Origin: a virus
Taxonomy: Duplodnaviria; Caudoviricetes
DNA length: 64,000 nt
Virus record (IMG/VR): IMGVR_UViG_3300025267_000006
Coordinates: 41,384-105,383 of that record
Direction: 5' to 3' (one strand)
The notes below the pieces were generated by a model. That model was not told where the DNA came from and did no database searches. It saw nothing but the letters and a program-made list of their open reading frames with translations. This document shows positions 1 through 64,000 of the stretch, in pieces; position 1 is the stretch's first letter, and each line of letters begins with the position of its first letter. Position numbers and translations under genes: made by a program.

Positions 1-639
1 GGAAGTCTGTTGAACACTCGTATACTTCCAGCTATGGAACCATACCAAGTTATGTATGGAGTGTTGAATGCTCTGGACTATGGAAGTCCCCAGCATCGAG
101 AACGTCTGATCTTTATAGGCAGCAGAGATGGGGAACTTCCCAATGTGCCGATAAAAGAATTTATAGTTCCTACCCACAGTGAACCTGTAACCCTAATGGA
201 TGCCATAGGTGATATTCAAAAAGATCCCGGGGAATACCAAGAGTACAGCCTAGCTAGGAAAGCTGTTTATGAATGCATCCCTGCTGGTAAGAACTGGAGA
301 TTTGTTCGTGATAGCGATCAGTTCGATAAAGACGAAGTAAAGAAAATCATGGGCGGAGCATATAACTCTTCTGGAGGACGAGTAGGATTTTGGAGAAGGC
401 TGTCTTTCGATAAGTGGTCACCAACCCTGACTACAAGCCCTATCCAAAAGGCGACAGGACTCTGTCATCCAGTACAGACCAGGCCACTCAGCATCAAAGA
501 GTATGCTCGGATTCAAGGATTCCCAGACTCTTGGGAATTCAAGGGATCATTGAACTCTCGATACAAACAAATTGGAAATGCAGTGCCAATCCCCTTGGGT
601 GAAGCCATAGGTAAATCTATAAAAGGACTAACAGGATAG
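1..639 (+). CDS. dcm: C5 cytosine DNA methyltransferase, C-terminal part (5' end outside window)
   Basis: Motif VIII (YGSPQHRERLIFIG), motif IX (RPLSIKEYARIQGFPD) and motif X (YKQIGNAVP) are present. The frame is open back to base 1. Confidence 0.93.
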   Translation, partial: GSLLNTRILPAMEPYQVMYGVLNALDYGSPQHRERLIFIGSRDGELPNVPIKEFIVPTHSEPVTLMDAIGDIQKDPGEYQEYSLARKAVYECIPAGKNWRFVRDSDQFDKDEVKKIMGGAYNSSGGRVGFWRRLSFDKWSPTLTTSPIQKATGLCHPVQTRPLSIKEYARIQGFPDSWEFKGSLNSRYKQIGNAVPIPLGEAIGKSIKGLTG

Positions 640-641
640 CA

Positions 642-1736
642 ATGGGCAGAAACGTCAACGCTCCATGGGCAGATGCTCGACTCACATTCATTAAAAATGA
701 AATTGAGAGAAATCCCCGTATTTCCCTGAACACATTAGGAGAAATGTGTGGGATATCAAGAGAACGTATACGTCAACTTCTCAAGAAAGCTGGCATTAAA
801 AAGACCCATGCACGTACCCTTCCTTACGGCTACTGCGCTGAAGGTCATCAGATACTAGAAATTCGATTGAAACTTACAGGTAACAATCGTAGTTCCAATC
901 GATGTTTCACCTGCAAACCATTGAAACCTCATCAATGGGTTGATAAAGATACAGGGCACATAAAAAGCAAGAAAAATGTATTAGAAGTTACCTGTTATGT
1001 GTGCGGTAAAACAGAAACTTATGAAGATGAAAAAGCTATTCAGCGTAAACGGTACGATTCTTATCGCAAACATCCAGACATGAAATTCTGTAGCAAAGAA
1101 TGTCTAGGAAGTGTTACAGGAAAGGTATGGGGTTGGGGCAATAGAACCGCTCCAGGAAAAAAAGACCCAACGTCAAAAAGCGAAATTATCTCCGGTCCTT
1201 GCGATTCATGTGGAAAACCTACATCACAATCAAGGGCGAAAAAACAATATATGAACGATCCTTCCATAGGCCCGTCATATAAAAATAAGCACATGTTCTG
1301 CTCTAGAACCTGTATGGCAATTTTTAGGCGTAAAGAAGCAATTAAAGTATTGGAAAATTATATAGAAACCAACACTACCCCGGTGATTAAGAGACAACCT
1401 AATGGAAATTGGGCTGGGAACTTACGAATACGTTCAATTCCCCTCTATCAAAAAGATAAGTCAGGGGGAAGAACCATCTCTTTTGTTGGTAAAACTCGTA
1501 TGGAAGTCCATGAGAAGTTGATGGCAAGGATGCGTAAAGACCTTAAATACAGAATCAAAGAATTAAAAACCTCTGCCGAGAAAGAAACCAAAGCAACCAA
1601 AGAGAAGGAGGATAAAAAAATACATGAGCAAAGTCCTGATTGGGTTAATAGTGGGTATGTCGAGCTTAACAGTCTTGGTGTTCTTTCTTCTCTATATGGA
1701 TATATCAACAAACGGTTACCGATCAGACGGAGGTAG
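642..1736 (+). CDS. Multi-domain DNA-binding protein: sigma70 region-4-like HTH, CxxC/FCS zinc fingers, integrase-arm-like domain
   Basis: SLNTLGEMCGISRERIRQLL HTH; several CxxC and FCSxxC motifs; RQPNGNW...FVGKTRMEVHEKL segment. Confidence 0.65.
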   Translation: MGRNVNAPWADARLTFIKNEIERNPRISLNTLGEMCGISRERIRQLLKKAGIKKTHARTLPYGYCAEGHQILEIRLKLTGNNRSSNRCFTCKPLKPHQWVDKDTGHIKSKKNVLEVTCYVCGKTETYEDEKAIQRKRYDSYRKHPDMKFCSKECLGSVTGKVWGWGNRTAPGKKDPTSKSEIISGPCDSCGKPTSQSRAKKQYMNDPSIGPSYKNKHMFCSRTCMAIFRRKEAIKVLENYIETNTTPVIKRQPNGNWAGNLRIRSIPLYQKDKSGGRTISFVGKTRMEVHEKLMARMRKDLKYRIKELKTSAEKETKATKEKEDKKIHEQSPDWVNSGYVELNSLGVLSSLYGYINKRLPIRRR

Positions 1737-1953
1737 AACATTGAATCTGTCTATCTCCCTTGGAGAAAAACAAATTGAGGATGGAGATGTGGTAACCGCT
1801 AAAGATGAGAACAATGATGGTAACCCCATACAGTTAGTTGCTGTATGTGAGGGCGAAAACACGAAACTTATTTCATGTACTTGGATTCCATTGGACGAGT
1901 CCAAACGTACACCAGAAGAAAAGGCACTAGCAGAAAGGGCTAACCATGAGTAA
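1624..1953 (+). CDS. Hypothetical membrane-anchored protein
   Basis: N-terminal hydrophobic helix VLIGLIVGMSSLTVLVFFLLY; its stop overlaps the next start. Confidence 0.55.
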   Translation: MSKVLIGLIVGMSSLTVLVFFLLYMDISTNGYRSDGGRTLNLSISLGEKQIEDGDVVTAKDENNDGNPIQLVAVCEGENTKLISCTWIPLDESKRTPEEKALAERANHE

Positions 1954-2284
1954 TGAATATGTATCATGCGATACCTGTGAGAAAGGTCATTCTTTTGAGG
2001 TTGTCATAACGTCTGAGGACAAGGAAGAAATTAAAGGTTTAATAAATTATGTGTACAGCATAGCCCCATGCATGAATGCAGGACCAGATAATGTTCGTGG
2101 GGGCATCACATTCGGAAAAATCAAAGAACGATGTAATCATGGATACGCTGAAGACTGCACACTATGCGTGGGTATCACTCACTTTAGCCGTGGATGCACT
2201 CTGGAGGTTTGTTACTGCCTACGTACACAAAAAGAACAAACATTAGCGGCTAGTGTTTGGAAACAAAATCCCTTATGGACATAA
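1946..2284 (+). CDS. Cys-rich hypothetical protein
   Basis: ORF in a tightly packed + strand run; several CxxC/CxC motifs. Confidence 0.55.
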   Translation: MSNEYVSCDTCEKGHSFEVVITSEDKEEIKGLINYVYSIAPCMNAGPDNVRGGITFGKIKERCNHGYAEDCTLCVGITHFSRGCTLEVCYCLRTQKEQTLAASVWKQNPLWT

Positions 2285-2292
2285 AGAGCAGA

Positions 2293-2385
2293 ATGATGTC
2301 CGCACCTTACATGTGTCCAAAATGCGCTCGACCTTTCTATGATCCAACACGACGCTGCTGTGATGTTGAAGTTGTAAAAGCGTAA
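2293..2385 (+). CDS. 30-aa Cys-rich microprotein (not in ORF track)
   Basis: MMSAPYMCPKCARPFYDPTRRCCDVEVVKA*; fills the gap between genes and its TAA overlaps the ATG at 2385 (TAATG). Confidence 0.5.
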   Translation: MMSAPYMCPKCARPFYDPTRRCCDVEVVKA

Positions 2386-2567
2386 TGATTACTCAAACAA
2401 TTCCAGGTACATGGTCTGTTCATGAACCAGATCAGCCCCCAGTAGAGGGTATAGCTGTATGGAAATATAAATGGGGATGGAAGTGTGAGAGGTGTGGCCC
2501 CAGTCCAGCTACAACCACCAAACCAGAATGTGAACACATAACAAAGGTAAAACAATTAGGTGCTTGA
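2385..2567 (+). CDS. Small SWIM-like zinc-finger protein
   Basis: WKCERC...ECEHI pattern; start coupled to the upstream stop. Confidence 0.5.
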   Translation: MITQTIPGTWSVHEPDQPPVEGIAVWKYKWGWKCERCGPSPATTTKPECEHITKVKQLGA

Positions 2568-2592
2568 CAGATGTATATTATTGTGATAATAT
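2564..2592 (+). promoter_or_regulatory. Sigma70-type promoter
   Basis: GTGC-TTGACA, 17 nt, TAATAT in an AT-rich gap before the ATG at 2646. Confidence 0.6.
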
Positions 2593-2645
2593 TAATTATG
2601 TGGAACTAGGTCAAGGAAGAAAAGGCGAAGGAGAAGAAAAGGCTA

Positions 2646-4097
2646 ATGAAGAATAGATTTGAAGTAAGCACCGAGGGAATGAGGGACTTGCATGCTGGGA
2701 GACCTCTATGGTCTCTAGTCAAAGAACTCGTAGCCAACTCCTGGGACGAGGACGTTACTCTCTGTACGGTAACCCTGAGAAAAACCAGTACCCCGGATCA
2801 CGATGAAGCCATAGAGATCATGGTCGAAGACGATGGGGCTGGCTTCAGAGATATCGATGATGCGTTCACCATCATGGCTCCCACCATCAAACGACTCAAT
2901 GCAGTCGTTCGTGGGCGTTTTAACATTGGAGAGAAAGAAATTCTTTCGGTAGCGGAAGAAGGTACGGTTGAGACTGTCGGAACCACCATCCACTTTCCCA
3001 AAGAAGGTGGCAGAGAAGTCACTCCCAACAATCGAACAAAGGGAACAATAGTCTCAGCTACCATTGAACGCCCCTGGTCTGAGTATGACGAGACTATTGA
3101 AGCTCTACGTACATTCCTACCACCGAACAACATTACGTACACCGTGAATGGCATAAAGGCGGAGTCCAGAGTATCTATAGGAACTACCGCTGGATCGCTT
3201 CAGACGGTGCTTGCCTCTGGAATAGGGCAACCTATCAGGTATACCACCAGAAAGACCCCTATAGACATCTACGAGCCTCTAAACGGCACTGGTCATATCT
3301 ATGAGATGGGCATCACCATTCAGCCGATTGACATGCCCTACGATGTAGATATCCAGCAAAAAGTCCCTATGCCCCCGAACAGAGACACGGTCACGAATGC
3401 ATATCTCCAAGATGTCTATGCAGAGGTATTGGCTGTTGTGGCAAAAGACCTTGAGAAATCAGAAGCGTCAGAAGCCTGGGTTCAGATGGGAGTAGAGGAT
3501 CAACGCACCCCGGACGATACAGTCGAATTGGTAATGAATGCCAAGATCGGACCCAATGCGGTCTTACATTCGACTGACACGTTTGCTAATGAGAAAGCAC
3601 ATGATGCCGGAAAAGACATCATTCACCCACGCACCCTATCCAAGAAGGAAAGGCAACGATTCCAGGATGTGGGGCTGGTTTCATCCATAGTAAATTATGG
3701 ATTGAAAGAGAAGGGTGGTGGCTTGGAAGAAGTTCCAGAACCCCGAAGAACTGATGACATGGAAGCAGTAGCCCAATATGCCGAATGGATGGGTAGAAAA
3801 CTTCTGGGGTTTGATATCACCGTTAGATTCGTTCAAATGAAAGCAGTGGCTGACAATCGTATTGCTCAGTACGGTGCTCGAACACTAGATTTCGTATCGA
3901 ATCGTTTAGGAAATAAATGGTTTGAAATGGATAATGGAATTCCAACCCAAGAACAAACTTCTTTGATACTCCATGAATTGGCTCATGAGGGCCATAGCAA
4001 GACTCCCCATACTGGTCAATACAATCACAATCTGGCTGACTTGGGGGCCAAAGCTACACACATGGCTATTACTGGAGAATGGTGGGCTAAGGGCTAA
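2646..4097 (+). CDS. GHKL (HATPase_c) ATPase with C-terminal zincin-like HExxH domain
   Basis: KELVANSWD (N box), VEDDGAGF (G1), RGRFNIGEK (G2), GT box; C-terminal LILHELAHEGH...H. Confidence 0.8.
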   Translation: MKNRFEVSTEGMRDLHAGRPLWSLVKELVANSWDEDVTLCTVTLRKTSTPDHDEAIEIMVEDDGAGFRDIDDAFTIMAPTIKRLNAVVRGRFNIGEKEILSVAEEGTVETVGTTIHFPKEGGREVTPNNRTKGTIVSATIERPWSEYDETIEALRTFLPPNNITYTVNGIKAESRVSIGTTAGSLQTVLASGIGQPIRYTTRKTPIDIYEPLNGTGHIYEMGITIQPIDMPYDVDIQQKVPMPPNRDTVTNAYLQDVYAEVLAVVAKDLEKSEASEAWVQMGVEDQRTPDDTVELVMNAKIGPNAVLHSTDTFANEKAHDAGKDIIHPRTLSKKERQRFQDVGLVSSIVNYGLKEKGGGLEEVPEPRRTDDMEAVAQYAEWMGRKLLGFDITVRFVQMKAVADNRIAQYGARTLDFVSNRLGNKWFEMDNGIPTQEQTSLILHELAHEGHSKTPHTGQYNHNLADLGAKATHMAITGEWWAKG

Positions 4098-4100
4098 CCA

Positions 4101-4793
4101 ATGATTAAAGAATTCAACCTAAAGTTTCGCATCGAACTACAGTGGCCCTTCACGTTTAAAAAGACTGATGAAGAGGATCAGCCCCACATCCCCGGGGTGT
4201 CGGAGATACAAGTATCTTCAACACATCATGGAGTGTCCACCACCCAACAAATAAAAATTGACCCTGATGGAGTTAGACTTACTAAACAAAGTGGCTATAC
4301 CAAGCCCGACAAACGATACAGGGGATATTGGGAGAACAAAGAAGCAACTGAATCAGGCAATCGTCCTGTTAGCAAGAGACCCCACGAGCACAGGGTCTAC
4401 CGAAAAGGTACTAATTACTACAAGACCATAGAGCTAACCCATGAAGGGCTAACTGAGGCACAAATAGCCCAGAAATTAAATATATCCCGTTCACGAGTTA
4501 GCCAATTATGGTCCGACTACACAAAAATCTCATCAACACCCAAAACTCGGAGGCCATCTTCGCTACCGAAAAGTACCTCTCAACCAAAACAAAAACGATA
4601 CACTAAAACTCGTTACGATAAAAAGTTCAGGATTGAGGCGGTTTCACAAGCCTTAGATACCTCTAGGACGGAGGTATGTAAGCTCTATAACTTGCCCGAA
4701 TCCACTCTGCGACATTGGATTGCGGGAACCCGTAGTCGTATCTACGAATCGAGTGAGCCATCACGTCGTTCTCAACCTCCCGGAACAGAATAA
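4101..4793 (+). CDS. Protein with two HTH motifs
   Basis: GLTEAQIAQKLNISRSRVSQLW, plus a transposase-like HTH (YDKKFRIEAV...EVCKLYNLPESTLRHW). Confidence 0.65.
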   Translation: MIKEFNLKFRIELQWPFTFKKTDEEDQPHIPGVSEIQVSSTHHGVSTTQQIKIDPDGVRLTKQSGYTKPDKRYRGYWENKEATESGNRPVSKRPHEHRVYRKGTNYYKTIELTHEGLTEAQIAQKLNISRSRVSQLWSDYTKISSTPKTRRPSSLPKSTSQPKQKRYTKTRYDKKFRIEAVSQALDTSRTEVCKLYNLPESTLRHWIAGTRSRIYESSEPSRRSQPPGTE

Positions 4794-5033
4794 AGAATAG
4801 GCTTATGAAACTAATAGGTAAATACAAAATAGGTAAGCTGCGACTCAGATGGCACTTTGATTTCCAGGCTAGTACCAGTAGACGAGACATCCTTATGAAC
4901 AGTGAATGTGGATGTGGAAGATGCAATAGAAAAAATGAAGAACCTAGACACAGCAATACACATGCAGTGCTTGACACATTTAGAATAATAGTAAATAATG
5001 TAAATAAGAAAAGGTTAGAGAGGTATAAAAACA

Positions 5034-5342
5034 ATGTTCGCAGCTATATTTTGGATAGGTATAGTAGTCTTCCTGATAGGAAGATGGATAAAAAGCAACT
5101 ACGACGAAAGTCCCGGTAGTAAGAACTGGTTATATGGTATAGACGGTAAAGTCTCTGGAATCGAAGAGGAGATGTCGGCTATGCAGTATATGCATAACCT
5201 CTCAAGTGACTCTAAAGATCGCATCGAACGTGTGGAGCGAGACTTAGAGAGGATGAACGCAATCATCAACATGTACAAAGAATGGGCAAACATTCACAAA
5301 GAGGAGCATAAGAATTTCGAATGGACAAAAGCAATAAGATAA
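5034..5342 (+). CDS. Membrane-anchored coiled-coil protein
   Basis: N-terminal TM helix followed by a heptad-like region. Confidence 0.55.
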   Translation: MFAAIFWIGIVVFLIGRWIKSNYDESPGSKNWLYGIDGKVSGIEEEMSAMQYMHNLSSDSKDRIERVERDLERMNAIINMYKEWANIHKEEHKNFEWTKAIR

Positions 5343-5602
5343 TTCAATTGAACCTCCCAAGTATTCCGGGGGACACACATGAAAATCAAATAAAAGAGGT
5401 TGTTGATTACATTATCGACAATGCTCCACCAGAAGCACTAGTTAACTTCTCAAAACAATTTCTAGCAGAAACATTTAGGCAGGATCCAGATAAATTTCAA
5501 GAACACTACAAAGTATATCGTGAATATATAGATAGTAATAAACAAGGCTATGGGCAGTTAATAGATTTTGCTATGAATAAAGGAGCCGATAAATGTCCGT
5601 AA
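5321..5602 (+). CDS. Hypothetical protein
   Basis: Overlapping, operon-like packing with neighbours. Confidence 0.55.
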   Translation: MDKSNKIIQLNLPSIPGDTHENQIKEVVDYIIDNAPPEALVNFSKQFLAETFRQDPDKFQEHYKVYREYIDSNKQGYGQLIDFAMNKGADKCP

Positions 5603-5889
5603 GAGTAAGAACTAAACAGGTAAGGGATGCGGTAAAAGATTTAACTTACGTCGTTGGGTACATAGAAGAGTGGAAAGGGGAGGAACATATAAGACCTATT
5701 GGTACACACCAACAGAGGTATCAACTTATAGAGCTATTAACGAAGTTTGCATTGGACAAACTTGAAGGTGAATTAATCAGGCAAGGAGAAAATAATGCAG
5801 CAATCAGTGAAGACGATGAACAGCGTGTCGGACAAACTCAAAGTATCGATAATAACTCGGAAGAAGACCCACCCCAAGAAAACTCTTGA
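5593..5889 (+). CDS. Hypothetical protein
   Basis: AGGAG upstream of the start; operon packing. Confidence 0.5.
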   Translation: MSVRVRTKQVRDAVKDLTYVVGYIEEWKGEEHIRPIGTHQQRYQLIELLTKFALDKLEGELIRQGENNAAISEDDEQRVGQTQSIDNNSEEDPPQENS

Positions 5890-6277
5890 ATCCATAGGGG
5901 AAGAAACTGGAGTTAGTCGAGAGTATGTTCGCCAGGTTTTACAAGAAGCGGGGGTAGAGTCAGGTAAGGTACAGCCTTCATGCCATGAATGCGGTACATT
6001 TCTCTATCCCAGTAAGGTTAGACCTTACGTTGATTTAAAAACTGGTCATAGATACTGCCGAACATGCAGGTACGGCATGGTATGGGGAACCTACTCATGC
6101 AAGAACTGTAAGAAAGACGTTATCAGGCGGAAGAGAGATATCCTCCGGGCCAATCCTAAATACGTCTTCTGCGATAAAACTTGCCAGGGTCAGTACATAG
6201 GAAAGAATTACGGTAAAGGGTCTACTAGAAAAGCCTATAGAACTGCTCTGAAAGACCACAAAGATAATAAGAATTGA
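5795..6277 (+). CDS. Sigma70 region-4-like HTH plus zinc-finger protein
   Basis: TLESIGEETGVSREYVRQVL; CxxC pairs; FCDKTCQG. The start may be downstream. Confidence 0.7.
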   Translation: MQQSVKTMNSVSDKLKVSIITRKKTHPKKTLESIGEETGVSREYVRQVLQEAGVESGKVQPSCHECGTFLYPSKVRPYVDLKTGHRYCRTCRYGMVWGTYSCKNCKKDVIRRKRDILRANPKYVFCDKTCQGQYIGKNYGKGSTRKAYRTALKDHKDNKN

Positions 6278-7014
6278 CTACTAGAGAATATCCCAAAGGT
6301 CCGACTGCGGATGATTTCACATCGGATCATTCTGATGTCAAGTTGGTAAAAGAACTAGAAGACAGTCTCATCAACAGTGAAGATATGGAATTCGGGCCAA
6401 TGGTGGATCATCCATTGGTTCGCCATATGGTCTACACCCCAGCCCAAAACCTATATCTAAATAAATTGTTCAAAAGTAAACAGGAAAAACTCAAAGAACT
6501 CATACAGAATAAGAAATGGGATGGAGTTGTATGGCTTCATGAACGATCTTGGAGAGCGTGGGCCTTTGCTCAATTTGCTCCATATATGAAACCAGTTGAA
6601 TACTGGAAGAACCTGTCTGGTATCTGGATAGATACAGAATTTCCCCATGTACACAAAGACATGTGGTTAGATTTGTTCAGTGCCAACGTCAAACAAAAAC
6701 GTAAATTGATGTCTTCTAAAGAAAGACAGGTGATTCAAGACTTACCCAAAAAGGCAACTATCTATAGAGGCTACGACGACGATATTAAAAATAACTTGAT
6801 GGGTATTAGCTGGACTCTCTCAGAAGAAAAAGCAGACTGGTTTGCTACTAGGTTCAAAATTGAGACGGCCCCAAGAGTAGCAGAGGGTCAATGCGAAAAA
6901 TCCTCTATCCTGGCCTATTTCGATGATCGTGGAGAGCAAGAGATTGTCATCAATCCAATAGACATAAACATCACAGACAACAGACCAGCACGAGGAGTGC
7001 TTGACACGAATTAA
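6274..7014 (+). CDS. ADP-ribosyltransferase-like protein (R-S-E type)
   Basis: TIYRG ... ISWTLS ... GEQEIVI gives the R, S and ExE catalytic pattern. Confidence 0.6.
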   Translation: MTTREYPKGPTADDFTSDHSDVKLVKELEDSLINSEDMEFGPMVDHPLVRHMVYTPAQNLYLNKLFKSKQEKLKELIQNKKWDGVVWLHERSWRAWAFAQFAPYMKPVEYWKNLSGIWIDTEFPHVHKDMWLDLFSANVKQKRKLMSSKERQVIQDLPKKATIYRGYDDDIKNNLMGISWTLSEEKADWFATRFKIETAPRVAEGQCEKSSILAYFDDRGEQEIVINPIDINITDNRPARGVLDTN

Positions 7015-7029
7015 GAATTCCTATATGAT
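7001..7029 (+). promoter_or_regulatory. Sigma70-type promoter
   Basis: GTGC-TTGACA, 17 nt, TATGAT. Confidence 0.75.
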
Positions 7030-7058
7030 AAAAATATCAAAGAGAAAGGGAAGCCCTC

Positions 7059-7406
7059 ATGGTCGATACGTTGGATGCAATCGAAGAGGAGTTGCTCGTA
7101 GACCAGATCTATGAACAACTAGGCTGCAAGGAGCCTCAAACTAAAGAAATAATAAAACAGTTCCTGTCAGATATTCAGCTATTCGATAAGAAGCAGAGAG
7201 ACTACGGCCCTCATAACATCAACAAATTCGGCACTTTGGGAGTCCTTATCCGTTCCAGTGACAAGATAGAGAGGTTGATAAACCTCCAAGGAAAGTCCAC
7301 TTCTATTCCTAGCAACACCGATGAGAGTGTGATTGATAGTTGGGCCGACCTGTCAGTCTATGGAGCTATAGCCAGAACAATAGATGAAGGAAAATGGGAT
7401 GTCTAG
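7059..7406 (+). CDS. DUF1599 / nucleotide-modification-associated domain 1 protein
   Basis: KKQRDYG...GVLIRSSDKIERLINL...ESVIDSWADLSVYG signature. Confidence 0.8.
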   Translation: MVDTLDAIEEELLVDQIYEQLGCKEPQTKEIIKQFLSDIQLFDKKQRDYGPHNINKFGTLGVLIRSSDKIERLINLQGKSTSIPSNTDESVIDSWADLSVYGAIARTIDEGKWDV

Positions 7407-9354
7407 AAAAGAAAAATTCCTTGCCAAGAACGCAAGACGTATAAAAGAGATGGAACGTCAGACTCTGGCATTGGAAAAAAGAGCATTACAGAATCAAGGG
7501 CTGAAATCCGAAGGTGATGTCAACGAGAGCAGTCTAGAGGAACTAGGAATAACAGACGTAGAGCAAGGCTCCCTAGAAATTTCCCCTGGCAATAAGATAG
7601 TTAAATATATAAATAAAGAAGGCGTGTCTGAAACTTTAGACATAGAACAAGTTAACGTGATGCATCCCGATTCCGATGAGTGGAAAGCATATGTAGCTGC
7701 AGGGGGAAACCCAGATATTCCAAAAGGCCAAGTGCCAATACAAATAGTTACTAAGGACACTAATCTCAGACACACCATAAACCCGTCAGATTTCGGTTTC
7801 ACTGCTAAAGATATAGAAGCTCTTGAGAAGGCTGGAGCACAGCTTGAGGCTGCTCAGAACAACAACGTAAAGACTAGGGATATCCCACACAATGAAATGC
7901 ACGATAAAATGCTGCCTATCATTATAAATGATATCCATCCAGACTCACGGAAAGTTATGTCTGCTGAGGAAGCTCTAACCCATTTAGATGTACAAGAAAC
8001 AGACTCTTTTAGGGATTCCCCAGAAGTGCAATCTACACTTATGAGCGAGAAACTATTCAATCAGGCAAAAGATAGAATCAAACACGCTGCCTCTATCGAT
8101 CCGAATGAAGAAATCTTAATAAAATATGGATCGTCCAAATATTCCAGTCTGGCAGAATATTCCGGTCTGACAGCATCTGATATCTCGCCAGGTATAGACA
8201 ACAAAGAATTAAACTTTGTATACGACCTGATTGCAGATACAACTACTCGAAGAATACGATTTGATCAGCTTAATTACCCAGTGTGGGAAGGACATGACAC
8301 CCATCCCACACGAAATGAGGGGTTCATAACCAAACCTCCATTTCCTAACATGTACATCCAATTCGACGGTTTCGTAAACTTGCCCCCTATGGCAAGTGAG
8401 CATTTCTTACTTGGATCAGAGTTGTATAGACCTGATATGTTCCACGAGTTAATTGAACAGAGACAAAAATTAGATGGAGTACCTATAACCAGAGAAATTT
8501 CTATATCCATTGGGGCAATGGCCTTCAGAGATGAGATACAGCATCTTCTGATAAGTAAGAATTCCAATGGAACTGCACGAACCGTTCTTCCTCAAGAGGG
8601 AAAGACATGGAAGATAACACCCCCTCAAGGGACAACTCCCAATTACGATGGGTACTCCTCAGGAACAAACGATTCAATCATGTTGGGATACCTGCAATGG
8701 TTTGGACTTCTAATGGATTCAAACCATCAAGGACTGGCAAAGATTAATCAAGGGGCATACTTCGATATAAATACAGGAGCTATCTGGCTCCCCCTCACTA
8801 AAATCACTGGGGGACAATCTGAAGAAGTGATCCACGCCTCAAACGTATTTCAAGTAGAAAAAAACAGGATGTCTACCCATCTAATTCCTGCCGGGAGTGG
8901 AATAGAGTCCTCTGTCCTGTCTGAAGGTTGGGGTTCTGATAGAAAGCTGAACATTCTTGAAGATACCACAATGAGGGTTGGAGACATATTCATGTTCATG
9001 ATGAACTACATGACCTCCCCTCGCATGCAGACAGAGGAAGTTCAAGTCAACCGGGGCGAACGTCGCAGGGCACAGAAGCAGGGATTACCACCCCCACCCC
9101 CCTGGACTACTATCTCGTACAAGCCCCCGTCCAGCATAAAACGAAATTCAGTGGCTACTGGAACTGGCTCCAAGCACAGCTACATGTACGACGTGCGAGG
9201 TCACTGGAAGAATCAACCGCATGGTCCAGGAAGGGAACAGCGAAAACTTATCTGGGTTCATCCCCACTATAGTGGGCTAGCCAACGAAAAATACGTACCT
9301 AGACATAGACTAGTGCAGGAAAAAGCTGAGTATGAAGACATTAAAATTTCTTGA
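7384..9354 (+). CDS. Large hypothetical phage protein with C-terminal VRGHW motif
   Basis: 656 aa; ends in VRGHWKNQPHGPGREQRKLIWVHPHYSG, a motif recurrent in phage proteins of unknown function. Confidence 0.7.
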   Translation: MKENGMSRKEKFLAKNARRIKEMERQTLALEKRALQNQGLKSEGDVNESSLEELGITDVEQGSLEISPGNKIVKYINKEGVSETLDIEQVNVMHPDSDEWKAYVAAGGNPDIPKGQVPIQIVTKDTNLRHTINPSDFGFTAKDIEALEKAGAQLEAAQNNNVKTRDIPHNEMHDKMLPIIINDIHPDSRKVMSAEEALTHLDVQETDSFRDSPEVQSTLMSEKLFNQAKDRIKHAASIDPNEEILIKYGSSKYSSLAEYSGLTASDISPGIDNKELNFVYDLIADTTTRRIRFDQLNYPVWEGHDTHPTRNEGFITKPPFPNMYIQFDGFVNLPPMASEHFLLGSELYRPDMFHELIEQRQKLDGVPITREISISIGAMAFRDEIQHLLISKNSNGTARTVLPQEGKTWKITPPQGTTPNYDGYSSGTNDSIMLGYLQWFGLLMDSNHQGLAKINQGAYFDINTGAIWLPLTKITGGQSEEVIHASNVFQVEKNRMSTHLIPAGSGIESSVLSEGWGSDRKLNILEDTTMRVGDIFMFMMNYMTSPRMQTEEVQVNRGERRRAQKQGLPPPPPWTTISYKPPSSIKRNSVATGTGSKHSYMYDVRGHWKNQPHGPGREQRKLIWVHPHYSGLANEKYVPRHRLVQEKAEYEDIKIS

Positions 9355-9715
9355 AAAAATTGACCTTGTATCTCCAGTAAAGATACGGATAGGAGTAGAA
9401 ATGAACCCCGAAGACAAAATCACATTTAGACCTAGAAACACGGGGATCCCTCACCCGATTGACTGTCCTGCGGACCAACATCAAGTCGCTGGTATAGAAG
9501 CTCCCCCTGAGCCTGACGTTCGTAAAGAACTACCCTCCAAGGAAGACCAGGGTATGTTCGAAGAACTCTTAGTGCAGCAAAGGGATGCGTTGAAAAGAAC
9601 CGTAGAAGATCTAGGGGCGGTCATAACCGTATACAAAGCAAGAATAACCGAACATGAAGAGATGATCCAAGAAGCTAAGCGAAAATTGGAACACATTGAT
9701 GGACTTATTGAATAG
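9332..9715 (+). CDS. Hypothetical coiled-coil protein
   Basis: C-terminal heptad pattern; operon packing. Confidence 0.55.
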   Translation: MKTLKFLEKIDLVSPVKIRIGVEMNPEDKITFRPRNTGIPHPIDCPADQHQVAGIEAPPEPDVRKELPSKEDQGMFEELLVQQRDALKRTVEDLGAVITVYKARITEHEEMIQEAKRKLEHIDGLIE

Positions 9716-9887
9716 CGGACACAAAATAGAAACCACAGAAATCAGGGTATGCAACCCCTGCTGGAATGATCGAAACGGAGATCTAAATTTCCACAAATGT
9801 GGAGCTAATCCGAATTCATGCAGGTTGGAGTATCTATGTTCAGATTTTGTTGTGAAATGCCACTGCCCATGTGGAGATGAAAAATGA
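9696..9887 (+). CDS. Small Cys-rich protein
   Basis: CNPC...HKC...CHCPC; ATGA overlap with the next gene. Confidence 0.5.
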   Translation: MMDLLNSGHKIETTEIRVCNPCWNDRNGDLNFHKCGANPNSCRLEYLCSDFVVKCHCPCGDEK

Positions 9888-10396
9888 GAATTTTAACTTC
9901 CCTAGGAGCGGCAGTACTAATAGCTGGAGCAGCATCATTACTAATTGTTCAACCCACCTATGCTGATGTGGGAGGCGATTCCATTGTTACAGGCACCCAC
10001 AAAGTCTGGCTGAACAGCCAGGGTATGTTCAAACTAAAACGTTTTGGTGAGTTCTGCATGCCTGGGACATTAATCAAAGCTCCTATACCACTAGGTTCAC
10101 AGGTAGTGGGGCTTGAAACTAAAGAATGCCCGGGGATCCCCCACAGATTCAGAAAAGTAGTATACGAAGATTACTTTGGATGGATGTGGGACTATGCCCT
10201 AGAAGTAATTGACCCGCTTGAAGGTCACCTGCCCTCAACGAACCAGGAAATTCCCATAATAATCAAAGATGAAGACGACTTTGAACTAGGAAGCACCCTT
10301 CCCGACATCGACCCAGATGAACCCCCAGAACCAGAAAATGATTTGGGAGGTACTCTTCCTGCAATGGGTGGCACTCTTCCTAGTATTCAGGAATAA
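9884..10396 (+). CDS. Secreted or membrane protein with signal peptide
   Basis: MRILTSLGAAVLIAGAASLLIVQPTYA signal-like N-terminus; GxTLP repeats at the C-terminus. Confidence 0.6.
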   Translation: MRILTSLGAAVLIAGAASLLIVQPTYADVGGDSIVTGTHKVWLNSQGMFKLKRFGEFCMPGTLIKAPIPLGSQVVGLETKECPGIPHRFRKVVYEDYFGWMWDYALEVIDPLEGHLPSTNQEIPIIIKDEDDFELGSTLPDIDPDEPPEPENDLGGTLPAMGGTLPSIQE

Positions 10397-10419
10397 AAAT
10401 ATCCAATAAGGAGCAAACA

Positions 10420-10608
10420 ATGAAATTAGGGAAAGACGATGAGTCCTACGGTCTTTACAAGGAATACATTCGGATGCTGCTGGAGGACTCAGGAGACATG
10501 TCTGAGTTACCCCAGATAAAACAACTCGCAACTAAGTTGACTCTAGCGAATAAAATGAGTGATCTGGAACGAGCTTTTATTCACTCTAGAAAATGTAATT
10601 GTAGATGA
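10420..10608 (+). CDS. Hypothetical protein
   Basis: AAGGAG RBS; stop adjacent to the helicase start. Confidence 0.55.
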   Translation: MKLGKDDESYGLYKEYIRMLLEDSGDMSELPQIKQLATKLTLANKMSDLERAFIHSRKCNCR

Positions 10609-12254
10609 TTGTAAAATTTCCATACAACAAGGAAATCATAAGCAGGATAAGAGAGATACCTGGACGCAAATGGATGCCAGAGGAAAAGGGCTGGGAGATA
10701 CCTAATCGCTATCTCTACAGGGCTGCAGAGGCCGTAGACAGCCATTATCCAAACGTTGCAGAGTCTATACGCATCTACGCAAATAGATTGGCTCCTAAGC
10801 AAGCAGCAGTAGAAGAATTATCTTCTGTCCTAACTCCAGATAATTTATCCACAGAGGCAGGAATAAAGGCTCTACAAAGAATCAAAAAAGAATTGAATCT
10901 AAGCCACCTCCTATTTCCATATCAGGAACTAGGGGTGGCTTTTCTTGATACAGTCCCAACACGAGGAGCCATTATTGCAGATGCACCTGGCCTAGGAAAA
11001 ACCATACAAACTCTTGCATGGCTATCCCTGCACCCCAAATTTTCTACTATCGTAGTAACTCCCGCATCTGTTAAACGCCATTGGATCAGAGAAGCACAAA
11101 AATGGATTCCAGACAGATCAGTTCAAGTGATAATGTCTGGCAAAGATAAAATAGATACATCAATAGACCTAACTGTAGTTAACTACGATCTTCTCTGGAA
11201 GCTCAAAGATGAGCTAGTGGAAATTAAATCCGATGTAGTTGTATTCGATGAGTGTACATACCTTAAAGAAGCCAAAGCAAAACGTACAAAGGCCGCTATT
11301 CTTCTAGGAAAGACTTCTAAATATGTTATTGGCCTGTCAGGAACTCCTATAATCAATCGTCCAATAGAATTCTTTAACATACTCAACCTAATTGAACCTA
11401 AACAGTTCCCCAGTTGGTTTAAATTTGGACTTCGATATTGTAATGGAGAGCATAACGGTTACGGTTGGCAATTCAATGGAACCTCAAATACAAAAGAACT
11501 ACAAAGTTTAATCCAACCCTTCATCATAAGAAGACGCAAAGAGGAGGTATTAACAGAGTTACCCCCTAAGCGTAGAGAAGTTATTTACATAGAGATGCCA
11601 GGTAATATACGTGCTGATTACGTTGCCGCTGAAACAGATTTAATGACCACAGTAAGAATAATTCAGGATAATCAGCAAAATGCAAATGATGTACACAACA
11701 ATGCATTAGCTAAACTTGGGCTACTCAGACATCTTGTTGGATTAGCCAAAGCGGAAATGGCAAACGATTACATCAAAAATTTCACTCAAGACGGAGAAAA
11801 GTTACTCGTCTTTGGGCATCATCACGATGTGTTGGACATGCTAGAAGATTTCGTAAAGAAGGAACAAATAAGTTACGTCAGAGTCGATGGTCAAACACCT
11901 ACAGTCAAACGTCAACCTGCTGTAGATAAATTCCAAACAGATGACTCCTGCCTAGTATTCTTAGCTTCTACTGCAATGGGAATGGGGGTGACCCTCACTG
12001 CTGCCAGCAATGCTTTATTTGTAGAAAGGCAATGGTCCCCGGCAACAGAAGAGCAGATGGAAGATAGATTACATAGAATAGGACAAAAGAAAGGCGTAAC
12101 TATCTGGTACATGGAACTTGAAAGTACTATAGACGAAAAAATGTCTAATCTGGTGGAAAATAAAAGAGAACTACTGAGTACTCTCCTCGATAAGAATATA
12201 AAAACAGAAAATCGGAGTATAATGCAAGAATTACTAGCAGATTTAAGTCGTTAA
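10605..12254 (+). CDS. SNF2-family helicase with N-terminal HARP-like domain
   Basis: ADAPGLGKT (motif I), FDECT (II), LSGTP (III), QMEDRLHRIGQ (VI); N-terminal FPYNKEIISRIREIPGRKW...W. Confidence 0.9.
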   Translation: MIVKFPYNKEIISRIREIPGRKWMPEEKGWEIPNRYLYRAAEAVDSHYPNVAESIRIYANRLAPKQAAVEELSSVLTPDNLSTEAGIKALQRIKKELNLSHLLFPYQELGVAFLDTVPTRGAIIADAPGLGKTIQTLAWLSLHPKFSTIVVTPASVKRHWIREAQKWIPDRSVQVIMSGKDKIDTSIDLTVVNYDLLWKLKDELVEIKSDVVVFDECTYLKEAKAKRTKAAILLGKTSKYVIGLSGTPIINRPIEFFNILNLIEPKQFPSWFKFGLRYCNGEHNGYGWQFNGTSNTKELQSLIQPFIIRRRKEEVLTELPPKRREVIYIEMPGNIRADYVAAETDLMTTVRIIQDNQQNANDVHNNALAKLGLLRHLVGLAKAEMANDYIKNFTQDGEKLLVFGHHHDVLDMLEDFVKKEQISYVRVDGQTPTVKRQPAVDKFQTDDSCLVFLASTAMGMGVTLTAASNALFVERQWSPATEEQMEDRLHRIGQKKGVTIWYMELESTIDEKMSNLVENKRELLSTLLDKNIKTENRSIMQELLADLSR

Positions 12255-12263
12255 CGGTGAATA

Positions 12264-12386
12264 ATGAAATCAAATAATCCTGCTCTCAAAACAGAGAAAC
12301 TTATTCTGAAGCGTAAATTTTGGATTTTGTCCGCTGTATCCCTGGTAACTACTTTCTTAGGAATATGGAGATGGAAAAGGAGGTAA
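12264..12386 (+). CDS. 40-aa single-TM microprotein (not in ORF track)
   Basis: MKSNNPALKTEKLILKRKFWILSAVSLVTTFLGIWRWKRR*; fills the gap between genes. Confidence 0.45.
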   Translation: MKSNNPALKTEKLILKRKFWILSAVSLVTTFLGIWRWKRR

Positions 12387-12387
12387 C

Positions 12388-12897
12388 ATGGATTTAAAAA
12401 ATATGAAAGTTTCTATCGGTATAGTTGGGGTAATCGTTGCCCAGGCATTTGGGATTATCTGGTACGTAGCTCAACTGGATTCCACGGTTAAGACCCTAGA
12501 TTCATCAGTAACAACAATGCAAGCACAGGCAACCACAGTTGATGTAGCTGTTTTGAAAACGGATTTAGATAATCTCAAGACACAACTTATAGCACTATCC
12601 TTGGTCGAAGTAGAGAATTTTGACCCCACTGATATTTTGAATGCCATCACAGAACTGGAAACTAAAGTCACCTGGATGATGGATGACTGGGGTCCGAAAA
12701 TGAATAGGGTAGGAGACGATCTAGACGATTTTGATGATCGCCTATCAGACATAGAAACTGTTCAAGCTGTAATAGATAATGAAATGCGAACCATCATGAC
12801 AGATCACGGTGGATTTGCTGATGTACTCGCAGAATTACAAAAATCGGGCGTACTGCCCACAGGAGAAAAAAGGCAATATGGAAGTTATGGAGATTAA
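12388..12897 (+). CDS. Membrane-anchored coiled-coil protein
   Basis: AGGAGG RBS; TM helix followed by a long heptad region. Confidence 0.7.
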   Translation: MDLKNMKVSIGIVGVIVAQAFGIIWYVAQLDSTVKTLDSSVTTMQAQATTVDVAVLKTDLDNLKTQLIALSLVEVENFDPTDILNAITELETKVTWMMDDWGPKMNRVGDDLDDFDDRLSDIETVQAVIDNEMRTIMTDHGGFADVLAELQKSGVLPTGEKRQYGSYGD

Positions 12898-12910
12898 GTT
12901 GCATTAAACT

Positions 12911-13486
12911 ATGAGTACCAGGGGGCCGAACTACCACAGAGTGGTCAATATGAAACTTTCGGGGATCCGAAGTAATCGTATAGCAAAAAACTTAAATATT
13001 TCACGAGAACGAGTACGTCAACTTTGGGTAAGTTATCAAATAAAAGACCATAAAGATGATCTAAGAACTTGTTCTAAGTGTAACAAAAAGTTCCTGCCCA
13101 CATATAAATTTCAATCTACATGTGGGTGCTCCGTTAGTATCTTTGCTAAGTGCTTTATTTGTGCAGCACCAACACAATTCTTAAAGAGACAAAAAATATT
13201 TCCATTATGTACAGACATGGAATGTGCCGAAGACCTCAAAGTTTTAAAATCTCGATCTAAAAAATTATCTCTAGAGAGACGAGATCTAGAAAAAACAGAG
13301 CTTACCTGTCCAATTTGCAGTGTTAAGTATCTTGCTCCATTGTGGCAAGCACGAGCACGTAATTTTAAAATACGCTGCAAATCTTGTAGAGATGGTCAAA
13401 AAAAGGGTATCTGTACAGTTTGTAAGATACCCATCACTATAACAAATGGAAGATGTAAGCCCCACTACCGATCCAAGATAAACTAA
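12911..13486 (+). CDS. Sigma70 region-4-like HTH plus multi-zinc-finger protein
   Basis: IAKNLNISRERVRQLW and many CxxC motifs. Confidence 0.7.
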   Translation: MSTRGPNYHRVVNMKLSGIRSNRIAKNLNISRERVRQLWVSYQIKDHKDDLRTCSKCNKKFLPTYKFQSTCGCSVSIFAKCFICAAPTQFLKRQKIFPLCTDMECAEDLKVLKSRSKKLSLERRDLEKTELTCPICSVKYLAPLWQARARNFKIRCKSCRDGQKKGICTVCKIPITITNGRCKPHYRSKIN

Positions 13487-13492
13487 ACGTTA

Positions 13493-13969
13493 CTACTCAT
13501 CGGACTCCAATATCTGTAATGCGTCTAGCTTATCTCTATCGTAAGTCACATCATTTGACGATACTTTAATATTTCCAATAACCTCATCCCTACGGATCTG
13601 CCTTAAAGCCTGATGAACCTTAATTTTAATATTGTACCCAACAGGTTCTTTTCCAAACATGATGTTGGTGTTTGCAATCTCTCGTATCAACCATAAATAC
13701 TCTTCGGATAAATCAAGAGAAACCCCAGCATCCTCCTCCGTTTCGACTTTTTCGTGAGCCTCTAAAAGAGCAGCACCTATGCTATCCAGTAGTTCTATTG
13801 GGGCTGCGGTTGAAGCACTGGGGAGAAGCATTCTATAAATTATCTTAGGAGGATACTCTTCAGTCTCCCCACTCTTTGGGTGTAATAGCGTGAGAGAATC
13901 ATCAATCAAACAAAGTTCTCCCTTCGTGAGATGTACAATCAATTTAAACTCCTTACTGATACGATACAC
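13493..13969 (-). CDS. Hypothetical protein; last gene of the minus-strand block
   Basis: 158-aa ORF converging on the + strand block. Confidence 0.6.
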   Translation of the reverse strand: MYRISKEFKLIVHLTKGELCLIDDSLTLLHPKSGETEEYPPKIIYRMLLPSASTAAPIELLDSIGAALLEAHEKVETEEDAGVSLDLSEEYLWLIREIANTNIMFGKEPVGYNIKIKVHQALRQIRRDEVIGNIKVSSNDVTYDRDKLDALQILESDE

Positions 13970-14343
13970 ATTGCCACGTATTCTTGAGTAGTCATATCAT
14001 GTTCCATACTGGATTTAGATATAAAATCAAACCCCAGCACAGAAATTATTTCTAAGGCCAACTGGTGGTCAGATAGATGAGATTTTTTACTAAGCTGACT
14101 CACTGAGTTGTTGCCTATGAACTGCTCTGATGTGAGGGATCTACTCAATGTATAAGGAGAACTGTGAGACAGATTGCCTCTGCGTACCTGTTGACGAAGA
14201 GCATCTTCTACAAAAACAGACCATATCAAAGTAAGTCTAGTTTCTATACTGGACAACTTATATCCCAACATATATATAATTCCCACCAAAGAGAGAACCC
14301 CGGTGGAGGCACCGACTATCGCTGAGGCGGCTGTCCAGTCCAA
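13939..14343 (-). CDS. Membrane protein (holin-like N-terminal TM)
   Basis: WTAASAIVGASTGVLSLVGIIYMLG hydrophobic segment; function is inferred only. Confidence 0.5.
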   Translation of the reverse strand: MDWTAASAIVGASTGVLSLVGIIYMLGYKLSSIETRLTLIWSVFVEDALRQQVRRGNLSHSSPYTLSRSLTSEQFIGNNSVSQLSKKSHLSDHQLALEIISVLGFDFISKSSMEHDMTTQEYVAMCIVSVRSLN

Positions 14344-14519
14344 TTGTCGAACCTTTTCTTTAGTTTCTGCATGGTGTGGGCCAACAATCCAAGCTCATCT
14401 GGAAAATCCCTAGATCCACATTGAATGCAGTAAATCTCGTAGGTATTGTCCTCTAATCTATCCCCTTGAACATACACATCACCATCACACTTTGGGCATC
14501 CTTTTGACGAAACTCTCAT
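14316..14519 (-). CDS. Small zinc-ribbon protein
   Basis: CPKCDGD...YCIQCG. Confidence 0.7.
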   Translation of the reverse strand: MRVSSKGCPKCDGDVYVQGDRLEDNTYEIYCIQCGSRDFPDELGLLAHTMQKLKKRFDNWTGQPPQR

Positions 14520-14977
14520 CTTTCTAAATCTGGCAATGCCTCAAAATCCAACAGTCTCTTGTAAAGTTTTTTCCTACTAACAGGATTAGGTTTTATTTCT
14601 CTCTGCCAGACAACCAAGACTTGATAATCAGCCCTAGCAAAAAGGTCTATCCTTTCCTGCTCCTCTGGGGGCTTGTGCCATCTCTCCCCGTAGAATTCAA
14701 CTATCTTCCTATTCTTCAAATGAACAAAATCTGGAGCGTGCCCCATCAGTATAAACTGACCATTGCCAGTATATTTGTACGGCAACCCCAGATAAAACAT
14801 TATACCGAACAATGTCATCTCAGCATTGTTCGGTTCCTGTTTAGCTAACCTACCCCAAAATGCGGCAGATTTATTAAACCCGTTACTCTTCTTTTTTGGT
14901 CTGCCCCCTGGAATACTCGCCCGACGAGCCTTACCTGGTTTACCAGCAGACTTGGTTCTTGTCCTTTTTACGGGCAC
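14516..14977 (-). CDS. Vsr/DUF559-like PD-(D/E)xK endonuclease
   Basis: APDF...IVEFYGERWH...VLVVWQRE; basic N-terminal tail. Confidence 0.75.
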   Translation of the reverse strand: MPVKRTRTKSAGKPGKARRASIPGGRPKKKSNGFNKSAAFWGRLAKQEPNNAEMTLFGIMFYLGLPYKYTGNGQFILMGHAPDFVHLKNRKIVEFYGERWHKPPEEQERIDLFARADYQVLVVWQREIKPNPVSRKKLYKRLLDFEALPDLER

Positions 14978-15222
14978 TATGTGGCTGGATACGTATCCAT
15001 GACCTCAGTCAACCCTTCCTCAGCGGTTCTGTCTATTGTGTTAGAGATCATGCTCTGATTGAGGAAAGTATTAAATGTTTTCATATACTGAGCCAGGACT
15101 TCTACCTTTGACTCCAAAACTTTAATCTTGTCCCCACAATCACACGATGCCACTGCATCAACAGTCGATACTTTAGCTTTTCTAGTGGTCGTTTTCTTCG
15201 CCTTACCCGTCTCCGTTGTCAT
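14977..15222 (-). CDS. Hypothetical protein
   Basis: AAGGAG RBS; coupled stop/start. Confidence 0.6.
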   Translation of the reverse strand: MTTETGKAKKTTTRKAKVSTVDAVASCDCGDKIKVLESKVEVLAQYMKTFNTFLNQSMISNTIDRTAEEGLTEVMDTYPAT

Positions 15223-15239
15223 ACCTTACTCCTTATCCA

Positions 15240-15626
15240 TTACGGTAAACCATAAGTATTTGGTTCCCGCTCTTCTTCCGAACTCTCCTTACCTATACTC
15301 TCTTGCTCTACTTTTCGTGAAGGATCTATCCTAGGCTTCTTTTTTCTTTTATTACGTTCGATAAGAGTTTCAATTGATTTTTGTAATTCAGTGATAAGTA
15401 TACGTCCAGTCTGCATTTTTTCAAGTTCTTCTACTAATTCAAAAATTTCGTAAGCCGCACTATCTTTCTTCTGTGTATCCTCACGTGAAGATTTAGAAGA
15501 AAATTCTTTGTGTAAAACTTCAGTCCTTATGCCATGGGGCTGCTCTACAGGATGCCATCTACCATAACCATCATGATGATGATGACCCTCTTTACTTATA
15601 AGCTTAGGACGACCCATTTGAGACAT
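15240..15626 (-). CDS. Hypothetical protein with His-rich motif
   Basis: HHHHDGYGRWHPVEQPH. Confidence 0.6.
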   Translation of the reverse strand: MSQMGRPKLISKEGHHHHDGYGRWHPVEQPHGIRTEVLHKEFSSKSSREDTQKKDSAAYEIFELVEELEKMQTGRILITELQKSIETLIERNKRKKKPRIDPSRKVEQESIGKESSEEEREPNTYGLP

Positions 15627-15629
15627 TAG

Positions 15630-17237
15630 TTACTTCTTTCCAACAAGTTTAATTAAATCTTCCACCTCGGCGGCAACTGGATAATCTTCAGACAATAAAA
15701 ACATGGATTCATCTATCTCATTCAACACCTTGGATTCGATGCTGGGAGTTGGGTCGCCGCTCTTCTCCAAAAGAACCCCATCTTTACGCTCTGGACGGGG
15801 TACTTCATCTAATTTTTGAATTTCTGTCTCATCTTCTTCCCCAGTCTCATCTGGAAGGGAGGATTTAACTGAACGAATAAAAGTTTCTAATTTCTTAGCA
15901 TCTTCGCTGAGGTCTCCAGCCCCCTTAGAATCAGCTTTCATTAATTCAAAGAATCTATTCAAATCTCCCCTTAACTCCAAAACCAATTTCTTTATTTCAT
16001 CTACATCTGGATCCTGCTTCATTTCATCAAGAAACTTATGATTGGCTATTAGATTGGAAACCCTAGAAATAGTATTTTTATTGAATCCAAGCCTAGCAAG
16101 AGTCTTTTCTGTTAACTTTGATCCAGGATCGGCATGCCCGGGGAAGTTACCATTAACCTTCTCAATTGCACCCTTGCCAACATCGTGGAACAATAAAGCT
16201 AGGTTTAATATCAAATCAGTAGATTTAGCTGCTTTGAGGGAACGTAGAGTGTGGTCCCATACATCTTTACGCCTACCCTTTTGCTTCAGCCCCCTCAACT
16301 TATTCAAATCAGAGCATATATATTGAATAATATCGTAGGTGGATAAAAATCTAAGCCCTATCCAAGGCTTCTCGGTCTTGAGTATCTTTTTTAACTCCCA
16401 CCCAATTCTGTCTGGTTTTAAATTACCCACTAATTCTGATGCATCCGGCATAGCCGCAAGTAAGGAACCGTGGGGCTTAACAGGAAAATCAGATAGGAAC
16501 CTAGCTGCCCTAAGAATTCGAGAGGAATCTTCAGTAAAGGATTCTAAGCTACGATCTGCGGGAGTGCGAAGTACCTTAGCTTTAATGTCATCCAAACCGT
16601 GGTAAGGATCATAAAATTGACCAGTTACAGATTGAGCAATGGCATTGATTGTAAAATCTCTTTGCCTGAGATTGTCCAACAAACCATCTGCAGTAGTAGA
16701 GATCATATCTACTTTTAAATCACCGACGTGGAATTTCAAACGAGCAAATGCATTCGAATGCTCGGAATACTTGATACCCAAATTATCGAAAATCTGTTTT
16801 ACATTGGCAAGGGGAGTAAGAGATATAATGTCTACATCTTTAGATACTTTTTTAAAATACTTATCTCGAATATAGCCACCAACAAAATAAATAGGAAGGT
16901 AGTTACCTAAAGTACGGATCCAGTCAGTAGCTACCTTACGTTGGTTTAATCTTTGTGCTACCTCCGGGTTGACCCAGGCAGTTCGTGCCCTCTCAAAAGT
17001 CCTGCCACCTCGATGCACTAGCTCATATATTTTAGTCTGAACTTTTCCAGACTCTCCTGGGTGCGTTAACCGCTGAGTCTCTGCGGGTGCTCTTTCCTCA
17101 ACCCTAAAAGATTCAGCACGAGGATCCTCACCCGCCTCTACTCGCTCTATAGAACGAACAGGATCAGCCTCTTGCTTAGCAAGCCAATAATCCAGTTTTA
17201 ACAACATCTCCTGCTCAGGGAGAAATTTGTTAGACAT
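15630..17237 (-). CDS. cca: Class II tRNA nucleotidyltransferase with HD domain, lacking the flexible loop (CC-adding-like)
   Basis: VGGYIRD...DVD (motif A), RDFTINA (B), EDSSRILR (D), DHT...LFHDVGK...GH HD domain; ~100-aa N-terminal leader. Confidence 0.88.
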   Translation of the reverse strand: MSNKFLPEQEMLLKLDYWLAKQEADPVRSIERVEAGEDPRAESFRVEERAPAETQRLTHPGESGKVQTKIYELVHRGGRTFERARTAWVNPEVAQRLNQRKVATDWIRTLGNYLPIYFVGGYIRDKYFKKVSKDVDIISLTPLANVKQIFDNLGIKYSEHSNAFARLKFHVGDLKVDMISTTADGLLDNLRQRDFTINAIAQSVTGQFYDPYHGLDDIKAKVLRTPADRSLESFTEDSSRILRAARFLSDFPVKPHGSLLAAMPDASELVGNLKPDRIGWELKKILKTEKPWIGLRFLSTYDIIQYICSDLNKLRGLKQKGRRKDVWDHTLRSLKAAKSTDLILNLALLFHDVGKGAIEKVNGNFPGHADPGSKLTEKTLARLGFNKNTISRVSNLIANHKFLDEMKQDPDVDEIKKLVLELRGDLNRFFELMKADSKGAGDLSEDAKKLETFIRSVKSSLPDETGEEDETEIQKLDEVPRPERKDGVLLEKSGDPTPSIESKVLNEIDESMFLLSEDYPVAAEVEDLIKLVGKK

Positions 17238-17241
17238 GAGA

Positions 17242-17409
17242 CTATTTTTTAAGAGAACGACTTTTAGCTATACGAACCATATCTTCAAGTTGAGTAACGA
17301 CGTTGTCGTACTCATTGCTGGTCCGTTTTTGCTTCTTAAGATACTCAATCTCTAGAACACCCGTTAGGGTATCTAATATAGATCCAATCGTATCCAGACG
17401 CTTAGACAT
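17242..17409 (-). CDS. 55-aa microprotein carrying the EYLxKQ helix (not in ORF track)
   Basis: MSKRLDTIGSILDTLTGVLEIEYLKKQKRTSNEYDNVVTQLEDMVRIAKSRSLKK*; the ATG abuts the upstream TAA and the ORF fills the gap. Confidence 0.7.
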   Translation of the reverse strand: MSKRLDTIGSILDTLTGVLEIEYLKKQKRTSNEYDNVVTQLEDMVRIAKSRSLKK

Positions 17410-17832
17410 TTATTTCCCCCCCTTACCTTTGTATTTCTTACTTTCTCCGCCCTTAATAGTGGAGAGTTTGTCCAACTCACGTATCAATTCATCGGCATCC
17501 TGATCGGTAGCCCTCTTGGCAACGAATCCCAAATCATTGAAGGTCTCTAGAACATCTTGTTTGTCTTCAGGATCGATAGGAGCAACAATAATATTGCCAT
17601 GCGCTGTCTCTGTAGCAACCTTCTTACCAAAATCTCTTACATTGTCATAGATTACGGGCCAGTACTCTGAAGATCCCTGATCCGTCTCAATCTGCAATAC
17701 GAAACCGTATCCCTCTTCCTCGTCGTCTTTGTCCCCATACACATGAAACCCCGCTACCAGGGTGTTCACAGCATCGAACATGTACCAGAGTTCCGGGTGC
17801 TCAGATTTTTTGGGTCTACTCTTGGTCGCCAT
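17410..17832 (-). CDS. Hypothetical protein
   Basis: 140-aa ORF in operon packing. Confidence 0.65.
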   Translation of the reverse strand: MATKSRPKKSEHPELWYMFDAVNTLVAGFHVYGDKDDEEEGYGFVLQIETDQGSSEYWPVIYDNVRDFGKKVATETAHGNIIVAPIDPEDKQDVLETFNDLGFVAKRATDQDADELIRELDKLSTIKGGESKKYKGKGGK

Positions 17833-18217
17833 CGGATTGCTCCCTAGCGGTGAAATAATTTTCCGGTAGCTTCAAACTTCTATATTCTGCACGTTCTCTT
17901 GGCGTTAACGTTGCAGTTAATCCCGCTTCTTTGATTATCTTTCTAGCTTCTCTAGGATCCTCTACTAAAAAGAACTTTGTAGACATACTCGTATATTCAA
18001 GATATATACGATCAAACATCTCAGCTTCACTGTAACCCGCAAGTTGGTATTCTTTTACGGCCCCCTCTAATGATACACGATCAGTCCCAAAAGGAGCTTC
18101 ATCGTCATCTTTTGTTAAAACTTTTCCACTGGGAAGAATAGCTGCAGCAATACGAACCTCTTCTTCAGACTCTGGATGACCATAACTGATCCAAGTCTTC
18201 TCTATTAACACTGCCAT
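17816..18217 (-). CDS. Hypothetical protein
   Basis: GAGGTG RBS; directly downstream of a promoter. Confidence 0.65.
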   Translation of the reverse strand: MAVLIEKTWISYGHPESEEEVRIAAAILPSGKVLTKDDDEAPFGTDRVSLEGAVKEYQLAGYSEAEMFDRIYLEYTSMSTKFFLVEDPREARKIIKEAGLTATLTPRERAEYRSLKLPENYFTAREQSDGDQE

Positions 18218-18254
18218 ATCAAACCACCTCGTATACTAAAGTTTCTCACTGTTC

Positions 18255-18283
18255 AGTATACTCTATTTAAGCACATCTGTCAA
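18255..18283 (-). promoter_or_regulatory. Sigma70-type promoter
   Basis: Minus strand GC-TTGACA, 17 nt, TATACT. Confidence 0.75.
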
Positions 18284-18285
18284 GC

Positions 18286-21200
18286 TCATTCATATCTCTG
18301 TTTGATTAGTTTATACTCTGGCCTAGAATCCTTTGAGGACTGAATTTGAGGAGTTGTATATAGCCCTGAGGGAGGTGTCCTCTGAGATTGTCCTTGTCGA
18401 AGACCTGTTTGTCCCGGAGGTCTACCTCCAGAAATGGGTCTACCGCCTTCAAGTTCCTCTGTCTGTCCAGCCAGTCTTCTACGTTCCCCTGGTGATAGGG
18501 CTGCTCCCGGCATCAGATTAATTAAATCCCCCACAGATACATTGCTAGGTAAATCTCCAGCATCGATTCGAGCTTGTGCTGCCCTTTCAGGATTACTTGC
18601 GGAACCAATAGATAATGCCGCATCTACAATAGCTTCCTGATCGCCTGTATCCCAATTCTTACTGTATGCCTCTTCGGGACTTATTGGTGTACCACCACCT
18701 GCCGTTTCATATTTCCTAGCATCGGGTGCTCTCTGTTGATCCAATTCAGAACTAGGCTGCAACAAACCCTGAGAACCGACCCCCACTTCCTCCCTGAGAG
18801 CCTCTTCTTCCGATTCAGGTATGTTGTAGGAGGATCCTCGTTGAGATGGAGATTCCGGGCGTAGGGGTGAACCTGTCTCATCGGGTGAAGCACCAATTCC
18901 AAGTCGTTCTGGACTATCATCTAATATGGCTTGCCAACCAGCAGCAGCATCAACATTTTTAAGAGCGATTTCATTTATAGCTACTTGTAGATTTTCTCTT
19001 TTTTTCTCATCGTTGATTCCCAATCTAAGAGCCTGATTAATCAAGTTCTGATTTGAAGGAGACATAGCCTCATCAATCATAGACTGTGGAGCACCTTGCC
19101 CAGCTAAGAACGCAGATACCCCACCCATAAATGCTTGCTGTGGATCTGGAGCAGACGGCGCAGACGGCGCAGACGGCGCAGAAACTGGAGTTCCTGGTTC
19201 TGGAGCCGATGCGTCTTCAACTCGTTCAGGCGACGGTGACTTATCTTTTACTTTCGCATTCTGACCTGGATCGAACCAACTAGGTACAAGTCTACCTCTA
19301 ACTGTTTTTTCTGTAAAATTACCCAGATCATAGGACGCTAAAGCAAATTCACGCATACGTTTCTTAATTACTTCTGTAGTAACTTTCGTACCATCCATAA
19401 GTTCGCCAACAACATGCATATTACAAGCTTCGGCTACATCTAGAATTTTATTCATATCAAAATGATCATCAAACCAAGCATCAAAGTGACCTATGAATTT
19501 CTTTTCCGACATTCCAGTAGGAAGTCCAGCCGCAAGTCTAGGAACATTGGCTGTCGTTGCACCAAATAGTGGATTGGGATCATGATCTCTCCAAAATTCC
19601 CACTTAACTAGCCCCTTACCCCTTTGATTATCGGCCTTAATCTCTGCAAATCTACCATTTGCACCATTGTCAAAAGCCACTATTTTTTTGGTGTCTCTGC
19701 CTATTCCAAAGTTGAGGTTATGGCGATCCGATTGACCCAATATAAGATCCATAGCTATCATTCCAAATCCGCTATGGAGACCTTGAATATCCCTTGAATG
19801 GCCCGCACTCCCTGCCTTCCCATACCCAGAATGCCATTCTTGTAAGAACCCGCCACCTCGCTCACCCATCTCTACCCATTCTGCTATGTCTTCATCCTTT
19901 AGACCAGCATCTCTCATCCACTCCACACCAAGATTAGTTACTTCTATATATGGCATTACTCCTAGACCTAAAGCTTTGTCTAGGGCAAAAGAAGCTCGTT
20001 CTGCATACTGTTCACCCGGTATAATTTTATACATATAGTCCTTGCCCTTAATTTTTACATGCATGCCATGGGCAAAGCCAGATGAGACTTTTTTCCCAGC
20101 ATCCGCTGCCTCCTCCCTAGCTAAAATACCACCAGCGTAACTACCTGCAAAATCCTGAAACTCTATGTCGCTAGGATCTATATTAGATAGGTCCTGCTCA
20201 CCATACATGAACTGGTCTTCTCTCTTGATACCCATCCCTTCCAACAATGCAGCCGATTTTTCCATCATGGCTTTATTATTCTCAACAGGATTGAATTCAT
20301 CTCCGTTGATTGCTGTAATTATCTGGTCTATAGGCTTCCCTAAGTTCGGATCTACGGGACCTGTCCTGGCTGCTTGAGCACGAATACGTGCTTCCCTCTC
20401 TGCAGCTTCTTTAGCGGCCTGTTGCTGCGCTCCACCCATCCCAGCTAGTGCAGGTTGGAAGGGTACTATGGGTGGTCTTATAATTACATCTTCGTGCGCC
20501 TCAGGATCTCCACCTAAGTCAGCAGCGGCCTCTTCAGACCCCACTTCACCGGGTACACCGCCAGCATGAGGTTGTCTACCCCAACGCCCCTCTACCTTCT
20601 CAGCTTCCCGTTGCTGGCCCTTAGCGGCACGTTCTCGTGCCCACTTACCCGGATCCCTCAATGGATCCATATGGGAAGCTCTTCCCTCTCTACGAGCTTT
20701 TACTCCAGCATCTATTGCATCTGAATCTAACCGCATATTGCGGATTCGTACTTTTCTCTCACCCGGAAGTTCTGTCTGGAACTGCCCCTCATTTTCAAGG
20801 AAATTACGGGCATTTGAGAAATGATGGTCAACAAGAGCAGTCGGAATAGCTATCGGAATAGCTCCCGCTTCTTCTGCCTCTCCAGCCATTAAAATCTTCT
20901 GGGGAATCCAAATGTCTTCACCCTCTCTTACCTCGTCAGGGTGAACATCAATAAAATCTCTAACGAAGACATCTATAGGTGCTCTGTTGCCTTGTCTATC
21001 GAGCAATCGCATTGGAGCTTTCTTTTCTTTGCCCCGTTTAGGATCAAAGAAAGGAGGAACTCCATCTACCCATAACTCAGGTACATCATCAAACTTCTCA
21101 TCGTGCTTACCCATTTCCTCTCGGAACTCAACCGCCTTCACGTCAAGTTCCTGCTCCCAATCCACCGCACCTACCTTCAAACGTTCAGCCCTCTCCAAAT

Positions 21201-21639
21201 ACTGATCCATGGACTGAACCTTAACCCCAGCAAATTTAATATAATAAGGAAGCTTTCCTTCGTGAATGAGAGAAATCATCTCGTTATACCTATTACGTAT
21301 GAGATGAGCTTCCCTACGATAATCAGCAACCTGAACTAGAGCTTCAGCCCTTTCCTCTTTAGACATAGAAGCTATCTGCTCACGGGTCAACATCGCCATC
21401 GGATACATTCGAGCGGGATTAACCCACCTAATAGCCCTAAAAACTAACCTTCTGGGGATGCGTCTATGCACTGTCCTGTACATAGGTCGCAAATGAGGAT
21501 AAAGAGCATGCTGCTTTATAAGCAGAGTATGGGCAAAATCAGCAAGCTGAATGAGATTGGTATCCCAAGCCAAACTCTCCTCCCTCGCTTTGAGAAAAGA
21601 GCTTACTGTCGCTGCTATCTTATCTTTAGTTAGAACCAT
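18286..21639 (-). CDS. Large protein with HipA/PI4K-like kinase domain; probable virion internal protein
   Basis: YKIIPGEQYAERASFALDKALGLGVMP...GFLQEW...DLILGQSDRHNLN...VAFDNG (about 19330-20080), flanked by low-complexity linkers. Confidence 0.75.
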   Translation of the reverse strand: MVLTKDKIAATVSSFLKAREESLAWDTNLIQLADFAHTLLIKQHALYPHLRPMYRTVHRRIPRRLVFRAIRWVNPARMYPMAMLTREQIASMSKEERAEALVQVADYRREAHLIRNRYNEMISLIHEGKLPYYIKFAGVKVQSMDQYLERAERLKVGAVDWEQELDVKAVEFREEMGKHDEKFDDVPELWVDGVPPFFDPKRGKEKKAPMRLLDRQGNRAPIDVFVRDFIDVHPDEVREGEDIWIPQKILMAGEAEEAGAIPIAIPTALVDHHFSNARNFLENEGQFQTELPGERKVRIRNMRLDSDAIDAGVKARREGRASHMDPLRDPGKWARERAAKGQQREAEKVEGRWGRQPHAGGVPGEVGSEEAAADLGGDPEAHEDVIIRPPIVPFQPALAGMGGAQQQAAKEAAEREARIRAQAARTGPVDPNLGKPIDQIITAINGDEFNPVENNKAMMEKSAALLEGMGIKREDQFMYGEQDLSNIDPSDIEFQDFAGSYAGGILAREEAADAGKKVSSGFAHGMHVKIKGKDYMYKIIPGEQYAERASFALDKALGLGVMPYIEVTNLGVEWMRDAGLKDEDIAEWVEMGERGGGFLQEWHSGYGKAGSAGHSRDIQGLHSGFGMIAMDLILGQSDRHNLNFGIGRDTKKIVAFDNGANGRFAEIKADNQRGKGLVKWEFWRDHDPNPLFGATTANVPRLAAGLPTGMSEKKFIGHFDAWFDDHFDMNKILDVAEACNMHVVGELMDGTKVTTEVIKKRMREFALASYDLGNFTEKTVRGRLVPSWFDPGQNAKVKDKSPSPERVEDASAPEPGTPVSAPSAPSAPSAPDPQQAFMGGVSAFLAGQGAPQSMIDEAMSPSNQNLINQALRLGINDEKKRENLQVAINEIALKNVDAAAGWQAILDDSPERLGIGASPDETGSPLRPESPSQRGSSYNIPESEEEALREEVGVGSQGLLQPSSELDQQRAPDARKYETAGGGTPISPEEAYSKNWDTGDQEAIVDAALSIGSASNPERAAQARIDAGDLPSNVSVGDLINLMPGAALSPGERRRLAGQTEELEGGRPISGGRPPGQTGLRQGQSQRTPPSGLYTTPQIQSSKDSRPEYKLIKQRYE

Positions 21640-21674
21640 AATGTCCCCACTGGTATCAAGTATATTAGAAAAAA

Positions 21675-24600
21675 CTAATTATAGGAATAAGATTCCAAGT
21701 AGGAATCTATGGAATATATTATTGGAGAATAATTCCCATAGCTAATCAACTGCTTATCTATAAGATCATCAGCCATGTCCAGCATTTCCCAAAGATACTG
21801 AGTATCCTTACTCAGCTTAATAGCTCCTCCAGCTATAGCTGCAGTTAGAATTGGATCAGTAGACATCTTCTGAGCGGCTTTGATCGCCCTAGGAACATAC
21901 TTACTGCCCATCTCGCTCTCTGCGTTGGCTGGGTGCTGATAGTCTCCTATAGCTGGATCCACAGTCCTCAGCATCTCATGGTCTACGTACTCTTTTACCT
22001 CTTTTTCTCCCCAACCTTCATCCGCTAACATTTTTTCGGCTGCGCCCACATCAATAAGAGGCAATTCATGTATTTCTGCTTCTATCCTCTCCTCAGACCC
22101 TTCTGCAAATTGAGGAAGTTCAGGACTTGGTACAGGTGCTCCTTCTGGTTGCCTATTAACCAATCGTCGCCATCCTTGATTCCTAGAAGGTGCATCAGGA
22201 GCCGGATTGTCTTTTATGTCTTGAATATTCTTACGCACACCCTTCATGCTGGCACTTAGTGCACGTTTACTCTCGGATGCCTGACCCATAGCCCTTTTAG
22301 CATCTGATACCTGCTTCGTTCTTTTTACCTTTAACTTACTTTGCTCAGATTTTAGAGTTTCCAACTCTTTTTTATCTATGTCGTCACCCGCATTCACGGC
22401 ATCTTCTAGAGTCTTTATTTCACCCGTGACAGACTCAAAATCACTCTGAGTTCTTGTGAGATTACTCATCTTACGTCGTGCAGTCCTATTGGCTGCTCTA
22501 GATGCATTAGCTGTTTCAGTAAGATCCTCAGCAATATCTAAGAATCCCTTAACCTGATCGTCACTCATCCTGACATCGCCATTCGCTGCTTGAGTAGCAA
22601 ATTTATCTACATTACCAACTAACCTACTGTACTGAGCAGCTACTTTGCCCCCTTGATCAGCTAGACGTTCAGCCCTATCTATAGCACTTTGAACATTCTT
22701 AGGTACACCAGAGGGAGCTTCGGGCGTTGGAGTAGGCTCATCAGATGGAGGTGCCTCTGGAGTAGGCGTAGGCTCCTCAGAAGGCTCTGTCTCAGGAGAT
22801 GCTGGACCACCCTCTCTTCTTTTGTCTCTCTCTGCTACTATTTCATCTTCCCGTTTCTGTTGTTCGTCCTCTCCATCAAACCCAGGCAATCTAGCCTGTA
22901 CAGCTTCACCTTCAGCGGGACTGGGAGCAGGTTCTTCAGCAGCCTCTCCATTAAATCCAGGCAATCTAGGCTGTTCACCTTCCTTAGCCTCAGCTACACC
23001 CTCTTCAATTACCTTACGAGCTTCATCTTCGGATCCAGTATCTCCAGGTTTGAGGACCCCCTGATCTTTTAAGTCCTGAATAAAATCATCAATGTCGGAT
23101 TCTGAGATTTTACCCAGTCCGCCAGCCAAAGGATCTGGAGCAGCCTCTACTCCCGCCTTTACTTGCTCAGCCCTTGCTTTTCTAGCTTCTGGAGACTTTT
23201 CACCCTCTGGGCCAAGCTGATCTGCTTGCCCCTGAGCTTTCTGACGACGAGCCATGCGCCTGATGTTGGCTTCGGTCTTGGAATAGAACCGTGATCGCTG
23301 ACCCTGGGCACCCGGCTCCCCGAAATGAACTTGAACTCCTTCAGGAGGTTGCTGACCGGGCTTGGTTAAGTATTCTCTGTCCCCAGAATCTATATTAGAA
23401 CCTTTTGGAAGATTCGTTATAGCTTTATCGGGGTCTTTTAGAGCTTCTCTGAGGCCAGCCTCTTCTCCTGCGGCTCCACCAGCCTCTTTATATGCCTCTG
23501 CAGCCGCCGCACCCTCTTCACCTGGCCCCTTAAACCTAGACTCTTCAGCCCCTTTACCTTGGGACCAAGCTTCACCCCGTTGTTCAACTTTCTGGCTCCA
23601 CAGTCCGCCCTTCAAATTTTTAGAAGTCTGCTCAAACATAGACTTCCCACTGCCCTTTTCACCAGACTTAGTGGCAGCATCAGGGAAATCTTTTGACGGG
23701 GGCATAACTCCTCTGGTTCGCCCCTGTCCTAAAGCTTCCACATGATCAGTAACAGCCTCAAATGAAGATCCAATTTCTTTAGCTTTACGATCTACTTCAG
23801 CTATTGAAGCCCCGTAATCAGCGGTAGCTTTTTCAAAAGCTGCCTCATCTCCATCAGCTTCATAGGCTGTAGCAGCTTTATTGAAATTAACGTCAGCATT
23901 AGCTTTATCTGTGGCTAAATCACCCCTCTTTTTCCAGTACTCCTGAGGAGATCTTTTATAAATATCACTTGTGGGAGCTTTTTGAGAGTCTAATCCTGCC
24001 TTAAACCCTGAGCTTAATGCCTCTCCAGTAACTTTTAGACCAGTAGCCGCACTGGTCATCTTAGCTTTTATGTCTCGTGCTTTATTGCCTATTTTGCCCG
24101 CAAATACCCCAGCCGCCTGACCAACGGTTTCAGCAACCTCCTCTTTTCCTGGGATTGCCTCTTTTATTTCCTTCGCTTTTGCTTTTACCCCCTCAACAGC
24201 TTCTCCGGCCTTTTCCCTGCCTGTAGCAACTGCGCCCCCGACTACATCAGCTTTCCTACCTATGGCTTCTTTCGCTTCTCCTACCTTTTCCCCAGCCTCT
24301 CGCTTCAACCCCCTTCTGATGGATTCCGGCCCTTGTCCCTTTCTTCCGATAAGTCCTTGGGCTATGTCGCCAAAGGCACCGACGAGAACTCTCTGAGCAA
24401 GAGAAGGATCACCGCCCTCATCCCAATCCGGCTTCCCTATGCCCTCTTCAGGCGCAGAGAACTTATGAGTCTTCTCTTTAGGAGATTTCTTGGGTTTATC
24501 GGGTTTTTTTGCATCTGGGCCAAAGCCCCATTTACGTCCGAACTCTTTTTGCTTAAATATAAAACCACTGGGAATTTCCTTGAATATAAGCTCATCTTCT

Positions 24601-24779
24601 TCAGCTAGAAGCCCGCACTGTATAAGTTCTAGCTGAAACAATTCCTGATAGCTCTCGTATACACGACCTCCCTCAGTAACAAAAGGAAGATCGTATTTTT
24701 GGACGAGAGATAGCTGAATTCCTTCAATATCTTGAAGGAAATCTAAATCATAAGGTTTATTTTGTATGTCCAGTACCAT
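21675..24779 (-). CDS. Large Ala/Gly/Glu/Lys/Pro-rich protein after the portal; probable head-internal protein
   Basis: 1034 aa, low complexity, coiled coil, short internal repeats (RLPGF x2, PTPTPEAP x2); no enzyme motif recognised. Confidence 0.6.
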   Translation of the reverse strand: MVLDIQNKPYDLDFLQDIEGIQLSLVQKYDLPFVTEGGRVYESYQELFQLELIQCGLLAEEDELIFKEIPSGFIFKQKEFGRKWGFGPDAKKPDKPKKSPKEKTHKFSAPEEGIGKPDWDEGGDPSLAQRVLVGAFGDIAQGLIGRKGQGPESIRRGLKREAGEKVGEAKEAIGRKADVVGGAVATGREKAGEAVEGVKAKAKEIKEAIPGKEEVAETVGQAAGVFAGKIGNKARDIKAKMTSAATGLKVTGEALSSGFKAGLDSQKAPTSDIYKRSPQEYWKKRGDLATDKANADVNFNKAATAYEADGDEAAFEKATADYGASIAEVDRKAKEIGSSFEAVTDHVEALGQGRTRGVMPPSKDFPDAATKSGEKGSGKSMFEQTSKNLKGGLWSQKVEQRGEAWSQGKGAEESRFKGPGEEGAAAAEAYKEAGGAAGEEAGLREALKDPDKAITNLPKGSNIDSGDREYLTKPGQQPPEGVQVHFGEPGAQGQRSRFYSKTEANIRRMARRQKAQGQADQLGPEGEKSPEARKARAEQVKAGVEAAPDPLAGGLGKISESDIDDFIQDLKDQGVLKPGDTGSEDEARKVIEEGVAEAKEGEQPRLPGFNGEAAEEPAPSPAEGEAVQARLPGFDGEDEQQKREDEIVAERDKRREGGPASPETEPSEEPTPTPEAPPSDEPTPTPEAPSGVPKNVQSAIDRAERLADQGGKVAAQYSRLVGNVDKFATQAANGDVRMSDDQVKGFLDIAEDLTETANASRAANRTARRKMSNLTRTQSDFESVTGEIKTLEDAVNAGDDIDKKELETLKSEQSKLKVKRTKQVSDAKRAMGQASESKRALSASMKGVRKNIQDIKDNPAPDAPSRNQGWRRLVNRQPEGAPVPSPELPQFAEGSEERIEAEIHELPLIDVGAAEKMLADEGWGEKEVKEYVDHEMLRTVDPAIGDYQHPANAESEMGSKYVPRAIKAAQKMSTDPILTAAIAGGAIKLSKDTQYLWEMLDMADDLIDKQLISYGNYSPIIYSIDSYLESYSYN

Positions 24780-26615
24780 TTACTCTTCTTCCGCCTCTTC
24801 CTCTTCATCTGACCACTTTTCAGTAGCAGACTCATCAAGAAGACCACCTTCCAAAGGACCCGGAGGTGGTGGAGGGGGAGGACCAAGTGGAGGGGCCGCT
24901 CCTCCAGCTTCCATACCAGGCATGGGCGGTGCTCCAGCCATAGCCGCCATTGGATCTCCACCTGGCGGAGCCGCCGCCTTCTTATATGTAAATCGTATGT
25001 CCTTGCCAGTATCCTTCTGAGGCTCAAATCCAAGTTGCTGCATCTGAGTAGCAATCTCTATGCGCTGCTTCTCCATAGCAAGGTTAATATCTTCAGTCTC
25101 TTCTCTTGGAGGTGCCAATCCTATAGTCCAATCGTCAACACCTAATTGTTTTAACAAGTTAGGCATTATCGTATCGTTGAATATACTCTGATACGACTCA
25201 ATCAAAGCATCATGCATAGAAGTTTGAGCCGATTCTTTTGCTAAACCTCCACCAGCACTCTGAGCATCTCCAGTGAATAGAGGTGTTACCCCCCACAGCA
25301 TAGCTATACGCTCTCGTATTTCCTGACGAACTGGAAGATAGTCCAATTCCTGGAACGTATACGCCAACTTAACAAAGTCAGTCTTACCACGGTTATTCCG
25401 TGCTGAAGCCGCAACCCATGGGAATGTGTTGGGATCGTTCAACATTTGAGTTTTGATTCTCTCTATTTCAACTTCGAGAGAATCTGGATCATCCGTATAC
25501 GTAATTATCAATCCCGGTGGGATACGCCTTTCATACCAATACCTATATAGAGTCCTGTCGGCCCCAACCAGAGACAAAACTTTTTCAAATACTGTTAATA
25601 CTGGGGAATATCCATAAGTTTTAGAGGGGCTGAAGAATGAAGCATGTAATATCTCATCCTTGGTGTAATACCTATACCTGCCTCTCCAATAGTATCTATA
25701 CATAGCTGGCAACAATATGCCATTGCAGAGGAATCCCTCATCGTTAATAGCTACGCATTGACCGGGACTGGTATGTGTTTGCTGCTCACGGTGTATTGGA
25801 CAGATAAAATGAGATCTTTCAGGAAGCCCATCTTTTCTATCTATGTCATATTCAGTCAGAGCAGGATGCAATCGAGTAATCTCAAATATTCTCTGACTCT
25901 CTACCTCCCCAGTCGCCCTATCTAGAATGTATTCCTTGTTAAGAAGTAAGAATCCGTCATCCGCTATCAAGACATCCTGTATAAATTCTATGAACACCGA
26001 CTGCATTGTTTGATGGAAACTATTTGCATCTGTTTTCAGATCATCAAAAATCTTCTGCTGTGCCATATCGGGCACTCTCATTGGAGCCGTAACTCTCTTA
26101 CCGTTCTCATCTCTCTTATATTTTTTATAATTCTTAGTGGTATAACTACCAGTTTTTTCGTCTATAACAACTTGCTCTTGTATTTCATACAAGAAGCACT
26201 TATCACAATTTTCTTGGTCTTCGTCGGTAGATTCATTGCCACATTGAACACATTTACGTGCAAATTTCTGTACCCAGTTACTAAATCCCCGCCTAAACAC
26301 TTCTCTTTGAATACTAAGTACAACAGAACGTATCTCAGTAACCTGGAAAGCAAGAACGAACAGGTCCTGAAGAATAGATCTGCGATAAATAAACTGTTGG
26401 CGTACCCAATCTTGGATTATTGCGTCTAATCCAAGAGGAGACATACGCCCAGAAGACGCTGATCCTTGAGCGGCCTCTGCAGACTTAGTTAGCGCATCTA
26501 GTGTGCCTAACACGCCCTGCATTTTGTTGTAATTCTCGACCCCAGGAACGGGTTCAGAACCGTTTCTGCCGTTCTGGTTAGAGAATATATTTGCCAGATT
26601 GTCTATTATGCCCAT
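24780..26615 (-). CDS. Portal protein
   Basis: Follows the large terminase; YGYSP motif, IPPGLI, RERIAMLWGVTP; Pro/Gly/acidic tail. Confidence 0.85.
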   Translation of the reverse strand: MGIIDNLANIFSNQNGRNGSEPVPGVENYNKMQGVLGTLDALTKSAEAAQGSASSGRMSPLGLDAIIQDWVRQQFIYRRSILQDLFVLAFQVTEIRSVVLSIQREVFRRGFSNWVQKFARKCVQCGNESTDEDQENCDKCFLYEIQEQVVIDEKTGSYTTKNYKKYKRDENGKRVTAPMRVPDMAQQKIFDDLKTDANSFHQTMQSVFIEFIQDVLIADDGFLLLNKEYILDRATGEVESQRIFEITRLHPALTEYDIDRKDGLPERSHFICPIHREQQTHTSPGQCVAINDEGFLCNGILLPAMYRYYWRGRYRYYTKDEILHASFFSPSKTYGYSPVLTVFEKVLSLVGADRTLYRYWYERRIPPGLIITYTDDPDSLEVEIERIKTQMLNDPNTFPWVAASARNNRGKTDFVKLAYTFQELDYLPVRQEIRERIAMLWGVTPLFTGDAQSAGGGLAKESAQTSMHDALIESYQSIFNDTIMPNLLKQLGVDDWTIGLAPPREETEDINLAMEKQRIEIATQMQQLGFEPQKDTGKDIRFTYKKAAAPPGGDPMAAMAGAPPMPGMEAGGAAPPLGPPPPPPPGPLEGGLLDESATEKWSDEEEEAEEE

Positions 26616-28615
26616 TAACCACTATACCCGGCTAATTGCTGCATCAAAAATTCGTCCGATTCCCGCACCGTAACCCATTTTGACTTTGAATTGGAAGAAT
26701 GCTTCATACGCTTCTTTTTAACTCCACATATTATACATGCCATGTATACGGCTTGAGTAGCCTCAAAGCATCTAGATCCAAACCCATCTTCAAACTCTAT
26801 GCCCCCCACACGTTGGCAGCTATCACATATATCCTTGCTACTACTGACTATACGAGAAGCTATCTCATCCCTCTTGAATCCATTTTGGGGATTATTTAGA
26901 TTCTCCAACACAGGATTCTTTTTGGCGTTTGAAGCAGGATCCGCATCTACTACAGTATGAGGGGAACTAAACAAGGTGTTTAAGTTACCCACGCTGCCCA
27001 TACGTGTGAGTACTCCCTTCTCCTTCAGTACCCCGTGTACTGCACCTGCCACAGCATCAGCCCTATCTTTCTTCATTCCGGGTCTGGCATCAACCCGCTC
27101 ACCATACACTATATCCAGACCTAGAAGCTCTTCTATTGCCTCTGGATGAAAATATGCGTCCAGTTTCTCCTGATAAATTAGATCTTTTAGGGTATCGTAA
27201 GCTTCTTTTGTTCTAGTTACAGACTTATATTTGGCTGGAACCCCCCTATTTTGAAGAGTTTGAAGCGAATTTATAGATTGATACTTATCATAGGTGACAC
27301 TTGCAAGCTTAATTCCATTATCACGTAGATTTAAAAGAAAATTCTCTATGCTTCTAAAATCTACATCTTTATCTGGTTGCGGTTCCCATGTCTTAATTAA
27401 ATCAAGAAATACCGAATCTTCATTTTTATCTTTATGGGCTATAGCTAATGCAGCATTAGAATGTCTTAGTCCAAGATCCACATGGACATAATAATAAACA
27501 CCTTCTTTTAGATCAGTCTCATCTCTGATATTTTTCATACCAGAATGAAATAGATCTCCCTTCTCGTCTATATCTGCATCAAAACATCTAAGGACCGGTA
27601 TGGGATCACGTATGAAAGCATCACGAGCATAAGGGGGATCACATTCGAATCTAGCTTTGGCTAGAATAGGATCAGTATCATAAAAATCTTTGAAATCCTC
27701 TTTTTTCTTAGATGGATTGAAATCCCAGGTGGAGAAAGCACTCCCATCGGGGTTACATGCAACATAAGTACGTTCTTCTAATTTGCCCGCCTCAAATCGT
27801 CGTTGAATAAAAGATCCCTTAAAACGGGGCCATGAGAGGGATACAACCCTTCCAACCCCAGGGAAACGTGACTGTATAAGTGATTTAGCGGTTTTATATA
27901 TTCCTTCAGCACCCTCACTTCTTAAACCACTACTCTTACGTAACTCCTGTTCAGATTTGAAAGCATCTATCTCGTCTAGGAGGATCAGTATGGGTGTATA
28001 TCCCTGCCAAGATTCATTTTCAGAGTTACCGCTTATAAGACGTATATTTTTTGGGAAATTGATTAACGTCTGAGTCGCACTGTAAGAAATACGATTTGGA
28101 TTATCAGCACCGAATAATGGAGAATTTTTAAGCACATTAATCAATGTTTGAAAGTAAATATTTCTAGCTAAGTCTGCATTAGGAGCAACATTTATAGCAT
28201 CAATGAAGCTATTACGCTCCATATTGAAATATTTTTGAGGGCTTTTAAGACAATTTAAAAGATAAACAATTCTCAATCCCACAAAAATAGAGCAGGTGTC
28301 TTTTCCAGACCCCTGCCCCGCCATGAGGACTCCCTCTGTGACAGGAGTCTCTGAGAAAATATTGGAAAGAGTATCAACGAATTTAAGTTGTGGAGGAGAT
28401 AATCTAATAGAGAGATTTAAATTATCTTCACCATATAAAAATTCTTTTATGTCTACTGGGGATCTCTCCCAAACACCAAAAGTATCCTCAGTTACGTCTT
28501 CATTAGGATCTTTAGACGTTAACTCGGATATATAATCAGCTAGGAACTGCCCGCTGGTTGTAAAGTTTACCGAGGGCGACGAGCTTTTCCCCGATCCGTT
28601 GGAGGGTGATAACAT
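26615..28615 (-). CDS. terL: Terminase large subunit
   Basis: Walker A GQGSGKD, Walker B ILLDE, nuclease VHVDLG ... KDRADAVAG. Confidence 0.9.
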   Translation of the reverse strand: MLSPSNGSGKSSSPSVNFTTSGQFLADYISELTSKDPNEDVTEDTFGVWERSPVDIKEFLYGEDNLNLSIRLSPPQLKFVDTLSNIFSETPVTEGVLMAGQGSGKDTCSIFVGLRIVYLLNCLKSPQKYFNMERNSFIDAINVAPNADLARNIYFQTLINVLKNSPLFGADNPNRISYSATQTLINFPKNIRLISGNSENESWQGYTPILILLDEIDAFKSEQELRKSSGLRSEGAEGIYKTAKSLIQSRFPGVGRVVSLSWPRFKGSFIQRRFEAGKLEERTYVACNPDGSAFSTWDFNPSKKKEDFKDFYDTDPILAKARFECDPPYARDAFIRDPIPVLRCFDADIDEKGDLFHSGMKNIRDETDLKEGVYYYVHVDLGLRHSNAALAIAHKDKNEDSVFLDLIKTWEPQPDKDVDFRSIENFLLNLRDNGIKLASVTYDKYQSINSLQTLQNRGVPAKYKSVTRTKEAYDTLKDLIYQEKLDAYFHPEAIEELLGLDIVYGERVDARPGMKKDRADAVAGAVHGVLKEKGVLTRMGSVGNLNTLFSSPHTVVDADPASNAKKNPVLENLNNPQNGFKRDEIASRIVSSSKDICDSCQRVGGIEFEDGFGSRCFEATQAVYMACIICGVKKKRMKHSSNSKSKWVTVRESDEFLMQQLAGYSG

Positions 28616-29075
28616 CAGTTACCTCATCCCTAATTATCTTGGCTACATCTACTAAAAATTCATTAGTTAATTCGGAACCTCTTAATTCAACCTGTCCTTT
28701 TAACCCAGCAACAAGCGAATCTACTGCTTGTTTTTTATCCCTAAATCTTAATTCATCATTCAACACACCATCTTCGCCAGCCAGAGCTATCAATTTATAG
28801 CCCTGCATCAACTGACGTTTAGATTCTGTCAGAGTGGAGATAGAATCTTCAAAAACCTCCAACTCTGCACTTGTGTTGATCTGCTTTTTAAAGTCAGCCC
28901 AACTGTACCGATACCTCCAAGATTTCAGAGTATCTATCGGTACGTCTAATTGCTTATTAATAACGTCTATTGAGGTTCCTTGTCCAAAGAGGTCTTTGGC
29001 TTGTTGACGGATTTCTTTGGGCCACGCTGAGGAGCCTCTTGTTTTACTTTTATCTTCTTTATCTCTTTTTCCCAT
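28536..29075 (-). CDS. Terminase small subunit (HTH)
   Basis: N-terminal HTH (AKDLF...LDVPIDTLKSWRYRYSW) directly upstream of terL. Confidence 0.65.
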   Translation of the reverse strand: MGKRDKEDKSKTRGSSAWPKEIRQQAKDLFGQGTSIDVINKQLDVPIDTLKSWRYRYSWADFKKQINTSAELEVFEDSISTLTESKRQLMQGYKLIALAGEDGVLNDELRFRDKKQAVDSLVAGLKGQVELRGSELTNEFLVDVAKIIRDEVTDVITLQRIGEKLVALGKLYNQRAVPS

Positions 29076-29302
29076 TGGCCTAAAACCTTCTGTGCGTACT
29101 TAGCATCTATTGTTGGTTCCTTACCCACATATTTACCTTCTAGAGCAGGTATCCAACTCTGCAACATAGCAACGAATTCTCTAAAATCATGAATATCATT
29201 AAATCCTATTACGGGAGCAGGACAAAGCAAAGAAACTTTACCCCTAATAGGATCTATCATCACACTAAAGTCTTCGAAATCTGATTCATTATGTAGTGAC
29301 AT
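28967..29302 (-). CDS. Hypothetical protein
   Basis: Coupled stop/start with the upstream gene. Confidence 0.55.
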   Translation of the reverse strand: MSLHNESDFEDFSVMIDPIRGKVSLLCPAPVIGFNDIHDFREFVAMLQSWIPALEGKYVGKEPTIDAKYAQKVLGQWEKEIKKIKVKQEAPQRGPKKSVNKPKTSLDKEPQ

Positions 29303-29796
29303 TAGAACTTCCTTGGACCACTAGTTACCCCACTGGAAGAAGGAACGTCTGGAGCATTTGATTGATACCCATACCCACCTTCAGCTATACGTCTCCAATC
29401 AAAATGACCAATATGCCTTCTATCAGAAAAGGTCAGGCACATAGGAACTAAATTATTTCCATTATATCCATTAAATATTTTTTTATCTTCTATATAAATA
29501 TCCTTCTTATCGCACCCATCCGACAAAGTGTTATATAAGCAACCACTTTCTGTGCAAACTATACCTGATGATTCTTCATTTGTGGAATTGTAGCTAGCAC
29601 ACTTATGAACTTTTTGCTTTATACCAGAAGATGAATTAGCTTTAGAAGATATAATTTCTATTCCAGAACGAGAGCAACTCCCCCTAAATTCTTCCTCAGA
29701 GGGAACTAAAGGCGTATATCCAATCGGTCTCTCACGCTGAACTGGCGTATCCAATGCTTTCCAATTGGAACATTCCAGAACTTTACAATAAATCAA
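29302..29796 (-). CDS. Cys-rich protein with two DUF1540-like repeats
   Basis: IYCKVLECSNW...C...I...C and VCTESGCLYN...C...IYI...CLTF. Confidence 0.55.
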   Translation of the reverse strand: MIYCKVLECSNWKALDTPVQRERPIGYTPLVPSEEEFRGSCSRSGIEIISSKANSSSGIKQKVHKCASYNSTNEESSGIVCTESGCLYNTLSDGCDKKDIYIEDKKIFNGYNGNNLVPMCLTFSDRRHIGHFDWRRIAEGGYGYQSNAPDVPSSSGVTSGPRKF

Positions 29797-30095
29797 CCTG
29801 TACGTACCCTTCTTTCCTTAGCAGTTTTGATCATCTTAAAGGCCCATTGATCAAACCATTTATATTGTTCATCTTTAGTAGCGTATTCACTTAGCTGTCT
29901 AAAGATGTCTACAGCTACAGGCTCAATATGAATATCATCAATATAACCACGACCCCTCAAAAAACTAATTATTGAAAGTCGGGTAATAGAAGAGAAAACT
30001 ATGGGCGTAGGATATTCCATCACGTCAAAAGTCTCTTTGACGTGATCCAAAATAACTTCTTTCTCAGAGGCTTCGAGTGCAAACAAAATAGGCAT
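29793..30095 (-). CDS. Hypothetical protein
   Basis: AGGAGGAG RBS. Confidence 0.65.
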   Translation of the reverse strand: MPILFALEASEKEVILDHVKETFDVMEYPTPIVFSSITRLSIISFLRGRGYIDDIHIEPVAVDIFRQLSEYATKDEQYKWFDQWAFKMIKTAKERRVRTG

Positions 30096-30126
30096 AGCTC
30101 CTCCTATCTACCGGAACTATGCCTAC

Positions 30127-30155
30127 ACTATAACGCAGAGATTTGTATGTAGCAA
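30127..30155 (-). promoter_or_regulatory. Sigma70-type promoter upstream of the terminase/portal operon
   Basis: TTGCTA, 17 nt, TATAGT. Confidence 0.5.
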
Positions 30156-30163
30156 GTTTTTTA

Positions 30164-30406
30164 CTACTTATCAGATTCCCTTTCACTCTTTCTCTCAGCT
30201 AGAAGCCTCTCAGTTTGTAATTTCATCCACTCTTCATCATCCATCATAAGCTCTTTTATCCAATCTGAGACTGGCTCATCTTCATCATCCATCTCATATG
30301 GATCCTCAATATCAAACTGATTCTCCAACATCTGATCAGTCTTGAATTCAGAATACTCACGAGTACTTAGGAATTCTTCATATGCACTGAAATCTGATTT
30401 ATTCAT
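30164..30406 (-). CDS. Small acidic protein
   Basis: Asp/Glu-rich; GGAG RBS; preceded by TTGCTT-17-TATACT at 30423-30451. Confidence 0.6.
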   Translation of the reverse strand: MNKSDFSAYEEFLSTREYSEFKTDQMLENQFDIEDPYEMDDEDEPVSDWIKELMMDDEEWMKLQTERLLAERKSERESDK

Positions 30407-30453
30407 TTAATATCTCCACAGTAGTATACCAAAATTAAGGAAAAAAAGCAAAT

Positions 30454-33400
30454 TTATTTCTTTTTCTTCTTCCTAGCTGCAGTCCGTTTCGGTTTTTTAT
30501 AGGTAACTTCACCACCAGTTGTAAGACTCCACCCCTTCTTCTTCAATTCTTTTAGCTTCTCAGCAATAGCATTAAACTTCTTAGGGGAAATAGAAGTTAT
30601 ATTCTTCTCAAGCTCTTCTGTTTCTAATTCATTGTACTGATCCCACTCATCGAACAGGTCAGGGTCTATATAATTACCCAAACAAGTTCCGGGATCATTA
30701 CCTAAAATATCAGATGGATCCTCAGCCAATTCCATCTTAGCTCTATCCTGCCTACGCTGAATCCATAATCTAGTTATGTTCTGAATATTCGCAGCAGTGA
30801 GGGGAGATTCACCTGCGTCTTTCAAAGTAATGGTATCAGCAATGACTTGTTTAACTATGACTGCTTCTACAGACTCCATAAATTCTTGTGGTTTGAGAGA
30901 CGAGACAGTTCTATCCCCTATACTATAAGTAGTAGGGATATCAGCCTCTCCTATTAACTTAGCAGCCGCCTCATTAGCATGAAGTGTACGGAAATTCCTG
31001 GCAGTTAGCCTTACATTCGGAAGAGCATCAACCGTAACCCCTCTAATATAAGGATTTACATCCCCCAGAGGAGGGGTGCCAGTACCTCCCCATGCTCCAG
31101 CAGAGAATATGTAATCCTCATCTCCCAACTTCTTATCCCCACTCATTTCCGTAAGTTTCTTAGCCAGCACAGGATCTGTAACTGGGGCATGGTTAACTTT
31201 ACCCGATTTACCCACGAAAGAAAGCATCACAGAGCCATCTGATTGTGGAACTATATGCCGTTTCTGTAGAGTCGATATGCCAAAAGTTTTAACAGAGAAT
31301 TGAGATACTGCAGCATCCTTCCCTTCTCCACGTATCTTAGAGGCCAAAAGATCACTCTTTACAATAGAAACATCTGGCTTTACTTTCCTAACAGCAGCCA
31401 AACCTTTAGCCGTAGAAACCTTTCCCCCACCCGTCATCAATTTATCGCCATCTGGAACACTTATATCAGACTTAGAACCTACACTACCGGGACGACGAGC
31501 CGTATGAAAAATCAGAGCAGCTACCATAGCTGATCTCTGTATGGTATTCAGCCCCATAGCCCTATGCTTTGAAAAATCCTCGTTGGAAGTATCTTCTAGT
31601 GTAAATCTCTGGGGGCTGGATATATCTGAAGCTGCTCTCTGAGCAAGTTTATCTATGATCCCAGACTTAATTAATTTATTTACCTTGGCAAACTTGGATC
31701 TACTACTACTAGCAGACCATGACCAACTATACTTAGTAACTGGTTTTCCTTTAGGACTTACAAGAGTTGCCTGTACCTTACCGTTCATATTTGTATTGAT
31801 TAGAACATCAGTATTAGTACCTATATTAACCCAATGCCCATCCCCTGTAGTAACACCAACAAGACTCTTCTCAACCTCACCAGTTTCTTCATTCTCTACT
31901 TCTTTATAGACAGCTACATTAGGTTGAAGGGGAGTATCATTTGGATCATTAGCTCCTAAACCAGATACATAAGCTTGTCTGGTCTGTGCCGTAATCTGTG
32001 CACCAGAGATTTCCTCCAAACCCTTCGCATATTCTTCTATAGGCACCATCTGAAGTCCGCTAGGAAGCTCAGGATCAGGATCGACGGGTTTTCTAGCTCC
32101 CCTAGGAGCACCAGCCCCGGTAACCATTCCAGGCCCTATAGGGGCACCATCGGCAGTAATCTCATATCCAATAACATCATATTTACCGCCATGAGGGCCA
32201 ACATGTTTTCCCCTATCATGCCGATACTTTTGAGTTTCAGGAAGCTTCCAAGTCCAATCCTCAAATCGTGCCCATTCGGATTCTTCCTGTTTAGCCAGAT
32301 ACTCTACAGCAGTGAGAAGAGTCATAAGTTCAGGGAAATCGTCTGACTTCTGAACCTTACTCGACCCTTCTAAGACTTGAGCCAGTTTAGGATTTATAGA
32401 CTTACCGCTCGGACTAGACTTCGCTGATAGATACAGCGTTCTCATCCACTTACGGAACGGAGATTTCCAGTCTTCTCCATTTAATTTCTCAGTACCAGTA
32501 CCAAAACGTACTGCTTTTTGGATATCTTCATGTCCCTTATGAAGTTCTTCCTCCAATGCCTCAGTGAACGCCTCTTCATTCTCAGCCTTCCAATGACCAT
32601 TTGCGACACCAGATTCCTCCGCAGCAGCTTGCCGCTGTCTTGGAGAGAGATCCCTTCTATAGATATTACCCACACCACGAATCATGTCTTTAACTTTATC
32701 TACAGACAAGAACTGTTGAAAAGTATTGGAATCCTCTTGCAATACGGTTAGTGCTGTAAGATCTTCATTACTCATTGATTCTAAAGCTGCAGGAGTTTCT
32801 GAAATCTTAAATGTCTCATAATCAGTAGTCTGACCGTTATAGCATCCAAGACCAGCCTTGTCCCCACCCATATCGCAGTTAGCACAGGTCCAATTATCCA
32901 AAGTGGGCTTAACTTCAAACTTTTCTGCTGTCTTTTTTCTGCCATCATCGATGGGACACATGTTCACACCGAGATGCTTTCTATTGTCGCTAGGCTGAAT
33001 AGCCCGAACCTGTTTTATATCTTCAGCCGTAGCCCCATTGTCCTTCTTCTTTAGATCCCTAACAGGAAGAACTACCTGAATACGATCTTTGTATTTCTCA
33101 GCAAACGAAAGATTCCTATCGAGTTCGGCTTGCCTCTCTTCTGGTGTTCGAACCTTGCCCGTCCTTCTATCTTTTATCGGACCTTTACCAGTGAATACAA
33201 ATGCTATTGGAAGATCATTGCCTTCAGCTATTTCTGGATTATCCTGATCAACACTCAACAACCTGATATTTTCTTTAGCCACCATATTTAAAAATGCTGG
33301 ACGCTTAGAAAATACATGGACTCTGATGCCCGTACCCTTTGGTGTCTCCGCTCTATTTACGTGATAGATTACTTTGGCCCAAGCCTCAGACCCTTCTCCC

Positions 33401-34557
33401 CTATCAAAGAACCTTAAGGCACGATTATTATCAAAAAGAACTTTTCCTTTGCCGTATACAAAATCTTTAGCAACTTGTGCTGCAAATCTCTTAGGGTCAT
33501 TATTCACAGCCCACTCTAGAAACTCCGATTTCATAATAATATTGGGCCATCGCCCCCTAGCGTTATAAGCGTAACAAAAATCCTTACAATCACCAGAAGG
33601 ATTACAATTCAAAGGACTTGCCGCTACGGCCCCCACAGGTTTAGCTGGACTACCCATGGCTTGAGATTTTTCAATATAATCCCATATGGCTTCACCGCCA
33701 TCACTTTTAATAGCTTCACCAAGCTCGTGTCTGGCAACAGAACTTTCACTTTCTCTTTCATCAATGGCAAAAAATGGATGATCCTCACCATTCAATAGGG
33801 CTGCTATTCCCTGCCTACATTCAGCAGATCTCTTAACAGCTAACCCCCAGGGACTCTTCCTCCACTCATCCCTGTCTTCTTCCTCAACTCCCATCTCCTC
33901 TAGCACATCATCTAAAGTTTTTCCTAACGCTTCAGCCTGTTCCTCTAAGCTATCGGCAGACCATACGTCTAATCTATCTTCTATCGCTCCAAGACCTACA
34001 TTCTGTCCATCCACAAATCCTTCATGATCTATCTCGTCTAACCACGAACCAGCTATTTCTTCAACTCTATTTTCAGGAGTGTTTCCTAATAGTCCAAGTC
34101 CTTTAACAAAAGCAGCTACACTTTTGATTTGATCTTCATTCAAATCGGGACGAACTGCACGTAACTTCTCTAGATGAGCGGCCTCAGCAGGATTAGCTTC
34201 AGTAGGAGCTTGAGGTTGAGGTTGAGGCACACCAGCAGGAGCTAAGGGATTTCCCTCTTGATCCACTTCCGTTCCTATTATTGAAAAACGTCCCTCTCTT
34301 GGCCCCTTATGTTGGCCCTCAGGATGGTAGTGACGCTTCTCTGGGGGAACAAACCCCGTAACCCACTCCTCAGAGATTTCACCCTGCTTAAATAAATATT
34401 CAGCAGCGGCAAGAAGAGTCATAAGTTCAGGAAGGTCGTTAGATTTCTTCAACTTCTTATTCTTCTTTTTATATTTATCTGCTTTATTGGAATCTCGAAC
34501 AGATTTAATCCAATTAGCACTTTCATACGATCTATCTACATTTATTCGTATTACCAT
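30454..34557 (-). CDS. Polyprotein: [module]-GP88-like Cys-rich domain-[module]-type IB DNA topoisomerase
   Basis: GP88-like CNPSGDCKDFCYA...LRFFDRGE...HVFSKR...CP...CANC...CY. Topo IB pentad: TARRPG (R), FVGKSG (K), NFRT (R), LGN (N in place of H), NYIDP (Y). Confidence 0.85.
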   Translation of the reverse strand: MVIRINVDRSYESANWIKSVRDSNKADKYKKKNKKLKKSNDLPELMTLLAAAEYLFKQGEISEEWVTGFVPPEKRHYHPEGQHKGPREGRFSIIGTEVDQEGNPLAPAGVPQPQPQAPTEANPAEAAHLEKLRAVRPDLNEDQIKSVAAFVKGLGLLGNTPENRVEEIAGSWLDEIDHEGFVDGQNVGLGAIEDRLDVWSADSLEEQAEALGKTLDDVLEEMGVEEEDRDEWRKSPWGLAVKRSAECRQGIAALLNGEDHPFFAIDERESESSVARHELGEAIKSDGGEAIWDYIEKSQAMGSPAKPVGAVAASPLNCNPSGDCKDFCYAYNARGRWPNIIMKSEFLEWAVNNDPKRFAAQVAKDFVYGKGKVLFDNNRALRFFDRGEGSEAWAKVIYHVNRAETPKGTGIRVHVFSKRPAFLNMVAKENIRLLSVDQDNPEIAEGNDLPIAFVFTGKGPIKDRRTGKVRTPEERQAELDRNLSFAEKYKDRIQVVLPVRDLKKKDNGATAEDIKQVRAIQPSDNRKHLGVNMCPIDDGRKKTAEKFEVKPTLDNWTCANCDMGGDKAGLGCYNGQTTDYETFKISETPAALESMSNEDLTALTVLQEDSNTFQQFLSVDKVKDMIRGVGNIYRRDLSPRQRQAAAEESGVANGHWKAENEEAFTEALEEELHKGHEDIQKAVRFGTGTEKLNGEDWKSPFRKWMRTLYLSAKSSPSGKSINPKLAQVLEGSSKVQKSDDFPELMTLLTAVEYLAKQEESEWARFEDWTWKLPETQKYRHDRGKHVGPHGGKYDVIGYEITADGAPIGPGMVTGAGAPRGARKPVDPDPELPSGLQMVPIEEYAKGLEEISGAQITAQTRQAYVSGLGANDPNDTPLQPNVAVYKEVENEETGEVEKSLVGVTTGDGHWVNIGTNTDVLINTNMNGKVQATLVSPKGKPVTKYSWSWSASSSRSKFAKVNKLIKSGIIDKLAQRAASDISSPQRFTLEDTSNEDFSKHRAMGLNTIQRSAMVAALIFHTARRPGSVGSKSDISVPDGDKLMTGGGKVSTAKGLAAVRKVKPDVSIVKSDLLASKIRGEGKDAAVSQFSVKTFGISTLQKRHIVPQSDGSVMLSFVGKSGKVNHAPVTDPVLAKKLTEMSGDKKLGDEDYIFSAGAWGGTGTPPLGDVNPYIRGVTVDALPNVRLTARNFRTLHANEAAAKLIGEADIPTTYSIGDRTVSSLKPQEFMESVEAVIVKQVIADTITLKDAGESPLTAANIQNITRLWIQRRQDRAKMELAEDPSDILGNDPGTCLGNYIDPDLFDEWDQYNELETEELEKNITSISPKKFNAIAEKLKELKKKGWSLTTGGEVTYKKPKRTAARKKKKK
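32135..32352 (-). repeat. Cargo module copy 5 (before topoisomerase IB)
   Basis: QKSDDFPELMTLLTAVEYLAKQE...PETQKYRHDRGKHVGPHGGKYDVIGYEITADGAPIG; boundaries approximate. Confidence 0.85.
34240..34450 (-). repeat. Cargo module copy 4 (before GP88-like domain)
   Basis: KKSNDLPELMTLLAAAEYLFKQG...VPPEKRHYHPEGQHKGPREGRFSIIGTEVDQEGNPL. Confidence 0.9.
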
Positions 34558-34566
34558 AATAATTCC

Positions 34567-37500
34567 CTACGCTGGTCGAGGTTCCCCAACTGTACCCTTC
34601 ACGGGTTTCTCATCCTCATCGCTACTTGGAGCCGCAGCTAGTAATTCTGCTATACGTTCTGGGGAAGGAGTTCCCACTACGGATTGTTTTAAACTCTCTG
34701 CCAACTGTTTATCTCCTTGCTTCCTTCTCTCCACTAACTGATGCTCTGTAAGTTTGGGTGCTTTAGTAGGAAAGGTAGAACTTTCCTCTGTATCAGCATA
34801 AGGATCAATAGACAATTTATCATCTGATGACAACTCTGCCCAGAGCCTAGGATGAACACTTCCCGACTCAGGTTCCCATCTTCTAGCTAAGCTCATAGCG
34901 GTCAATATTGATTCACGTTTCGAAGGATTCATTCTATGAATACCCTCAGCGTCAAAGTGTCCATATTGATGATCAATCTTATCAACGTCACTCATAGTCT
35001 CCTGATTATATTCCTCTATCATCTGAGCTACAGAATCTCTATAATCCCATACCTGTGTCTTCCTATTAGGAGAATTAATTCCAAGAACCTCATTCTCATT
35101 ACCAAGAAAGGCATAAGATCCAAAATGAGTGAAAATATCATCTTTAGATATCTCAGATTTAAGAACTACAATTTCATCCGCCTTATCGCCAACCCATCTG
35201 TCAAAAGTCGATGATGGCTCAGCCTTCGGATTCATCTCATCTTGATACTTCTCATAAGAGGTAGACTCAAGCAACCAATCATTATCAGAAGCCTTGGCTG
35301 AAAATTTAAAAGCTACATAAGGTTTAATTGTCCAACTCGTAAGGGGATTGGATTGAAGCTCCACTTCCTCACCCAAATAAGATTTTTCTCTCACTTCGTC
35401 TTTTAATCTAGCTCTCCGATATAATTTATCCCTCCCCTTCTCACCCACCGCTGTTATCTCACCATATTTACCCTCACGGGTAAATTTTCTAGATGGATCC
35501 GCTATCTCTCCTACAGTAGTACCCCTGTAAACAGTCAAAGTGTCCGTATCAGGAAAAGCCAAGTCCAGCATCCACCTACTCAAAGCTTTATGAACTCTTA
35601 CATACTCATCAATATCCTCTTGAGTAGGTTTTGCCCCAAGTTCCTCTTCCTCCCACTTAGATTCCAACAGTTGTTCAGCATTATCTTTCGCCAGAGACAG
35701 ACCTCTATCATCTTTGGCTCCCTGAAAAAATTGAACATCCCCATCAAACTGACGACCCACAGATTCCTGAATAGCCCAGGAGAAATAACCGCCAGTAGAA
35801 TCAGCTTCCCAATCATCCTTAGCCAACCTATGAATGGTTGAGAATTTAGTATTTGAATATAACTCATCCACCACACGAACCAATCTTGAGGTTGGGTCTG
35901 AACTCTCTAAATTCTGTAACCCACTTAAAACTTGACCATCAAATGTAGAATTTGGGAATGCTTTCCTGAATCCATCTTTACCCCCCTCTGGCATGGAAAG
36001 ATTCTCAGAAAAATAATTTATTAAATCATTCCCCAGATAACTAGCAGCTTTATATCTCAGGAAAGCTTGCTGAGCTATCGTAGGATTTGAATGCTCCATA
36101 AGAGGTAAAGCTTCTTGGCTGTTATATCCATTAACCCACTTATTCCTACGAGTAAAAGAAGGAAAAAGCCTTTCTTCATATAACTTTTCCAAAAAGAAAT
36201 CCCTTTGTTCCTCCCTTCCCTTATCCCCAAACAGATCTTGTGCAGTTCTAAGTACGGTTCCTATTTCCCCTTCATGCAAAACAGGTTCAGGTTTCGTCCA
36301 TTTACCTCTTCTTGCCGCAGTTGGATCTAATTTTATATCCCTTTCAATCATCTGCTTGTCAACGGTATCCCAATCCACCTCGTACTGGCCCGGAGTATAT
36401 GAAGTTGGGATTTCTATAGGAGTTTGTCTAACCTGAGTCGGTACAGCCTCACCTAAATCATTCCCGTCCTGATCCACTTCAGTCCCGATAATATCAAAAC
36501 GACCTTTCCTTGGTCCTTTATGTCTACCTGTAGGACTATATTTACGTTTCTCTGGTGGGACATACCCTGTTGTCCACCCCTCAGACCCTTCTCCCTGCTT
36601 AGCCAAATACTCTGTGGCAGCGAGAAGTGTCATAAGTTCTGGAAGATCGTTAGATTTCTTAATTTCCTTCTTTATAGATAAGTCTGCATGTATCGCTACT
36701 TCACGAGTTCCAAGAAAATCCCCTGCCGTATCAACACGAACCAAAGCATTATCTGGAACTGATTCCCTCGATACCTCACTTATACCCACTGTATCTGGAG
36801 TTGCATCACGGAAATTAACTAGAGGATCACCCACAAATAAAGGGTTTTGTACTAGAGGAAACCACTGTTTAGTATCCTCCTCGGTCATTTCAACTGCTAT
36901 ATCGAAGTAGTCATCGAGGAAATCCGCAATGTCCGCTCTATTCCTCTGATACAAAGTTACGAAATGCCTAGTCTCTCTTCCTGCAGGAGGATCACTTTCG
37001 ATATCTATTAGAGGCTCCAATGCTTGCTCATACAAAGCGGTATGAATGTCGTCAGAATCAATCTCTTCATCTATTTCCGCTAAACCCTTATCTGCCGCCG
37101 CTTGTAATCTACTATGAATGTATTGAGCATCCTCATCAACATACTTATTCAATAACTCTTTTATCTTCACCCAATCACTATCTGTATAGTCCGTAAGCTC
37201 AGTAGGCACACCTAAACGTGCTATCTCACCCGCACGGAGCATTTCTTTTTGCATAAATTTGGCATGTTCTGGGTCAGTAGTAAAATAGGCTGCATTGTTT
37301 AGTTCTTTTGTTTGTGGGCCACCTAGCCCATGTACCTGCTCCTCATCCCCCCTTAATGCCAAAATCGTCCCAGATGATTGTATTTTTTGGTGATGGGGAG
37401 AAACATGATACAAAACATCGGGTAATTCAGCCTTAGCGATCTTCCTACCGTTCCCAGGGGATAAAGAATAGTCATTTGTTACGTGAACTTTAGGTTCAAC

Positions 37501-39873
37501 AGAAGGAGCTTCTTCAGCCTGTTGAGGCTTAGGCTCAAAACTCTCCCCCTCAAACACCCAATCTTTACCGTACTCTAGCTGAGTACGTTTTGTGACTAAT
37601 ACGTTTGCCTCTCCAGCCTCTCCAACTTCGGGAGGTATGTTATATTGCTGATCAGGTAAATACGCATCTCCCTCCTCAGTACGTATTTTTATGGTCTGTG
37701 CGTCAGCAGCATCTAATCCATAATCATCTTGTAACTGCTGTCTCCAAAAATCTGGATCACCTACATGTATGCCTCTAAGCCCGGATGGCCCATCTGCATA
37801 TCCCACACTGTCTAAATCATATACTTCTAAAGTATCTCCAGCCTTTGACCCCCATATAACACGAGCAACTTCCTCTCCCTCATCAGCCATACTCCAATCA
37901 TACTCAATATTATCTTCAATCCACTCTCGTTCTTCTGCTTCTGAAGAAATAACAGCATCTTCCGGCTGTGGAAGGATGTTACCCTGCTGAGGGGGCATCG
38001 GAAGTTCGCTTATATCATGAGGGCCAGGAGGTTGTGCCTGTGAAAGTTGACCTAAGGAATCACCATGTTCATTTACTTCTGTACCTATGATAGAAAATCT
38101 GCCGCCTCTAGGACCCGTATGGGTGCCTTCCATATGGTAGAAACGTTTTTCAGGTGGAACAAATCCTGAAGTCCACTCTTGGGACGGAGTTATTCCCTGT
38201 TTAGATAAATGCTCTGTAGCAAATTGATACTTATTTCTAACGTAATCCAAAGCTTCATCAGCAGAAGCTATCTCTCCCTCTTCCTGCTGCCCTTGAACAT
38301 CACGAAGGATGTCTCCAAGCTCACGCCCTTCTTTAAAGCCAAGACCCTTCAGATCATTGCCTGTTAGAAGGGGAGCTATCTTCCCCTCTTTTAATCCACC
38401 AGCCTCAGAAACCTGCTTAATTCGATCCCGGAACCAAACATTCTCCTCATTTCCATGCTCAGTCATCGAACCATCAGGATTTTTAACTAATCTTCCACTT
38501 GCATCGGCCTCAGACACAGCAGAAAGAAGATTTAGGTACTCAGTCCCATGCTTATTGATTAATCGCCTGAAAGCGGCATCTGAAGCCCCGTCTCGATGAT
38601 ATTGAAGAGGCTTGAGGTGATTCTCAACTAGAGAGGGAACTGTGGCTAAGATGTCCCTGTCATTAGTTAACTTGCCCAGGAATTCCTCTGTTATGGGAAC
38701 ACCCGCTGCCTCATGACCGATAGCCCTACCATCTGAGGTAGTGGTCTCAGGCTTACCCAGGTCATGACATAACGCAGCCAGCATGATAATGGTTTTATCT
38801 TTTTCATCTGGAAAACGTTGGATAATCTCTGCTGCTTTATCCAGAGTCATCTTAGTGTGAATAAATACATCACCTTCAGCGTGGTAATCACTACGTTGGT
38901 GAGTATCCTTCAGTGCAGAGATTTCTGAGAACTGGGTATCCAGCACTCCCATATCATCCAGTGCCTGTATACCTGTAGATGGGGTAGGGGACTTCAATAA
39001 TAACTTTTCGAATTCCCCAAAAACCCGCTCATTAGATATCTCAGACAAATCCATCGAACGAGCCAGTTCCTGGGTAGATGGATCTATAGAAAAATCAAAC
39101 CGAGAAGCAAACTGTGCAGCCCTGTAAACACGGAGTGGATCCTCAACAAAGGTTTCCGGGCTTACATGTTTGATACGTTTCGCTTCTAAATCCTGTATGC
39201 CCCCAAAAAAATCCAACACTTTGTCATTTTTATAATCGTACATCAACGCATTGATCGTAAAATCTCTACGTCTAGCCGCTAATTCTGGAGATAAATTAGG
39301 GTTAGGCTCCACATCAAAATCGGTATGCTTATCTCCAACCTTAGTCTCAGTCCTAGGTAGGGAGATATCAAAATCCCCAACTTTGAATACACCGTAGATC
39401 TTGCCTACCTGATTCTGCTTGCCCCCCAAATCCTTTTGGACAATGTCTGATAGCTCATCGATGGTCAAACCATAAACTTCAATATCTACGTCTTTACTTG
39501 GTACTCCGAGTAATGCATCTCTAACGCCCCCACCGACCACATAGGGATCGCCGTACTGAGATAGGGTGTTTAGAACATGCTGAGCTTCGGAATCCCTCTC
39601 TATCCAGGCCCGTACACTTTCATTCTCCATGCCCGGAGCCAGAGTGGGAACGGGCTGACCAAGTGGATTTCCATGAGGATCTGTCTCTACCCCAATAATA
39701 GAAAAACGACCACCCCTGGGTCCTGTATGTTTCCCTTCAGGGTGGTAGTAGCGTTTTTCTGGGGGGACGTGAGAAGTTATCCCCTGCTTATATAGATACT
39801 CTGTAGAGGCAAGAAGGGTCAGAATCTCAGATAGTCTATATTTTTCTTGAGTCATAGCCCATATGTATTGCAA
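34567..39873 (-). CDS. Polyprotein: [module]-CCA-adding enzyme/HD-[module]-ART-like (H-Y-E)-[module]-ART (R-S-ExE)
   Basis: CCA: VGGGVRD..DVD, RRDFTINA, EDPLR, HAEGDVFIHT..CHDLGK. Second domain: LYHVS...AYFTTD...REV. Third domain: VYRG...TSWT...ENEVL. The start may be M7. Confidence 0.85.
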   Translation of the reverse strand: MQYIWAMTQEKYRLSEILTLLASTEYLYKQGITSHVPPEKRYYHPEGKHTGPRGGRFSIIGVETDPHGNPLGQPVPTLAPGMENESVRAWIERDSEAQHVLNTLSQYGDPYVVGGGVRDALLGVPSKDVDIEVYGLTIDELSDIVQKDLGGKQNQVGKIYGVFKVGDFDISLPRTETKVGDKHTDFDVEPNPNLSPELAARRRDFTINALMYDYKNDKVLDFFGGIQDLEAKRIKHVSPETFVEDPLRVYRAAQFASRFDFSIDPSTQELARSMDLSEISNERVFGEFEKLLLKSPTPSTGIQALDDMGVLDTQFSEISALKDTHQRSDYHAEGDVFIHTKMTLDKAAEIIQRFPDEKDKTIIMLAALCHDLGKPETTTSDGRAIGHEAAGVPITEEFLGKLTNDRDILATVPSLVENHLKPLQYHRDGASDAAFRRLINKHGTEYLNLLSAVSEADASGRLVKNPDGSMTEHGNEENVWFRDRIKQVSEAGGLKEGKIAPLLTGNDLKGLGFKEGRELGDILRDVQGQQEEGEIASADEALDYVRNKYQFATEHLSKQGITPSQEWTSGFVPPEKRFYHMEGTHTGPRGGRFSIIGTEVNEHGDSLGQLSQAQPPGPHDISELPMPPQQGNILPQPEDAVISSEAEEREWIEDNIEYDWSMADEGEEVARVIWGSKAGDTLEVYDLDSVGYADGPSGLRGIHVGDPDFWRQQLQDDYGLDAADAQTIKIRTEEGDAYLPDQQYNIPPEVGEAGEANVLVTKRTQLEYGKDWVFEGESFEPKPQQAEEAPSVEPKVHVTNDYSLSPGNGRKIAKAELPDVLYHVSPHHQKIQSSGTILALRGDEEQVHGLGGPQTKELNNAAYFTTDPEHAKFMQKEMLRAGEIARLGVPTELTDYTDSDWVKIKELLNKYVDEDAQYIHSRLQAAADKGLAEIDEEIDSDDIHTALYEQALEPLIDIESDPPAGRETRHFVTLYQRNRADIADFLDDYFDIAVEMTEEDTKQWFPLVQNPLFVGDPLVNFRDATPDTVGISEVSRESVPDNALVRVDTAGDFLGTREVAIHADLSIKKEIKKSNDLPELMTLLAATEYLAKQGEGSEGWTTGYVPPEKRKYSPTGRHKGPRKGRFDIIGTEVDQDGNDLGEAVPTQVRQTPIEIPTSYTPGQYEVDWDTVDKQMIERDIKLDPTAARRGKWTKPEPVLHEGEIGTVLRTAQDLFGDKGREEQRDFFLEKLYEERLFPSFTRRNKWVNGYNSQEALPLMEHSNPTIAQQAFLRYKAASYLGNDLINYFSENLSMPEGGKDGFRKAFPNSTFDGQVLSGLQNLESSDPTSRLVRVVDELYSNTKFSTIHRLAKDDWEADSTGGYFSWAIQESVGRQFDGDVQFFQGAKDDRGLSLAKDNAEQLLESKWEEEELGAKPTQEDIDEYVRVHKALSRWMLDLAFPDTDTLTVYRGTTVGEIADPSRKFTREGKYGEITAVGEKGRDKLYRRARLKDEVREKSYLGEEVELQSNPLTSWTIKPYVAFKFSAKASDNDWLLESTSYEKYQDEMNPKAEPSSTFDRWVGDKADEIVVLKSEISKDDIFTHFGSYAFLGNENEVLGINSPNRKTQVWDYRDSVAQMIEEYNQETMSDVDKIDHQYGHFDAEGIHRMNPSKRESILTAMSLARRWEPESGSVHPRLWAELSSDDKLSIDPYADTEESSTFPTKAPKLTEHQLVERRKQGDKQLAESLKQSVVGTPSPERIAELLAAAPSSDEDEKPVKGTVGEPRPA
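36450..36660 (-). repeat. Cargo module copy 3 (before R-S-E ART)
   Basis: KKSNDLPELMTLLAATEYLAKQG...VPPEKRKYSPTGRHKGPRKGRFDIIGTEVDQDGNDLG. Confidence 0.9.
38050..38220 (-). repeat. Cargo module copy 2 (before H-Y-E ART-like domain)
   Basis: ATEHLSKQG...VPPEKRFYHMEGTHTGPRGGRFSIIGTEVNEHGDSLG. Confidence 0.9.
39657..39835 (-). repeat. Cargo module copy 1 (before CCA-adding domain)
   Basis: LSEILTLLASTEYLYKQG...VPPEKRYYHPEGKHTGPRGGRFSIIGVETDPHGNPLG. Confidence 0.9.
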
Positions 39874-40085
39874 GCAGCCTCAAGTTTTTGGGGACTGTAG
39901 CCAACAATAAACTCATTTCCTATGCGAACTACTGGTGTTGACCTGTACCCCAAATCTCGCAGACGTGCACCAGCATCCATATCCACAGAAATGTTAAATT
40001 CAGTAAAAGAGATTCCCTTGCCCGAAAGCCACGCTTTCGTCATGTGGCAGGGACCTCAACCCATACTTGTATATATCTCTACCAT
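39852..40085 (-). CDS. Glutaredoxin/NrdH-like selenoprotein (UGPC active site, 77 aa)
   Basis: ATG at 40085 overlaps the upstream TGA. The frame reads MVEIYTSMG-TGA-GPCHMTKAWLSGKGISF...RSTPVV...IVGY; the TGA (40056-40058) sits at the first Cys of CxxC. Confidence 0.85.
40014..40053 (-). promoter_or_regulatory. Bacterial SECIS-like hairpin
   Basis: TCCCTGCC-(ACATGA)-CGAAAGC-GTG-GCTTTCG-GGCA(A)GGGA; the apical loop starts with G and lies 23 nt after the UGA. Confidence 0.7.
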
Positions 40086-40498
40086 CAACTCTTCTTCTTT
40101 CTAGTAGTTGATTTACGATTCAATTTTGAACTGGCTTTTTTAGCATTAGCTCTCTTCTTCTTTGGTGGAGCAGCAGGTGGAGGAGTTGGAGTATAATTCT
40201 CTGCTGCTTCCCTATCGGCCTCAGCAGCCGTCTCCAGTGCTATGTTTATTTCATCAGCAGAAGCAACAGATTGGGGCGTAAACTCTACAGTACTGGGCGT
40301 AGATGATGTGGAAGTAGGAACATCAGTATCTGTAGAAATCGTAACAACACCCGCCGAGGTAGCAGTGGTGGTAGCTACAGTAACATCTGAAACCAGATCA
40401 TCTCCATCAGACGAACAGACGCATACCCCATCCACACAACACTCACTTACCGGGGGATCTTTCTGAAAAAGTTTAGTTATAGAACTGAGTAATCCCAT
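40085..40498 (-). CDS. Low-complexity hypothetical protein
   Basis: Thr/Ser-rich middle, basic tail, CCxxxxCxC motif. Confidence 0.55.
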   Translation of the reverse strand: MGLLSSITKLFQKDPPVSECCVDGVCVCSSDGDDLVSDVTVATTTATSAGVVTISTDTDVPTSTSSTPSTVEFTPQSVASADEINIALETAAEADREAAENYTPTPPPAAPPKKKRANAKKASSKLNRKSTTRKKKS

Positions 40499-40523
40499 TG
40501 TCTAACCCCTTAAAATAGATGCT

Positions 40524-40751
40524 TTAGATCTGCCCTGTTTTTGGATTCCTAAAAAAAGTTTTCCAAGACGTGTACTCTTTTGGCACATCCCACGGTATAG
40601 CTCCTAATTCATCTTTAGACTTATTCCAACCATCTAACCTTTTAGCAATGCAATATCCCGCTGCCGCAACCATAACTACTACTATAGCACTACTAACGGC
40701 AACTGAAGCTTTTTTATTTCTTAACATATCAATTACAAGCAGAATATCCAC
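40524..40751 (-). CDS. Small membrane protein
   Basis: Single hydrophobic helix; start uncertain. Confidence 0.5.
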   Translation of the reverse strand: MDILLVIDMLRNKKASVAVSSAIVVVMVAAAGYCIAKRLDGWNKSKDELGAIPWDVPKEYTSWKTFFRNPKTGQI

Positions 40752-43038
40752 ATGAATAGCATTTCATGCAACCTTCTTCCTGCACCATAGAATCGCTATC
40801 GCAATCTGGACACTCCACCCTATCCTCCGACATAAAAATAGGCTCTACACTCTCTTGGAAACTATGTTGAACATCAGTGCTGCTTTGAACCTTATCAGAC
40901 ACCTGATCAAGTACCCAAGCAATTGCGTCAGGCGTGGATCGTATCAATCTGCCTTTATGATATACAGGTTTATCTGAATTAATTCCTCTCAACTGCTTAG
41001 CTAAATCAGGGGCAGGTACACCATGCTGTAACGCCGTAGAGATTACTCTACCCAAAGCCTCTATCTGTGCATTTGTGCTGGCCCCACTCTTCCCTACATT
41101 AGCGAATAACTCCACAAGTCTATTCTCATGGAAACTTAAATTGACGTACATATTTCCATGCCCTGTAGGTACTTTCCAAGTCTGACCATCCAAAACCTCA
41201 GGTCTATCAAAATTAACCGATACTTGAATAGGCAAAAGCCCATCTGTATCCGACGCACCTATATTAAGCTCTGTAGATACAAGTACCTCTTTCTGTCTAG
41301 ATCCATTTCGGTAGACAGTGATGCCCTTACACCCAGAAGACCAAGCTAATCTATACGCCTTGTCTACGTCCTCCTCAGAGGACTCAAAAGGCATATTTAT
41401 AGTCTTGGAGATCCCACTATCAACATGATGCTGCCAAATTGACTGCATTTTTACATGCCATTCAGGAGTAATATCATTAGAAGTGCGAAAATGATTTTTT
41501 CTATCATTTGGAACAAAATCAATCAATGCCTTACCCGATCCAAGATATTTATCTACATCCAACCCGTCAGGTACATAATCTAATAAATATTTATTTATAT
41601 AATATAACTCTGTATTTTCAAGCTGAGAAGACATATTGTGCTTCTTATAGGAAAGAGAAAAATGAGGCTCTATACCTGATGAAGCATCAGCAATCATACT
41701 TATGGTTCCAGTAGGGGCAATGGAAAGCCTCCAGGCATTTCTCATATAATCCCATTTGCCCCCATTCTTCTTATTCAGTGTAGATTCATCAAAAGCGGGG
41801 AAATTGCCCTTTAATTTACCCAAACGAGAACTTTCCTTGTCAGCAGTATCTTTAAGATTGCTAGCAATCAAATTTCCGAGTTCAAGAGCCTCTTCTGAAT
41901 CATATGGAATTCCCAACTTAGTAAGTAAATCAGCCCACCCCATAACTCCCAGACCTATCTTTCGAGTAAGCTTGTTCATCTCACGAGTCTTATCGGTGGG
42001 ATGATTATTAGCATCAACCACATTATCTAGTAGACGAACACTGAGCTTTACAGTTTCATCGAATCTACTACTATCAAAACCATAAGAACCTCCCTCATTT
42101 TCTAAATAGAAATTTCCTAAATTAATACTCCCTAAGTTGCAAGATTCCCCAGATAAAAGAGGCTGCTCCCCACAAGGATTAGTGGCATTTATTCTGCCAA
42201 TCTGTGGAGTAGTATTGTCTTCGTTAATCCTATCTAACCAGACCATGCCCGGTTCTCCATTTTTCCAGGCACCAGAAACAATCTTGTTGAATAAATCACG
42301 AGCCTTCATAGATTTTCCCGGTTGTTTACGATCAGCATCAAGCTGATCCTCATAATATCTATTCTTATCTAGAGGCCAGGTAAAGTTTATATATTGATCA
42401 TTCTTCACTGCTTCCATGAAATTCGAATCAGCCCCAACGGATATGTTGAAATTATCTATACGGCCTTCAACATTCTTACAAGTTATAAACTCTTCTATAT
42501 CTGGATGGTAAACACTCATGATAGCCATATGGGCACCAGCACGTTTACCGCCCTGGGTGATAAGATTGCCTACTTCAGAAAGAACACGAAGAACGGCTAT
42601 GGGTCCACAAGCAGCCCCCTGGGTGGTAGTAATTGGTCTACCTTTAGGCCGAATGCCGCTCAAAGCAAACCCAACTCCACCACCAAACTTTTCAATAAAA
42701 GCCTGATCCTTGATAGTAGTAGTGATGCCCTCCATGGAATCATCTATGTCCAAAACATAGCAAGCACTCAAAGTACCTTGGCCTGTACCAGCGTTCATCA
42801 ACGTAGGGGAGTTCGGCACAAAATCCAAACTCCACATTAATTCGAAGAATGACTTCTCTAATTCACGTATCTCCTTGCCTGATACACGATAATTACTCTC
42901 TACCTCAGATAGACATTTTGATACACGTGAAAACATTTTCTCTGGAGACTCCGTCTCCTCACCGTCTTTAAGAAGATATCTTTTCTCCAATACCGAAACC
43001 GCATTCTCCGTAAAATTGCCAGTAGTACCAACAGTCAT
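40729..43038 (-). CDS. nrdJ: Class II (B12-dependent) ribonucleotide reductase with C-terminal TSCPD/zinc-ribbon region
   Basis: PNSPTLMNAG, LSAC, TNPCGEQPL, IAPTGTIS, SKTINMP, CKGITVYR; C-terminal CPDC...C..CGYSAC; no beta-subunit gene nearby. Confidence 0.93.
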   Translation of the reverse strand: MTVGTTGNFTENAVSVLEKRYLLKDGEETESPEKMFSRVSKCLSEVESNYRVSGKEIRELEKSFFELMWSLDFVPNSPTLMNAGTGQGTLSACYVLDIDDSMEGITTTIKDQAFIEKFGGGVGFALSGIRPKGRPITTTQGAACGPIAVLRVLSEVGNLITQGGKRAGAHMAIMSVYHPDIEEFITCKNVEGRIDNFNISVGADSNFMEAVKNDQYINFTWPLDKNRYYEDQLDADRKQPGKSMKARDLFNKIVSGAWKNGEPGMVWLDRINEDNTTPQIGRINATNPCGEQPLLSGESCNLGSINLGNFYLENEGGSYGFDSSRFDETVKLSVRLLDNVVDANNHPTDKTREMNKLTRKIGLGVMGWADLLTKLGIPYDSEEALELGNLIASNLKDTADKESSRLGKLKGNFPAFDESTLNKKNGGKWDYMRNAWRLSIAPTGTISMIADASSGIEPHFSLSYKKHNMSSQLENTELYYINKYLLDYVPDGLDVDKYLGSGKALIDFVPNDRKNHFRTSNDITPEWHVKMQSIWQHHVDSGISKTINMPFESSEEDVDKAYRLAWSSGCKGITVYRNGSRQKEVLVSTELNIGASDTDGLLPIQVSVNFDRPEVLDGQTWKVPTGHGNMYVNLSFHENRLVELFANVGKSGASTNAQIEALGRVISTALQHGVPAPDLAKQLRGINSDKPVYHKGRLIRSTPDAIAWVLDQVSDKVQSSTDVQHSFQESVEPIFMSEDRVECPDCDSDSMVQEEGCMKCYSCGYSACN

Positions 43039-43059
43039 TTCACCCTCTCCTTTAAAATT

Positions 43060-43530
43060 TTACCCTATCGAGTTAAAACGCAATTGGCCCCACTTAGCAA
43101 TCATAAGAGCATCAATAGAATCTTGAGAATACTTTCCAATGCTCTTACCAAAAATCTGCAACGCCATCATTTTAATCTTGTCTTTATCTGCCCTACCATC
43201 TCCCACGACATCCTTTTTCCACGTGCTCACATTAACCGGGAAACAATCTATGTCGTGATGAAAGAAAACAACACGACACATAGCCAAAACATGGACTAAC
43301 TTAATCAAACCTTTTCTATTCTGAACCATCGGTATATCTTCAACACACACGAAGTCATCCGAGGTTATTTCCTTCTCTACGTAAGAGAAGAACTCTTTAT
43401 ATAATTGAGCTAGTCTTGTTTCCCAAGACCGTGATCGTGCTCGGAATTCTATCACATCAAAATCACTATCGACTAGACGTGCAACGGCTATTTTTGAGGT
43501 GGAAATATCTATACCGTAAACTCTCTTCAT
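43060..43530 (-). CDS. ruvC: RuvC-like Holliday junction resolvase
   Basis: VYGIDIS, CVED, WKKDVVGDGRADK, DSIDALMIA. Confidence 0.85.
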   Translation of the reverse strand: MKRVYGIDISTSKIAVARLVDSDFDVIEFRARSRSWETRLAQLYKEFFSYVEKEITSDDFVCVEDIPMVQNRKGLIKLVHVLAMCRVVFFHHDIDCFPVNVSTWKKDVVGDGRADKDKIKMMALQIFGKSIGKYSQDSIDALMIAKWGQLRFNSIG

Positions 43531-44003
43531 GCCCTTTGACGTTCCTGCCCACGACGAGTAATGACCCTAGAAATAGCTTCAAATTGAACATCATACAAGC
43601 TCAAACGACCCTTTAAAACCTTTAATTCGGCCTTGAGAACCATTATCTTTTTACTCAAATTCAATAAGTCTGAATTCTCATTGAGTATAGTTCCTCGTAA
43701 GGATTCTTTAAGAAGTCGTTTAGTAGCTACAGCCTCAAGATCAGCAGACTTAGAAGACATCATCAAATCAAATCCCTCCCCCAATAAACTGACCTCACCG
43801 TCCCTCTGAGCAATTTGATTGATGACATATCCACGCCAAGCTCCAAAAAACATCAACCATGAATCAAGTTGTTCATCACTCAAATTATCGGCATTATTAG
43901 GGAACTCATACGAATCCCCGTCTAGGGGAATACTAGGTTCTGGAAAATTCTCCAGCCCCTGTCCTATTTCCTTTGCCTTTACCTGCAAAGTATCCAGATT
44001 CAT
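43527..44003 (-). CDS. Helical protein, possible UvsY-like recombination mediator
   Basis: All-helical coiled coil ending ISRVITRR, inside the recombination cluster; function inferred. Confidence 0.45.
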   Translation of the reverse strand: MNLDTLQVKAKEIGQGLENFPEPSIPLDGDSYEFPNNADNLSDEQLDSWLMFFGAWRGYVINQIAQRDGEVSLLGEGFDLMMSSKSADLEAVATKRLLKESLRGTILNENSDLLNLSKKIMVLKAELKVLKGRLSLYDVQFEAISRVITRRGQERQRA

Positions 44004-44687
44004 CTACTTCCCCTTTATAAAAAAATCTCTTTCACATGTAGTTTTAAAATTGCACCAATCGTGATTTTCCTTGGGCTGGTAAGGTACTATTTCACCACGA
44101 CTCACATAGTCTCGTATTTTCCTCAACTTCTTAAACACCTTACTTATGATTTGATCGTTCCTTTGAGTCTCATAGATATTATATTCCTGAGTATTTTTAT
44201 TGATGTAGAAAATGATCCCCTTAACAACTTTAGTCATGGCAGAATACAGATTCCACTGAAGAATATGTTCTGCACGAGGTAAGTAATTCACCGCTCTTTT
44301 ATTATCCGATCTACTCTTTATCTCCAACAGAAAATCTTCATCAGTCTCAGGATTTTTTATAATCCCATCATAGTGACCAACGATCTTAGGATCATCCCAG
44401 GTGACCTCTTCCTCCATACTCACAAGTACTCCAGCTTTTTTTAGCTTCTCCTGGAGGAACTCATGATAAACAGTTCCAACTCCCATACGTCTCAGAGAAT
44501 TGGCCTCAATAGGATCTTGTTCATACCCCATAGAGTGATACCAAATAGCTCTGGGACACCAATGGGCATTCGACGGAGTAAAATAATCTCTCTTCTTCGG
44601 CTCTCTTTGAGTTGTCTGATCATACTCATCAAAAGTTCGCTCTAACCAATGTTTTTGAAAATTTGAAACACTATCTATTAAAGGCAT
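44004..44687 (-). CDS. Cas4-like PD-(D/E)xK exonuclease
   Basis: PSNAHWCPR, GTVYHE, GHYDG, LLEIKS, QWNLY, WCNFKTTC. Confidence 0.85.
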   Translation of the reverse strand: MPLIDSVSNFQKHWLERTFDEYDQTTQREPKKRDYFTPSNAHWCPRAIWYHSMGYEQDPIEANSLRRMGVGTVYHEFLQEKLKKAGVLVSMEEEVTWDDPKIVGHYDGIIKNPETDEDFLLEIKSRSDNKRAVNYLPRAEHILQWNLYSAMTKVVKGIIFYINKNTQEYNIYETQRNDQIISKVFKKLRKIRDYVSRGEIVPYQPKENHDWCNFKTTCERDFFIKGK

Positions 44688-45005
44688 TTAGCTATCCAAC
44701 TCCTCTACTCTAATCATTAGTCTAGATAAAAATTTATCTTTATACCCCGCCCCCATCTTTTTGATGGGGATTCTCCAGATATCAACACCATGTGCCTGTT
44801 TTAGATATTCATCCCGTTTTAAATCACGTTTCTTCAGGTGATAAGGACCATCCACTTCTATCCCTAGATTTAAATCTGGAATAAATATGTCCACAGAATA
44901 AGCACCAAACGGCTGCTCAATGACTGTTCCTATACCAAGCTCTTCTATCCACTTATTTATGAGTAGCTGATGCTTAGTATCAGTCTTAAAAGCATCATCT
45001 CTCAC
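44688..45005 (-). CDS. DUF559-like endonuclease
   Basis: EQPFGAYSVDIF...IEVDGPYH...DLKRDEYL. Confidence 0.8.
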   Translation of the reverse strand: MRDDAFKTDTKHQLLINKWIEELGIGTVIEQPFGAYSVDIFIPDLNLGIEVDGPYHLKKRDLKRDEYLKQAHGVDIWRIPIKKMGAGYKDKFLSRLMIRVEELDS

Positions 45006-45471
45006 TGTTAGGTATACGTTTCATAGTTGGATTATTACGATTGAAAGTACTAGGAGGTTCCCTGCCCTCGGATCGCTCAGTTATAGTCTGCTCCCGCATA
45101 GACCTATCTAGAGCTAAATCAACTTGATCGGGATCCTGTATCTGGGAAAGCAAAGAACCTGGGTTCTCTGGCAATTCCTCAGCCCCCATAGGGACTGCAT
45201 TGGAAGTATCGACTGGAGCTACCTCAGAGACTTTTGATGCCTTCTTCCTACGCTTCTTCTTGGCTGGCTTCCTAAGACCCTCACTAGCTTCCGATGCAAG
45301 ATCAGCAAAAGCCTCCCGTGTCATGTCTCTCAATCTATCGGCATACTTCTCGGCTAATTCCCAGGCTAGTTCTGAATCCTGTAATGCGATACCCTCCATG
45401 AAAGAGGTATAGGATCCCACCATGGTCTGAATATCCTCAGCTAAACTCGCAACATCCCTCTCAGTAGTCAT
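44995..45471 (-). CDS. Hypothetical protein
   Basis: Operon packing. Confidence 0.6.
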   Translation of the reverse strand: MTTERDVASLAEDIQTMVGSYTSFMEGIALQDSELAWELAEKYADRLRDMTREAFADLASEASEGLRKPAKKKRRKKASKVSEVAPVDTSNAVPMGAEELPENPGSLLSQIQDPDQVDLALDRSMREQTITERSEGREPPSTFNRNNPTMKRIPNSER

Positions 45472-46424
45472 ACCTTACTCCTTACCAGTGTTTTAATTTC
45501 TTCATACAAATCTTTGTTATCTTTCATAGAGGAAACAAAGTTATCCTTACCTATAGCCTTAATCCCATTAAAAGTATACGTGGCCCCTCTACGCTCTATA
45601 ACCCCCAAATCAAGAGCCGTAGAGAATAACTCGTATGTGGGATTTTGTTGACCATCATAATAAAAAGGAACCAAACATTCCTGCAGGGGCTTAAAAGTTT
45701 TATTCTTGGGAGTTCTCATCTTAATGTAGAATCCCCTGTCTCCTATAGACTCACCCTTCGCCATACGTACCATAATTCTACTAAAGAACTCTTGCCCTTT
45801 GCCCCCCGGCAATGATTCTTTAGTTATGTATCCTCCCAATCCCGCCCTAATCTGATTGATCATGATTACGGCAGTGCCTGGAGTTGTAGCACTCATAGCT
45901 ATAGGAAGTTTTCGAAATATCTTATTCATCAAACGTGCATGAAGACCCATCTGCATATCTTCCATACTCCCCTCAGCCTCAGCCGTAGGGAGAAGAGCAG
46001 CGATGGAATCTAAAACTACCAAATCCAATCCACTCTCACAAAGAGCCAGCAAGATATCTAAAGCAGATTCTCCTGTGTGAGGTCTGGAAACAATTAATTC
46101 TTCGGTTTTTAGACCTATTGTCTCAGCCCATATAGGCTCAAAAGCCCATTCTGCATCAACAAAACCACACCGAAGCCCCTGAGACTGTGCATAGGCCATT
46201 ATTCGTTGAGCTATGTATGTCTTGCCACTACCATGATACCCAAAAAATTCAGTTACCGATTGTCGAGGAATTCCCCCACCCAACATTTGATCAAAGGGAG
46301 GGATACCAGTCTCTATACGCTTAATCTCTAGGGATTCAGAGTCCCCTATAGATATATTTGTCTTCAGCTTTTTATTGATTACTTTAACTATATCCTGAAT
46401 ACCTGTTTTATTCTTAGTTGTCAT
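45468..46424 (-). CDS. recA: RecA-family recombinase
   Basis: LGGGIPR, GYHGSGKT, FVDAE, VVLDSIAAL, INQIR, PGGK. Confidence 0.92.
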   Translation of the reverse strand: MTTKNKTGIQDIVKVINKKLKTNISIGDSESLEIKRIETGIPPFDQMLGGGIPRQSVTEFFGYHGSGKTYIAQRIMAYAQSQGLRCGFVDAEWAFEPIWAETIGLKTEELIVSRPHTGESALDILLALCESGLDLVVLDSIAALLPTAEAEGSMEDMQMGLHARLMNKIFRKLPIAMSATTPGTAVIMINQIRAGLGGYITKESLPGGKGQEFFSRIMVRMAKGESIGDRGFYIKMRTPKNKTFKPLQECLVPFYYDGQQNPTYELFSTALDLGVIERRGATYTFNGIKAIGKDNFVSSMKDNKDLYEEIKTLVRSKV

Positions 46425-48198
46425 ATAAATCTCCCCAGCTTTTCTTGGAAGTCTGAACGTCTACTGTTATAGGCATCGAAAAACTATAATCCTGCATTAT
46501 CTCTCGAAGAGGCTCCACATGCTTGATATCCATCCCATCATATAAAATTTGATCGTGGATAGTGTTCCGTATAGACCCACCAACACTCTTCACGTAAAGC
46601 CAAGCCTTATAGAGGCTCAACTTCATCATATCTCCCCCAGTCCCCTGGATGACATAATTCGGAGCAGCGTGGAATCTGTCGGTCACTGAAATCCTACGAC
46701 CAAATAATGTGTGGACATACCCATTCTTTTCGGCAGATGCCTTTTGCTCATCAAAATATGATCTTATACTCGGATAACTATCCCAATAAACATTCAAATA
46801 CCTTTTGGCTGAACTCATTGGTATTTCCGCAAGATCGGCTAAACCCTTCGTTCCAATGCCATAAATAACCCCAAAATTAATGGCCTTGGCTACTTTCCTC
46901 TCATTGCTATCTTTGTCTATCTGGTCTATGGGCTTGTTCAGTATCTGAGCCGCAGTATAAGAATGCATATCATGTCCAGCAACAAAAGCATCAATCATAC
47001 TGCCTTGCTTGGAAACATGGGCCATCAATTTCAATTCAATCTGGCTGAAGTCCATGTCTATAAACAATTCATCTGGAATGAATATTCTACGAATCTTGGG
47101 ATCCTTAGGAACCTGCATAAGATTTGGATTAGATCCAGAAAATCGCCCCGTAATAGTGCCGCATGCATTCCATCGAGCATGGATTCTACCGTTATGGACA
47201 AGCCTAAGATAAGAACGTAAATAAGTATTATTTACCTTTTCAAGCTCTCTCCATTTCAACAAATACTGAGCTACCACGGACCCCTCAGTATGCCTGATAG
47301 CCTTTAAAGCCTTCTCACCTGTAGACCAATTCCCTTTTTCTGTGATAAAGACACTTTTATTATTCTTTTTATCGATTGATTTACCTATATTCAAACGATC
47401 ATAGAAATAATTCCCTAGCTGCTTGCTAGACCCTATATCTATAGGTTTTCCAATTACCTTATATATTTGATCGGTCAGACCTCTCTGACGGTCTACAACC
47501 CGTTGTTGTAGCTCCTGTATGTACTCCTGGTCAATCAGGATACCCTCTCGTTCCATATCCATTACCACAGGGATCAACTTCATTTCCAGATCAAATAATC
47601 TTCCAGCTTGTTTCTTCACTACAGGTACATATTTATAGGCAAGAGCTTTCGTTAAAACAGTGTCATTCGCTGCATATGGATCCATCACCTCCGCAGGAAC
47701 ATGCTCATAACTCTTTAATTTGTACTGCTTCAAATACTCAGATACCAAATCTTCGTGATATGTAGCTGCAATGCCGTAGTTCTCCTCTCCCCACGTCTTC
47801 AAGGCATTGCTGGTAGAAGAGTTGAGCAAATGGGAAACACGTAGCGTATCAATAACATTCTTGGAGGGAGCAACACCGTAAGTTTCCCGTATCATATGCA
47901 AATCGAATTCTGCATTGTGATAGACGAAAGTCTTGCCATCACAGGCAAAAAGATCCCTGAGGAGAATGCCTATCTTCTCTACGCCAAACGTAGAGTTTCT
48001 AATAAAGGTAGATCGGTCATCCCAGGCAAATGCTACCCCGAACGCCCTGTCTACTGTCCAATTTAATCCCGAAGTCTCAGTGTCCACCGCCACATAATCA
48101 TCATGGCTGTTTAAAATCTCAGTCTTTAAAAGATCAAGATTCTCAACTTGATAGGGCTTGGACGAGACAATAGGATTCTTGTCTTTCGTCATTGTCAA
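46414..48198 (-). CDS. polA: Family A DNA polymerase with 3'-5' exonuclease
   Basis: AVDTETSG, HNAEFD, YAAND; TGRFSGSNPNLMQVP, DFSQIELK, RKVAKAINFGVIYG, NYVIQGTGGD, TIHDQ. Confidence 0.95.
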   Translation of the reverse strand: MTMTKDKNPIVSSKPYQVENLDLLKTEILNSHDDYVAVDTETSGLNWTVDRAFGVAFAWDDRSTFIRNSTFGVEKIGILLRDLFACDGKTFVYHNAEFDLHMIRETYGVAPSKNVIDTLRVSHLLNSSTSNALKTWGEENYGIAATYHEDLVSEYLKQYKLKSYEHVPAEVMDPYAANDTVLTKALAYKYVPVVKKQAGRLFDLEMKLIPVVMDMEREGILIDQEYIQELQQRVVDRQRGLTDQIYKVIGKPIDIGSSKQLGNYFYDRLNIGKSIDKKNNKSVFITEKGNWSTGEKALKAIRHTEGSVVAQYLLKWRELEKVNNTYLRSYLRLVHNGRIHARWNACGTITGRFSGSNPNLMQVPKDPKIRRIFIPDELFIDMDFSQIELKLMAHVSKQGSMIDAFVAGHDMHSYTAAQILNKPIDQIDKDSNERKVAKAINFGVIYGIGTKGLADLAEIPMSSAKRYLNVYWDSYPSIRSYFDEQKASAEKNGYVHTLFGRRISVTDRFHAAPNYVIQGTGGDMMKLSLYKAWLYVKSVGGSIRNTIHDQILYDGMDIKHVEPLREIMQDYSFSMPITVDVQTSKKSWGDLYDN

Positions 48199-49222
48199 TC
48201 CTGTATGCTTTCATTCGTTCATTGGCGTTGCTAATAATTACATCATCTCCATCCACCGCAGCTACACACGCACCAAAAAACTCGGCATTGAAGTTCATGT
48301 CGTCAAATTCCTTGAAAATCTCCACATTGTTCAGCACCAAATCAGTCTCAATCTGAGACTTAGTAGCATACAGTTCCAAACTACTATTCACCTGACTAAA
48401 TCTGACCTGCTTCATATCTGATGTAATATTGACAAGCTGAAGCATGTTCTGAAGCTCTTTCTTATTGGCCTTAAAAAGTTTATCAGACGATTCATCTATC
48501 AATCTGGACATATCTGGATATTTCCCACTGTAAGGGGGAGAAACTACGACTCTCTCACTCCCCACCTCGGACAAAACTAATATTCCCCTCTCCGTAAGAC
48601 CTATAGATATCTCTTTAGACCTAGAAAATATCTTGGTCATGAGGAGTCCACACTCCCTAGGGAGCAAAAAGGACTCAAACGTTTGAGCATCATCATACTC
48701 AAGGTCTGATATATACAATTTCATCGCATCGCTCGCAGTTATCCTCAACAATCCAGAGGATAAAGGAGAAACGTAATAACAGGTAAGAGCCGGAGCATGC
48801 TCAGTTCTAGCCAAGAAATTCAGACCCTGGCTAAGAGAGTGTATAAAATCGTTCCCAACCACAATCTGACTTACAGTGTCGGGAGGAGGATCAACTCCAG
48901 TTTCCACGCTCTCAAGAAACGGTAATCGTACTCTCGATTTACCGAAGGAAATATTTAATTTCTTATCCTTGACAGACATCGAAATAACACTACTGGTACA
49001 GGCATTCACAATCTTAGTGAGCTTGTCACATTCAACTGTGAAAAACATAGGCTCCGACTCTTCCACAGGTATGGCATCCCATACTCGGACGAATCCGGGT
49101 TGCCAAAGCCGTAAAATTCCATCAGAAACCTGGCCCACCAATGCCTCATTTTTTTGCTTTTTGGAATTGGTGTTGATGTAGCTCAGGCTACTATGTAAAA
49201 GAGTTCTATCTATTTTTACCAA
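48143..49222 (-). CDS. Beta sliding clamp-like protein
   Basis: 359 aa; ASDAMKL, GKYPDMSRLI and FNAEFF resemble DnaN landmarks; next to the polymerase. Confidence 0.7.
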   Translation of the reverse strand: MVKIDRTLLHSSLSYINTNSKKQKNEALVGQVSDGILRLWQPGFVRVWDAIPVEESEPMFFTVECDKLTKIVNACTSSVISMSVKDKKLNISFGKSRVRLPFLESVETGVDPPPDTVSQIVVGNDFIHSLSQGLNFLARTEHAPALTCYYVSPLSSGLLRITASDAMKLYISDLEYDDAQTFESFLLPRECGLLMTKIFSRSKEISIGLTERGILVLSEVGSERVVVSPPYSGKYPDMSRLIDESSDKLFKANKKELQNMLQLVNITSDMKQVRFSQVNSSLELYATKSQIETDLVLNNVEIFKEFDDMNFNAEFFGACVAAVDGDDVIISNANERMKAYRIDNDERQESYCLVQALSS

Positions 49223-49566
49223 TCTGTATCCTTATCACTGTCAGATACGCTCATGACTGCTCCATCACCAGCAGCAAGTCGAGTCTTCAACTCGCTCACA
49301 TCTGCTTCAAATTCGGCTATACGTCGATGAATCTCTGTCAAGGCCGAAGGCTTCTCAGCCAATTCAGAAGAATCCACAATCGTATCCATGTTCTCTTCAA
49401 TAGCTGCCCACACCTCCTTGATAGCAGCCAAACTCCTCTCAATCTGAGGAGCGATATCCGTCTCAGTTTCAATATCTGAGATAGTTATCTCCGGGCGGAA
49501 GAAGTTGTAACCCCCGCCGCTGTTCATCTTTAGCGTCAAACCTAACGTCACACTCACTTTAGACAT
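49216..49566 (-). CDS. Hypothetical protein
   Basis: KVSVTLGLTLKM...YNFFR beta-rich N-terminus; GAGG RBS. Confidence 0.65.
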   Translation of the reverse strand: MSKVSVTLGLTLKMNSGGGYNFFRPEITISDIETETDIAPQIERSLAAIKEVWAAIEENMDTIVDSSELAEKPSALTEIHRRIAEFEADVSELKTRLAAGDGAVMSVSDSDKDTDW

Positions 49567-49590
49567 AGTATTTTTACCTCATTTCCCTTT

Positions 49591-50619
49591 TTAAAAATCT
49601 TCAAGGACTTCAGTATCAGTATTGCCCATTGTTGAGAACGGATCGGTCCCCGTATCAGATTCCTCCGACTCATCTGGCTGTTTAATTTCCTCTGAAACAT
49701 CAGGCAGAGAGTCTGAAATCTTATCCATCGCTTCCTGGTGTGCCTCTTTGTCTTCCACCGTAAAGGCTACTAAATCTAGCCCCTGGATCTGACCAGAGGC
49801 TATCCTGTCTAAACGAGGCAGATCTTTGATAGCCTCTTGTACACGTTCCTTGCCGAGTTTAGGAACCTCAATATCGCTTGGGAACACAGGATAGTTAATA
49901 AACCCCCGCCCACTTGAATCCTGTTGCTTGTGGAACTCGTAGACTTTGGTAGTTATATCTCCATACCTCTCGGCATGAGTACGTAGACTCTCCCTTGTAG
50001 GACGGGCGATTTTCAACAATTGCGGCTTCATGACAGTCTCTCTGTAATATGTTTTACTGCCCACCTGCATCTCGTCCCAAACATCCACTTCCCCCGATTC
50101 TCTGCGAGAGACTGCCCATGGAGCGTTATAATCTGAACTATTCTCATCTACGGCTGGATTCTGAGAGAGATGGAAGGAATAGTAGTGCAGAACCCAATAG
50201 TGATACCGCTGTTTCACCGCAGAGTTAAATCCGTCAGGAGTACCATTACTATTCCTAGATGGTTTTCCATCCACATAACAAGGCGGCTCATCATACCCAA
50301 GTAGCTGGCAGCGACATTTACTGGGTTCAATCACATGACCCGTGGAGTCCTGGTTCAGATCCCCGCAGTACAGATAATCCGTGAACCGCTTACCTGCAGC
50401 ACTCTGACCAGCGTGGTACATATAAAATGATTCATCTGCCAGTATATTTTTAGGTGTATCGCCCCCCTTTGGGTTTCCAAATGGGGAAATAAATCTAATG
50501 ACCGCAAATTCCCCTACATTTCTGGGGCGCACCTCATGCATCCACATCTGATTAGCACTCGAACCGCCGCCGCCTCTTGAAGTAGATCCTCTTTTTTCAA
50601 ACTCATCCATCAATGGCAT
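49591..50619 (-). CDS. Putative single-stranded DNA-binding protein (gp32-like)
   Basis: Position in the replication operon; VIRF motif, His/Cys cluster, acidic tail ending EVLEDF. Confidence 0.55.
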   Translation of the reverse strand: MPLMDEFEKRGSTSRGGGGSSANQMWMHEVRPRNVGEFAVIRFISPFGNPKGGDTPKNILADESFYMYHAGQSAAGKRFTDYLYCGDLNQDSTGHVIEPSKCRCQLLGYDEPPCYVDGKPSRNSNGTPDGFNSAVKQRYHYWVLHYYSFHLSQNPAVDENSSDYNAPWAVSRRESGEVDVWDEMQVGSKTYYRETVMKPQLLKIARPTRESLRTHAERYGDITTKVYEFHKQQDSSGRGFINYPVFPSDIEVPKLGKERVQEAIKDLPRLDRIASGQIQGLDLVAFTVEDKEAHQEAMDKISDSLPDVSEEIKQPDESEESDTGTDPFSTMGNTDTEVLEDF

Positions 50620-50621
50620 TT

Positions 50622-51542
50622 TTAGCTCCTTATTATGTATTCCAGATCTCTGTTTATTGCTTTTAATTCGTATGGACTTATGATTTTTAAATTACTTAAA
50701 TCAACCGCATCTCCAAAATCTTTTGCCTGTCCCGGAGCGGTTGTGTAGTCAACAGAAAACCCATATTTACCTACTAATTTTTTAGTATTTGTTTCGGTGA
50801 TACGCACACCCGAATCATCCTTGTCCACACATAGGACTATGTGACTCCCTAACTCTCCCAGCAACCTACACTGATTGTCAGAAATCACTCCACCCAGAGT
50901 GCAGACCGTATTTCTAAGCCCTAATTGGTGGGCCTTAATAGCATCAAACGGTCCCTCACAAACGTACACCGTGCTACTGTTAGGTTCAAACAAATCAAAC
51001 GGATAGATGAGTATGTCCCTTGGCAGACTATTGGAATTTAGGTATTTGGGATTAGAGCTTATATTGCGACGAATATAACCAATCAACTCTCCTCTCATAC
51101 AAATCGGTATAACAATACAGTCATCATCGGCATGATATCGGAGGTCAAACCTACGAACAGTCTCATCCGTAATTCCTCGTCCCATCAAATACTCGTTTTT
51201 CTCTGCTAACGGCAACGACATCACATCGTAACCGTCATCGGACTCAATATCAGCATCATGATCAAAATCAATTACTGGCATGAAATTAGATATGTCGGCT
51301 GCAAACAGCGTTAGATACTTATTCGCCACCACTCCAGTTTCATCCAACTTCTCAAACAGGCTAAGAAGCCCCCCAGACCCCTTCACGCAACCCGAAAAAC
51401 AGTGGAACATGCCCTTGACATGATTTATAGCTAGAGACGCATTCTGATCATCATGCCAGGGGCAATAGGCCAGAACCTCATCTCCAGTTGACTTAGCAAC
51501 TTTCAATTGAGCTATTTGTGAGAGAAATTCACGTATTGTCAT
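50622..51542 (-). CDS. DNA primase (CHC2 zinc finger plus TOPRIM)
   Basis: CPWHDD...HCFSGC, PKYLNS, VCEGPFDA, DKDDSG, KDFGD. Confidence 0.92.
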   Translation of the reverse strand: MTIREFLSQIAQLKVAKSTGDEVLAYCPWHDDQNASLAINHVKGMFHCFSGCVKGSGGLLSLFEKLDETGVVANKYLTLFAADISNFMPVIDFDHDADIESDDGYDVMSLPLAEKNEYLMGRGITDETVRRFDLRYHADDDCIVIPICMRGELIGYIRRNISSNPKYLNSNSLPRDILIYPFDLFEPNSSTVYVCEGPFDAIKAHQLGLRNTVCTLGGVISDNQCRLLGELGSHIVLCVDKDDSGVRITETNTKKLVGKYGFSVDYTTAPGQAKDFGDAVDLSNLKIISPYELKAINRDLEYIIRS

Positions 51543-51738
51543 TCTGCACCCGTCCCAAAACTGCCAATATCAAAAGAGACACACTTAGTGTTAACACACT
51601 AAAAAAGAATGTCCCTGCAATTATCCCCAAATAAATATTTTCCTCCCCCGCTATCCAAAATGACCCCCAAACAATAAAACCAACTATAGATAAATAAAGA
51701 CTACCACTCAGAACTATCAATAAGATTCGGAGGAGCAC
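51529..51738 (-). CDS. Small two-TM membrane protein (probable GTG start)
   Basis: Hydrophobic 3' part of track ORF 51529..52008; in-frame GTG at 51738. Confidence 0.4.
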   Translation of the reverse strand: MLLRILLIVLSGSLYLSIVGFIVWGSFWIAGEENIYLGIIAGTFFFSVLTLSVSLLILAVLGRVQNDNT

Positions 51739-52996
51739 TTGAAACTGTACGCCCAATGTCGCCTTGATCGGGTACAAAGGTGATCTCAAAGCTGTCATTA
51801 AAGCTCGGCCCAGACCGGGCAAGTGGAACATTAATTTTGCGAGTTGTGTCCTCAAGCGATCTAGCCCCAACTCCAAAGAGAATGTCAACAGTCCGGGCAA
51901 AATCGAAACCGTATGCGGTATCTGTAGGCGGGGGCGGTTCTCCATCATTGTCCTGACTTTTTTGAGCACCATGTCTATTAATTTGATTTGTCGCATATAC
52001 GAGTACATTATGTTTCACCGCCAGAGATTTTAAACTTATTGAAATGCTTCTAATTTGTTCCCACGCAGCAGTTAACTTCTCATCAGATCGCAATAGATAT
52101 ATACCGTCTACAATTACAACATCAGGCGATTCTTGAGTGATAACCGTGTCCAACTCTGACGGAGATGGCTTCAGGTTGAAAACTTGGTCGTATTGTATCC
52201 ATCGGTCTTCTTTGTTTGCCGAAATAGACTCTAGATAAGATTTATACTCATCACCAATCGAAGGATCACCCCTCTGTATAGCTTGATACGACAGTGTATA
52301 TCCAAATAACGTAGACAAAATTACATCTGAGCGTATGCCCATTTCCAAAGCCGATAATTCGGGGCTAATAAGTAGAACTTTATGCCCCTCTTCAAATGCT
52401 TGGGAAGCACATTTCCACGCTATCCAGGATTTACCAATCTTAGTGTCAGCTTGAATGCCAACTAATTGCTGTTTCTGTAGCCAGATGTTGTTCTCATCTA
52501 GCGGTTGTATTCCAGTTTTTATCCGATTCACCGTTTCATCATCCCTTCTAGCCAAGTACGACTGCCATCGACTCTCAGTAGTACGTTCAAGAGAGGATCT
52601 ATGGGTGGTATCTGGCTTTGCTATTCGCTCCAAAGTCTTTGAGAGCAGCATCACGCCGTCATTAGGAGACTCTTGGAGCCATTTTTGGGCAGTTGCAATT
52701 GCCATGTATGCTTTTTGACGAGTATTTATCGTGGCATATTGCTGTGCAATGTAGTCGAAATTATCTATGGGGGCGGGGTCAAACGGCGTAGCCGTATTCG
52801 CAAAAGTCGAGGAGATTAGCGTGGGAGTGGGAGCAGAACCCTGATCAATTATGTAATCAAAAATAAATTTTGCTGGTTCTTGGAAATAGAAAAACGATTC
52901 AGACGTAATACCATACTTTTGCTGAAGAGAGTAGAGGTGGGTAGGGGTCTGAATCGAAGAGAGTAGTATCTTCTCAGCCTGAGATGGCTCTAGCAT
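51701..52996 (-). CDS. DnaB-like replicative helicase
   Basis: IKTGIQPLD, ADTKIGKS, ISPELS, VIVDGIYLL, LKSLA, TNQINR. Confidence 0.88.
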   Translation of the reverse strand: MLEPSQAEKILLSSIQTPTHLYSLQQKYGITSESFFYFQEPAKFIFDYIIDQGSAPTPTLISSTFANTATPFDPAPIDNFDYIAQQYATINTRQKAYMAIATAQKWLQESPNDGVMLLSKTLERIAKPDTTHRSSLERTTESRWQSYLARRDDETVNRIKTGIQPLDENNIWLQKQQLVGIQADTKIGKSWIAWKCASQAFEEGHKVLLISPELSALEMGIRSDVILSTLFGYTLSYQAIQRGDPSIGDEYKSYLESISANKEDRWIQYDQVFNLKPSPSELDTVITQESPDVVIVDGIYLLRSDEKLTAAWEQIRSISISLKSLAVKHNVLVYATNQINRHGAQKSQDNDGEPPPPTDTAYGFDFARTVDILFGVGARSLEDTTRKINVPLARSGPSFNDSFEITFVPDQGDIGRTVSSAPPNLIDSSEW

Positions 52997-53081
52997 AGTT
53001 GCCTTTTCTTTGATTTACGGCATAGAAGCACAATTATGTGTTGTGCTCGAATTTGCCTATTTCTAAAGTTTTGTTACGGGC

Positions 53082-53110
53082 ATCATACCTGAAGCTAGAT
53101 CACGTGTCAA
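53082..53110 (-). promoter_or_regulatory. Sigma70-type promoter of the replication operon
   Basis: GTGC-TTGACA, 17 nt, TATGAT on the minus strand. Confidence 0.8.
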
Positions 53111-53120
53111 GCACCTTCTT

Positions 53121-53363
53121 TTATCCATTTAGTCGTATAGAATCTGCGGCATCCTTCATTACTGAGATCTTTTTATCCAGCCTGTACTCCAGAATTTTTG
53201 CCTTATACAGGGAGTCCCATAACTCCGTACCCTTCTCAGCGGACTGTGATGCAGAATTAGCCGCCCTCATCTCAATTGGGTACTCTTTGCGACGTACCCT
53301 TCGAACCCCACTGACCCTTTGAGGAAACGTTCTATGCAAGTCCGCCATCGTAATGCCTACCAC
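53121..53363 (-). CDS. Hypothetical protein
   Basis: 80-aa ORF after the tail gene; start uncertain. Confidence 0.5.
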   Translation of the reverse strand: MVGITMADLHRTFPQRVSGVRRVRRKEYPIEMRAANSASQSAEKGTELWDSLYKAKILEYRLDKKISVMKDAADSIRLNG

Positions 53364-56300
53364 CTCTAGAAGAGTTAAATACCACTAGATACATAATATT
53401 TAGTCCAGATCCATCAGTCTCATCATACTCAGTGCCATCGGCAGTCTTAGCGGCTATCCTAAAACCTTGGAATACCACCTTGCTATCTACGGTAGCTGTG
53501 ACCCAGCTATCTACCTCTGCATAACAACCAGCTTGGGTCGTATGTCTGCTAGTTTCAACCTGTAAAAAGACCATGGGGCGAGATTTCAAATTAGGAAGTA
53601 TCTTAGATAGAGAAACTTTTCCATTATTGCCGTTGGTAACCCTAGCAACCCCGGAAACTCCTACAAATAGTTCATGATGTAGGTCAATTGGGAATCTCGT
53701 CCCATCTGCCGAAGTAGAAGTATTGTCATCATCCCCATAGTCGCTGTAGTTAAAAATTCCCCTGTGAGCTACATAAAGACCGTTTCCAAGCTGAGAACCC
53801 GCACTATTTGCGGCTTGATCGTGAGTTCTGAGATATATGGTCGCTTCTTTATCCTCTGGGTAAAAATGATCCCTTCTAGTCTGCTCTGCTGCATTAGAAG
53901 GAACATTTAGATTCTCACCCTCAATGTTATCTCCAGACCCAGATCCCTCCTGTGCAGCATCATTAGCATTGCTGCCCCCCGTTATCTGCTCCCTACCCAA
54001 TAGAGTAATTCCAGCCCCATCAACCTGTCTAACATTGGTTCCAGTAGCAACAATATCTGGGCGAACCTGGGTAGTATCAATTCTCAATTGAGTTCGATCC
54101 GATTTTCCAGCCGCATAATCTGAATAAACATTAAAATTCCAACGGTAGTCGTCGGCCTGTTCTCTGGCACCGCCCCCACTGGTAACAACACTACCAAATG
54201 TTCCTACAGGGTCATATGAAAAACGTCCAACTATCCTAGACGGCCCCTCTGGGAGGAAATCCATGCCATGTTCCACTACAGTATCTAGTGTAGTGAAAGA
54301 TGCTCTGGCTAATTCTCTTGTACGTGATGAGAGATCACGTAAAACCTTCTTATCACTTGCTCCCGCTTCTATGACCCTATCTAAATCCCTATAAAGAACC
54401 ATCTGACACGCCGAAGCCAATGGATCATATGCTATAGAAGCAAGCAACCAGGATTCGTTATATATACCTTTTATAGGAATCACTATATTTACAAGGTCCC
54501 CAACCTGAACCGCCTGGGGATGACCATTATAGGAATATACAGGCCAACTTTGTGTTGAAACATGACATTCTCTAATAGACTCAATACTCCCTCCAGGGCG
54601 AAGAGCATTTAACAGCCTATTCGCACGTTGTTCAGCCTGAACAGAATTAGTGATGGTAGTATCGTAATAATTCTTCTCTCTTATTACATGAAAATTAGTG
54701 ACTGATTCATCATCTACAGCAGTCCCATACGCACCAGACTGCCCACGTACAACTACCTTATTCACAAACTCGGACGGCCTATCACCCACCGAATAACCAA
54801 GCATCTGAATAGTATGGTCTCCAGCCAAACTACCAGAAGACAAAGTCAGACCGTACTTCTGAGGAGATGAATGCCTAGTATCAGTCACCCCAGTTATGGT
54901 TCCAGTATCCTTAGTTACATTGTCCCAATTATTAGGTCCATATAAAATCTGTCTCGCAGATACCACTCCCACAGTACCGCTATCAGTGGATATTCTTGCC
55001 CTCACATAAAATCCCGTCTGACCCGCCCCCCAATCTCCCCTATGATCAACACCAGCAGTATTGCTGGTGTTGTCTATCATTCCAGGTTGCCCCGGTCTCC
55101 AATTGTTGGGCATGCTCCAATGGACTTCTGCAAATGACTCTGGGGCACATTTAAACCCATCAGTTCCGTCGAATAAGTCCGGCAGGGTACTCCAACCATA
55201 GGCATAATTAAAATATTCCCATGTCACAGCAAACTCAGCGGTAGAAGTCAGACTGGCTCCATTGTATATATGGAAACGAAGCTGGGTGAATGGCTCGTGA
55301 GCACCAAAGAATGCCATATCCCCAGCAGCCTGACCTGTTGGGAAAAGAGCCAATCCAGAACCACTTAACACAAAACAAGTACCTGCACCACCAACCGCCG
55401 TTACATTTGCTCCATGAGTTATGGTGAACTTAGAGGTGTTATCTTCTGTCGGAGTAAGAACATTGGTAATAGTGTATTGAGCATTAATTGTTGGAGTACT
55501 ATCAGTACCCGTAAACGTTACCTGATCCCCAGACTGTAACGAAAAAGTTTCTACTGCATATGATCCAGTAGGATCCATATTATGACCAACTGTTATAGTC
55601 GCCGTAGTATCGACTGGATCGGAAATAGCTATATCTGTGACGGTAAATGAGTGAGCAGAAAAATAACGTACCTGCTGATTTCTCCCCTTCACATGGCTGC
55701 TGACTATAGTATTGTCAGCATGAGCTACTGCAGTTGTACCATCCCTTCCCCGTACTACCCCTGTAAGAGTATTGCTACTTACTCCAGTGTAAGAAACTAT
55801 TTCATTTGTCCCATTTGTTGGATCGTATAGCTCTACTGAGCCAGTAGTGGGGAAATCAGCATTAGCCTGAGTATAAAAAGCACTACCCGACTCTAAGGTT
55901 AGAGTAGTTACACTATCAGTATGACTCCCACTGAGCATAGAAACCGCAGATAGGCTCAAAGAGTTACTCTCAAGCAGATTCGTACTTGCATCATGCATAG
56001 CAAAGAAATCTAGTGGTGTTTGGCAGCTTGAAGCTGTCCCAGCCCACCCATAACGACCCGCAGCAGTAGCAGTAAAAGTACTTGCCGTACCCCTATTAAC
56101 CTTCCAAGGCTCTTTACCCCTGTCGTAATACTTCAAATGGGCCTGATCTGCAGTACGAATACTGACAAGTTCTGCTGGATTAGTAGGGGCCGTAGGAGTC
56201 AACCATTGAATCTTTGTCCAATATAAAGATTTACCGTTAGGAGGATAGGTATAACCAGTACATGTCACTGCTCCAGTACCAGTTACAGCTAAATCACGTA

Positions 56301-58812
56301 TATCAAAATTAGTGCCACTGGCCTGATTTATAGCGGATATCTCATAAATACCATCTATCTTAGGAGTAGTGCCTGTACTAGATAGTTTTACCCAATCACC
56401 CACCTTCAAAGTATGGGCAGCGGAGGTAGTTAACCTCGTTGTATCTCCAGTATCAGCTACACTAGCAATGGTTACAGCGATTGAAGGTAAAAACTCCGTA
56501 GAGTCTCCAGCAAAGGGCGAAACACGGTAATCCTGATCGAAATTCAGCCCAGAATGGGCCATTGGAGTATTAATACCGAAATCCTCTTTAATGTTGTCAG
56601 CCATACCCCCAGTAGCCATAGTTCGAGTATTAAAACGAACCTCAGCATACCAATGCGGAATAGGCCCAGGTGCGCCTCTATCCCATGTCCAGTGTTCCCT
56701 ATCTAGACCATTACCTGAAGAAGAATCAACATTAATAGTAGCAGTCGTACCAGCACTACCAGTATCCCAGTTCTGCCAATCGCCATTAGTAGCATCCCAA
56801 TAATACCAACCCAAATATTGAGAATAATTAGGTATTCCAGTCACAACAAAACCAGATTCACCTGACTCGGTCACCGTCAAATCTCCAGTTATACTCGCCG
56901 TTATGTCTATGGTGAAAGTAGTAGTGTTGACAACTGTAACCGCATAAGGCTTAGAATCAACCGAAGTTCCGGCATCGTTGGTGATTTTACCCAAAAAATT
57001 ATCAATTATAGGTTCACAATCGGAACCCGCTATAAGTACATAATCTCCAGTAGCCAATCCATGAACATCATCGGTTGAAATTTTAATGTCGTCGCCAGTA
57101 CTGGTTCCTATAAAAGAAATAGAGAGTTTCGATCCTTGAGTAGCATGAAGCTCAAAACCACTATGAGGCTCCTCAGTACCTAGGAACCACTTTTCTTGCC
57201 TACTTGCACAAAAAGTAGAAGATTCGGAATTTCCATCACTCCACAAAACTCTCACATTTGAGGTGTTTCTCCCCTCATCACTCCACGTCCCCCCAGCATC
57301 CATATCAGCATCTGTAGGAGTCGTGTATTTCCAAATAGCATCGGGGAATACTGAATCCGTACTACGAAAATCACGGACCAGAGTCTTTATTCCCCTGCGG
57401 GAATCGGTAGAATCTGATCGATCAGTGTAAAGTTTTAATGTTGCTATCCGTCCCCGGGTTGTAATAGAAGCAACTCCCACTCTTACCCAATATCTATAAG
57501 TACTGTCTACCAAACCATGAGCGGTTCCAGCACTTACCCCCATATCCTCATCAAACCCCTCACTCTCTACCTCATCACCCTTAACCAAAACACCACTACT
57601 ATTAATATTAGATGTAGCCTTATCAGTATTGGCACTTGTGTCATATACATAATTCGTTCCCGCACCAAAATTTAAAGCTAAATCTTTGGTAGCTGCTAGA
57701 TCCCGTCGTTGCCAGTTATATAGACGAGTGTGGTCCCAAGCGGTGTACCCATAGTTATCATTAGCAATAGCCTCGAAATTATTATCATGATGGGGAGTGA
57801 AATTGTGCCAAGCAGTTCCGTCCCAATACTGCCAGGTCATTGACCCATAATCACTATCTTCCATAGAATTTCCACGTTGGTGGAACGTATAAGTAACTCC
57901 ATTGAATTTAGAATTACTTCCTATGTACAACATGTTATACGCAGCAGAATTATGTAAGGGTATGAAAGCCGCTTCACCCTCGTTTATGTCGGCAGTAAAA
58001 TCTTTCCAATGACGAGTAAATGTAGTTGCCTGATTTATTCCTAAATCAGGTCTCACATACGTATCACTAACAGTACCCAGAACCATCAAATCTTGTTGAT
58101 TATCAGCAGATGCCAGATCCTGGATAGCCTCTAATCCAGTTTTTATTCCCCTATAGTCGTACTTAAAGGGAGTATCTGGATTAAGGGCACCGGGGCCACT
58201 CGTGCTTACACTATCATCAGTCCAGTTATCCTTGGTAGCATACTTAGAGGTTAATTTTTCTATATAGTTAGATGGATCTGTCTTTACTCTGGATAAAAGA
58301 GTTCTAATGTGATCCACATAAACCAGAAAAACGTTCGAATTTACAGTAAAAGAAAGAGCCGTGTTTCGATAAGTCTCGTTATATAGAATCTGATTTACAA
58401 TATGAGTTCTTGATTTCCCAGAATAGCTTCCACCGTCTCCATCAGCCACAACTGTTCTATCAGAAATATCTCCCAGATAATCAACGCAAGTTATATGTAA
58501 TTCAGATCGACCAAATTCTGGGCGTATATCTACTATCCTGCCAGAAAAAATAACTAGCCCAAATTCATCTAAAACTCGTACCCTGTGCATCACAGAATAG
58601 ATATTGTCTTTAAAATTCTGAGGGTTACTTATGGCGACCCTGCATACACGACCACGCAAACCAAGGCTATCTGAAATAGAGACAGTTACAAGAGCATCTT
58701 CTGTAATCCACCCCTCTGAACCTTTAAGAGTCAGATTGGATGGGTAAACAGTGTCAGTCCCGTCTACTATCCGTCCCCCAGACCGTTGGAATCGTGTGCC
58801 TGAAAAAGCCAT
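53332..58812 (-). CDS. Large tail tip/baseplate hub protein with inserted beta-rich domains
   Basis: N-terminal IFSGRIVDI...ITCVDYL and later NKVVVRG...VGDLVNI hub-like motifs; Thr/Ser/Gly-rich inserts; lies after the TMP and tail genes. Confidence 0.75.
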   Translation of the reverse strand: MAFSGTRFQRSGGRIVDGTDTVYPSNLTLKGSEGWITEDALVTVSISDSLGLRGRVCRVAISNPQNFKDNIYSVMHRVRVLDEFGLVIFSGRIVDIRPEFGRSELHITCVDYLGDISDRTVVADGDGGSYSGKSRTHIVNQILYNETYRNTALSFTVNSNVFLVYVDHIRTLLSRVKTDPSNYIEKLTSKYATKDNWTDDSVSTSGPGALNPDTPFKYDYRGIKTGLEAIQDLASADNQQDLMVLGTVSDTYVRPDLGINQATTFTRHWKDFTADINEGEAAFIPLHNSAAYNMLYIGSNSKFNGVTYTFHQRGNSMEDSDYGSMTWQYWDGTAWHNFTPHHDNNFEAIANDNYGYTAWDHTRLYNWQRRDLAATKDLALNFGAGTNYVYDTSANTDKATSNINSSGVLVKGDEVESEGFDEDMGVSAGTAHGLVDSTYRYWVRVGVASITTRGRIATLKLYTDRSDSTDSRRGIKTLVRDFRSTDSVFPDAIWKYTTPTDADMDAGGTWSDEGRNTSNVRVLWSDGNSESSTFCASRQEKWFLGTEEPHSGFELHATQGSKLSISFIGTSTGDDIKISTDDVHGLATGDYVLIAGSDCEPIIDNFLGKITNDAGTSVDSKPYAVTVVNTTTFTIDITASITGDLTVTESGESGFVVTGIPNYSQYLGWYYWDATNGDWQNWDTGSAGTTATINVDSSSGNGLDREHWTWDRGAPGPIPHWYAEVRFNTRTMATGGMADNIKEDFGINTPMAHSGLNFDQDYRVSPFAGDSTEFLPSIAVTIASVADTGDTTRLTTSAAHTLKVGDWVKLSSTGTTPKIDGIYEISAINQASGTNFDIRDLAVTGTGAVTCTGYTYPPNGKSLYWTKIQWLTPTAPTNPAELVSIRTADQAHLKYYDRGKEPWKVNRGTASTFTATAAGRYGWAGTASSCQTPLDFFAMHDASTNLLESNSLSLSAVSMLSGSHTDSVTTLTLESGSAFYTQANADFPTTGSVELYDPTNGTNEIVSYTGVSSNTLTGVVRGRDGTTAVAHADNTIVSSHVKGRNQQVRYFSAHSFTVTDIAISDPVDTTATITVGHNMDPTGSYAVETFSLQSGDQVTFTGTDSTPTINAQYTITNVLTPTEDNTSKFTITHGANVTAVGGAGTCFVLSGSGLALFPTGQAAGDMAFFGAHEPFTQLRFHIYNGASLTSTAEFAVTWEYFNYAYGWSTLPDLFDGTDGFKCAPESFAEVHWSMPNNWRPGQPGMIDNTSNTAGVDHRGDWGAGQTGFYVRARISTDSGTVGVVSARQILYGPNNWDNVTKDTGTITGVTDTRHSSPQKYGLTLSSGSLAGDHTIQMLGYSVGDRPSEFVNKVVVRGQSGAYGTAVDDESVTNFHVIREKNYYDTTITNSVQAEQRANRLLNALRPGGSIESIRECHVSTQSWPVYSYNGHPQAVQVGDLVNIVIPIKGIYNESWLLASIAYDPLASACQMVLYRDLDRVIEAGASDKKVLRDLSSRTRELARASFTTLDTVVEHGMDFLPEGPSRIVGRFSYDPVGTFGSVVTSGGGAREQADDYRWNFNVYSDYAAGKSDRTQLRIDTTQVRPDIVATGTNVRQVDGAGITLLGREQITGGSNANDAAQEGSGSGDNIEGENLNVPSNAAEQTRRDHFYPEDKEATIYLRTHDQAANSAGSQLGNGLYVAHRGIFNYSDYGDDDNTSTSADGTRFPIDLHHELFVGVSGVARVTNGNNGKVSLSKILPNLKSRPMVFLQVETSRHTTQAGCYAEVDSWVTATVDSKVVFQGFRIAAKTADGTEYDETDGSGLNIMYLVVFNSSRGGRHYDGGLA

Positions 58813-58844
58813 AAATCTACTTCTCCAAAATTATAATAGTAATC

Positions 58845-59924
58845 CTATTCGGTCTCTAAATTTCTAATAATAGTCTCATTCTTAACTACCGAAAAAGTTA
58901 TGTTGAAATCCCAAATATCAGGCCTACCTCCCTTCAAACTCAATTGAAGAGATCTTATTGCCCCCCTATACCGATTACGCCCGTCATAATGCATCTTATA
59001 GTCCCAATCCCTCAGAACATGATCATCTACCCATGAATCCTCTGCGGGATAACGGTTATTACCGTATGTCAAAGCTTTTCTATTGCCATTATTGGCTGTA
59101 CTAGTAGGAGCATTATCAGTTCTCAAACGCTCTTTCCCCCGAAAATCATTAGAAGGTTCATCTCCATACCAGAACTTTTCAACATAGTTGTTTTCTTCAT
59201 CTTTTTGAGTTCTGCTATGGGCACGTCCTATGGTTAGAGACAACCAGCGATTCGGAGTCATCATATTTGTTTGTTTTTCGTCTGGATCAGTACCAACACC
59301 CTGATTACCTATCCATTGACCCCTAGCCATATCAAGCAACTGTTGCTTACGAACATGAGGTGCTCCAGAAGCCGTTTGATGGGGAGGATTGTCCCTGTCA
59401 ATAAGAGTACCCCTTAGGGTTATACTTTCAGACATCATCCCCAAATCCATAGTTAATTGATTCATTTGATAGACAACAGTAGCCATTTTTTCCATATCTT
59501 GACCCTCTTGATTCCAAAAAGGGTTTATAGCTATCAGATCCATAGGGGATGAAAGTCCCTGCCAACTATGAGTAATAGTTGAGACATCGAGTTCAAATTC
59601 AATATCCGCTGCAGTCCCGCTATAACCAGACTGGGCAGCCCTAGCTGTCTTGTCTATGACATACCTGTGGAGACTATCTTGATAATGATTGGGTTGCTGT
59701 AACTTTCCTAAATCATCGGTATTGGCTACTGTATATTGAGTATTATCGGCCTCTTCTAATATGTAATCTCCAAATTCTTCGGCCTTGGGATCATCAAGAC
59801 CAAATGCGGGCACGGCTAACGTCTGTACACCATCATTAGTAACCCAATCTTCCCAGTCACTGATAGTGGAAAGAACAACTTTCCACTCTAAACCTTTCAA
59901 TCCTTCATTTGAGACGGGAGCCAT
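58845..59924 (-). CDS. Tail protein (distal-tail-like), paralog of the adjacent gene
   Basis: ESITLRGTLID...YRGAIRSL...GGRPDIWDF. Confidence 0.6.
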   Translation of the reverse strand: MAPVSNEGLKGLEWKVVLSTISDWEDWVTNDGVQTLAVPAFGLDDPKAEEFGDYILEEADNTQYTVANTDDLGKLQQPNHYQDSLHRYVIDKTARAAQSGYSGTAADIEFELDVSTITHSWQGLSSPMDLIAINPFWNQEGQDMEKMATVVYQMNQLTMDLGMMSESITLRGTLIDRDNPPHQTASGAPHVRKQQLLDMARGQWIGNQGVGTDPDEKQTNMMTPNRWLSLTIGRAHSRTQKDEENNYVEKFWYGDEPSNDFRGKERLRTDNAPTSTANNGNRKALTYGNNRYPAEDSWVDDHVLRDWDYKMHYDGRNRYRGAIRSLQLSLKGGRPDIWDFNITFSVVKNETIIRNLETE

Positions 59925-61558
59925 TAACCTTCCCCCTCCTCTGGAGCCTCATAATCCAAAGTTCCTGATGCTGGTTTTTCATTACTCATAATCACAAAAT
60001 CCATAGACCAATCCCATATATCAGGTTTTCCCCCCACCTGAGTAAAAGACAGACTTTTTATTATCCCTCGATATATGTTGTATCCCGAATCAGGGTTTAA
60101 ATCTACCAACAGATTATTGCTGGAACTCTGATCAGTCGGATCATATATAGTTAGACAGGGATAAGATCTGGGATTTACTGGACCCGAATTACCCTTGCCC
60201 TTAAAATTCGTGTTGTCTGGACTAGAATGCAGATATCCGTTACCTTTATTAACCCCTGGTTTACCTCCCCAAAAACCGGATATCTTCAACCACTGAGTAC
60301 GACAAATATTCATCAAAACCTGTTTTCTAAGGTTGGTAGCACTTATATTGCCAGTATCTCTCATAGTTCCACTGAGCTTCATGGTCTCTTTTCTCATTCC
60401 AATGCTATATCCAAGAGTTTGAATCTGTTCGTGAAGCTTCCCATCCCAAGAAGTTTTCATCATCGGGGTTACAGTTACCATGTCATTAAACGAATGAGAA
60501 ATATCGGTCACATTCAACTGAAATTTAGTAGTAGTGGGCATCCTAGAAGGAGTTGAGTAATACTCATCGGAATGAGTTGATTTTCCTGGAAACACTACTT
60601 TGGCTCCTCTACTTGCACCAAAAGTAGCAGTACCCGTAGTAGTGCAATCAAGAGCTAAATGAGTCTTGAGATTCTGATTGGCAGTTTTGTGGGCAGTAAA
60701 TCTCAGCTTATCAAGAACAGAGTACACCTGGAATACGGAAGTAACGTCTGGAATAGTATTTACATTACCGCTCCCAATATCGACCACTAAAGAACCTAAT
60801 TTATTCACATTAAAATCTCTAGTAGTAAAGAGATCTCCAGATTCTGCCCCATGAGGCGCATTAGTGTGGATTATAGCCTCATAATTTTCTCCACTAACGG
60901 CCTCACACTTGGAGACAAGAGTTCCCCCTGTCTTAAATGAGTCCGATCTGTCAGCAAATCCATATCCGGGTATCGCTCCACCACCCGAAGATGCAGAAGC
61001 TGGGGCTATCCAATCCCATTTTGTTCTGTATATAAATTCTTGACCAGTCAATTCCGGCCCGTAATCATTATCAACTGCAAATTTACGACTTCTCGCCGCC
61101 TGAGATCCAGTAGTCCAGGCCGCCTGATGAGTTCCCTTATGAGTTACATAATGGTAGGGAAGACCATACATCTTACGAGGGTCATCATCGTCAAAAAACC
61201 ACACCACCTCACCCCCCGCCCCTCTAGCACTTGCATCAAAACCAATTACTGATGCACTTGTTTCTGGGTGTCCAGTTGTGGCCCTTAAATAAAAATCGCT
61301 CCCATTGAAATAGCTGGTACTGAGATGTCCTGGGTAATTCGATACTCGATAAACATTGCCGTTTAAACCAGGCTCTAAACTATCGGCTATCTGTATGTGA
61401 GTTCCATTCGGTATGCACAAACCATTACTAAGCTGTATCAGTGGTATCTGAGACGTGGCCCCATATCCATTAGCGATATGAATAGCAGTAATATCTGCAC
61501 GTACTCCCATCCATGCATCACTAGCCGCCTGTAAAATTACTTTAGTTTCACCAGCCAT
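59924..61558 (-). CDS. Tail protein (distal-tail-like) with N-terminal extension
   Basis: ETMKLSGTMRD...YRGIIKSL...GGKPDIWDW; directly after the TMP. Confidence 0.6.
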   Translation of the reverse strand: MAGETKVILQAASDAWMGVRADITAIHIANGYGATSQIPLIQLSNGLCIPNGTHIQIADSLEPGLNGNVYRVSNYPGHLSTSYFNGSDFYLRATTGHPETSASVIGFDASARGAGGEVVWFFDDDDPRKMYGLPYHYVTHKGTHQAAWTTGSQAARSRKFAVDNDYGPELTGQEFIYRTKWDWIAPASASSGGGAIPGYGFADRSDSFKTGGTLVSKCEAVSGENYEAIIHTNAPHGAESGDLFTTRDFNVNKLGSLVVDIGSGNVNTIPDVTSVFQVYSVLDKLRFTAHKTANQNLKTHLALDCTTTGTATFGASRGAKVVFPGKSTHSDEYYSTPSRMPTTTKFQLNVTDISHSFNDMVTVTPMMKTSWDGKLHEQIQTLGYSIGMRKETMKLSGTMRDTGNISATNLRKQVLMNICRTQWLKISGFWGGKPGVNKGNGYLHSSPDNTNFKGKGNSGPVNPRSYPCLTIYDPTDQSSSNNLLVDLNPDSGYNIYRGIIKSLSFTQVGGKPDIWDWSMDFVIMSNEKPASGTLDYEAPEEGEG

Positions 61559-61560
61559 GT

Positions 61561-64000
61561 CTAACCCACTGTATTAAGATAGGCTATCTCATCCGTAGCC
61601 CCCGATTGAGTAATGCTCTTAATTATGTCTCCGGGAGAAAAAGTACTACTGATACTTATATTAAATACTTGATTAGTTCCCCCACCACTTCCCTGATTTT
61701 GCCTCTGACTGCGGGGGATCACTTGCTCACCACCCTGCAACATAGCTGGAATTTGAGAACCCGGCCCCCCAGGGACAATACCACCCGTATGCCACGTGGG
61801 TATTTGATAAGATTCGGGATTGTCTATTTTAAACCCCCAATCTGTGAATGGAATTTTTATTAGACCGATAGTATTATTCCATTTCTCTATAAGCCACAGT
61901 ATAGCCTTATTTATTCCTCCAATAAGAAGATTAACCATGTCCTTCAATGTGTCTTTGATACTACTCCACGACAGATCGGGCAGCGAAATACCAGCCATGA
62001 AGGTCTTTAAAGCATTATATTTTTCCTTTAACCAGTTTATGGGTCTCATGGCCTGATCTTTTACCATTGAACCCATTAATTTGAGTATATCTCCTACACC
62101 TAGCTCCAACTCATATATATATTTCCCGTCCTCTTTACCTTTATACGACTTAGTCCCACCAAACTTGTCCTGAAGCTTGCCCATCTCCGACCAAGTACCT
62201 TCAACCTGAATTTTAAAAAGATCTCCGATAGATCCCATAACATCTATACTTTTTAGTTTGTCTATCATGTTGGGAATTATCCCAGCAATGCCCGTCTTGT
62301 CACTCCAACTACCCCAGAGACCCTTTGCCCATTCCTTTACCGACGTACCCACATCTCCAGCAAAATCTGTAGTAGCTGCCCAGACCTCTTTTACTTTATC
62401 TACAATCTCAGACCACGATGGAATCTTACCGGGCAACGTCTCAGTAAAGAATGTTTTAACCCCATCCCAAATTTTCTGAGCGAATTCTTTCACCTTTCCT
62501 GCAATATCCATTGCAACACCAAATACCTTCTCAAGAGCACCCAGAATTCCTGAACCCTTTGTAAAAGTTGTGATTGTCTTTCCACCGGGCATCTCATATT
62601 CAACTTCCTTTGAAAAACTACCCATACCAGGTATCATTCCAGGAAGAGTCTCAGTGAACCATTTTTTAACCCCATTCCATATGTCTACCGCTTTTTGCTT
62701 TATTATTCCAGCAATGTCTCCCATACCGCTTATTATGTCACCAAGACTGGGAATATCTGGAAGTATGCCAGTTATAGAGGGAGATACAGCTTTACCGTCC
62801 CCATCTTTACCAGTAAAGAATCCCTTAATGGCATTCCACACACCCGTGGCTGCGCCCCATACCGTGCCAAAAATATCTATATCAAGTAACTTTGGGAACC
62901 AATTCAAGGGATTTAGCTTACTAAGTATGCCAGGGATGGAGGGAGATGCTTGTTTGCCTTCCGAATCTGTGCCAGTAAAGAACCCCGTAATAGCTCCCCA
63001 TGCTGACGAAGCTGCATTTGAAATAAAGCTCGCAATTCCCGCACCAAAATCCGTCAACTTGGGAAACCAATTAAGAGGATTTAATTTAGAAAGTATGCCG
63101 GGGATAGAAGGAGATACTTCTTCTCCATCAGCACCTGTTCCTGTAAAGAATCCAGAGATAGACCCCCATACTGCCGAAGCAGCGTCCTTAATTTTACCTC
63201 CAATGGCTCCAAAAATACCCCAATTTATTTTCCCGATCCAACCAAAAAGAAAATCTCTGACACCGCCCGACTCATCGGATATATTTGTCATAAATCCTTC
63301 AGTATCTTTTTTAATATTGGGAAGAATACTGAACTTATACATGATATTCGACCATCTACTCCAAAAAGACTTACCAGTATTCTTCTCCTTATCCACAAAC
63401 TTGGTTAAACCCGTTTCAGTTTTGTCGGCCTCCGATTCCATATTTGAGACAAATTCTCGTACTTTGCTGCCTATAGCAACAAAAGGTTTTGCAAGATTTT
63501 GCAGATCTGTCTTAGCTTGATGCTTGGTTTGTGCCCAAGCCTCTTTATGGGTTCCCGTTTCACCAGTAATACTTTCCTCTTTTGCTTTCTTTTCCTTCTG
63601 TTTCCTCTCTGCCCTATATTCCTTAAGTGTCGTGTCTTTCTGTAATGGATTTGCGTTTTTAAAGGCTACAACGATTATATCCAAAAGAAATCTTCCAAAA
63701 CCATTTAAAATCCTAGCGTAGATATCCATAAAAATGAATTTATACCAACTACCAAGTGCCGACAGTAATGGCCCTATATCTCCATCTAAAGCCTTACCAA
63801 TAGCACTAGATATCTTCATAATCTGTGGCATAACAGAGGACATCATCCACTGAATAAATTTCATCATATAAGGAAGAAGTGGCATCAATAGCATATCCAC
63901 CATGACACCAGCAATTTTCCAGAACTGGGCCGCTACCCCAGTAAAAATAGAACTGCTACCAAGAGCTTTAGAGAGTATGCTCATTATCCCGGTTATAGCC
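61561..64000 (-). CDS. Tape measure protein (5' end probably outside window)
   Basis: Trp/Phe-periodic amphipathic repeats; C-terminal HTGGIVPG...AMLQGGEQVIPR; the frame stays open to base 64000. Confidence 0.85.
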   Translation of the reverse strand, partial: AITGIMSILSKALGSSSIFTGVAAQFWKIAGVMVDMLLMPLLPYMMKFIQWMMSSVMPQIMKISSAIGKALDGDIGPLLSALGSWYKFIFMDIYARILNGFGRFLLDIIVVAFKNANPLQKDTTLKEYRAERKQKEKKAKEESITGETGTHKEAWAQTKHQAKTDLQNLAKPFVAIGSKVREFVSNMESEADKTETGLTKFVDKEKNTGKSFWSRWSNIMYKFSILPNIKKDTEGFMTNISDESGGVRDFLFGWIGKINWGIFGAIGGKIKDAASAVWGSISGFFTGTGADGEEVSPSIPGILSKLNPLNWFPKLTDFGAGIASFISNAASSAWGAITGFFTGTDSEGKQASPSIPGILSKLNPLNWFPKLLDIDIFGTVWGAATGVWNAIKGFFTGKDGDGKAVSPSITGILPDIPSLGDIISGMGDIAGIIKQKAVDIWNGVKKWFTETLPGMIPGMGSFSKEVEYEMPGGKTITTFTKGSGILGALEKVFGVAMDIAGKVKEFAQKIWDGVKTFFTETLPGKIPSWSEIVDKVKEVWAATTDFAGDVGTSVKEWAKGLWGSWSDKTGIAGIIPNMIDKLKSIDVMGSIGDLFKIQVEGTWSEMGKLQDKFGGTKSYKGKEDGKYIYELELGVGDILKLMGSMVKDQAMRPINWLKEKYNALKTFMAGISLPDLSWSSIKDTLKDMVNLLIGGINKAILWLIEKWNNTIGLIKIPFTDWGFKIDNPESYQIPTWHTGGIVPGGPGSQIPAMLQGGEQVIPRSQRQNQGSGGGTNQVFNISISSTFSPGDIIKSITQSGATDEIAYLNTVG
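62740..63185 (-). repeat. Three tandem ~55-aa repeats within the TMP
   Basis: W..I.GFFTG....G...SPSI.GIL occurs three times; SKLNPLNWFPKL occurs twice. Confidence 0.8.

Follow-up and report, generated by a model that had tools for sequence, protein, structure and literature searches.

A probable selenocysteine-decoded, NrdH-like redoxin gene with a SECIS-like hairpin in a marine tailed phage

Does an in-frame UGA in a small redoxin gene of a phage specify selenocysteine (Sec), or is it a stop codon, a decoding oddity or an error? The question is raised by the window analysed here, a 64,000-nucleotide stretch (positions 41,384 to 105,383) of the marine IMG/VR virus record IMGVR_UViG_3300025267_000006. 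Tailed-phage hallmarks were found on the record in PHROGs comparisons, namely a portal protein (E 4e-41), a large terminase (3e-14), a DNA polymerase and a helicase, which place it among the tailed bacteriophages. The replication genes RecA, primase, DnaB and RuvC were also present.

The table-11 ORF at 39852..40043 on the minus strand encodes 63 amino acids and begins at Met15, just past the position of the CxxC motif. According to the original prediction, this ORF is a glutaredoxin without its CxxC, and in-frame extension upstream yields MVEIYTSMG-U-GPC from an ATG that overlaps the preceding stop codon; all of these statements about the sequence were found to hold. The minus strand from 40085 reads ATG GTA GAG ATA TAT ACA AGT ATG GGT TGA GGT CCC TGC CAC ATG, and with the UGA read as Sec the translation begins MVEIYTSMG-U-GPCHMTKAWLSGKG... 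The A at 40085 belongs both to the redoxin ATG and to the TGA with which the preceding ORF (40085..40498) ends, forming TGATG. The complete gene (39852..40085, minus strand) comprises 77 codons plus a TGA stop, and its product, MVEIYTSMG-U-GPCHM...NTYGL, has a glutaredoxin fold and is NrdH/YruB-like. The proposed Sec codon is the in-frame UGA at codon 10 (40056..40058, minus strand), the first position of U-G-P-C, and codon 13 (TGC, 40047..40049, minus strand) specifies the resolving Cys of U-x-x-C. When the UGA was read as Cys, the read-through protein matched Pfam Glutaredoxin PF00462 with 54.3 bits (E 1.5e-14, cut-off 22.9) and is thus a member of that family, residues 2-60 aligning with profile positions 1-60 of 60, CxxC region included. 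U10 aligned with the first Cys of CPHC/CVQC in solved NrdH/Grx structures (PDB sequence matches). In a 28-sequence alignment, the GPC residues after the UGA were invariant, and so was Cys13, whose codon varied only synonymously (TGC/TGT) among relatives. The best-scoring NCBIfam model was that of the YruB family, TIGR02196, at 71.2 bits, under its cut-off of 88.55; scores were also below cut-off for the NrdH-redoxin models TIGR02194 (60.0 bits, cut-off 85.75) and NF007657 (38.2, cut-off 131) and for the UXX-star glutaredoxin-like selenoproteins NF041212 (38.2/66), NF041211 (32.3/100) and NF047338 (19.4/97). On the sequence evidence, the redoxin would be NrdH-like in its working, though it is not filed as an NrdH member.

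Of 21 related loci from phages or metagenomes (L002-L022, 48-94% identity), 20 had TGA at codon 10 and the other one (L006) had TGT; TGA was also found in all 80 homologous loci retained from Chloroflexota (SAR202/Dehalococcoidia) genomes in GTDB (L028-L107). Cys occurred at the U10 column in L006/P0002, a natural variant with the same synteny, and in the distant homologs L023-L027; the former indicates that at least one lineage can do without Sec. The nine codons 5' of the UGA correspond to the first strand of the Grx profile and evolve as coding sequence under in-frame purifying selection. Ser7 was kept in 8/8 phage and 88/88 cellular sequences with four codons in use in each group, and the upstream Val, Glu, Thr and Gly codons showed only synonymous changes. 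The in-frame UGA, at a column where homologs have Cys, therefore has sequence under purifying selection on both sides. Elsewhere in the phage, TGA is an ordinary stop that ends 23 of 75 long ORFs and also the redoxin gene itself. The 63-amino-acid product was identical on 34 contigs, and 11 further protein clusters were cut off at exactly Met15. In the contigs of four runs no alternative letter was seen at the TGA, whereas neighbouring synonymous sites varied. An assembly error, or Cys codons without a conserved hairpin in all close relatives, had been named beforehand as what would overturn the selenoprotein reading; neither was encountered, the TGA being present in 20 independent contigs. 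Error and recent nonsense mutation are both ruled out as the origin of the TGA.

A SECIS-like hairpin lies directly after the UGA. Its upper stem-loop (40023..40039, minus strand) begins 16 nt after the UGA and consists of a 7-bp stem, CGAAAGC/GCUUUCG, with the loop GUG at 40030-40032 beginning 23 nt past the UGA, exactly as had been predicted. The whole predicted hairpin (40009..40057, minus strand) includes a lower stem formed by GGUCCCUGCC and GGCAAGGGAAUC. These two segments do pair in the phage sequence, as claimed in the original prediction, but the lower-stem register was not kept among relatives, in which only the upper stem-loop was conserved. The folding energy was -23.2 kcal/mol for 68 nt (z -2.33; equalled by 7 of 200 shuffles), -22.0 kcal/mol for the 50-nt element (z -3.0; equalled by 1 of 200 shuffles) and -8.3 kcal/mol for the upper hairpin by itself (z -2.59; equalled by 4 of 200 shuffles). 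These single-sequence statistics are only modest, and it is the comparative data that argue for a hairpin of more than chance.

In the cellular set (88 distinct sequences), a single codon was used at codons 16, 18, 20 and 21 in 88, 88, 88 and 87 sequences, respectively, and in the phage set (8 distinct sequences) codons 16-21 were without synonymous variation. Leu and Ser each have six codons to choose from, and the use of one codon indicates that the stem codons are under selection at the RNA level. The cellular loop codon varied freely (TAT 55, TAC 33), and the codons flanking the hairpin had a synonymous entropy of 1.3-2.3 bits. Where the stem AAA was replaced by AAG (8 cellular sequences), a G-U pair was preserved. 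The stem contains five invariant pairs and one compensatory pair, C-G versus U-A between the phage and cellular groups (pair 20-36; 9 sequences have U-A and 8 have C-G). Pairing was found in 88% of alignment cells in register compared to 18-57% with slid partners, and the observed value was reached by none of 500 shuffles. This covariation counts as a single evolutionary event, separating the two groups. The bSECIS criteria given in PMC13188914 (Fig. 2 legend) are a loop of 3-9 nt with G at loop position 1-2, usually then G or U, an upper stem of 4-16 bp, an MFE of -7.5 kcal/mol or lower, and a UGA-to-loop distance of 16-37 nt. The phage hairpin fits all four (3-nt loop GUG, 7 bp, -8.3 kcal/mol, 23 nt), and so does the SAR202-type hairpin of the cellular homologs (5-nt loop UGUAY, 7 bp, -7.6 kcal/mol, 22 nt).

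Loci L010-L022 and L028-L107 define the cellular UGPC family, and the records in which it was found were without exception Chloroflexota of the SAR202/Dehalococcoidia type. The family resembles the phage redoxin in sequence (48-61% identity), in the motif G-U-G-P-C-H-M and in the position of the UGA, and its hairpin resembles that of the phage in position, in the stem core GAAAG/CUUUC and in the loop G-U. The two differ in that the SAR202/Dehalococcoidia gene is cellular and has no link to a ribonucleotide reductase (RNR). The stem of the SAR202 type is GUGAAAG/CUUUCAC, encoding VKVYLSR, and that of the phage type is CGAAAGC/GCUUUCG, encoding TKAWLSG. Between the two types, a C-G-closed GUG replaces the UGUAY loop, one pair is swapped and the stem is shifted by one. 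The SAR202 family also scored below the cut-off of every NCBIfam model, and it is a selenoprotein family that apparently has not been curated so far, its SECIS being unusually invariant. selB was above cut-off in 10 of 10 genomes tested, and tRNA-SeC(tca) and selD were each present in 5 of 5 cellular carrier genomes, every selD having a single in-frame TGA and an apical loop with G-U; this gene content points to Sec decoding in the cellular carriers. No selA, selB, selD or tRNA-Sec was found in the whole 105-kb phage record (~69% complete), in which the only tRNA seen was tRNA-Tyr. The proposal that the phage borrows the Sec genes of its host is consistent with this distribution. The best nine NrdJ matches in GTDB (46-54%) were all Chloroflexota, from SAR202 or Dehalococcoid records. 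The four SAR202 metagenome-assembled genomes with the closest NrdJ, which may be incomplete, all had selB and yielded no copy of the redoxin, and no direction of transfer was readable from a quick protein tree. A Sec-using host becomes more concrete in that the only cellular carriers found are SAR202/Dehalococcoidia-type Chloroflexota with Sec machinery, and the phage host is probably a SAR202-type Chloroflexota using Sec.

The surroundings of the redoxin gene are suggestive of a role in deoxyribonucleotide synthesis. A class II (B12-dependent) RNR, NrdJ, of 769 amino acids with a Cys-rich C-terminal tail (PF02867 414.8 bits, PF00317, TSCPD) is encoded at 40729..43038. It is followed by a 75-amino-acid ORF (40524..40751) that overlaps its end and belongs to the conserved module, by the 137-amino-acid ORF with a Lys-rich tail whose TGA overlaps the redoxin ATG (40085..40498), neither with a family match, and then by the redoxin. 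Downstream lies a giant ORF of ~1760 amino acids (34567..39855) with a CCA-adding/poly(A)-polymerase head and an HD domain, the probable ATG of which overlaps the redoxin stop (ATGA). All of these are on the minus strand. The order NrdJ, two small ORFs, Sec-redoxin, giant ORF was retained in 7 of 8 phage-type loci with NrdJ identities of 53-86%, and 14 of 17 ORFs of the window were collinear with a 15-kb viral contig, on which NrdJ likewise precedes the Sec-redoxin. In cellular genomes the homolog adjoins rpoC, transporters or CorC-type genes and not RNR, so that the RNR link is one of phage synteny. From this conserved gene order we lean towards the redoxin being the electron donor for the phage NrdJ. 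A genuine selenoprotein with another task, either a host-derived general thiol-disulfide or antioxidant redoxin or the reductant of another phage enzyme such as the adjoining giant nucleotidyltransferase/HD protein, is rather unlikely. The cellular neighbourhoods, the two unrelated small ORFs that separate NrdJ from the redoxin and the overlap of the redoxin stop with the start of the giant ORF would favour such a task; against it stand the order from NrdJ to redoxin, retained in the phage lineage with NrdJ down to 53% identity, and the frequency of NrdH-like redoxins in phages, 642 GenBank phage records giving matches. Both NrdH and Grx are well known to reduce RNR, and NrdH is recycled by thioredoxin reductase. 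The phage redoxin would presumably be recycled by a reductant in turn.

Decoding of the UGA as Sec also has to be weighed against readings in which selenium plays no part. Read-through to Cys, Trp or Gly by near-cognate decoding or a phage suppressor tRNA, with the hairpin slowing termination, is very unlikely. A suppressor tRNA could reside in the rest of the genome, but the UGA lies precisely at the column of the catalytic Cys, TGA otherwise ends genes normally in this phage, the hairpin agrees with the bSECIS model down to the loop G-U, and UGA and hairpin occur together in 80/80 cellular homologs, with Sec machinery in the genomes tested (selB 10/10, tRNA-Sec 5/5, selD 5/5). It is more improbable still that the UGA is a real stop, leaving a 9-residue leader and a 63-residue, CxxC-less product from Met15 as a degenerate or regulatory glutaredoxin remnant. 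Gene callers do give the 63-amino-acid form in 12 clusters, and a GAGG lying 10 nt ahead of Met15 could permit initiation inside the gene. Yet purifying selection acts in frame on the nine upstream codons, the first strand of the Grx profile, GPC after the UGA is invariant, and the Met is also kept in distant Cys homologs (CGYCKM, CVYCRM), where no start is possible; moreover, a broken gene would not retain one stop over more than 100 lineages. A faulty assembly, a sequencing error or a nonsense mutation confined to one strain has a negligible chance of explaining the TGA, since these were ruled out by the 20 independent contigs, the 34 contigs with an identical product, the 80 GTDB genomes and the uniform letter at the site in the contigs of four runs. 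The UGA in 20/21 and 80/80 homologs and the conservation of the hairpin at the RNA level strongly support the selenoprotein reading that was put forward originally. We consider it very likely that the phage carries a genuine, host-dependent Sec-decoded redoxin gene of 77 residues with the active site U10-G-P-C13.

Comparable proteins are known from cells. The Sec-containing Grx (PF00462, UxxC) is listed as a verified selenoprotein family in PMC13188914, which cites Kim et al. 2011 for Clostridium oremlandii, and Sec-containing Grx is described in Geobacter, Alkaliphilus and Moorella (PMC1794560). The phage redoxin shares with these the Pfam fold, a SECIS-like hairpin that follows the UGA immediately within the coding sequence and, as proposed, Sec as the first residue of UxxC and decoding by SelB and tRNA-Sec. 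In contrast to those chromosomal genes of anaerobic bacteria, it is phage-borne, has a thioredoxin-like U-G-P-C and scores closest to the NrdH/YruB subfamilies, not to classical GSH-dependent Grx. NrdH-redoxins (E. coli 1H75, C. ammoniagenes 1R7H, M. tuberculosis 4HS1/4F2I) and YruB, its best NCBIfam and PDB sequence matches, are likewise proteins of ~75-80 amino acids with a Grx fold, and the NrdH GFRP segment aligns with VGYSP of the phage redoxin; they carry Cys (CVQC) where it would carry Sec. The classical partner of NrdH is the class Ib NrdEF, not the class II NrdJ. The NrdH-like glutaredoxins and thioredoxins in the 642 GenBank records (e.g. Arthrobacter and Enterococcus phages) are also small redoxins found with nucleotide-metabolism genes; all were below 60% identity to the Sec-redoxin (~40-45% among the matches listed), and the listed ones, where annotated, are ordinary proteins.

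Among viruses, PMC8310308 describes selenoprotein genes from cells and two poxviruses, the latter being the glutathione peroxidases of molluscum contagiosum and fowlpox. As there described, these are viral selenoproteins wholly dependent on host Sec machinery, with the fowlpox SECIS within the coding region as in the phage gene; unlike it, they belong to eukaryotic viruses, the eukaryotic SECIS/SBP2 system and the GPx fold. A natural phage-encoded selenoprotein was not found in the searchable full-text literature (outside subscription journals and supplements), in keeping with the earlier remark that such proteins are rarely described, and the words 'phage', 'virus', 'viral' and 'Chloroflex' are absent from the text of a 2026 review of the prokaryotic selenoproteome. 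In the protein database, each of the 12 cut-off clusters begins with Met15, which suggests that viral selenoproteins may be systematically missed because standard gene calling shortens such genes.

We propose that, during infection, a ribosome arriving at UGA10 would be met by host SelB with GTP and Sec-tRNA(Sec), bound to the hairpin of 7-bp stem and G-U loop 16 nt downstream, and that Sec would be inserted. We infer recognition of the phage-type hairpin by SelB and insertion of selenium into the redoxin. The machinery would come from the host, probably a Sec-using SAR202-type Chloroflexota bacterium, since the phage record carries none of its own. As its most probable role, the redoxin would re-reduce the phage NrdJ, two genes upstream, and so sustain dNTPs for phage replication. 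A more speculative and unlikely extension is that this is the first bacteriophage lineage with a true selenoprotein and its own SECIS tuned to SAR202 SelB, in which UGA10, besides upgrading catalysis, acts as a host and selenium checkpoint. If so, the redoxin would be completed only in a Sec-competent, selenium-replete cell, ribosomes would reach the coupled giant ORF only after decoding UGA10 (TGATG upstream, ATGA downstream), and Sec/Cys switching, as in the natural TGT variant, would track host range or deep-ocean selenium supply.

SAR202 is an abundant deep-ocean clade for which, to our knowledge, there are no cultured phages. If confirmed, the Sec-redoxin would mean that phage genomes can include genes that depend on recoding and function only where the host SelB matches, and that phage DNA synthesis may be tied to the selenium economy of the host. 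It would also serve as a marker by which an uncultured phage lineage (~105 kb or more) can be connected with SAR202 from sequence.

When the minus strand was read from position 40085, the sequence was found to be ATG GTA GAG ATA TAT ACA AGT ATG GGT TGA GGT CCC TGC CAC ATG ACG AAA GCG TGG CTT TCG GGC AAG GGA, as the original prediction of an upstream gene extension had proposed, with an in-frame TGA at codon 10 and an initiator ATG whose A is also the last base of the upstream ORF's TGA stop. If this TGA is read as a residue, the Sec-redoxin gene (40085..39852) has 77 codons and encodes MVEIYTSMG-U-GPCHMTKAWLSGKGISFTEFNISVD...NTYGL. Under translation table 11, the sole ORF listed at this site was 39852..40043, with 63 codons and a Met15 start directly past the CxxC position. 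The read-through product matched the Pfam Glutaredoxin profile over positions 1-60 of 60 (54.3 bits, E 1.5e-14); since the match starts at profile position 1, the nine codons before the TGA are therefore part of the domain. The closest curated families were the YruB-type and NrdH models, with scores of 71.2 and 60 bits that did not reach the cut-offs of 88.55 and 85.75, respectively. The nearest solved structures were glutaredoxin 7c10 and the NrdH-redoxins 4hs1, 4f2i, 1r7h and 1h75; U10 was placed opposite the first Cys of CPHC or CVQC, and the VGYSP segment aligned with the GFRP segment of NrdH.

In the protein database, the read-through product had 13 related clusters. Only one of them, P0002, was a full-length Cys form (77 aa, 86% identity), and the other 12 were 62-63-residue forms, all starting at Met15 or Val15; the product of the window itself, found on 34 contigs, was among these short clusters. 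The DNA of relatives came from one viral contig, the sole relative out of 16 pattern matches, and from 25 metagenome contigs out of 313. Loci L002-L022 (48-94% identity) had TGA at codon 10 in 20 of 21 cases, L006 being the exception with TGT, and the five distant loci (33-42% identity) carried Cys in CGYC, CVYC, CAPC or CGFC. The search for homologues with Cys or TGA at this column thus came out in favor of a conserved TGA. The loci formed two groups, group A (the window and L002-L009; TKAWLSGKG, 41-45% G+C, phage gene order) and group B (L010-L022; VKVYLSRKG, 34-65% G+C). The neighbors in group B were rpoC, EamA, FecCD-type transporter and CorC-type genes, so the setting of this group is cellular. 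When GTDB was scanned with the group-B alignment, 106 relatives were found and 80 kept; all 80 had TGA at the codon 10 position and record titles of Chloroflexota, Dehalococcoidia or SAR202. No relative was found in GTDB genomes with the group-A (phage-type) peptide patterns, or in the first single-protein scan of viral contigs. Among viral contigs, degenerate DNA patterns of the TGA-plus-hairpin core gave no SAR202-type match, and the only phage-type match was a contig identified before.

The natural Cys (TGT) variant, L006:1428-1658 with protein P0002, was 86% identical to the phage redoxin and had an unchanged gene order and an intact upper hairpin. Retention of the hairpin despite the TGT suggests a recent switch from Sec to Cys within the phage lineage. 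In addition, the 62-aa short homologue P0014 (61% identity) was phage-type (TKAWLS) over the hairpin and SAR202-like elsewhere, and may represent an intermediate lineage, known here from protein alone. A 4.7-kb hydrothermal-vent metagenome contig (run X14, record 8) matched only the 40-nt UGA-plus-hairpin core (40022-40061), with 1 difference; its flanks were diverged in DNA, yet encode ...VYTSHG-U-GPCHM..., the same protein family. Among the sequencing runs listed as matching the locus, none was from RNA.

An error of assembly or sequencing, or a strain-specific nonsense mutation, was considered as the origin of the TGA. In the contigs from four further runs there was no alternative letter at 40056-40058, and the same contigs varied at the nearby synonymous sites 40044, 40047 and 40053, so this explanation did not hold. 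Alternatively, the nine codons upstream could be a short leader before a real stop, with translation of the redoxin beginning downstream, as in the short database forms. This is very improbable given residue conservation combined with synonymous codon variation upstream of the TGA. In group A (8 distinct sequences after L007 was dropped as a duplicate of L002), Val2, Glu3, Tyr5, Thr6, Ser7 and Gly9 were unchanged in 8 of 8 while their codons varied, Ser7 being encoded by AGT, TCT, AGC and TCA. In group B (88 distinct of 89 sequences; duplicates L011, L015, L020 and L021 dropped), Ser7 was found in 88 of 88 and Val4 in 86 of 88, each with four codons. Reassignment of TGA throughout the phage genome was rejected, because TGA terminates 23 of the 75 ORFs with 150 or more codons. 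A genuine, selected Sec codon accompanied by a SECIS element in a phage gene is very probable.

Folding of the RNA after the UGA gave an upper stem of 7 bp (CGAAAGC/GCUUUCG) closed by the loop GUG, with a lower stem below it. The 68-nt and 50-nt folds had energies of -23.2 kcal/mol (z -2.33) and -22.0 kcal/mol (z -3.0), respectively, and the upper hairpin by itself -8.3 kcal/mol. Such single-sequence fold statistics are modest support, and the case rests mainly on the comparisons. The predicted upper stem, loop and lower stem all folded as claimed, but the register of the lower stem shifts among relatives and that part is without comparative support. In the bacterial SECIS model of a 2026 review, the apical loop has 3-9 nt, its first or second position is a G and the nucleotide after this G is mostly G or U, the upper stem has 4-16 bp, the UGA-to-loop distance is 16-37 nt and the MFE is <= -7.5 kcal/mol (PMC13188914). 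The phage element (loop GUG, 7 bp, 23 nt, -8.3 kcal/mol) and the SAR202 element (loop UGUAY, 7 bp, 22 nt, -7.6 kcal/mol) both lie within all of these limits. A search of 39700-40300 against Rfam at E up to 10 returned nothing on the hairpin, and only four chance matches to animal miRNA and lncRNA families.

The codons that form the upper stem were nearly fixed. In group B, Val16 and Val18 were GTG and Leu20 was CTT in 88 of 88, Ser21 was TCA in 87 of 88, and Lys17 was AAA in 80 and AAG in 8, the latter retaining a G-U pair. Tyr19, in the loop, varied freely (TAT 55, TAC 33), and the flanking four- and six-fold codons had a synonymous entropy of 1.3-2.3 bits. In group A, codons 16-21 were without synonymous variation, and all degenerate flanking codons at 11-14 and 22-24 varied. 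The stem is CGAAAGC/GCUUUCG in group A versus GUGAAAG/CUUUCAC in group B. Across 17 sequences, with five near-duplicates dropped, five pairs were invariant and one was fully compensatory (U-A in 9, C-G in 8), although the latter is one evolutionary event between the groups and is of limited weight. Paired cells amounted to 88% compared to 18-57% when the partners were slid, and neither the observed pairing nor the covariation score was reached by any of 500 shuffles. These findings indicate RNA-level constraint on the hairpin. Although genome G+C ranged over 40-67%, the SAR202 UGPC redoxin family (L028-L107 and L010-L022) had a nearly invariant SECIS, GGUGAAAGUGUAYCUUUCAC; no NCBIfam model reached its cut-off for this family, which therefore looks uncurated.

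The original prediction also held that the phage borrows host SelA/B/C/D, none being seen in the window. The window makes up the final 64 kb of a 105,383-base IMG/VR virus record, linear and approximately 69% complete by CheckV, and selA, selB, selD and tRNA-Sec were not found in the whole record. The single tRNA of the record, outside the window, was a long-arm tRNA-Tyr (gta; G000:C1:25886-25973), which was rejected as a tRNA-Sec at 25.8 bits on the tRNA-Sec model, under the cut-off. The TGA-plus-hairpin descriptor gave 11 matches in the record, and of these only the Sec-redoxin had a plausible coding and redox setting; another match, at genome position 24648, fell in an inter-ORF stretch. 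A loose list of TGA read-through candidates for further selenoprotein genes consisted mostly of non-coding frames and was set aside.

On the cellular side, selB was above the curated cut-off in the five carrier genomes and five more SAR202-type genomes (10 of 10), and tRNA-Sec was found in the five carriers at 63.6-71.2 bits, called tRNA-SeC with anticodon tca by ARAGORN. The selD gene was found in five of five SAR202-type genomes (L193-L197; G001-G004 and G011), each copy with one in-frame TGA (...LASCAG-U-ASKFSP...), meaning that SelD is itself a selenoprotein. The presence of selB, tRNA-Sec and selD in the carriers therefore identifies the SAR202-type lineage as a Sec user. The candidate SECIS of selD lies approximately 33 nt past the UGA with loops GUG, GUU or AGUUC, all with G-U, so the G-U in the loop of the phage hairpin also occurs in the predicted SECIS loops of this lineage.

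A SAR202-type Chloroflexota is the probable host, as both the cellular redoxin family, found in Chloroflexota records only among the 80 kept of 106 GTDB relatives, and the NrdJ matches point there. The best nine matches of the phage NrdJ in GTDB (46-54%) were all Chloroflexota, SAR202 or Dehalococcoid, followed by other phyla at 40-43%. Against this host, no copy of the redoxin was found, using either P0001 or alignment A3, in the four MAGs whose NrdJ is closest; the positive control was found. The best NrdJ match (L113, 54%) came from the Chloroflexota MAG G006, which also has two selB copies above the cut-off, and lay on one of its contigs, 36.8 kb long; the bin could be a mixture, or the contig could belong to a virus. 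Also against this host, of 401 genomes sampled evenly across the class Dehalococcoidia only 25 matched at E <=1e-15, 8 with an in-frame TGA and 17 with none, and thus the UGPC family is confined to a subclade. The large terminase likewise had only 2 distant matches in the 401 Dehalococcoidia genomes (best 30% identity), so there was no close prophage among them, and the GTDB scan with the phage RecA found no close relative. A further point against the host is the quick protein tree (87 rows x 72 columns), which was compatible with the phage group as one clade (support 31) and gave no direction of transfer.

The window encodes portal, large terminase, DNA polymerase, helicase, RecA, primase, a DnaB-type helicase, a RuvC-like nuclease and a class II RNR. 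The order NrdJ (40729..43038 on the minus strand), small membrane-like ORF, ORF137, redoxin and giant ORF was found in seven of the eight loci of group A (NrdJ identity 53-86%), and the eighth contig was too short to show it. Collinearity with a 15-kb viral contig extended from the primase to the giant ORFs and took in 14 of 17 window ORFs. Matches to the NrdH-like redoxin were present in 642 GenBank phage records, all at <60% identity, indicating that such redoxins are common in phages. NrdH, Grx and Trx are established RNR reductants. Given this role and the synteny, the Sec-redoxin may re-reduce the phage NrdJ, a reading we favor slightly; the cellular homologues were without RNR linkage.

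The TGA stop of the redoxin overlaps the probable ATG of the giant ORF (34567-39855, minus strand; approximately 1760 aa), which has an N-terminal CCA-adding/poly(A)-polymerase head, an RNA-binding domain and an HD domain. It contains three copies of a module of approximately 65 aa (LLA.TEYL.KQG ... PPEKR.Y ... G.H.GPR.GRF.IIG.E), near residues 14-80, 552-617 and 1072-1146. A tRNA nucleotidyltransferase-like ORF at 15630-17237 on the minus strand matched PHROG 2244 (E 3e-48), so that two CCA-adding-type enzymes occur in one phage genome. The 1367-aa ORF at 30454-34557, also on the minus strand, gave only a weak match, below threshold, to the catalytic core of eukaryotic topoisomerase I (22.2 bits vs. 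a cut-off of 23.7).

Among bacterial selenoproteins, Grx with Sec in a UxxC motif is already a known family (PMC13188914, PMC1794560). No natural phage selenoprotein was found in openly searchable full text. Only poxvirus GPx genes are named as viral selenoproteins in the accessible part of a recoding review, and a 2026 selenoproteome review is without mention of phages, viruses or Chloroflexota (PMC13188914). In a marine survey, the families examined, save RNR II and two cuproproteins, were without viral sequences or with very few. The proposed mechanism is standard bacterial Sec insertion, and what appears to be new is the phage as its carrier. If true, this would be an unreported kind of phage reliance on host recoding machinery, and the Sec-redoxin would provide a handle on the phages of an uncultured deep-ocean clade.
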